From Eledone cirrhosa (Eukaryota), in the NCBI GenBank assembly GCA_964016885.1, contig OZ024743.1:371690001-371754000 (forward strand): a DNA stretch of 64,000 bases. Reading direction: 5' to 3'. The translations under genes and the position numbers were made by a program. Of the stretch, positions 1 to 64,000 are shown one piece after another (position 1 is the stretch's first letter; each line of letters starts with the position of its first letter). The notes under the pieces are model-generated. The model saw nothing but the letters and a program-made list of their open reading frames with translations. It did no database searches and had not been told where the DNA came from.

Positions 1-12054: not shown

Positions 12055-12662
12055 TCAGGTCACCAGTTGGTGCTACTGGCAACATGTATCCCAGTACAAC
12101 CTGTCCCATGGTCGGGTCGTTGGCGACTAAACTGGCAACCCCACCAAGGTTTCTTGGTGAGGAGGGTGACTTTGGACATCCTGCAGGACTAAAAACAAAA
12201 CCTGTCAAAGGGCAAAGGAGCTCTTAAGAGTCAATGGCCAGCCAAAATCACCGGGAGAGATGACCCCTTAGCCTTTGTCAAGGCAGAATTCTAGGAGAAG
12301 GAAAACTCTGATATAACACCTGAAACCCTGATGGTATCCAATGATGTTGACTTGTTCTTCTTTTTGGTAAATATCATCTTGGTTAAGAGAGTGGGACTGG
12401 CTTTGTGCAGTGCCTTTCCTCACTATAAAAGCTTCACGGCACAGGCATTGCTTTATATCTGGAGATCTCTCTGCACTTGTCGTCACATGGTACCATGGGC
12501 CCAGCACTATGTGTCAATAATTGTCACAAGTGTAGTATTTGTACCAGAGTTTTCAAGTCGCTGGCTGGACTAAAAAGTCACACTCGTTCAGCGCATCGGT
12601 AGGGGTTCTCCTACATGGATATAAAGTAGTGGCCGTACTCGAAAACGAGTTGGCAGCCACCA
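12053..12662 (+). mobile_element. Short internally deleted RTE-like non-autonomous element (5' leader plus ORF C-terminus)
   Basis: 12531-12602 translates CSICTRVFKSLAGLKSHTRSAHR* (C2H2 finger typical of some RTE C-termini). 3' hairpin CTCGAAAACGAG. Flanked by (TA)n on both sides. Confidence 0.55.
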
Positions 12663-13077
12663 TATATATATGTATATATATAAATATAAAGATTTACATA
12701 TACACAAACTAGACATATATGTGTTTTGGCAACCATTCACGATGTGGCTCAATGAAGAATTAATAAATTAAATAATCAGAGCAATATACTATAAAGTATG
12801 TCCATAGAATCATTTGATAATATATATACACCATTTCCTCTCCCAATTAGCATAATTAACTACACAAAAAAATCAATTAGACCAGGCTATAAGATTAAAA
12901 GGCACCTATGAAGAAACAGTAGATAAATAAACGACAACAATCTCTTCGCGGCCAACCGCCATAGAATATTTACCCAACATTTCAACAGCATGTGGAAATC
13001 GATTAAATATACCATCAACCATACACAATTAGGTATAAAATTAAAGTTAGAAGAAATGCTCATACACATACCAGGAT

Positions 13078-13163
13078 TATGTCCCTACCCTTGGGTTTCA
13101 TTCGCATTTTGATATATCCTATTAAGGATAAAATCTCGAGCTTTGAACTCATCAGGAGACAAA
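13078..13163 (-). ncRNA. Type I hammerhead ribozyme motif, family B (left arm)
   Basis: Reverse complement reads TGTCTC-CTGATGA-GTTC...GAAT-GAAA-CCCAAGGG-TA-GGGACA. Confidence 0.75.
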
Positions 13164-13551
13164 CTCGTTAGGACAGATTATTTTCTAAAGTGGTCCCCGC
13201 CAGACACAAATTCAAAATGGCTAAGAATTGTGACGTGGAAGTGGTCAAGTCAGAAAGAATGTGATTGGTTGCTAGAAAGCGCAGCCCAATATTGCCCAAA
13301 TTGCATCTCAAACTTATGGGAGATTATATTTAATAATCTCCCAACCTTATGGAAGATTATATTTAATAATCTCCCATAAGGTTGAGATGCAATTTGGTCA
13401 ATATTGGGCTGCACTTTCTAGCAACCAACCCACTCGCCGTAAGCAACCAATCACATTCTTTCTGACTTGACCACTGCCACGTCACAATTCTTTGCCATTT
13501 TGAATTCGTGTCTGGCGGGGACCACTTTAGAAAATAATCTGTCCTAACGAG

Positions 13552-13637
13552 TTTGTCTCCTGATGAGTTCAAAGCTCGAGATTTTATCCTTAATAGGATA
13601 TATCAAAATGCAAACGAAACCCGAGGGTAGGGACATA
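13552..13637 (+). ncRNA. Type I hammerhead ribozyme motif, family B (right arm)
   Basis: TGTCTC-CTGATGA (13560-13566)-long stem II-GAAA (13616-13619)-CCCGAGGG-TA-GGGACA. Confidence 0.75.
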
Positions 13638-14025
13638 ATCCTGGTATGTGTATGAGCATTTCTTCTAACTTTAATTTTATACCTAATTGTGTATGGTTGA
13701 CGGTATATTTAATCGATTTCCACATGCTGTTGGTATGTTGGGTAAATATCCTATAGCTGTTGATCGCGAATAAATTGCAGTCATTAATTTATCTACTATT
13801 TCTTCATAGGTTCCTTTTAATCTTATAGCCTGGTCTAATTGATTTTTTTTGTGTGGTTAATTATGCTAATTGGGAGAGGAAATGGTGTATATATATTATC
13901 AAATGATTCTATGGACATACTTTATAGTATATATATATTTATATATATATATATACACACACACATATATACAGGCTCATGCAAACACACACATATAAAA
14001 ATAAATATACACTCATATACATACA

Positions 14026-14072
<47 letters not shown>

Positions 14073-14399
14073 ACATACCCACAAACCCATACATATATAT
14101 ATACATATATACACACACAATATCCGTACATACACGCATATATATACACATACATACACAAGTATAAAAGTAAGAATACACACACACATACATACATATA
14201 AAAACAAAAACATACACACACATATATGCTTATATATATATATATACGCATACATAGACATGTAGAAACATACACACATACATATTACAAACCATATACA
14301 TTTACACAAATATGCAAGAATACACACGCAATTATAAATAAATACATACAAAAGTGCATACATACATAAACATATATTCATACATATCTATGAATATAT

Positions 14400-16145
14400 T
14401 ATCTGAAAAGTAGAAATGGGGTTCCCGTAAATAAAATAATGAAATGTAAGGGTGTAATGTAGAAAGAGTATAACTAATAGGTAGAAAAAAAGGGGGATAA
14501 GAGTAGTGATAGGGTATGACAAACGATATGTGAATAAAGTGAATATGTGAGTCTTATTGGTTGTAGATAAAGGTTAAAAAAGGGGGAAGAACTGTTCAGG
14601 GTCTCTAAAAGGTTAGGAAGGGTAGACAGAAAGAAGGTGGTCGGTGTATATGTGTTAAAAGTATGACCGAAAAAGGAAACTATATTTATAATTAAAATAA
14701 AATAAAATAAATAAGTGGGAGATAATTGTGTATAAAGGTTGTGGTAAAATGTATGTGTTCATAAAGCGATCTGGGTAGTGAGTGGAAGAGTTAATTTGTA
14801 AAAAGAGGAAGCTCAGGGTGGTTGAGTGTTCATAGATATTTTATACCAGCTGGAAAGGAGATGTTATTTCAGGTGTGGACAACTTCTGAAGATATTAGTT
14901 TTAGAATTGAGGCAAGTAGCAGGATTTTTCAGATTTTGCAGTATTCTGTAATTTTCGGTTATACACTAAGAACATTTCTTTGTGCCTTTCTGGTATTCTT
15001 TTAAGTAGTCTAAAATGGACCAATCAATCGAGTATGGAATCTTGTGTTCTTTTAACTCCCACAATTTATTAGCCAGCACCGTAGATGCTCTTTTGTCTGG
15101 GTGTCTGAAGGAAGCGATGTGCATAGTATCTGATTTTGAATTTATCTTGTGTCATGCCCACATATCACTTACTCCTGGCTGATTGGTTCTTCACAATGGG
15201 TGTCAGTTTGGTCTCATATACGATTGATTTTGTATTGCATTTGCCCTGAAAGGGGCATTCTTCAGGTTTCCTGCAACTACATCCTGGGTTTCCTTTAGTG
15301 ATATTCGTGTTGATAATTTTAGATTTCATGGATGGGCAGCAAGAGTAGCTAATTTTAACTAAATTTCTATTAAATATCTTATTATATCTATGTTGTTGGG
15401 GGAAATGTTTGTCTAGAAGTTCAAGGAATTTTCTTCCTACATTAGTTTTAACTGTTAAAAAGAAAGGAGTAAACCATATAATTTTTCTTTTCCTGTTATT
15501 GTGTTTAGTGGTAGAAGGAGCAGTGGGTATATATTTGATTTGTTCGTTGAAACCACTATTTTTAAGGGCCTTATTATAATAAGGATTTGCTTTATTGAAA
15601 ATATCTATAGAAGGAGATAAGGTAGAGATCCTAAGACTAATATTAGGAATAAGGTTTTTAAATACTATAGGAGGATGGCAAGACTCTTTGTGTATATATT
15701 TCAAATTTTCGTTGGGTTTATGATAGGGTTTGAAAAAAGCAGTAGGTAGGTCAAGATTGATGTTGAGGAAGTTGGTATTAGTTAGGTTCGTATCTCTAGT
15801 AATTTTGAGGTTTAGGTTAGCGAAGGTATTAATTAAGTCTTTACGGAATTTATCAAGGTTATGGCCGTTGGTGGTATGAGAAACTGCCAATCCGTCATCT
15901 CAGTATAAGCCGATATTATGGTTGGGAAATTTCTCTTTAAGAGTGTGGAGGAGGAATAATCCTACTAAATCGCATACGTTGGCGCTGTCGAACGAGCCCA
16001 TCGAGATATCAAAAGGGTTTTCTGGGCTTGATTTTTTAACCCAAGTTTCTTCTTTAGCGAAAAGTAGCGTTTTCCTAGCCTGTAAGATATCATCCTCCTC
16101 TAAATTAGATATATTAATGAAATGTCTAGTGAAATCTAATAAGGA
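14400..16145 (-). mobile_element. Penelope-like element, 5'-truncated and frameshifted (RT plus GIY-YIG)
   Basis: FDISMGSFDSANVCDLVG; NIGLY*DDG (YRDD position); FLNINLDL; SCHPP; CSCRKPEECPFQGKC; IVYE. Confidence 0.85.
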
Positions 16146-16179
16146 TGTATATATGCGTGTGTACATATATATATATATA

Positions 16180-16870
16180 TATACAATTTTTAATTTTTTA
16201 ATTCTTTATTTTCGTGTTTTTGTCTATCTCTGCGTTTATGGATAAGTTGCGCACGTGCGAACGTGCATTTATTTTTATTTTTTCTTGCTTGCCTGCTCAT
16301 TCAGCTACTGAACTGTATGGATGTGAGTGTACGTGTGTGTATATACTATTGTATATGTCTATATATATGTGTGTGTGTGTGCGTGTGTGTATATGTATAT
16401 ATATATATATATATATGTGTGTATATATATACACATATATATATATGTATGTGTGATTGTATGTATGTATATGTGTATGTGTACGTATGTATACGCATGT
16501 GTATATGTACGTGTGTATGTATGTATATACATATATGTGTTTGTATATATATGTATGTGTGCATGTATGTATGTGTATGTGTGTAAGTATAAGCATGGGT
16601 AGATGCTTATATATGTATATGTATATATTTATATATATACATATATATATTTATTAATTTCCCCATTACATTACGTCCGTTATTTTATTTTATATCAGCC
16701 TCGCTTTCAATTGTTCTAGACTTTCTTTTGAAATCCATATCTCACATTCGCTTTAAATAAATTTTCATTCTGACGAACCATTTCAGAGGTCTGTGTCAAG
16801 CGCGTCTATCTTCATGAAACCTTTGGTAAATGGAATAATTGTCTTATGTTGTTTATTACATAACAATATA
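16180..16870 (+). mobile_element. Non-coding interspersed element with a family C hammerhead
   Basis: Inverted homolog of 10830-12012. Confidence 0.7.
16759..16840 (+). ncRNA. Type I hammerhead motif, family C
   Basis: TTTTCATT-CTGACGA (16770-16776)...GAAA (16816-16819)-CCTTTGG-TA-AATGGAAT. Stem II is partly degenerate. Confidence 0.65.
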
Positions 16871-17711
16871 TATACACACACACACACAGACACATATATA
16901 TATAAACAAAGTTATCTTGAAGATAGGGCTGGAAGCGTGAGTGTATTAGAATTAATAGAATAATTAGAAGAACTCAATGCAAGGAAGCTGTTAAAACAGC
17001 AAAATGCGGTCAAAAACAGCTTTGTGTAAAATTTACTTCAAAGGATAGAAATCAGCAGCTAGAAGTGTGTTGGCTCACAGAAGTGATAGGAAGAAAGGAA
17101 AAAAGGATGAAAATGGATGAGACAAAATCATACAAATTTTTTTATATACATCACCAGCTCTTAGATGGACTGTGGTTTCACATGATTTACATATATATAT
17201 GTATACACACACACACATATGCATACGCACACACCTATGTGTGTGTGTATGTGTTCATATAATATACATTATACACAAACATTTTGTTTTGCAAGTAAAT
17301 TTTATCTCTATTCTCTATCTATGTAATATTTTTCAATTTCTCCTGCCAAAATTTGAAAGAATCTTTAATATAAGGATTTCTTTTCATTGTGATGGTCATT
17401 CATTTCATCCTTTATTATCCTGAAGGCAACATTCAGTGACATCATAAGCGACGCAGCATGGCTCTATCTGGTAAATGAAACCAAATCTGATAAGGAATTT
17501 GGTTTACTGTGAAACTTAAACCACCACTGCCACACCATATCATATCACACAGCACCTGCCACAACAGAATCTTTTAAATATGACAAATATTTGAAATATA
17601 TACATAAAACAATTCAAACTTCAATATGTGGATTTGTCTGTTTAATTTTTTTTTCTTCAAACTCATCCCTTACTACCCAGAATATTACCCGTACCCACTA
17701 TTTTATAAAAG

Positions 17712-17954
17712 TCACCATTGTGATATCCAATCAGGACGGTCTTTAAGTTTGTTCTTTGATTGACAATATTGATCACTCTTGCTATGTGGTTCTGATGGGA
17801 TTTCAATACTGACAGCACTTTTACAATTTGGCAATGCTGTAAATGGTCTCTTGCTGTGTGGATATTTTTGGTGTTTAGAACTACAATCCGCCAACTGTTT
17901 ATTTCGTGTCAAATATTTGCTGGATTTAACAGACTGTAGTCGCCTTAGGAAAGC
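17712..17954 (-). CDS. Probable terminal coding exon of a host gene, CFAP97/Hemingway (KIAA1430)-like
   Basis: Polypyrimidine tract plus CTGCAG acceptor at 17956-17955(-). Phase-0 open frame AFLRRLQSVKSSKYLTR...RPDWISQW*. The start resembles the (I/L)LxRLxxVKP end of the KIAA1430 domain. AATAAA at 17416-17411(-). Confidence 0.5.
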   Translation of the reverse strand, partial: AFLRRLQSVKSSKYLTRNKQLADCSSKHQKYPHSKRPFTALPNCKSAVSIEIPSEPHSKSDQYCQSKNKLKDRPDWISQW

Positions 17955-18420
17955 CTGCAGAAGAAAAAAAGAAAGCTATTAATACAAATGGCCAATTATT
18001 TGACTGTTTTTTGTTGGGTGGGCCTAAGCTGCTACAAAGGCTAACATGTATTTTAAAATAAAACCACTAAATGTAAAGTGGTAGTGTTAGTATCATGATC
18101 AAATGCACTCAGTCAACCCTGTAAAGTGGTAGAGTTGGTGTCAGGATAGCGTGGAAGATGGATGTTAAACGAAGATGATGATGATGATACTTAGTAAAGT
18201 ATTTTTTACCAGCGAAGATTCAAAACCGAATTTGAGGTTTCTCGCCTCTGGGACCACCCATTATTGGAAGGTTCCCACCATTGTCCTGTCAAGACAACGA
18301 TGATAACCGTACATACCACTTGACCTGTGACCCCAGCTTCCTGGGGGACGATATCCACATAGCTGATCATAAATCAACCTCATATACACATCCTTCTAAC
18401 TATAGCATTATTATAAATAC

Positions 18421-21400
18421 AAATCGTAGAAATGCTAGAGCGAAAGGAAGTTGATGTATGCTGTGTGCAAGAGACTAGATGGAGAGGAGGGTCTGCTAGA
18501 GTCCTTGTAGGAAAAAGCCAGTGCTACAAATTTTTCTGGGTGGGAAATGACGATGGGATGGGTGGTGTAGGTATACTATTAGCTGACAAGTGGGTAGATA
18601 AAGTAATCTCAGTGTACAGGGTAAATGCAAGAATCATTAAACTCAGACTAGTCCTGAATAAGACAATTACCACAATAATATCAGCTTACGCACCCCAATC
18701 GGGGCTGACAGACGAACTTAAGGATAGGTTTTACGAGTCCCTAATACACACTACTGCTCTAACAGACGACAAGGACTTCCTAATCATTGCAGGAGATTTT
18801 AACGGACACGTAGGTAAACACTGCGACGGCTTCAATAGAGTACATGGAGGCCATGGAGTTGGCACAAGGAATGAGGAAGGATTCAGACTTCTAGAATTCT
18901 GCGACGCCAATGACATGTCGATATGTAACACAAACTTTAAAAAACCCGACAACCACCTGATCACCTATAGATCAGGGGAGCACTCTAGTCAGTTAGATTT
19001 TATCCTCATCAGAGGACGTGACAGATGGACGGTCGTAAACACAAAAGCCTTCCCTAGTGAGGAATGTACATCCCAACATAGCTTAGTTGTCAGCGACCTC
19101 ACGGTCAGAACTAGACGAGCCCTGAAACAGAGGCCAACCTGGAGAAGAAAGATCTGGAAGCTGAAAGTCCCCTCAACCAGTAACAGATTTAAAGATATTT
19201 TACTCAACGCCTACGACAGTAAAGAAGAACAGATAGAGACATTTAACGTAGAAGAGAACTGGGAGTTCCTAAAAAATAACTTACTAGAGGCGACGGATGA
19301 GGTTTGTGGCTGGAGTAAGACCTCAAGCAGGAGGAGAGTGACTTGGTGGTGGAACAATAAGGTAGATGAAGCAGTCAAGGCCAAGAGACAGGCATGGAAA
19401 GAATGGAAGAACGGGGGGAGCAGGGTACATTACATAGAGACCAAGAGGGAAGCTAGGCGACAAGTATACTTAGCTAGGAGGGAAGCAGAGGATAGAAAAT
19501 TCAAGCATGTTTTACAACGTGAGGACCAGAAACAGGAGGTATTCAAGATTGCGAGGCAGTGTGTCAGAGATAGTTGTGATGTCATTGGAGAGAAGTGTAT
19601 CCGGAATGATAAAGGTGAGCTTGCCCTCACAAGTGCTGAGAAGAAAGATGCATGGAAGAGTCATTATGATAGATTACTAAATGAGGAGAATGCATGGGAA
19701 GAAGAGACCCTACCCCACGTAGACCCTATAGAGGGACCAGCAGTACAAGTCAGCGGCAGCGTAGTAAGTAAGGCAATCAGAGATATGAAGATAGGGAAGG
19801 CAACCGGTCCATCGGGTATAGCTGCCGAGATGCTGAAGGCATCTGGGTCTGTAGGTCACACTATAACCACACGTATCGTTAACCAGGTAATACTAGAGGG
19901 GGCCATACCAAAAGATTGGTGCAGTAGCATCATTGTCAACTGCTACAAAGGTAAAGGCGATGCACTAGATAGAGGAAACTATAGAGGTATAAAGTTGATG
20001 GACCAGGTCATGAAAGTAACAGAAAGAGTTATAGCACAGCTGATTAGGGACCGGGTGAATATAGACGAGATGCAATTTGGGTTTGTTCCAGGGAAAGGCA
20101 CCACTGATGCGCTCTTCCTTGTGAGGCAATTACAGGAAAAGTACCTAGCTAAAAGTAAGCCACTCTACTTGGCATTTGTCGACCTTGAGAAAGCCTTTGA
20201 CAGAGTTCCACGTGCAGTAATCTGGTGGGCTCTTAGAAAACTAGGAGTAGATGAATGGCTTGTGAAAGCGGTACAAGCCATGTATAGGGGAGCAGTCAGC
20301 AAAGTTAGGATTGGCAATGAGTATAGCGAGGAATTTAGCGTACAGGTTGGGGTCCACCAGGGCTCTGTTCTTAGCCCTCTCCTGTTCATCATAGTCCTGC
20401 AGGCAATAACGGAGGAGTTTAAGACCGGATGCCCATGGGAACTCCTGTATGCTGATGACCTCGCACTCATAGCTGAATCTATGGTAGAACTAGAGAATAA
20501 ATTCCAAACCTGGAAGCAGGGACTAGAGAGAAAGGGCCTCAAAGTCAACATGACAAAGACTAAGGTCCTTATAAATAGACGAGAAAACAGAACCCAGATC
20601 CCCTCAGGGAAATGGCCTTGCTCAGTATGTAGGAAAGGTGTAGGTAGGAACTCCATTCTTTGCCCCAAATGCAAACAATGGGTACACAAGAGATGTAGCG
20701 GGATCTCAGGAAGCTTAATTAAGAATGTAGGATTCACATGCAGCAGCTGTGCTGAAACAGCAAGCAAACAGCCACAGGAAACAAGTACCACCAATCTCTG
20801 GGAGGGCCCTGTAGAAACAGTAGACAGCTTCTGCTACCTAGGTGACCGAATTAGCAACGGAGGTGGGTGCTCAGAAAGTACAATAACTAGGGTAAGAACG
20901 GGATGGAAGAAGTTTAGGGAACTACTACCACTGCTAGCTGCAAAAGGCTTCTCCCTCAGAATGAAAGGCAGACTGTATGATCCGTGTATCCGAACAGCGA
21001 TGTTGCATGGTAGTGAGACCTGGGCGCTGAAGGTGGAAGACTTACGTAGATTAGAGAGAAACGAAGCCTGCATGCTCCGATGGATGTGTAACAGTAATAT
21101 ACGTGAACGACAAAGCATAAATGAATTGAGAGAGAGACTGAGCATAAGAGGAATCAAATGCTGCGTGCAGGAGAGGCGGTTACGCTGGTATGGACATGTG
21201 ATGCGTATGAAAGATGACAGCTGCATAAAAAGGTGCAGAGCACTAGAAGTTGATGGAAACCGCGGAGTGGGGAGACCCAAGATGACTTGGGATGAGGTGA
21301 TAAAAGCCGACCTTACCCAACTACACCTCTCAAAGTCAATGACACACGACCGTGACTTCTGGCGTCACGCAGTAATACAGGGTACCCGACCTCCCATGGG

Positions 21401-21712
21401 TACATGCTGAAGCATATAAACAATATGCCCCCCCCCCCACCGCAAGGTGGTCGTGGAGGTGCCACGGCAAAAAAAAGCACCCAGCCCACACTGTAAAGTG
21501 GACGTGTAGGCGCCACGAAAAAGCACCCAGCACTCACTGTAAATGAGGTTGGTGTTAGGAAGGGCATCCAGCTGTAGAAATCAAGCCAGATCAGTTCCTG
21601 TATGAGCAAGGCATGGTCAGCCGACCAGACACTGCCCACAACAGGACAACCCGTCTAACCCATGCTAGCGTGGAAGAACGGACGTAAAACGGTGATGATG
21701 ATGATGATGATG
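18421..21712 (+). mobile_element. RTE-clade LINE subfamily A, slightly 5'-truncated
   Basis: 992-aa ORF, 3'UTR and (GAT)n tail; lacks the first TxNV endonuclease strand. Confidence 0.95.
18432..21410 (+). CDS. RTE ORF: APE endonuclease, reverse transcriptase and internal PHD-type finger
   Basis: VQET, SAYAP, GDFN, LDF, SQH; NYRGI, QFGF, FVDLEKAFD, GVHQGSVLSP, YADD, FCYLG. Confidence 0.93.
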   Translation: MLERKEVDVCCVQETRWRGGSARVLVGKSQCYKFFWVGNDDGMGGVGILLADKWVDKVISVYRVNARIIKLRLVLNKTITTIISAYAPQSGLTDELKDRFYESLIHTTALTDDKDFLIIAGDFNGHVGKHCDGFNRVHGGHGVGTRNEEGFRLLEFCDANDMSICNTNFKKPDNHLITYRSGEHSSQLDFILIRGRDRWTVVNTKAFPSEECTSQHSLVVSDLTVRTRRALKQRPTWRRKIWKLKVPSTSNRFKDILLNAYDSKEEQIETFNVEENWEFLKNNLLEATDEVCGWSKTSSRRRVTWWWNNKVDEAVKAKRQAWKEWKNGGSRVHYIETKREARRQVYLARREAEDRKFKHVLQREDQKQEVFKIARQCVRDSCDVIGEKCIRNDKGELALTSAEKKDAWKSHYDRLLNEENAWEEETLPHVDPIEGPAVQVSGSVVSKAIRDMKIGKATGPSGIAAEMLKASGSVGHTITTRIVNQVILEGAIPKDWCSSIIVNCYKGKGDALDRGNYRGIKLMDQVMKVTERVIAQLIRDRVNIDEMQFGFVPGKGTTDALFLVRQLQEKYLAKSKPLYLAFVDLEKAFDRVPRAVIWWALRKLGVDEWLVKAVQAMYRGAVSKVRIGNEYSEEFSVQVGVHQGSVLSPLLFIIVLQAITEEFKTGCPWELLYADDLALIAESMVELENKFQTWKQGLERKGLKVNMTKTKVLINRRENRTQIPSGKWPCSVCRKGVGRNSILCPKCKQWVHKRCSGISGSLIKNVGFTCSSCAETASKQPQETSTTNLWEGPVETVDSFCYLGDRISNGGGCSESTITRVRTGWKKFRELLPLLAAKGFSLRMKGRLYDPCIRTAMLHGSETWALKVEDLRRLERNEACMLRWMCNSNIRERQSINELRERLSIRGIKCCVQERRLRWYGHVMRMKDDSCIKRCRALEVDGNRGVGRPKMTWDEVIKADLTQLHLSKSMTHDRDFWRHAVIQGTRPPMGTC

Positions 21713-22851
21713 ACAAGGACTTAAGGAATCCAGCAGCCAGAGAGACTGAAGCAAGCAGTCCATGTTAAGGTTAACGATGTAGCTGACCTTTTACCCTTTC
21801 TCTCTCCTGGCCTTACTGGCTTTCATCTTCTTGGCCACAGACAGACATGAAGCAGCAGTCCTTGAGATGAATAACATATTCTAAGAATAGACACACACAC
21901 ATAGTAAGTTTCATCTATTCTTCCATCTTCTTGTTGAATCACTTATATTGTATCGTCGTGTTGATACATGCATGCACACTAGCTCGAAGTAGCTAGCCAG
22001 CAAATTAATATAACGATATATTCTGTCACATAGTTATTGTAAAATAAACATTGTCAACATCACAATCATGGCATTATTCTTCTCATCAAACACCCATCAA
22101 AGAATAACATTTACCCGCTACACATCTATTTCATCAGCTTTTGTACCTCTTTGTACTACTGGTAGTATTTGTCTAAAATCACCAGCTAGTAAAACAGTAA
22201 TACTACCAAAAGGTAAATTATTCTTTTTAATCTCTTTCAATGTTTGATCAACAGCCTCTAAAATCTTTTTGTGTGACATTGTAACTTCATCCCATACTAA
22301 TAAATTACAATTTTCTAAGGTTATCCAAATTCGACTATTTTTTCTAATTGATGTGAATTCATCAACTATTGATGAGGAAAATAGTAATTTAAACATTGAA
22401 TGTGCTGCTCTTTTATTATCTATTAAAGTTGTTGCTATTCCTGAAGATAAACTACTATATTAATATAACCATTTTATTGTTTGCTAGTAAAAGATTGATC
22501 AAAAATGTTTTTCCAGTTTCCACCTGGAACATCTAAAAAGTATAATCTTTGTTCATTTCTATTGGTTATTGTGTCATTGATTGTAGCATAAATGTCTTTC
22601 TTCTTCATTCCACAATGGTTCATTCATATCTACAAAGGTTCTTATTTCTAAGTGCTCATTTACTCTTTCAATATTGTTTACTTCTAGTTCTTCATAAATT
22701 GGTTCAGGTAGTCCTATTTCATATAAAAAAGCTGAGTTTGTGTAAAAGTTCACGCTGTAATATTTCTTCATCATTTATTTTTTCTTGTTGATTGATTGTC
22801 AATCAATTTAGAATATCAAATGACATTGGTTGTTTAAATTCTTCATATAAT

Positions 22852-23036
22852 TGTTTCTACTTTTGGCACAAGGCCAGCAATTATCCCAGTGTATTACTGG
22901 TACTTTATTTTATTGACCCCATAAGGATGAAAGGTAAAGTTAACCTCGACGGGATTTGAACTCAGACCATAAAGGGCCATAACACTTTGCTGCAAAGCAT
23001 GGCGTCAGACCCTCTACCGATACTGCCAATCCACCA
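22852..23036 (-). mobile_element. tRNA-derived SINE family 2
   Basis: A-box-like TGGCAGTATCGG, B-box GTTCAAATC and central CCTTTCATCCTTATGGGGTCAATAAAATAAAGTACC. Homologs at 28800-28985(-), 25190-25313(+) and 40840-40965(+). Confidence 0.75.
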
Positions 23037-23561
23037 AATTCTTTATATAATGCTACAGGATCAGAAGGATTGCAATGAATTAGAATTAATGTAAATAAGT
23101 ATCTCACCTGGCATGGCAGTTTGGTAGAAAGTTTCTCTAAGTGCTAGTTTTAGATGATTGTCATCATCTAACAACCCCCTTGCTAAACATGCTTCTCTAA
23201 ATGTATTATAGACAATACCCTCTTACGTCTCTGAAAGGTTTTGGACCTCTAACTACGTTCAGCAATAATCTCAGACAATAGCATTCTGTTTGATTAGGTG
23301 GTACAGTGTAAATTCTAGAAGATGTTTGCACAAATTCAATCTTCTTTTCCATGTTTTATAGGCAGTAAGGGTATAATGAGTTGAAATTCCCTTGTATAAG
23401 AAACTTCTTGCATATTCGTCAGTTTCGTTCAATTTGAATAATGAAATTAAAGTTATATTTTGGGGATTTCTAATTTTACTTTCAACATTATTGCTGGTAA
23501 AGTACACTCTTTGGCCATTTTCAAAAAGTATATCCAATTGTTGAACAGCTGAGTATCACAT

Positions 23562-24845
23562 CTTCTTTATCTTCTCCCACTTATTCCTGAGAGGGTCGTG
23601 GGGAAAGAGTCCTCAAACACTCCCTCCAGCCGATCCTGTCAGAAGCAACCGTCTCCAACTGATCTGACTGGATCCCCAAACATGACCAGCCAAGCTCATG
23701 GATGTTATCCAACCATCTTGCTCGGGGTCTACCATTGGATCTCCTACCAGTTGGTTCGCCCATAAAATCTGTCTAGCGATTCTTTCCTGAGACATTCTAA
23801 CCACATGCCCATAGTATCGGATCCATGATCTCTCAATTCGGAGAAGTAGCGGCTCTACATGGTGTGACTCTCTGATCTCCGAGCTCCGCACTTTGTCGAG
23901 TGATGTTGCTCCAAAGACCTTTCAGAGGAATCCCATTTCAGTTGCTTGTATTCGCAATCGTATTCTTTCGGTCATTACCCAAGATCCATGACCATAGGTA
24001 AGAGTTGGCACGAAAACTGAATTGAAGACAGCATATTTAGCTCTTACGCCTACCTCTCTTCTGATTACCGAATGCTGAAGCTGGCGCATTACTGCACCAG
24101 ATTTTGCAATCCTTGCACTCAATTCAGCTTTCCATCACTTGTGAACACAGCCCAAAGTACTTTAACTTCTCTACCTGCTTCAGTGGAACTCCATTCACAT
24201 GTAGGCTTCCTTGAGAGGACAAGTGTCTCAGTTTTCGTAACACTGATTTTCATTCCAGCCATGCAGCACTCAACATCAAACCTATCAAGTGCAAGCCAGA
24301 AATCATCATCTGTCAAGTTGAGTAACACCATGTCGTCTGCAAATTGTAGCTGACTGATTTTACGCCCACCAGTCATGATACCACTTCCAACCTGGCTGCG
24401 CATATCAATCCTGTTCATGTAAATATTGAACAGGAGAGATGACAGTATGCACCCTTGGCGGAGTCCGACTCCTACATTGACTGGTTTTGATTTAGCACCA
24501 TTTATCCAAACACAAATACTTGAGCATTTGTATAGACACCAGGGCAGCAAGAACCTGACCATCAATCCCATACTCCTGGATAGCCTTCCACAGCAGGTCC
24601 CAAGGAATGTGGTCATATGCCTTCTCAAGGTCGAGTAAACAATATACTTCTTGGCAATATTCCCACGATTTCTCGATACCTGCCACAGTGTCAATATTTG
24701 GTAGGCTGTGCTGCGTCCAGAGCGAAAACCACACTGTTCACCAACTAGCTTAGACTCAACAATCTCCCTGCATCTCTTTGCCAGACACTTAGCATAGACT
24801 TAACAAGGAGATCTCTCTGTAATTGGAACAACCACTCGTCTCCCT
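23562..24845 (-). mobile_element. RTE LINE of a distinct subfamily (no PHD insert seen), 5'-truncated and degenerate
   Basis: LDLEKAYD, GLRQGCILS, FADD, PTLTYG, RYYGHVVRM, GRPRARW. Confidence 0.88.
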
Positions 24846-25387
24846 TATCACATGTGAATTTTAAATTGAAAGATTTTCCATGCAGCCTCATTACTATTGA
24901 GATAACGTCCTGTTACAAACTTATTAACTTCATTATGATGGTTATCATTGTGTATTCTTAGAACAGCAGCATCACTACCTTTATTAAAGTACTTAATTAT
25001 CCATACTATAGCTTGAACAGAGGAGCAAAGTTCTACATGGATTTGGCCTTTAAATACTTTCGAAAGAAATGGATTAAAAGGTACAATCCACCTATTGTCA
25101 ATTATTTAGGCTTTTGAGTTTCTTGTTATTGTTGCTGTTCTTCCTCCATCTTCTGTTTTTCTCCATATATATAAGGGATAAACTGTGACATCTGTCCTGA
25201 TTTCAAATCCTACCGAGTTTAACTTTGCCTTTCATCCTTGCGGGGTCGATAAAACAAAGTACCAGTAATGCACTGGGATAATTGCTGGCCTTGTGCCAAA
25301 AAGTAGAAACAATTGATTAGATATTTTGGGTAATTCTTCCCACATTTATACATGGACATTGTGGATTTAATAAACAACATAGACCAT

Positions 25388-28140
25388 GGACCATTTGTGT
25401 AGTGACAATATCATATGGACCAGTTGTGTAGTGACAATATCACATGGACCATTTGTGTAGTGACAATATCATATGGACCATTTGTGTAGTGACAATATCA
25501 TATGGACCAGTTGTGTAGTGACAATATCATATGGACCATTTGTGTAGTGACAATATCATATGGACCAGTTGTGTAGTGACAATATCATATGGACCATTTG
25601 TGTAGTGACAATATCATATGGACCAGTTGTGTAGTGACAATATCATATGGACCAGTTGTGTAGTGACAATATCATATGGACCAGTTGTGTAGTGACAATA
25701 TCATATGGACCATTTGTGTAGTGACAATATCATATGGACCAGTTGTGTAGTGACAATATCATATGGACCATTTGTGTAGTGACAATATCACATGGACCAT
25801 TTGTGTAGTGACAATATCATATGGACCAGTTGTGTAGTGACAATATCATATGGACCATTTGTGTAGTGACAATATCATATGGACCAGTTGTGTAGTGACA
25901 ATATCATATGGACCATTTGTGTAGTGACAATATCACATGGACCATTTGTGTAGTGACAATATCATATGGACCAGTTGTGTAGTGACAATATCATATGGAC
26001 CATTTGTGTAGTGACAATATCATATGGACCAGTTGTGTAGTGACAATATCATATGGACCATTTGTGTAGTGACAATATCATATGGACCAGTTGTGTAGTG
26101 ACAATATCATATGGACCAGTTGTGTAGTGACAATATCATATGGACCAGTTGTGTAGTGACAATATCATATGGACCAGTTGTGTAGTGACAATATCATATG
26201 GACCATTTGTGTAGTGACAATATCATATGGACCATTTGTGTAGTGACAATATCATATGGACCAGTTGTGTAGTGACAATATCATATGGACCAGTTGTGTA
26301 GTGACAATATCATATGGACCAGTTGTGTAGTGACAATATCACATGGACCATTTGTGTAGTGACAATATCACATGGACCATTTGTGTAGTGACAATATCAT
26401 ATGGACCATTTGTGTAGTGACAATATCATATGGACCAGTTGTGTAGTGACAATATCATATGGACCATTTGTGTAGTGACAATATCATATGGACCAGTTGT
26501 GTAGTGACAATATCATATGGACCATTTGTGTAGTGACAATATCATATGGACCAGTTGTGTAGTGACAATATCATATGGACCAGTTGTGTAGTGACAATAT
26601 CATATGGACCAGTTGTGTAGTGACAATATCATATGGACCATTTGTGTAGTGACAATATCATATGGACCATTTGTGTAGTGACAATATCATATGGACCATT
26701 TGTGTAGTGACAATATCATATGGACCATTTGTGTAGTGACAATATCATATGGACCATTTGTGTAGTGACAATATCATATGGACCATTTGTGTAGTGACAA
26801 TATCATATGGACCATTTGTGTAGTGACAATATCATATGGACCAGTTGTGTAGTGACAATATCATATGGACCATTTGTGTAGTGACAATATCATATGGACC
26901 ATTTGTGTAGTGACAATATCATATGGACCATTTGTGTAGTGACAATATCATATGGACCATTTGTGTAGTGACAATATCATATGGACCATTTGTGTAGTGA
27001 CAATATCATATGGACCAGTTGTGTAGTGACAATATCATATGGACCATTTGTGTAGTGACAATATCATATGGACCATTTGTGTAGTGACAATATCATATGG
27101 ACCATTTGTGTAGTGACAATATCATATGGACCAGTTGTGTAGTGACAATATCATATGGACCAGTTGTGTAGTGACAATATCATATGGACCATTTGTGTAG
27201 TGACAATATCATATGGACCAGTTGTGTAGTGACAATATCATATGGACCATTTGTGTAGTGACAATATCACATGGACCATTTGTGTAGTGACAATATCATA
27301 TGGACCATTTGTGTAGTGACAATATCATATGGACCAGTTGTGTAGTGACAATATCACATGGACCATTTGTGTAGTGACAATATCATATGGACCATTTGTG
27401 TAGTGACAATATCATATGGACCAGTTGTGTAGTGACAATATCATATGGACCATTTGTGTAGTGACAATATCACATGGACCATTTGTCTAGTGACAATATC
27501 ATATGGACCATTTGTGTAGTGACAATATCATATGGACCAGTTGTGTAGTGACAATATCACATGGACCATTTGTGTAGTGACAATATCATATGGACCATTT
27601 GTGTAGTGACAATATCATATGGACCAGTTGTGTAGTGACAATATCATATGGACCAGTTGTGTAGTGACAATATCATATGGACCATTTGTGTAGTGACAAT
27701 ATCATATGGACCATTTGTGTAGTGACAATATCATATGGACCATTTGTGTAGTGACAATATCATATGGACCATTTGTGTAGTGACAATATCATATGGACCA
27801 TTTGTGTAGTGACAATATCATATGGACCATCTGTGTAGTGACAATATCATATGGACCAGTTGTGTAGTGACAATATCATATGGACCATTTGTGTAGTGAC
27901 AATATCATATGGACCATTTGTGTAGTGACAATATCATATGGACCATCTGTGTAGTGACAATATCATATGGACCAGTTGTGTAGTGACAATATCATATGGA
28001 CCATTTGTGTAGTGACAATATCATATGGACCAGTTGTGTAGTGACAATATCATATGGACCATTTGTGTAGTGACAATATCATATGGACCATTTGTGTAGT
28101 GACAATATCATATGGACCATTTGTGTAGTGACAATATCAT
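25388..28140. repeat. 29-bp minisatellite, ~95 copies
   Basis: Unit GGACCA(T/G)TTGTGTAGTGACAATATCA(T/C)AT. Confidence 0.99.
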
Positions 28141-28799
28141 AAAGATCAGGACCATTAACTGGATTGGGAATTAATTTAAATCAATGAGATTAATGTATCT
28201 AATTGATTTGAATAAATTGTTTGTTCTAACCAAAGTAAGATGTGACCATGTGGTAAGCCTCTTTTTTGCCATCCTACTGTATATACGTAGGCCTTTGTTT
28301 TGCCAAATATTCCACCTCCCTTATCAACCAATAGTTTCCTCATTTTGTTTAACTTCTGCTTGAAAACTCTTGCAATTGTGTCGTGCCTATCTTCAGGTTT
28401 TTTACCTTTGTATTGGTTCTCCATGATTTCATTCCATTTAGGATTGCAAGTGAATGTTATAAATAAATCAGGCCTACCGTATTCTCTCACATAACACATT
28501 GCATCTTGAGTGCTTTCCTTCCAATATCTTGGACTTACAATAAAAGTAGAAGGTAAAATTACAGCCCTACCTAATTCTTGTGCATTGACTACTCCATTAT
28601 TTAGAGAATCTTTTACAAGTGAATACTCTTCAACCCATAGCTTGGACAGGTGCTGTTTAATGTACAATAACCATTCAAACTCAATTTTGGCATACATATC
28701 AACTAAATACATTTGGAATAATTGTTTATATTATTTGATTCCAAGTATTTCTTACAATTTGATTCCAAGTATTTCTTACTTGTAAATGATACACATAAT

Positions 28800-28985
28800 A
28801 ATTGTTTCTACTTTTGGCACAAGGCCAGCAATTACCCCAGTGCATTACTGGTGCTTTATTTTATTGACCCCATAAGGATGAAAAGCAAAGTTAACCTTGG
28901 CGGGATTTGAACTCAGAACGTAAAGGGTCATAACTATGCTGCAAAGCATGGTGTCTGATGCTCTACGGATACTGCCAATCCACCA
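28800..28985 (-). mobile_element. tRNA-derived SINE family 2
   Basis: Homolog of 22852-23036; ATAATAAT on both flanks may be a TSD. Confidence 0.75.
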
Positions 28986-31375
28986 TAATAATACCTGCAT
29001 GTAATGTTCTTGTTTGATTTGTATAAAGGTAAATCCAACGAATAGCCATCATTTCTCTCCAATGAATCAAACAATATTGTAATGGATCATATTATCTATG
29101 TAATTCATTGATTTTCTTTTCAGTGTTATCTTTAGAAGTAAAAATTGTTTCTTTGTGGAAATTCAGTTCCAAACATTACTAATCCCACATCATATATACT
29201 CACCAGCTGGTACTCAATCTGCACAAATTGACAATTGAAGATTAGGACTGTTAACAAAAGATGCCATAGTTTTAATTTGTCTGATAAGCTCACTATTTTC
29301 CAAAAGCATCTCTTGAATGTCTCATAGTGTGCAAGTGTGTTTCAGGAAACCTACTATTTCTAATATTAATTTGTTCATTTAAATTATAATTTAAATGAAC
29401 AAAGGTTTATTTTATTGATAATTATCAATAAAATAAACCTGAGCATATTTAGGAACATTATCAACTGCATTATACAATGGACTTATTCTGTGATAAATTT
29501 GACACTGTATTTTGAAAACTGGCATGAATCCCGGTAGAGATATTGATTCACCAACTCCAAAGGATGTCATTAAAAACAATTCATTATCATCATCATCATT
29601 GTTTAACGTCCATGTTCCACGCTTGCATGGGTTTGAACGGGAGTTTTCCCACTTGAGGCAAGAGTGGTTGTCTTGCTCGCATATTTTTAAAGAAGTTTTT
29701 GGAATCCAAAGTCTTCCCCAGTATTAGTGTATTTAAAATTTTAGGTGATCTTTCAATCAAATTCAATTTAATTTTACCATTTGAACAACATAATCCCTTA
29801 GGTTCGTCCTTAATTAGTTTTGCACAACAATGCTTACAAACTACTGACATTGTTCCTAAATTTGATAGATTATCATAATTTCCACTTGGATCATATTCAC
29901 ATGCTGCATTTGTAAATGATTTAACAGAACTACGTAGTTCAGCATACTTTGATCTTTTTATTTGAGTTACAATTTCTTGTTCCTCCCTAGTCTGAGAATT
30001 CCTTGCGTCAATGTAAAAGAATCTTTTTTCCTCTTTTATTTCATCTCTGTCAAATTTCCTCTTAACACTTGCTGTGCCAATCTATTTTCCTCTCTTCTTT
30101 CTTGTTAAATTTCCTCTCAACCCTTGGAGAGCTAATCTGTTTTCTTCTCTAATTTCATTTCTCCTTCTTCTCTAATTTCCTTTCACGTCTTTGTCACTCT
30201 CGATTTCTTGCTCTCTGAATTTCTTTCTCTTTTTCATTCATTTCCTTTCTCAACTATTTGAAATTTTCCTTACATCATTAATATAGTTAGTAGTTGCAGT
30301 GAAAGGGTTATCATTATTATGCGCTGTATTAATATTAATAACATAATTTTCTGAAGTGACACTGTTGTTAAATGAATTTGTGTCGTCTGCTTCCATGACG
30401 AAAAGATATGGAAGGCGAAGAAGAGTGAGATGAAACAAGAAAGGTTTGGAGAAGGAAGAATATAGTTCAAACAACGGAACACCCTGATCATGAAATTAAT
30501 GTGCAAAAAATGATTTAAGATTTCCACAGATACATTCACTCTTAGCAAACTTTCGTCGAGAATCAAACTCACGACCTAATATATACCTGAAGGATGTGGC
30601 TGACAATATATAATTTGTGACTTTACATGTCTTTTCTTATTTTAAAAAAAATTTCCCTTTTTGTTTCTTTCTGTATTTGTTTTTTTCGTATATCATTCCA
30701 ACAGATGACAATTACTTGTATGTGTATGTGTAAGTGTGCGTATGCGTGTCAGTGTCATAATATAGTCAATCATGTAATTCTCTCCCCTTTGACTTGAATT
30801 CTCTGTTGTTTAAGCAAACGTACAGCGTCTCTCTCACACACATCTTACTTTGCCCTTCTATTACTTTCTCTTTCTCCCCATCTCCGTCACTGTGTATGTG
30901 TGATACACACACACAAAGAGCATAGCAAAATTATTCAGCATCCCACTTCCTTCCTTTTATACACACATACTTACACAGAGCATAGTTCCCCCCCCCCTCT
31001 TTTACACACTCACACACCCTCTCTTTTAGTCTTTATCTTTCACTCTCTCCCTTTCTAACTCACTCACACATACGTTCTTTCCTACTATTTACATTTCTCT
31101 CTATATCAAAATTCTTCAATGAGCTGACAAAGTTGTAATGAAAAAGGAGGGGATGGAGAAGTAAACAGCCACTTTCTTACTTTACCTTTCTTTCTCCCCC
31201 TCTCACTCACTCATTGGCATTGTACAACAGACATTAATACACAGATATCCACAAATATGATATAGATTTCTACCATCCATAAAATGTGTGTGGTGTTTGT
31301 GCCTATACGTGTTTGTCGATGTATATAGACAAACTCATCGCCGGGAGAATGAGCATATATATATATATATATATA

Positions 31376-31670
31376 TTCTTCTCTCCATTCGAATCCATTC
31401 ATTCAATCACTATTCTATGTCCTAATTTCACACTATACCATATTTTCACCATTCTATATCATATTTTTTCTCGATTCTTCTCTCCATTCGAATCCATTCA
31501 TTCAATCACTATTCTATGTCCTAATTTCACACTATATCATATTTTCACCATTCTATATCATATTTTTTCTCGATTCTTCTCTCCATTCGAATCCATTCAT
31601 TCAATCACTATTCTATGTCCTAATTTCACACTATATCATATTTTCACCATTCTATATCATATTTTTTCTC
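31376..31670. repeat. 99-bp tandem repeat x3, upstream of the RTE element
   Basis: Units start at 31376, 31475 and 31574. Confidence 0.95.
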
Positions 31671-31719
31671 TAAAAATCATATTTTCCCTATCACCGCATT
31701 TTTTCTATTGTATTTTCTT

Positions 31720-34700
31720 AAACAAAACAAATCTTGTATTTTCGTTTATTGTTAAATTATGCCCAAAATACGGCGATCTTATCTTAAACCTTACATTCTC
31801 GCTAACAACACATCATCCCTCCCACCCGCCCCCACGCACCACCATTATTACGTGGACCAATCATAAGTCAGAGGCCCATACTATCGCCTAACTGGTTGCT
31901 TTCGATATGATGGATGGACTACGGAATTCTGGAGAGTTGAAGAGAGAAAAATGTGGACGCTCAGCGACAATGCCAAAGATAAAGACAAATTCACCTCGTG
32001 GACGAGAATGCAAGCACTCCGCCTTGTTTCGGCCCAGGATGGCTAACATAACCCCATCCCCCCCCGCGCCCCACCGCTCCCACCCTCCAAACGCAATCCA
32101 AAACTTCAGAGTTGGTACCATGAATGTAGGCACCTTAAAGGGTCGCTCTAACGAGGTTGTAGAAATGCTTGAACGTAAGGAGGTCGATGTTTGTTGTATT
32201 CAAGAGACCAGGTGGAGGGGATGGTCGGCTAGATTCATCGTGGGTAAAGAACGATGCTATAAGCTTTTCTGGGTGGGAAATGACAATGGGTTGGGTGGGG
32301 TAGGAATCATGGTAGCAGAAAAGTGGGCAGATAAGATAATAGACGTAAATAGAGTGAACGACAGAATAATTAAAATAAGACTTGTCCTCAATAAAACTAC
32401 GGTGACAGTAATATCTGCGTACGCACCACAATCCGGACTGCCCGGTGCTATAAAAGACAGATTCTACGAGACACTGTTGCTCGCTACCTCCCAAATAACC
32501 GACAGTGACTATATAGTTATTGCAGGCGACCTAAATGGTCACGTTGGACAGCATTGTGACGGCTATGACGGAATCCATGGAGGCTATGGGTTCGGTACTA
32601 GAAATGAGGAAGGCTCCAGAATCCTGGAATTCTGCGACGCAAATAACTTAACTATCTGTAACACTAACTTCAAAAAACGAGACAATCACTTGATCACCTA
32701 TAGATCGGGGGAACACACAAGCCAGGTAGATTATATCCTTACCAGAAGACGTGACAGAGTGTCTGTTGTTAACACTAAATCCCTCCCCCATGAAGAATTC
32801 ACCTCCCAACATAGACTGATAATTAGCGACCTCATAGTCAGGACGAGACGTACTAGACAGCGGAAGAGGACTATCCCCAGGAGAAAAATATGGAAGCTAA
32901 AGGACCCCATAGCCAGAAATAAATTTCAAAGCATATTACTTGACGCTTTCGACAGTAAGGAAGAGCAATTAGAGTCGTATAATATAGCGGAACAGTGGGA
33001 ATTCCTGAGAGCAAACCTGCTGACGGCGGCAGACGAAGTCTGTGGCTGGAGCAGGCCTGTAGGTAGGAGGAGAGTAACATGGTGGTGGAACAGTAAGGTG
33101 GAGGAGTCAATTACGGCCAAAAAGCAGGCTTGGAAAGCATGGCGGGATGGGGGAAGTAGAGAAGACTATCAGGTGGCCAGGAGGGAAGCTAGGAGACAAG
33201 TGTACTTCGCAAGAAGGGAAGCAGAGGAAAGAAAGTTCAAGCATGTTCTACAACGTGAGGACCAAAAACGTGAGGTGTTCAGGATTGCCAGGCAATGTGT
33301 CAAGGAAAACCGTGATATTGTCGGGGAGAAGTGCGTGCTTAACGATGATGGCATACTTGCCATCACCGACGCTGATAAGAAGGTAGCTTGGAAGTGTCAC
33401 TACGAAAGGCTTCTAAATGAGGAGAACAAATGGGAGAAAGACAGTCTCCCCCACATCGATCCAATAGAGGGACCAGCAGTGTTAGTCCAGGGTAGTACAA
33501 TAAGCAAGGCAATCAAAGATATGAAGACGGGTAAGGCGGCTGGTCCTTCGGAAATAGTTGCTGAGATGCTGAAGGCATCTGGTTCGGTGGGACACACCAT
33601 GGTCACCCGGATAGTTAACCAAGTCGTACAGAATGGGGTTGTTCCGAAGGACTGGCGTAGCAGCATCATCGTTAACTGCTATAAGGGAAAAGGAGATGCC
33701 CTAGATAGGAGTAACTATAGAGGCATTAAATTAATCGACCAGGTCATGAAGGTCACGGAAAAAGTAATAGCGCAACTAATCAGAGAGAGAATTGATCTAG
33801 ATGAAATGCAGTTCGGATTTGTGTCAGGCAAAAGTACCACAGACGCTCTTTTCATTGTACGACAACTACAGGAGAAGTACCTAGCTAAAAGTAAACCCCT
33901 ATACTTAGCTTTCGTCGACTTGGAGAAAGCCTTCAACAGAGTCCCCCGTTCCATTATCTGGTGGTCTCTTAGAAAACTAGGTGTTGACGAATGGCTTGTG
34001 AGAGCTATACAAGCCATGTATAAAGAAACAGTCAGTAAGGTTAGAATTAACAACGAATATAGTGAAGAGTTTAGCGTAAAAGTTGGTGTCCATCAGGGCT
34101 CTGTTCTTAGCCCCCTACTATTTATTATTGCCCTTCAGGCTATAACAGAGGAGTTCAAGACCGGCTGCCCATGGGAACTCCTATACGCAGATGATCTAAC
34201 GCTCCTAGCTGAATCAATGACCGAACTAGAGAAGAAATTCCAAACATGGAAGCACGGCCTAGAATCAAAAGGACTTAAAATTAACCTGGCTAAGACTAAA
34301 GTTCTAGTTTCTAGGAAAGAAAATAAGGCGGCAGTCCCATCTGGGAAATGGCCATGCTCAGTGTGTAGGAAAGGCGTAGGTAGAAACTCCATTTTATGTC
34401 CCAAATGCAAAGTATGGGTGCATAAAAGATGTAGTGGGATCACAGGTAAGCTAACTAAGAACATAGATTTTACATGTGGCCGGTGCTCTGGTGCAATAAG
34501 TAGCAGCAAGTGCCCACAAAATACTAGCTCCTTCAACTGCGCAGAGGGTTCTATAGAAATAGTGGACAGCTTCCGTTACCTGGGTGACAAAATCAGCAGT
34601 GGGGGAGGGTGCTCTGAAAGTACAGTAGCTAGAGTCAGAACTGGATGGAAAAAGTTCAGAGAGCTTATACCACTATTAGCCGCTAGAGGGTTCTCCCTAA

Positions 34701-35633
34701 AAATGAAAGGCAGGTTATACGATGCCTGCATACGAACAGCAATGCTGCATGGCAGTGAGACCTGGGCATTGTGTGCAGAGGATATACGCAGACTAGAGAG
34801 GAACGAAGCTTGCATGCTCCGCTGGATGTGCAATAGTAACATACGTGAACGGCAAAGCATAAACGAACTAAGGAAAAAATTAGAAATAAGAGGGATCAGA
34901 TGTTGTTTACTCGAGAGAAGGCTACGTTGGTACGGTCACGTGATGCGCATGAAAGACGACAGCTGTATAACAAAGTGCAGGGCAATAAAGATAGACGGTA
35001 GCCACGGAGTAGGCAGACCCAGAAAAACATGGGACGAGCTGATAAATTCCGACCTCACACGCTTACACCTCTCCAAGACAATGTCACTGGACCGAGACCT
35101 TTGGCGGTACTCAGTAATAGAGAAATAAATACAAAGTAAAAACCTACTACAGTCAGTAGGCATCTCTATCAACCCCCCCGTCCCACCACCTCCACCCCAT
35201 CCACACCGCCCCTTTCAATGTACAGTTATGTTGGTCCCACAACATCCAGGCCGAAACAAATGAGATCGTGTAGGTGTCACGTCAAAAAACACACAGTCCA
35301 TGCTGTAAATGTGGCCGTGTAGGCAACACGGTAAAAACCTCCCAGCCCCACACTGTAAATGTGGTTGGTGTTAGGAAGGGCATCCAGCTGTAAAAAAACC
35401 CGCCAGACAGTCCACGCTGTAATGTGGCCGTGTAGGCAACACGGTAAAAACCTCCCAGCCCCACACTGTAAATGTGGTTAGTGTTAGGAAGGGCATCCAA
35501 CTGTAGAAAACCCGCCAGACAGTCCTATGCGAGCAAGACAACCACTCTTGCCTCAAGTGGGAAAACCCCCGTCCAAACCCATGCAAGCGTGGAACACGGA
35601 CGCTAAACCTGATGATGATGATGATGATGATGA
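31720..35633 (+). mobile_element. Near full-length RTE LINE subfamily B
   Basis: 5' leader shared with 52685-52900, 1073-aa ORF, 3'UTR with internal duplication, (GAT)n tail. Confidence 0.96.
31907..35128 (+). CDS. RTE ORF: APE endonuclease, RT and internal PHD-type finger (uninterrupted)
   Basis: GTMNVGTL, IQET, GDLN, VDY; DLEKAFN, GVHQGS, YADD, FRYLG. Confidence 0.95.
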   Translation: MMDGLRNSGELKREKCGRSATMPKIKTNSPRGRECKHSALFRPRMANITPSPPAPHRSHPPNAIQNFRVGTMNVGTLKGRSNEVVEMLERKEVDVCCIQETRWRGWSARFIVGKERCYKLFWVGNDNGLGGVGIMVAEKWADKIIDVNRVNDRIIKIRLVLNKTTVTVISAYAPQSGLPGAIKDRFYETLLLATSQITDSDYIVIAGDLNGHVGQHCDGYDGIHGGYGFGTRNEEGSRILEFCDANNLTICNTNFKKRDNHLITYRSGEHTSQVDYILTRRRDRVSVVNTKSLPHEEFTSQHRLIISDLIVRTRRTRQRKRTIPRRKIWKLKDPIARNKFQSILLDAFDSKEEQLESYNIAEQWEFLRANLLTAADEVCGWSRPVGRRRVTWWWNSKVEESITAKKQAWKAWRDGGSREDYQVARREARRQVYFARREAEERKFKHVLQREDQKREVFRIARQCVKENRDIVGEKCVLNDDGILAITDADKKVAWKCHYERLLNEENKWEKDSLPHIDPIEGPAVLVQGSTISKAIKDMKTGKAAGPSEIVAEMLKASGSVGHTMVTRIVNQVVQNGVVPKDWRSSIIVNCYKGKGDALDRSNYRGIKLIDQVMKVTEKVIAQLIRERIDLDEMQFGFVSGKSTTDALFIVRQLQEKYLAKSKPLYLAFVDLEKAFNRVPRSIIWWSLRKLGVDEWLVRAIQAMYKETVSKVRINNEYSEEFSVKVGVHQGSVLSPLLFIIALQAITEEFKTGCPWELLYADDLTLLAESMTELEKKFQTWKHGLESKGLKINLAKTKVLVSRKENKAAVPSGKWPCSVCRKGVGRNSILCPKCKVWVHKRCSGITGKLTKNIDFTCGRCSGAISSSKCPQNTSSFNCAEGSIEIVDSFRYLGDKISSGGGCSESTVARVRTGWKKFRELIPLLAARGFSLKMKGRLYDACIRTAMLHGSETWALCAEDIRRLERNEACMLRWMCNSNIRERQSINELRKKLEIRGIRCCLLERRLRWYGHVMRMKDDSCITKCRAIKIDGSHGVGRPRKTWDELINSDLTRLHLSKTMSLDRDLWRYSVIEK

Positions 35634-35751
35634 TATATATATATATATATATGCGAAAGTTATATTTAATTTGTTGGGATTCAACAAGCTTAAAAGACTA
35701 TCCAGAGAACCTTCAACCGTCAAGGTTGTTTTTCTACGGGTATGTCAACAA

Positions 35752-35849
35752 TTATAAAACAAATTTTGTATTTTATCTGATGAAAGCGCACCAAAATTTG
35801 CCTTGGTTGCTCTTGAAATATATATAATAAAATAATTATGGTTTTATAA
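35752..35849 (+). ncRNA. Type I hammerhead ribozyme motif, family A
   Basis: CTGATGA 35777-35783, GAAA 35815-35818, then TATATA-TA-ATAAAATA. Confidence 0.8.
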
Positions 35850-35872
35850 ATATAGTTTCCATTTATTAATAT

Positions 35873-35947
<75 letters not shown>

Positions 35948-38477
35948 TATTGCTTATTGAAAATAATAATAATTGTGAAATAAATAGGAAAAGAAATTAT
36001 ACAATTTTTAATAGCTTTAATCTTAAAGTAGAAGTAGAGAATAATTATAAAATAGTTAATTTTTTAGATGTAACTTTAAACCTTAATACTGGTCTTTATT
36101 ATCCATTTCATAAAATCAATGAGAATTTAAACTATGTTAACTTTAATTCCAATCACCCCAGATCCGTTGAAGACACTATTGTAAATTCTGTGCAGCAACG
36201 TATTTCTAGAATTTCAGTGAATACAAATATATTTGAAGATAAGGCACAATATTATAACGAAGTGTTAAGTAGAGCAGGCTATAATAATGAAATTAAATAC
36301 ATTGATAATAAGGATGTGCCAATTAACCATAACTATAATTATAATAGGAAACCTTACACTAACTCGACAATCAAAAGAAGAAATAGAACTAGAAATATAT
36401 TATGGTTCACTCCCCCCTTTCTCATTAAGTATTAAAACTCCAATAGCTAAACTATTTTTTAAAGCTCTAGATAAGTGTTTTCCTAAGACACACAGGTATT
36501 ACTCAATCTTTAATAGATATACTATTAAATTATCATATTCTACCACTATGAATTTAGCATAGAATATTAATAGAATTAATAATAGAAACTTAAAACCTAA
36601 CCAGAATAGCATTAATATCTCTAGCAATATCCAATATAATGTTATGGCTCCCAATAATATAAATTCAGATAAATGTAATTGTAGAAATAAATCTAACTGT
36701 CCTCTAAATAATAACTGTTTAGTTAAAAATATAGTATACAATTGTAATGTCAAAACCAATGAAAATTCATTTAACTATGTCGGCTCTACTTCCACAGACT
36801 TCAAATTTCGTTTCAATAACCATAAATGTTCCTTTACGAATATTGGTAAAAAATCTTCAGCTTCTCTATCCAACTTATTATGGAACTTAAAATCCAAGAA
36901 TATTAACTATTCTTTACTTTAGGAAATTATCTCCAAAGCTCCATCATACATAGCTCTATCCAAAAATTCCTCCCTTTGCGTTGAAGAAATATTCTTTATA
37001 CTAAAAAGTAAGAACTCTATTAATTTGCGTAATAATTTATTTAGTTCTTGTAAACATCGTTTAAACTCAACTTTTAGATATATATATATAAAATGTAATA
37101 TATGGTTAATCTCCTTTACATAACGTTTTCTATATCCAACCACCTACAACTCCATCCCTCAGATTATACCTATATATGATTCATATATATTTAATTTATT
37201 TTCTATTATCTCTACTTCATAAATATACTTTATATTATTACACTTATCAATAGATTATAACCTTTTTATATGACTACTTGAAATTCTTTTAAGGAAAATT
37301 TTCCTGAAAAGATTTTCTGAAGGTTTTAGAAAATTCTTGGTAAAACTTTTGAAAGTTCCTTTGAAAGATATGGAAAAAACATTATTTTCATATCTTCCAA
37401 TATTTTATATTTTCAAACATTTTTAATATATATCCAAATATTTATATATATGTGGAATAACGTATGCTTTTTATATGTGTAGAATAACCTATGGTTTATG
37501 TTTTAATTATATTCTTAAGATAAATTTATGACTTCTTATAAAAAAAACCTATGGTTTATGTTTTAATTATATTCTTAAGATAAACATTTTTTTAAACTTT
37601 ATAACATTTATGACTTCTCATAAAAATTTTTTAAAAAGTTTTTTTAATGTATCCTTGGAGTCATTTGAGTTCTTAAAAAATTACTTCTAACTTCCTTTAT
37701 ACTTCCTTACTGTTTTTATAATCTAATTAAGTAGTTATTCCTTTGTAAACTCTCGTAAATTTTCATAAATTTGGAATTATTTGGATGTTTAAGCTTTGAC
37801 TTACAACTATTAATAAATATAATTTTGCCAAACTTACTTTAATCAAATAAACTATACTAGATTTTCCCCAATGTAAAATACTATACATTTAAATAATTTA
37901 TAATCCATAACATACACATCTAAACCAATATATTATTACTAATACATCTTAATATAATATAAATACTTCTGTCTTAATTTTAATTTTTAATATTAATATT
38001 AAATTAAATTTTTAATATTAAAGTAAATTTTAATCTTTAATTTTGATTTTTAATTTTTATTTTAATTTAATTTTCAACTTATCATTATAAGTATTGTAAT
38101 CACAACGTAATGAACCCTACATTCTAGATATTATTCTTCCACGTTAATCTTATTTCTTCTTTCACTTAGATATATTTACGTTCTATATATTCTCCCATTA
38201 AAATTTATTTCCTCGTTTACTCCGATTATCTTCACTGTCACTATGTATAATCGTTCTTTCTTTCTTCTATTTTTCTCCTTCCTTTTCTTCTCTCTCCCTT
38301 ACATATCCTCTTCTTCCAACAGTTTAATTTAAATAAACCATTATCTTTTCAACTTTTCGGACAGTCATTTGCATACTCACTCATAACTTTGAATTACCCT
38401 CAATAAAATATTATCTCAACTATCCAGGAAGCTCCAACCGTTAAGGTTGTCTTTTATTCCAGGTATGTCAATATTTA

Positions 38478-39386
38478 TTTATAAAACAAATCTGTATTTT
38501 ATCTGATGAAAGCGCACCATAATTTGCCTTGGTTGCTCTTGAAATATCTAATATATATTTGTGAAATGGGTGGTGGTTGAAATTCAGATGTGCACGGTTA
38601 AATGGTATTAGATGTGGTCGGACGGACATGAAAATTTACACACCTATGTAAAATGTGCCAAGGAAGCAAATAGATGAGGTTTCAAATCTCTAACATGAAA
38701 ATTGTGGCCCTAGGGCCCCCAAACGGTCTATTTACTATCGCGTTTGGTGAGTTATTTCCCCCTGTTCTAATACTTGGCTGAGTTATTTACAATTTCATAC
38801 AAATTTTTAAACTCATCAACGTTCTTTCGCTGTTAACATACAGTACCAATAATTTGAAAAATATTATTGAAAGTTTATTATAAAGAAGCAGTTTCAGGAA
38901 TAAGTGTAAACTATCATACAAACCTTCATAATATGCATTTTTAAATTTGCATATCATCGACATTGCTATTTCGCTGTTAATAAACTATCATCCTTCTACA
39001 TTTAACGATCATACAGTACCGTTTTATGAAATCGATTCTGCAGTATGGTCATTGTTTTCCATCAAAAGAAATAAAACCCTTAAATTGCGAAGAAGGGACG
39101 CGTGTTTTTATTTTAATTCTAATACATGTTAACCACCACTAACAGTAAGTAGTATTTTTCAAATTGCATACCATCGACATTGCTATTTCGCTGTTAATAA
39201 ACAAAGCTTTTCACGTCGCTCTACTTTTCATTGTACACCATCCAGCCCCAAGTGCATATTTCTATTTTTTTTCCTGAAACTGCTTCTTTATAATAAACTT
39301 TCAATAATATTTTTCAAATTATTAACTTAATAAAGTGGCCCCGGGCTCAGCTGCTAGTATATAATAAAATAAATATGGTTTTATAA
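38478..39386 (+). ncRNA. Family A hammerhead split by a Helitron insertion (halves 38478-38546 and 39358-39386)
   Basis: Removing 38547-39357 restores GAAATATATATAATAAAAT as seen at 35815. Confidence 0.75.
38547..39357 (+). mobile_element. Non-autonomous Helitron (811 bp)
   Basis: A|TC 5' end, CTAG|T 3' end, GC-rich subterminal segment and no TSD. The empty site is reconstructable from the paralogous pLTR. Confidence 0.85.
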
Positions 39387-41177
39387 ATATAGTTTCCATT
39401 TATTAATATATTGTATATATTCTCATATATACAAACATTGAATATATTATTTTATAGTTATTTTCACCCCCCCCCCCCTCTTTTACACACTGGAAGGGCA
39501 TCCAGCCGTAGAAAACCCACCAGACAGTCCCATACGAGCAAGACAACCAATCTTGCTTGAAGTGGGAAAATTCACGTCCAAACCCATGCAAGCGTGGAAG
39601 ATGGACGTTAAATGATGATGATGATGATGATGAAAGCTTTGCACAAATATTCTCACGCAAACATACATTCACACAAACACACAGAGCATAGTTTTTTCCC
39701 ATCCCCCTTCCCCCCTTTTATATATTCACACAGAGCTTTGCGCAAATGTTGAAACGCTGTTTGATTTTTTTCGCCATAGAATTTTCACCATGCCCCTTCC
39801 TTCATGTTAACTCACAAGTGGACTGACAGACACAATTCCACTTTTATTTATATAGATTTCAAAATGTGAAGGTGCATGGGTGAACTCAATCATAAGGTTA
39901 TGGGTTTGACTCATGAACTGGGCAACACATTGTGTTCTTAAGCAAGACACTTTATTGCATATTGCTTTTCATGATAGGATTGGGGCCTCTTAAAGTACCT
40001 GAGAAACTGCCTATATGATACAACTTCAGAGGATGTCAGCTAAATTTGCTTAGGTGTGAGCTGTAAATTTTATTTCCAAAATGTTAATGTTACCATCCAA
40101 GTGATATAAGTCTAGTAGCCTATAAAATTGTGAGGCAAAAAGAAAAAGCTTATATGATTAAATTGATATTTTTTTAGGGTAAGAAATGCTTACTTTGCTT
40201 TTTAGGAATACACATCATTGGATATATAAGTTTATAAGTGCCATCCCAACCTGTCCAAGGTTGTTAGCATTGAATTGGTAGACTCGTATGGCCAACTCTA
40301 TGTTGTATGCTCACATGTTAAGGCAAGCAGTTATCTTCTGTAAATAAATACTCTACAAATAGATAAACTATCACAACAGGTGTTTAATCTTCTGGACGCT
40401 ACAGGTGCATTATATTGCCAATAGAGTAATCTCCCCTTAATATATAATGCAGTGTCAAAGGAAGCAATTCATAAACATTTCTAGCATGCTAAAGGTTAAC
40501 AACCTTCTCTATAGCCAAACTGCTCCCATGAGTGAAGTAAGACAAGTAACCAGTGAATGAGATGACTATGAGTTTGCTTATTTGTTCATTCATTTCTTCG
40601 GAGTCAATCAATATGTAGCTAGAGGAGAAGAACTGGAGTGTGTTGATGGGGTGGGTAGGGTATGGATTTAATATTGACTATTTACTTCATCACCCACATA
40701 AAATTGATTTGAACCTTATTCAATTGTGCAACATTTTATACCACATATTCTTATGTAGGTCACTTGATTTTGAAAAGCAAGATTATTATTTTGACAGACA
40801 AAATACTTTGCAACATTTAATTATAGTCCTTTATATTCTAAGTTCAAATCCTACCAAGGTCAATTTTGTCTTTTATCCTTTCAGAATCATTAAAATAAAG
40901 TACCAATCAAGATCTAATTGACTTTCCTCTCTCCAAAAATTACTGACCTTGTGCCTAAATTAAAAGCTATTAATTATCATTGTTTAGTCTCAGGTCAACC
41001 CTGATACAGCCAAGCTGTATTATGTGTATTTAGAAATACACTATCCAATATGTCCTCCCTTTTCAAGATCGGAGAGTGATATTTGAGGGAGATTTGGCTA
41101 CTACCTTTAGTAGGTCAAACTTCTATATAGGGCTCTCTTGTTGGTTTCATCATTACATTATTGAGAAACATCTAAGG

Positions 41178-41385
41178 CAGTAGTCCCAACTTTTTCATTC
41201 CTAAGGAGCATCTTTATTCAAATTAATTTTTCTCAGATACCCCACCACAATTACTCCTCTCACAGATTGTTATACAATGATAATAACAGTCAAAAGAGAG
41301 AAATGTTTACTGTGTTGAAATTATATTTATAACAAAGTACTTGAAAATTTTAACCTAGCTCATGGACACCAGGTTGGGAACATCA
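41178..41385. mobile_element. Degenerate hAT-like MITE
   Basis: Imperfect TIRs CAGTAGTCCCAAC and GTTGGGAAC. Confidence 0.35.
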
Positions 41386-42485
41386 TCATCATTATTATCA
41401 ATTAATGTCTATCTTCCACCCTAGCATGGGTTAGACAGGTTTGTCACATTTACAGGCAAGTTGGGTCGGGTGACCATGTCTCGCTCATATAGGAGAGTTT
41501 CTGGCTGGTTTTCTACAGCTGGATGCCCTTCCTAAAACCAACCTCAGACAGTGTGTGCTGGGTGCTTTTTGAAATGTTTTTTACATGTCCACTTTACAAT
41601 GTGGGCTGGGTGTTTTGGGGCTGGTTTTCTATGGTTGGATGCCCATCCTAACGCCAACCACATTTAGTGTGTGCTGGGTGCTTTTTGTTGTGACACCTAC
41701 ATGATCACTTTACAGTGTGCGCTGGGCTCCTTTGTTGTGTCACTGACACAACCACTTTGCAGTGGGGCCTGGGCACTTTGTCTTGGGACTAAGGAGGGTG
41801 AAGGAACTTGGGGTAAAAATGTGGACAGGGTAGTAGGGGAGGTGTAGTTATCGCTAAGGGAGGTGAATGAGAGGGGATAGAAGGTTGAGGAAGGCGGTGC
41901 CTACTAGGTATAAACCTCAGTCTGAGAATAATAGAGGGCGGGTCTTCTGTAAAACTGCATAGCGCCAGAGGTCCCGGCCCTGAGTCATTGCCTTTGAGAA
42001 GTGTAATTGTGCAAGGTCAGCTTTTATTACTTCATCCCAAGTCAACCTCGGCCTATCCACACCACGGTTACCATCAACTTTGAGTGCTCTGCACCTTATT
42101 ATACAGCTATCATCCTTCATACACATCACATGTCCATACCAACACAATCTCCTCTCCTGCACGCAACAACTGATCCCTCTTATACCTAATTTCTCACGCA
42201 GTGTATTTATGCTTTGCCATTCACATATATTGCTATTGCACACCCAGCAAAGCATGGAGGCTTAGACATTTCTTTCCAATCTTCACAGGTCCTCCGCACA
42301 CAGTGCCCAAGTCTCGTTGCCGTACAACATTGTTGTTCATATACATGCATCATATAGTCTGCCTTTCATTTTGAGAGAAAAACCTTTTCTAGTTAGTAAC
42401 GGTAGTAGCTCCTTGAATTTTCTCCAACCTGATCTCCCTCTGGTTACTGTGTTTTTAGAACACCCTCCCCCACTACTGACTTGGT
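41385..42485 (-). mobile_element. RTE LINE 3' fragment (subfamily A-like)
   Basis: GWRKFKELLPLL, WYGHVM, 3'UTR modules and (GAT)n tail on the minus strand. Confidence 0.88.
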
Positions 42486-42534
42486 AGATGATAATTGTAT
42501 AGCAGCCTATATATGTGTAAATATATATATATGT

Positions 42535-45413
42535 AGTGCTGGTGACACAAATAAAAGCACCCAGTCCATGCTGTAAAGTGGCGCTGGTGTTAGGAAGGGC
42601 ATCCAACCAGTGTATCAATGCCAAAACGCTTATCAGCACAGCAACAAATAGGAACAACAACAAAATATGAAGACGTCACATCTCAGAGTTGCAACACTTA
42701 ATGTTGGCACTCTCAGAGGTAGATCTACTGAAATAGCGGAGATGCTGGAGAGAAGGCATGTGGATGTGTGCTGCGTGCAAGAGGTGAGATGGAGAGGTGC
42801 CTCTGCGAGACTAGTCGTAGGCAAACGTCTTAGCTATAAGCTATTCTGGGTAGGTAAGGATGATGGGTTAGGGAGAGTAGGCATTTTCCTGGCTGAGAAA
42901 TGGATCAATAAGACAATAGAGGTAGTTCGAGTTAGTAATCGAATAATTAAGCTTAGATTAGTTGTAGGCAGGAGTCTACTGACAATCATCTCAGCCTATG
43001 CTCCCCAAGCAGGCCTAGGCAGAGATGAGAAAGACTGCTTTTACGAGCAACTTTTACAAACAACTGCAATGACAGAGGACGGAGACATCGTTATGTTAGC
43101 AGGAGACTTCAATGGTCATGTTCGACAGCTCCAGGATGGTTACACTGGGGTACATGGTGGGCACGGTTACGGCTCAAGAAATGAAGAAGGAGTGAGACTT
43201 CTTGAATTTTGTGATGCAGGTACATTGACTATTTGCAACACAAACTTCCAGAAACCTGCCAATCACCTAATAACCTACAAATATGGTGAGCACATAAGCC
43301 AGATTGACTTCTTACTAGTTAGGCAGCGGGACAGGCAGATAGTGTCTAATACCAAGGCATACCCTGGGGAAGAATGTACCCCACAGCATAGGTTAGTCGT
43401 TAGTGATACCTCAGTAAGCAAGAGATGGAATGAGACATACAGGAAGGTGTGGAGAAGAAAGGTCTGGAAGCTAAAAGACCTTTCACTAAAATACAAATTT
43501 AGGAAAGCCCTTCAAGATGTATATGACGAAAAAGAAGTCGATTTAGAGACGTATGACAGATAATAACTGGAATTTTTTACGTGACAACTTACTGCAGGCT
43601 ACTGATGAAACTTGCGGCTGGAGCAGAGCTCCAACCAGAGAGTGAGAGCACAGTAGATAAGGCCATTAGAGACAAAAGACTAGCATGGAAGGCTTGGAAA
43701 AAGGGTGGGAGTAGGGAAGAATATACAGCCACTAAGAGAGAAGCTAGACGTCAGGTGTACTTAGCACGCAGATAGGCGGAGAGTAGGGGGTTTTCCAATG
43801 TTCTGCGACGAGAAGATCAGAGGCGTGCGGTGTTCCACATTGCAAGGCAGTGTGTCAATGCAAATCAGGATGTTGTTGGAGATAAATGTGTCCGGGATGA
43901 TGCCGGTGTACTTAGTGTCACGAATGATCAGAAAAAGAAGGCCTGGAAATGTCATTATGAGAGACTGATGAATGTGGAGAACGAATGGGAGAGAGAGAAA
44001 TTACCCTTAGTAGATTTGACAGAGGGACCAGCTATTGAGATTGACGAATATAGGGTCCAAGAGGCGATTAGCGAAATGAAAAATGGTAAGGCTGCTGGAC
44101 CATCGGGAATAGTTGCTGAGATGCTGAAGGCATCAGGGGATGTAGGCACTAAACTGGTTGCACGCATCATCAATCAGGCTATATATGGTGGTGTCATACC
44201 CAAAGACTGGTGCAGCAGTATTCTCATAAATTGCTACAAAGGTAAAGGGGATGCTCTGGAGAGGAGCAATTATAGGGGTATAAAACTGATGGATCAGGTT
44301 ATGAAAGTGGCAGAAAGGATATTAGCACAACTAATTAGAGAAAGGGTCAAACTAGATGAGATGCAGTTTGGTTTTGTGCCTGGGAAGAGTAAGAGTAAGA
44401 CTGGCTGTCCATGGGAACTTCTCTATGCTGACGATCTGGTTCTTATAGCAGAATCAGTAGAGGAGCTAGAGAATAAATTCTGGCTATGGAAACAGCAGTT
44501 GGAAGCAAGAGCACTGAGAGTGAACCTAGCTAAGACAAAAGTGTTGATGAGTAGAAAAGAGGACAAAACTCTGATTCCGTCAGGGAAATGGCCATGTTCG
44601 ATATGCAGAAAAGGAACTGGCATAAATTCTATAAAAGGCACACAATGCAGATCCTGGGTACACAAGAGATGTAGCGGGATAGCAGGCAAACTAACAGGTA
44701 GGGATAAATATGTATGCAGTAGATGTACAGGGAAATTAGACAGTAGAGGTCGCATTGATAGACACATTTTTCAGATGCAGGAGGGCGCTATAGAAGTGGT
44801 GGATAGCTTCCGGTACCTAGGAGATCAGATTAGCATGGGAGGAGGGTGTTCCGAGGCCATAGTATCTAGAATAAGGACGGGTTGGAAGAAGTTTAGGGAG
44901 CTGCTTCCTCAGTTGACGAAGAAGGGTTTCTCCCTGAGTCCGAAAGGTCAGTTGTATGATGCCTGTGTGAGGAGCGCGATGCTGCATGGTAGTGAGACAT
45001 GGGCAGCAACTGCAGAGGATATGCAACGGCTGGAGAGAAATGAGGCAAGCATGCTCCGTTGGATGTGCAGTGTAAATATGCGTGAACGACCCAGCATAAA
45101 TGTGTTGAGAGAGAAACTGTGTCTGAGAGGGATAGAATGTAGTGTACGGGAGAGGAGACTGAGGTGGTATGGACATGTGATGCGCATGGAGGATGACCGA
45201 TGGGTGAAGAAGTGCCAGGAAATGCCAGTTGAAGGAAGACGTGGTAGAGGTAGACCACGAAAAACATGGGCGGAGGTGGTGAGAACAGACCTCAGATCAT
45301 TGAAGCTCACGGTGGAGATGACGAAGGACCGTGATGAGTGGAGAGATGCTGTGCTGAATAAGACCCGTCCCACCCTTGCAAGCAGGGAAAAGTGGACGTA
45401 AAATGATGATGAT
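42535..45413 (+). mobile_element. RTE LINE subfamily C, full span but with stops and an internal RT deletion
   Basis: ORFs 42667-43563 (ATLNVGTL, VQE, GDFN) and 43830-45401 (QFGF fused to GCPWELLYADD). Ends GGACGTAAAATGATGAT. Confidence 0.93.
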
Positions 45414-45417
45414 ATAA

Positions 45418-48200
45418 TGTTGTTATACTTTAAGATAGTGTTATAATGGTGTAACACACCTGTTTTGTATATACCCAAGGTATTCACCAGTCGTAATTCC
45501 AAACTACTAACAAGATACTCCGTACACACAGTTCCCATGACAGTTCACTTCGGTTCTTATTAATAGTTTTGCCTAGTTCACTTTTAGTTACGCAGGTGTA
45601 TTCAGAGTTTTTCTCGCCCACATCTCCCCTTTTGAGATTCCTCTTCCTCGGGAGTAAGGATATATATATATTTTTTCAGTTTTCACCCCACCCCTCTTTT
45701 TTGAGAACTAAACTGTCTGGAACTTAATATTTTTTAGGTTTTGGATCCACTTCTAATAATTCTGTACGTTTCCTTTTCCTCGTACTCGTACATGTAGGTT
45801 CAACAATTTCTTTATTGGTTGGCATATTGGCTCTTCATTTCTCGTGACCCTTTCTTCAGCAAACTTTTTTAAAACTGATTTATATGTCTCTTATGTTCCC
45901 ATTTGTGACCTTTTACCATATACAACATTTTTCCAATTTGTTTACTTATCACACCGTCTTCCCACATTTCTTTACCATTTTTATACATTCTAAAAAATGT
46001 TATATTTTTGTTATCCAATATTTTTCTTTTACGACCTGGTAACAGTTTGTCAAACAATGATTTAATTTTCCTTGTGAACATCAATTCCGCACGTGCCATA
46101 TCTGCAAGGGTATTAGGATTAGGCGTTACATGGTATACTCTTAAGAATTGTTGATGTGCTAAATCATCTATTTCATTGTTTGCTTTCTTTAAGGCCCTCT
46201 TGAATGTATCCACAAACAATTCCGCTAGTCCATTTGATCTTGGATAATACGACAGAGTGGTAACATGTTCAATAGAGAACATTTTATACATGCATGTATA
46301 TTTGGGTATATCAATATGCACACTACACATGCTAGCATAAAACCAGCCGAAGAGCGGTTTTTCTGTTAGGTCTTTTAATATTCGCTTTTGTAGTGTGACC
46401 GGCATTACTACTCTTTGTGCATACATCAGTACATTATCAAAAATTGAGTACGACTTCGAATCTGGGTTGTGTTGTGCAAACCACATTTTTTTTTTTTTCT
46501 GCTCTCAGTAATCTTTTCATTTTTGTAATAAAGACATCTTCTTCCGCTTTTAATTTTATTTCTTCTAAGGTAACAGGTAATTCCCATACTATGTTACACA
46601 ATATACTCTTTATTTCCTTTTCAGCTCTTAATGTCACAATCCCTGTGTCTATCAATCTTGATAGACCATCAGTGTGTCCTAATTTTTTGGATGGTAGATA
46701 TGTCATCTTAAAATCATAATTTAAAAAAATGGTGCCCCAGTGTTGCTGTATGGGTGGGAATTTCCTTCTTTGATCCATGAATTGACAACAAAGGATGGTG
46801 ATCAGTCTGTAAACAAAAACTCCTTCCGTGAATGAACTTATGAAATTTTTTCACAAAAATATTATTGCTAACTCCTTTTTTTCGATTTGGCTGTAATTAT
46901 TTTCTGCTGAAAGAGGAGAATGTTAAGCATGAGCTATGACTTTCGTGCTTCCATAATCGTATTTGTGCAGAATTACGGCTCCAATCCTCTACTCACTAGA
47001 ATCTGAAGCTAGTACAATTTCTATTTTGGGGTCAAATTGCACTAATAAGTCTGATCTTAATATGTTTTTATTTCTTTCAAATGCCTTCTGGCACTTACCA
47101 GTCCAATTCCATTTTACATCTTTTTTTAGCAAATTATTTAGTGGAGCCCTTACATTGTGCATCTTCAGAATATATATTTGATAATAGTTTGTAAACCCCC
47201 CAAATGCTTGTAACATAGTAACGATTGTTGGTGAAGGCATATTTTTAATTGCACTAGCCCTCAACAGATCTGGTTGACAACCAATTTTATTGATGATTTG
47301 CCCTAGGCAACAAAAATTCGCACTTCTCATCGCTGAGTTTGAACCTTTACTCTCTTATCTTTTCAAAAACGCACTTGACATGCTGACCATGAGATTCACA
47401 ATCTGCCAGTATTGTATCCATAACTTGTTGGAATGTAGCCGGAGCAAGTTTTATGCCAAAGGGAAGTTGGTTAAATTTGTACAAACCTTTATGCGTATTT
47501 ATTGTCAACAACTTTGTACATTTGTCTTGAACTTGTATTTGAAGGTAAGCTTCAGAAAGGTCTAACTTTGAGAAAAAGTTTCCACCATTTAATCTCACAA
47601 AAATTTCCTCTGAACACAGCAATGGGTAGTTGTGAGGTCTTAAGCATTCATTTAGTCATGTCGAAATGTCTGCGTATACACAAATTTTAACTTTTTCTTT
47701 TTTTTAATACATACACTGTTGGAGCCACCGACTCTCCATGGTCAATGTTTTCCAGTCTATCTAATTCTTTGTTGACTTGATCCTTTTTAATTCTTTTTTT
47801 TTTAATTTTCTGACTCTTTGTTTGAACTGGCGGATGACCCAATTACGTTTTTACAAAACATATTTATGAGTAAATTCCATAAGTCAAACAGCTCCATCCA
47901 GTCAGTACCGAATGAATTTGTTGTATTTCTTAATACATAAGCTTTAACTTGTACGGTCTTACCACGAAATGCAATGTTACTTACTATTTCGCATTTAAAA
48001 AATAATTTCTTTCCCGAAACGCCACATGCAATCTTCCATGTTTTATTTAATGAAGGTTTCTCGATTGCTTTCTATGTGTCTTCATTGATTATAGTAATGT
48101 CTCTACCTGTATCTAACTGCAATTTCACATTCACATTGTTAATTTTAACATACACAAATTTCTTTTGAGTCTCATTAATTTTTTTTTTTTGCCGATAACC
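45418..48200 (-). mobile_element. Gypsy/Ty3 LTR retrotransposon remnant (PR-RT-RH-INT, PPT and 3' LTR)
   Basis: LQLDTG protease (~48100); FSKLDLSEAYLQ..LPFG RT; LASDSS RNase H; YPRSNGLAE integrase. PPT AAAAGGGGAGA at 45633-45623 followed by a TG...CA LTR at 45622-45418. Confidence 0.88.
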
Positions 48201-48752
48201 TGTTTACATAATTTTTCCTGTTGGACCATATTCACCATAAGCAACACAACTACCACCTCCTCTTCTTCTCACTTATATACATACCATTATCCTTCATAGC
48301 AATATAGCCCTACCTGTCATTATACTGGCCAACCTTTGAAATCCTGCTAACCACTTATCCCCAGCCTCTCCTCACCTCAGCTTTTTCCCCTTTCATTCTT
48401 CCCAATTTTGATATTTATAATTTCATATAAAGAAAATTTTATGCTTATCCCAATTACAACTCTTTACAATTCATTACCTCTGCCATATTGAAAACCACTA
48501 TTCACCATCTACCCACTCCCGTCTTCAACCCACCCACCATAACCCAATAACATGAATATAAAATGAGCACCGGAAATATGTCAACAGTTTGAATGGGACC
48601 ATCCATGTAAACTCTAATATGTGAAGAAGTATCGATTAACAGTCAGGATCCAATTGCATGATCAAACCTGAGCTGATCGATATGATAAAGTTTACAAAAC
48701 AGCTGCAATTCTTATTGACACTTTAAATATAAATTTAAATATATAAATATAT

Positions 48753-49830
48753 ACGTGAGGTGTTCAGGATTGCTAGTCAATGCGTCAAAAAAAACGTGAT
48801 ATTGTCGGGGAGAAATGTGTCCGTAATGATGATAGTATACTTGCCATCACTGATGTTGATAAGAAGGTAGCTTGGAAGTGTCACTACGAGAGGCTACTAA
48901 ATGAGAATAAATGGGAAAAAGATAGTCTGCCCCAAATCGATCCAATAGAAGGACCAGCGGTGCAAGTTAAAGGAAGTATAATAAGTAAGGCAATCAAAGA
49001 TATGAAGACAGGCAAGGCAGCTGGGCCTTCGGAGATAGTTGCTGAGATGTTGAAAGCATCTGGATCGGTGGGACACACAATGGTCACCCGGATAGTGAAC
49101 CAAGTAATACAGAATGGGGCCATACCAAATGACTGGCGTAGCAGCATCATCATTAACTGCTACAAGGGTAAAGGAGATGCCCTAGATAGGGGAAACTATA
49201 GAAGCATTAAATTAATTGACGAGGTCATGAAGATCACAGAAAGAGTTATAGTGTAACTAATCAGAGAGCGAATTGATCTAGATGAGATGCAGTTTGGATT
49301 TGTGTCAGGTAAAAGTACCCCGGATGCTCTTTTCCTTGTACAACAACTACAGGAGAAGTACCTAGCTAAAAGTAAACCCCTATACTTAGCTTTGGTTGAC
49401 TTGGAGAAAGCCTTTGACAGAGACCCCCGCTCCATTATCTGGTGGGCTCTTAGAAAACTAGGTGTTGATGAATGGCTTGTGAGAGCTATACAAGCCATGT
49501 ATAGAGAAACAGTCAGCAAGGTTAGAATTAACAATGAATATAGTGAAGAATTTAGCGTAAAAGTTGGTGTTCATCAGGGCTCTGTCCTTAGCCCCCTCCT
49601 ATTTATTATTGCCCTTCAGGCTATAACAGAGGAGTTAAAGACCGGCTGCCCGTGGGAACTTCTATAGGCAGATGATCTAACGCTCATAGCTGAATCAATG
49701 ACCGAGCTAGAGAAGAAATTCCAAACATGGAAGCACGGCCTAGAATCAAAAGGCCTTAAAGTTAACTTGTCTAAGACTAAAGTTCTAGTATGTAGGAAGG
49801 AAAATAGGGCACTGGTCCCCTCAGGGAAAT
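48753..49830 (+). mobile_element. RTE LINE internal fragment (subfamily B-like)
   Basis: ORFs at 48780-49830 are homologous to the 31907 ORF and contain stops. Confidence 0.92.
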
Positions 49831-49860
49831 ATATATATATATATATACATATATATATAC

Positions 49861-49892
<32 letters not shown>

Positions 49893-64000: not shown

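Follow-up and report, generated by a model that had tools for sequence, protein, structure and literature searches.

A palindrome of more than one kilobase with a hammerhead ribozyme motif in each arm, found in a 64,000-nt stretch of the Eledone cirrhosa genome (the window; all positions count from its first letter), raises the question of whether such a structure moves and works as a unit or is the trace of how a smaller repeat inserts into DNA. The evidence considered here favors the second answer, and the palindrome represents two decayed copies of a small non-coding, hammerhead-bearing repeat, likely laid down in one insertion during which the reverse transcriptase of a Penelope-like element (PLE) would have copied the RNA of the repeat from both ends of the cut DNA.

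Layout of the locus

The inverted repeat spans positions 12784-13932, and its left (12784-13327) and right (13357-13932) arms are ~90-95% complementary. The initial annotation, made from the letters alone, had described two inverted arms of ~550 bp meeting at a centre, and inverted blocks of 408 nt (12866-13273/13442-13849, 95% complementary), 89 nt (12784-12872/13844-13932, 99%) and 79 nt (13265-13343/13350-13428, 89%) were indeed found; BLAST of the whole palindrome against its own reverse strand gave 90.1% identity over 1172 columns. The extent given at that time, 12786 to 13931, is close to that of the palindrome but too short for the left copy, which is 100 nt longer and reaches 12684 with a tail that is missing from the right arm. 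The left arm lacks 22 nt that are present in the right arm and in most other copies. The parts of the locus are the following:

12500-12649, + strand: 3' end of a LINE-like repeat, whose frame closes with a C2H2-like motif; the palindrome is inserted in its TA-rich tail
12650-12683, no strand: left TA-rich flank, target microsatellite (from the sequence)
12684-12783, - strand: tail of the left copy, unit positions 577 to ~688, ending ...GTAAATCTTTATAT (the "S1" 3' end)
12784-13327, - strand: left arm, the body of one repeat copy, unit positions 576 down to ~10
13081-13160, - strand: left hammerhead motif, predicted cut between 13086 and 13085
13195-13268, - strand: putative left promoter-like cluster (CCAAT, CRE-like, YY1-like, GC box; motif match)
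13306-13371, no strand: centre, the head-to-head junction, with a 33-bp tandem duplication and two 25-nt hairpins
13357-13932, + strand: right arm, one repeat copy, unit positions 1-576, ending ...TATAGTATAT (the "S2" 3' end), without a tail
13444-13520, + strand: putative right promoter-like cluster (motif match)
13555-13634, + strand: right hammerhead motif, predicted cut between 13629 and 13630
13933-14080, no strand: right TA/CA-rich flank, target microsatellite (from the sequence)

The LINE-like repeat at 12500-12649 is far commoner than the arm repeat: summed contig depth was ~1.1-1.7 million over the former and ~0.1 million over the arms. The contigs of the four sequencing runs are short fragments of the whole repeat family. 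On the right, the flank (13933-14160) was considered as sequence common to several loci and rejected, being TA/CA low complexity.

At the centre, a 33-nt tandem duplication (13306-13338 and 13339-13371, 91% identical) produced the two small hairpins noticed at the outset, GG(G/A)AGATTATATTTAATAATCTCCC at 13318-13342 and 13351-13375. The promoter-like motifs said to face outward are likewise all present, one per arm and in outward orientation, namely CCAAT (13447-13451 on the + strand, 13264-13268 on the - strand), the CRE-like CCACGTCAC (13477-13485, +; 13230-13238, -), the YY1-like GCCATTTT (13494-13501, +; 13214-13221, -) and GGCGGGG (13514-13520, +; 13195-13201, -), as is CTGATGA (13560-13566, +; 13149-13155, -). 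Selection on the promoter-like motifs was rejected: 25-29 of 35 copies have kept them intact, and 7-11-mers in general survive in 24-26 +/- 6. Since their retention is that of any word of such length and conservation is flat along the unit (85-98% per 25-nt bin), the copies decay neutrally. In agreement with the statement that the palindrome holds no real ORF, open frames in the arms are limited to mirror-image frames of 79-88 aa on the antisense strand, which are broken by extra stops in 21 of 36 other copies and, being unconserved, were rejected as a gene. The A-to-I editing check proposed for the arms brought out no ADAR-type A-to-G bias, with 2 A>G changes in each arm.

The repeated unit and its relation to PLEs

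In the host genome (~3.0 Gb), the right arm used as query matched 40 of 40 scored places, a part of 4520 first-look candidates, at 91-94% identity over essentially its full length. When the centre was the query, one other place among the 40 scored spanned a head-to-head centre (L033, 78% identity, with a different junction), and the other 38 matched one half only. The repeated unit is therefore the single arm, and the possibility that the palindrome recurs as a unit, raised together with the proposal to search the arms genome-wide, did not hold up.

Flank alignment gives a unit of ~680 nt, with a body (positions 1-576, window 13357-13932) followed by a tail of 110-112 nt, reduced to 100 nt by a small deletion in the window's left copy. 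Its order is putative promoter-like motifs, type I hammerhead, body, S2, tail and S1. The window's copies have the stem I sequences GUCUC/GGGAC; in a sister subfamily with stem I GUUUC/GAAAC, 258 exact 24-mers cross the cut site uninterrupted. A copy number drawn from 35 exact patterns was rejected as an underestimate, since the stem III loop differs in a large subfamily.

The unit has no RT/GIY-YIG ORF, so the repeat is classed as a non-autonomous PLE-type element and not as a PLE proper. BLASTN of the unit against the window matched only the two arms and none of the PLE remnants, including the one at 14400-16245, attachment to which had been proposed for checking, and Pfam gave no match to the window's three PLE-like frames. 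At 4 loci (L002, L003, L028 and L042) the flanks contain pieces of PLE-like ORFs, with position and strand varying and with no regular connection to the sampled copies. No autonomous PLE with this hammerhead or these ends was found in the window or in the flanks of the sampled loci. Thus, the earlier reading as a ribozyme-bearing, non-autonomous retroelement arranged head to head, with PLE-type (pLTR-like) features, stands, and that of a foldback moving as a palindrome does not.

The hammerhead motif

The right arm (+, 13555-13634) reads GUCUC-CUGAUGA-G...C-GAAA-CC(CGAG)GG-U-A|GGGAC, and the left arm carries the same arrangement on the - strand (13160-13081). Stem I (GUCUC/GGGAC), the core CUGAUGA...GAAA and stem III (A-CC/GG-U) follow each other in type I order, and the predicted cut comes after GUA (13629|13630 on the + strand, 13086|13085 on the - strand). 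The conserved core (CUGAUGA, GAAA, A15.1-U16.1, cut after NUH) is complete in the right arm and, except for C11.1>U, in the left. The claim of a hammerhead with a GC-paired stem III in each arm therefore holds at the level of the motif, i.e., for the core and for stems I and III. Rfam hammerhead families gave no match at the gathering score in the whole window, nor at E up to 10 in 12500-14200, a miss for which the 39-nt stem II insert is the likely cause; no relatives with a compact stem II turned up when they were searched for.

An alignment of 37 copies places these two motifs within the family. In the majority of the copies the base of stem II comprises 5 bp (GUUCG/CGAAC); it is down to 3 bp in the right arm through two CpG-type changes, and in the left arm it holds a G-U at 10.1-11.1 (C11.1 changed to U) plus one mismatch (10.5 mutated). 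Judged by their letters, both window hammerheads have kept the catalytic core and have a weakened stem II. Stem I shows a compensatory change between subfamilies, GUCUC/GGGAC as against GUUUC/GAAAC (pair 22-98, CG in 22 rows and UA in 12), and several one-sided compatible changes, whereas stems II and III are conserved without double changes. Support from covariation is modest, since it consists of a single inherited event together with the compatible one-sided changes. Across the alignment, stem cells are paired in 93.7% of cases, as against 28-58% when the partners are slid. Distal stem II is one pair short in one subfamily, and a further subfamily has the stem III ACCC(UAA)GGGU, a UAA-loop variant that keeps the pairing. 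The hammerhead fold is not the minimum-energy fold of its 121-nt context, with -21.6 vs -26.7 kcal/mol in a majority-type copy and -16.4 vs -26.8 and -18.1 vs -27.0 kcal/mol in the window arms.

Insertion architecture and 3' ends

Two samples of other loci define how the unit inserts. The first, 37 distinct places reached through the arm body or 5' end, comprises 26 solo insertions, 9 head-to-head pairs and 2 atypical cases (L004, L033). Directly upstream of 22 of the 26 solos lies a 5'-truncated partial copy, joined at a constant unit-end to unit-start junction; the window pair has no such upstream copy. A cluster of 5' ends at unit positions 286-292 was rejected as junction microhomology. 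The second sample, 26 new places found with the tail as query, holds 23 S1-ended copies, of which 14 are paired with an inverted copy ending at S2, 3 have a short internal piece as their only inverted sequence and 6 have no detectable partner, besides 2 internal tails and 1 odd case. An inverted copy thus adjoins the 5' end in the window, in 9 of 37 places of the body-based sample and in 14 of 26 of the tail-based one.

S2 ends read ...TATAGTATAT (position 576) and S1 ends read ...GTAAATCTTTATAT (end of the tail). At every terminal S1 or S2 end listed, (AT)n follows, and most solo 5' ends adjoin TA runs; no target-site duplication was readable in the TA repeat. Every pair with both outer ends readable (25/25) combines S1 with S2, one arm ending at position 576 and the other ~110 nt further on, and none combines S1 with S1 or S2 with S2. 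These 25 are the window pair, the 9 of the first sample, the 14 of the tail-based sample and L073, which was met among copies that begin at the cut site (see below). Solos end at S2 in 26 of 26 cases in the first sample and in 9 of 11 cut-site copies, 35 of 37 together. The use of S1 is not strictly tied to pairs, as the 6 partnerless copies and the 3 with only a short internal piece indicate. Taken together, the family bears the insertion marks of PLEs: 5' truncation, partial tandems, an inverted copy, TA targets and a one-sided tail.

Origin of the head-to-head pairs

The strict pairing of S1 with S2 and the rare variants that paired arms share suggest one event per pair. Arms of the same locus share 28 rare variants per 7175 nt (18 per 7020 nt without the divergent L033), ~7-fold above the background of 0.036 per 100 nt between loci, whereas tandem partial copies, with 1 per 2988 nt, remain at background; the window arms share 3 per 544 nt, or 4 under a looser rule. 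Gene conversion between inverted arms could also give shared variants, and the S1/S2 rule is thus the stronger argument. Both observations bear on the alternative that the arms are two independent insertions, the second copy having landed later beside the 5' end of the first, e.g., through an endonuclease that favors the AT-rich sequence of the element. Unrelated extra copies do occur in the same TA repeat at three loci (L014, L028, L005), and the identity between the two window arms is close to that with other copies (91% vs 91-94%). However, as solos are S2-ended in 35 of 37 cases, independent hits should mostly have given S2+S2 pairs, of which there are none among the 25, and the excess of shared rare variants also speaks against them, making this origin quite unlikely. 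Shared variants would equally be expected if a cDNA had snapped back on a self-complementary stretch and primed the second arm, or if the DNA had later undergone an inverted duplication. In the window, the left arm stops at about unit position 10 and the right arm starts at about position 1-5, the switch lying in the TTAT of the nearly self-complementary 13-mer TTATATTTAATAA at the unit start. Both arms therefore end within ~10 nt of one unit position, at a nearly palindromic motif, as a snap-back would have it, and three other loci (L060, L065, L050) look like symmetric turn-arounds. Still, a snap-back predicts identical outer ends, whereas one arm ends at S1 and the other at S2; unit positions 1/5-9 are present in the right arm and missing from the left; and most other pairs stop at very different inner positions, such as 378 nt beyond the unit start vs position 76 in L003, or position 106 vs 453 of the preceding unit in L018. 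Owing to these differing outer ends, extra letters and asymmetric inner ends, a snap-back or a later duplication is unlikely, and the extra positions of the right arm, together with the TTAT microhomology, are better accommodated by two cDNAs.

A working hairpin-RNA or small-RNA locus, or a palindrome mobile in its own right, is very improbable. The centre matches plant and animal miRNA hairpin models at 51.7 bits, below the gathering score of 100, and read-through transcription would yield a long hairpin; yet these matches mirror nothing more than the hairpin shape, it is the single arm and not the palindrome that recurs, the arms show flat, neutral conservation over their length and there is no A-to-G bias. 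The sub-threshold miRNA-type Rfam matches, which occur at the centre and at TA repeats, were rejected because they reflect no more than low complexity or the shape of a hairpin. That the palindrome is an artefact of assembly or sequencing, e.g., a fold-back chimera, can hardly be credited at all. Such palindromes trouble assemblies according to Craig et al. (2021; PMC8557442), and no read or contig examined clearly bridges the centre, the RAD-seq reads (three runs) coming mostly from another copy (loose end ...GTAAATCT before 13357). Fold-back artefacts, however, have near-identical arms, whereas those of the window differ by the 22-nt deletion, ~30 substitutions, the one-sided 100-nt tail and the 91% identical central duplication, and the same layout is seen again at other places. 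Against a single insertion copied from both DNA ends, in turn, stand the lack of an autonomous PLE partner among the sequences searched, the lack of a readable target-site duplication, the fact that the arms stop at nearly the same unit position, which is also expected from a snap-back, and a tail longer than that described for PLEs (see below).

If a single insertion copied from both cut ends gave rise to the window pair, priming would have taken place from one DNA end at a UAUAU inside the unit (S2, position 576) and from the other end at a second site (S1) that lies ~110 nt further 3'. The two cDNAs could then have annealed through TTAT/ATAA in the 13-mer at the unit start, each serving as template for the strand of the other, which would have supplied second-strand synthesis. 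A later 33-bp slippage would have doubled the central hairpin, and both arms would have decayed thereafter by ~2-4%. The locus is today most likely an inert relic. Frangieh et al. (2024; PMC11167929) showed in vitro that a purified PLE protein cuts and extends both DNA strands and that its reverse transcription starts at two internal sites delimiting the tail; however, the start site was the same for the two strands, which speaks against the scheme above.

Copies that begin at the predicted cut

The predicted scissile bond lies at unit position 275. In the sister subfamily (GUUUC/GAAAC), 17 places have 8 A/T letters directly before GAAACGUAAUCC..., i.e., a 5' end at the predicted cut, compared with 2 places at a control position 5 nt upstream. 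A pattern of TA runs 0-20 nt upstream of the cut returned ~33 distinct places among the first 100 of 344 overlapping matches. Among these ~33 places, the end of the TA run falls within the 14 nt preceding the cut in none, exactly at the cut in 7 and one or two letters past it in ~5; in the remaining ones it ends a few letters further on, at TA microhomology, so that the profile is step-like. Among twelve of these cut-start places, one is a pair, two have S1 as their 3' end and nine are solos spanning 275 to 576, and three more cases are present in the earlier samples (an old copy at L028, L066 and L070). All the cut-start copies among the matches listed belong to the GAAAC subfamily and none to the window's GGGAC subfamily.

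This class of copies suggests that the ribozyme probably cleaves some transcripts in vivo, run-off reverse transcription on the cut RNA being the simplest reading of their 5' ends; a strong stop of the reverse transcriptase at the hammerhead helix may also produce them. As most copies, including both window arms, read through the cut site, the main template of the inserted copies is uncut RNA, which is the main template in vitro as well (PMC11167929). For PLE hammerheads, an earlier survey states that there is no evidence of cleavage in vivo (PMC4209133), and no RNA-seq reads ending at the PLE hammerhead cut were found (PMC11167929). A wider hypothesis may be put forward, although we hold it only tentatively and at somewhat less than even chances: a two-armed insertion would always combine S1 with S2 in arms that share the variants of their template, one RNA being copied twice, once from either cut end and from a different start site, with the short 5' palindrome letting each cDNA prime the second strand of the other and the hammerhead cutting in vivo to leave 302-nt copies that start at the scissile bond. 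If true, the genome would preserve, in this family, a record of two steps of the PLE cycle for which observations to date are either in vitro or lacking.

Comparison with known systems

The closest parallel is found in endonuclease-bearing (EN+) PLEs, in which copies are arranged as partial tandems with a 5'-truncated inverted copy beside them, carry a tail on one side and have (TA)n as target (Craig et al., 2021; PMC8557442). Insertions of EN+ PLEs (PMC8557442, PMC11167929) share with this family the 5' truncation, the upstream partial tandem (pLTR-like), the inverted copy abutting the 5' end, the TA/AT-rich targets, the one-sided tail and the location of the hammerhead inside the repeated part. 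They differ in that the repeat described here carries no RT/GIY-YIG ORF and is non-autonomous, and in that its tail measures ~110 nt, as against 30-40 bp in the published description. Moreover, compared with published PLE descriptions, both window arms are almost full length and the hammerhead is of monomer type.

The minimal hammerheads of PLEs have in common with that of the arms the type I topology, the short stem I, the long stem II and the location in flanking repeats (Cervera and de la Pena, 2014; PMC4209133). In contrast to that minimal form, stem III of the present hammerhead is 3-4 bp long and stem II holds a 39-nt insert. Stem III is stable and GC-paired, which sets the family apart from the minimal hammerheads (PMC4209133), and for this reason cleavage should not need dimerisation. 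Seven motifs of the minimal PLE type are present elsewhere in the window, and their sequence is unrelated to that of the arm hammerheads.

Metazoan non-LTR retrozymes resemble the family in being small non-coding repeats with a type I hammerhead for which co-resident PLEs are proposed as movers, and in having some copies whose start is the ribozyme cut (Cervera and de la Pena, 2020, PMC7229834; Li et al., 2026, preprint 10.64898/2026.07.22.740005). Their units, however, are typically 150-450 bp long, as compared with ~680 nt here, and they are arranged in tandem with one ribozyme per unit, whereas the present copies are dispersed as single insertions, partial dimers and head-to-head pairs. Few of the sampled places come near to two units with two ribozymes, e.g., L009, which runs from position 99 of one unit through position 576 of the next. 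Because it is not tandem and its unit is ~680 nt long, the window locus is not a typical retrozyme array.

Two further systems produce inverted copies or arms. Twin priming of L1, as Ostertag and Kazazian are said to have described it in 2001, is reportedly reverse transcription from both DNA ends with the products joined by microhomology, and it inverts part of one copy. In the window, by contrast, both arms hold the same region, meaning that the template was copied twice. FB-type foldback transposons and MITE-like hairpins have long inverted arms with little or nothing between them. Unlike these, the palindrome is not the multiplying unit, it has no terminal inverted repeats with a target duplication and its arms are not made of subrepeats.

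The locus itself is ordinary, since its layout is already known for PLEs. The family, in turn, offers clean natural data on two questions of PLE biology: the origin of the mirror-image copy and the one-sided tail, for which the pairing of 3' ends is strict in 25 of 25 pairs, and the cutting of the hammerhead in vivo, for which there is a class of copies with the predicted cut as their start. In annotation, the result is a caution that palindromes of this kind should not be named new foldback elements or hairpin-RNA genes.

Junctions and 5' ends of the hammerhead-repeat copies

Truncated copies of the ~680-nt hammerhead repeat have their 5' ends concentrated at TA-rich stretches of the unit, with clusters at unit positions ~532-534, at 567 and where the final 35 nt of the tail begin. 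Six copies from the first sample of 37 genomic places (L005, L006, L008, L017, L028 and L042), as well as both arms of a further place, L050, begin at positions 532-534. This clustering fits microhomology joining to the TA target. At another place holding copies (L020, minus strand), the junction between unit end and unit start (...GTAAATCTTTATAT TATTAAATATAAAGATTTAC...) coincides exactly with a small inverted duplication around 1339-1500 of the oriented locus, which resembles a miniature of the palindrome's centre. In the alignment of copies L002-L042, rare non-CpG changes on the sense strand include 66 G>A vs 39 C>T, a mild strand bias that could stem from the copying step.

Among the matches listed (the first 100 of 344 overlapping) for a TA run preceding the predicted ribozyme cut, a different repeat (e.g., C1:303769547 and C3:17998668) has TAATCCTGGTATG in common with the hammerhead family. 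Its first letters, GGGATTTAGTGATT, stand directly 3' of the TA run, and it may represent another family with copies starting at a ribozyme cut.

Other repeats in the window

LINE-like and PLE-like features of the window (strand in brackets where assigned)
7250-7270 (-), minimal PLE-type hammerhead motif
8174 (+), same motif type
8593 (-), same motif type
9672-10343 (-), PLE-like ORF remnant
10708 (+), minimal PLE-type hammerhead motif
11549 (+), same motif type
12500-12660, LINE-like repeat (3' end), frame terminating in a C2H2-like motif
14873-16205 (-), PLE-like ORF remnant
18417-21410 (+), uninterrupted 997-aa frame
35777 (+), minimal PLE-type hammerhead motif
35986-37078 (+), PLE-like ORF remnant
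38503 (+), minimal PLE-type hammerhead motif

In the seven minimal motifs, whose sequence family is unrelated to the palindrome's hammerhead repeat, CTGATGA-stem II-GAAA leads into UAUAU, and stem I is formed by TTTATAAAAC/GGTTTTATAAA. PLE-like ORF pieces lie close to several of them. The three ORF remnants, which comprise an RT end, a Cys-rich linker and a GIY-YIG-like part, are 32-67% identical to one another, and Pfam returned no match for these three frames.

The 997-aa frame encodes both an endonuclease-like and a reverse-transcriptase-like part and represents a LINE copy whose ORF is open. The LINE-like repeat at 12500-12660 is far more abundant than the hammerhead repeat, since its summed contig depth is ~10x that of the latter.
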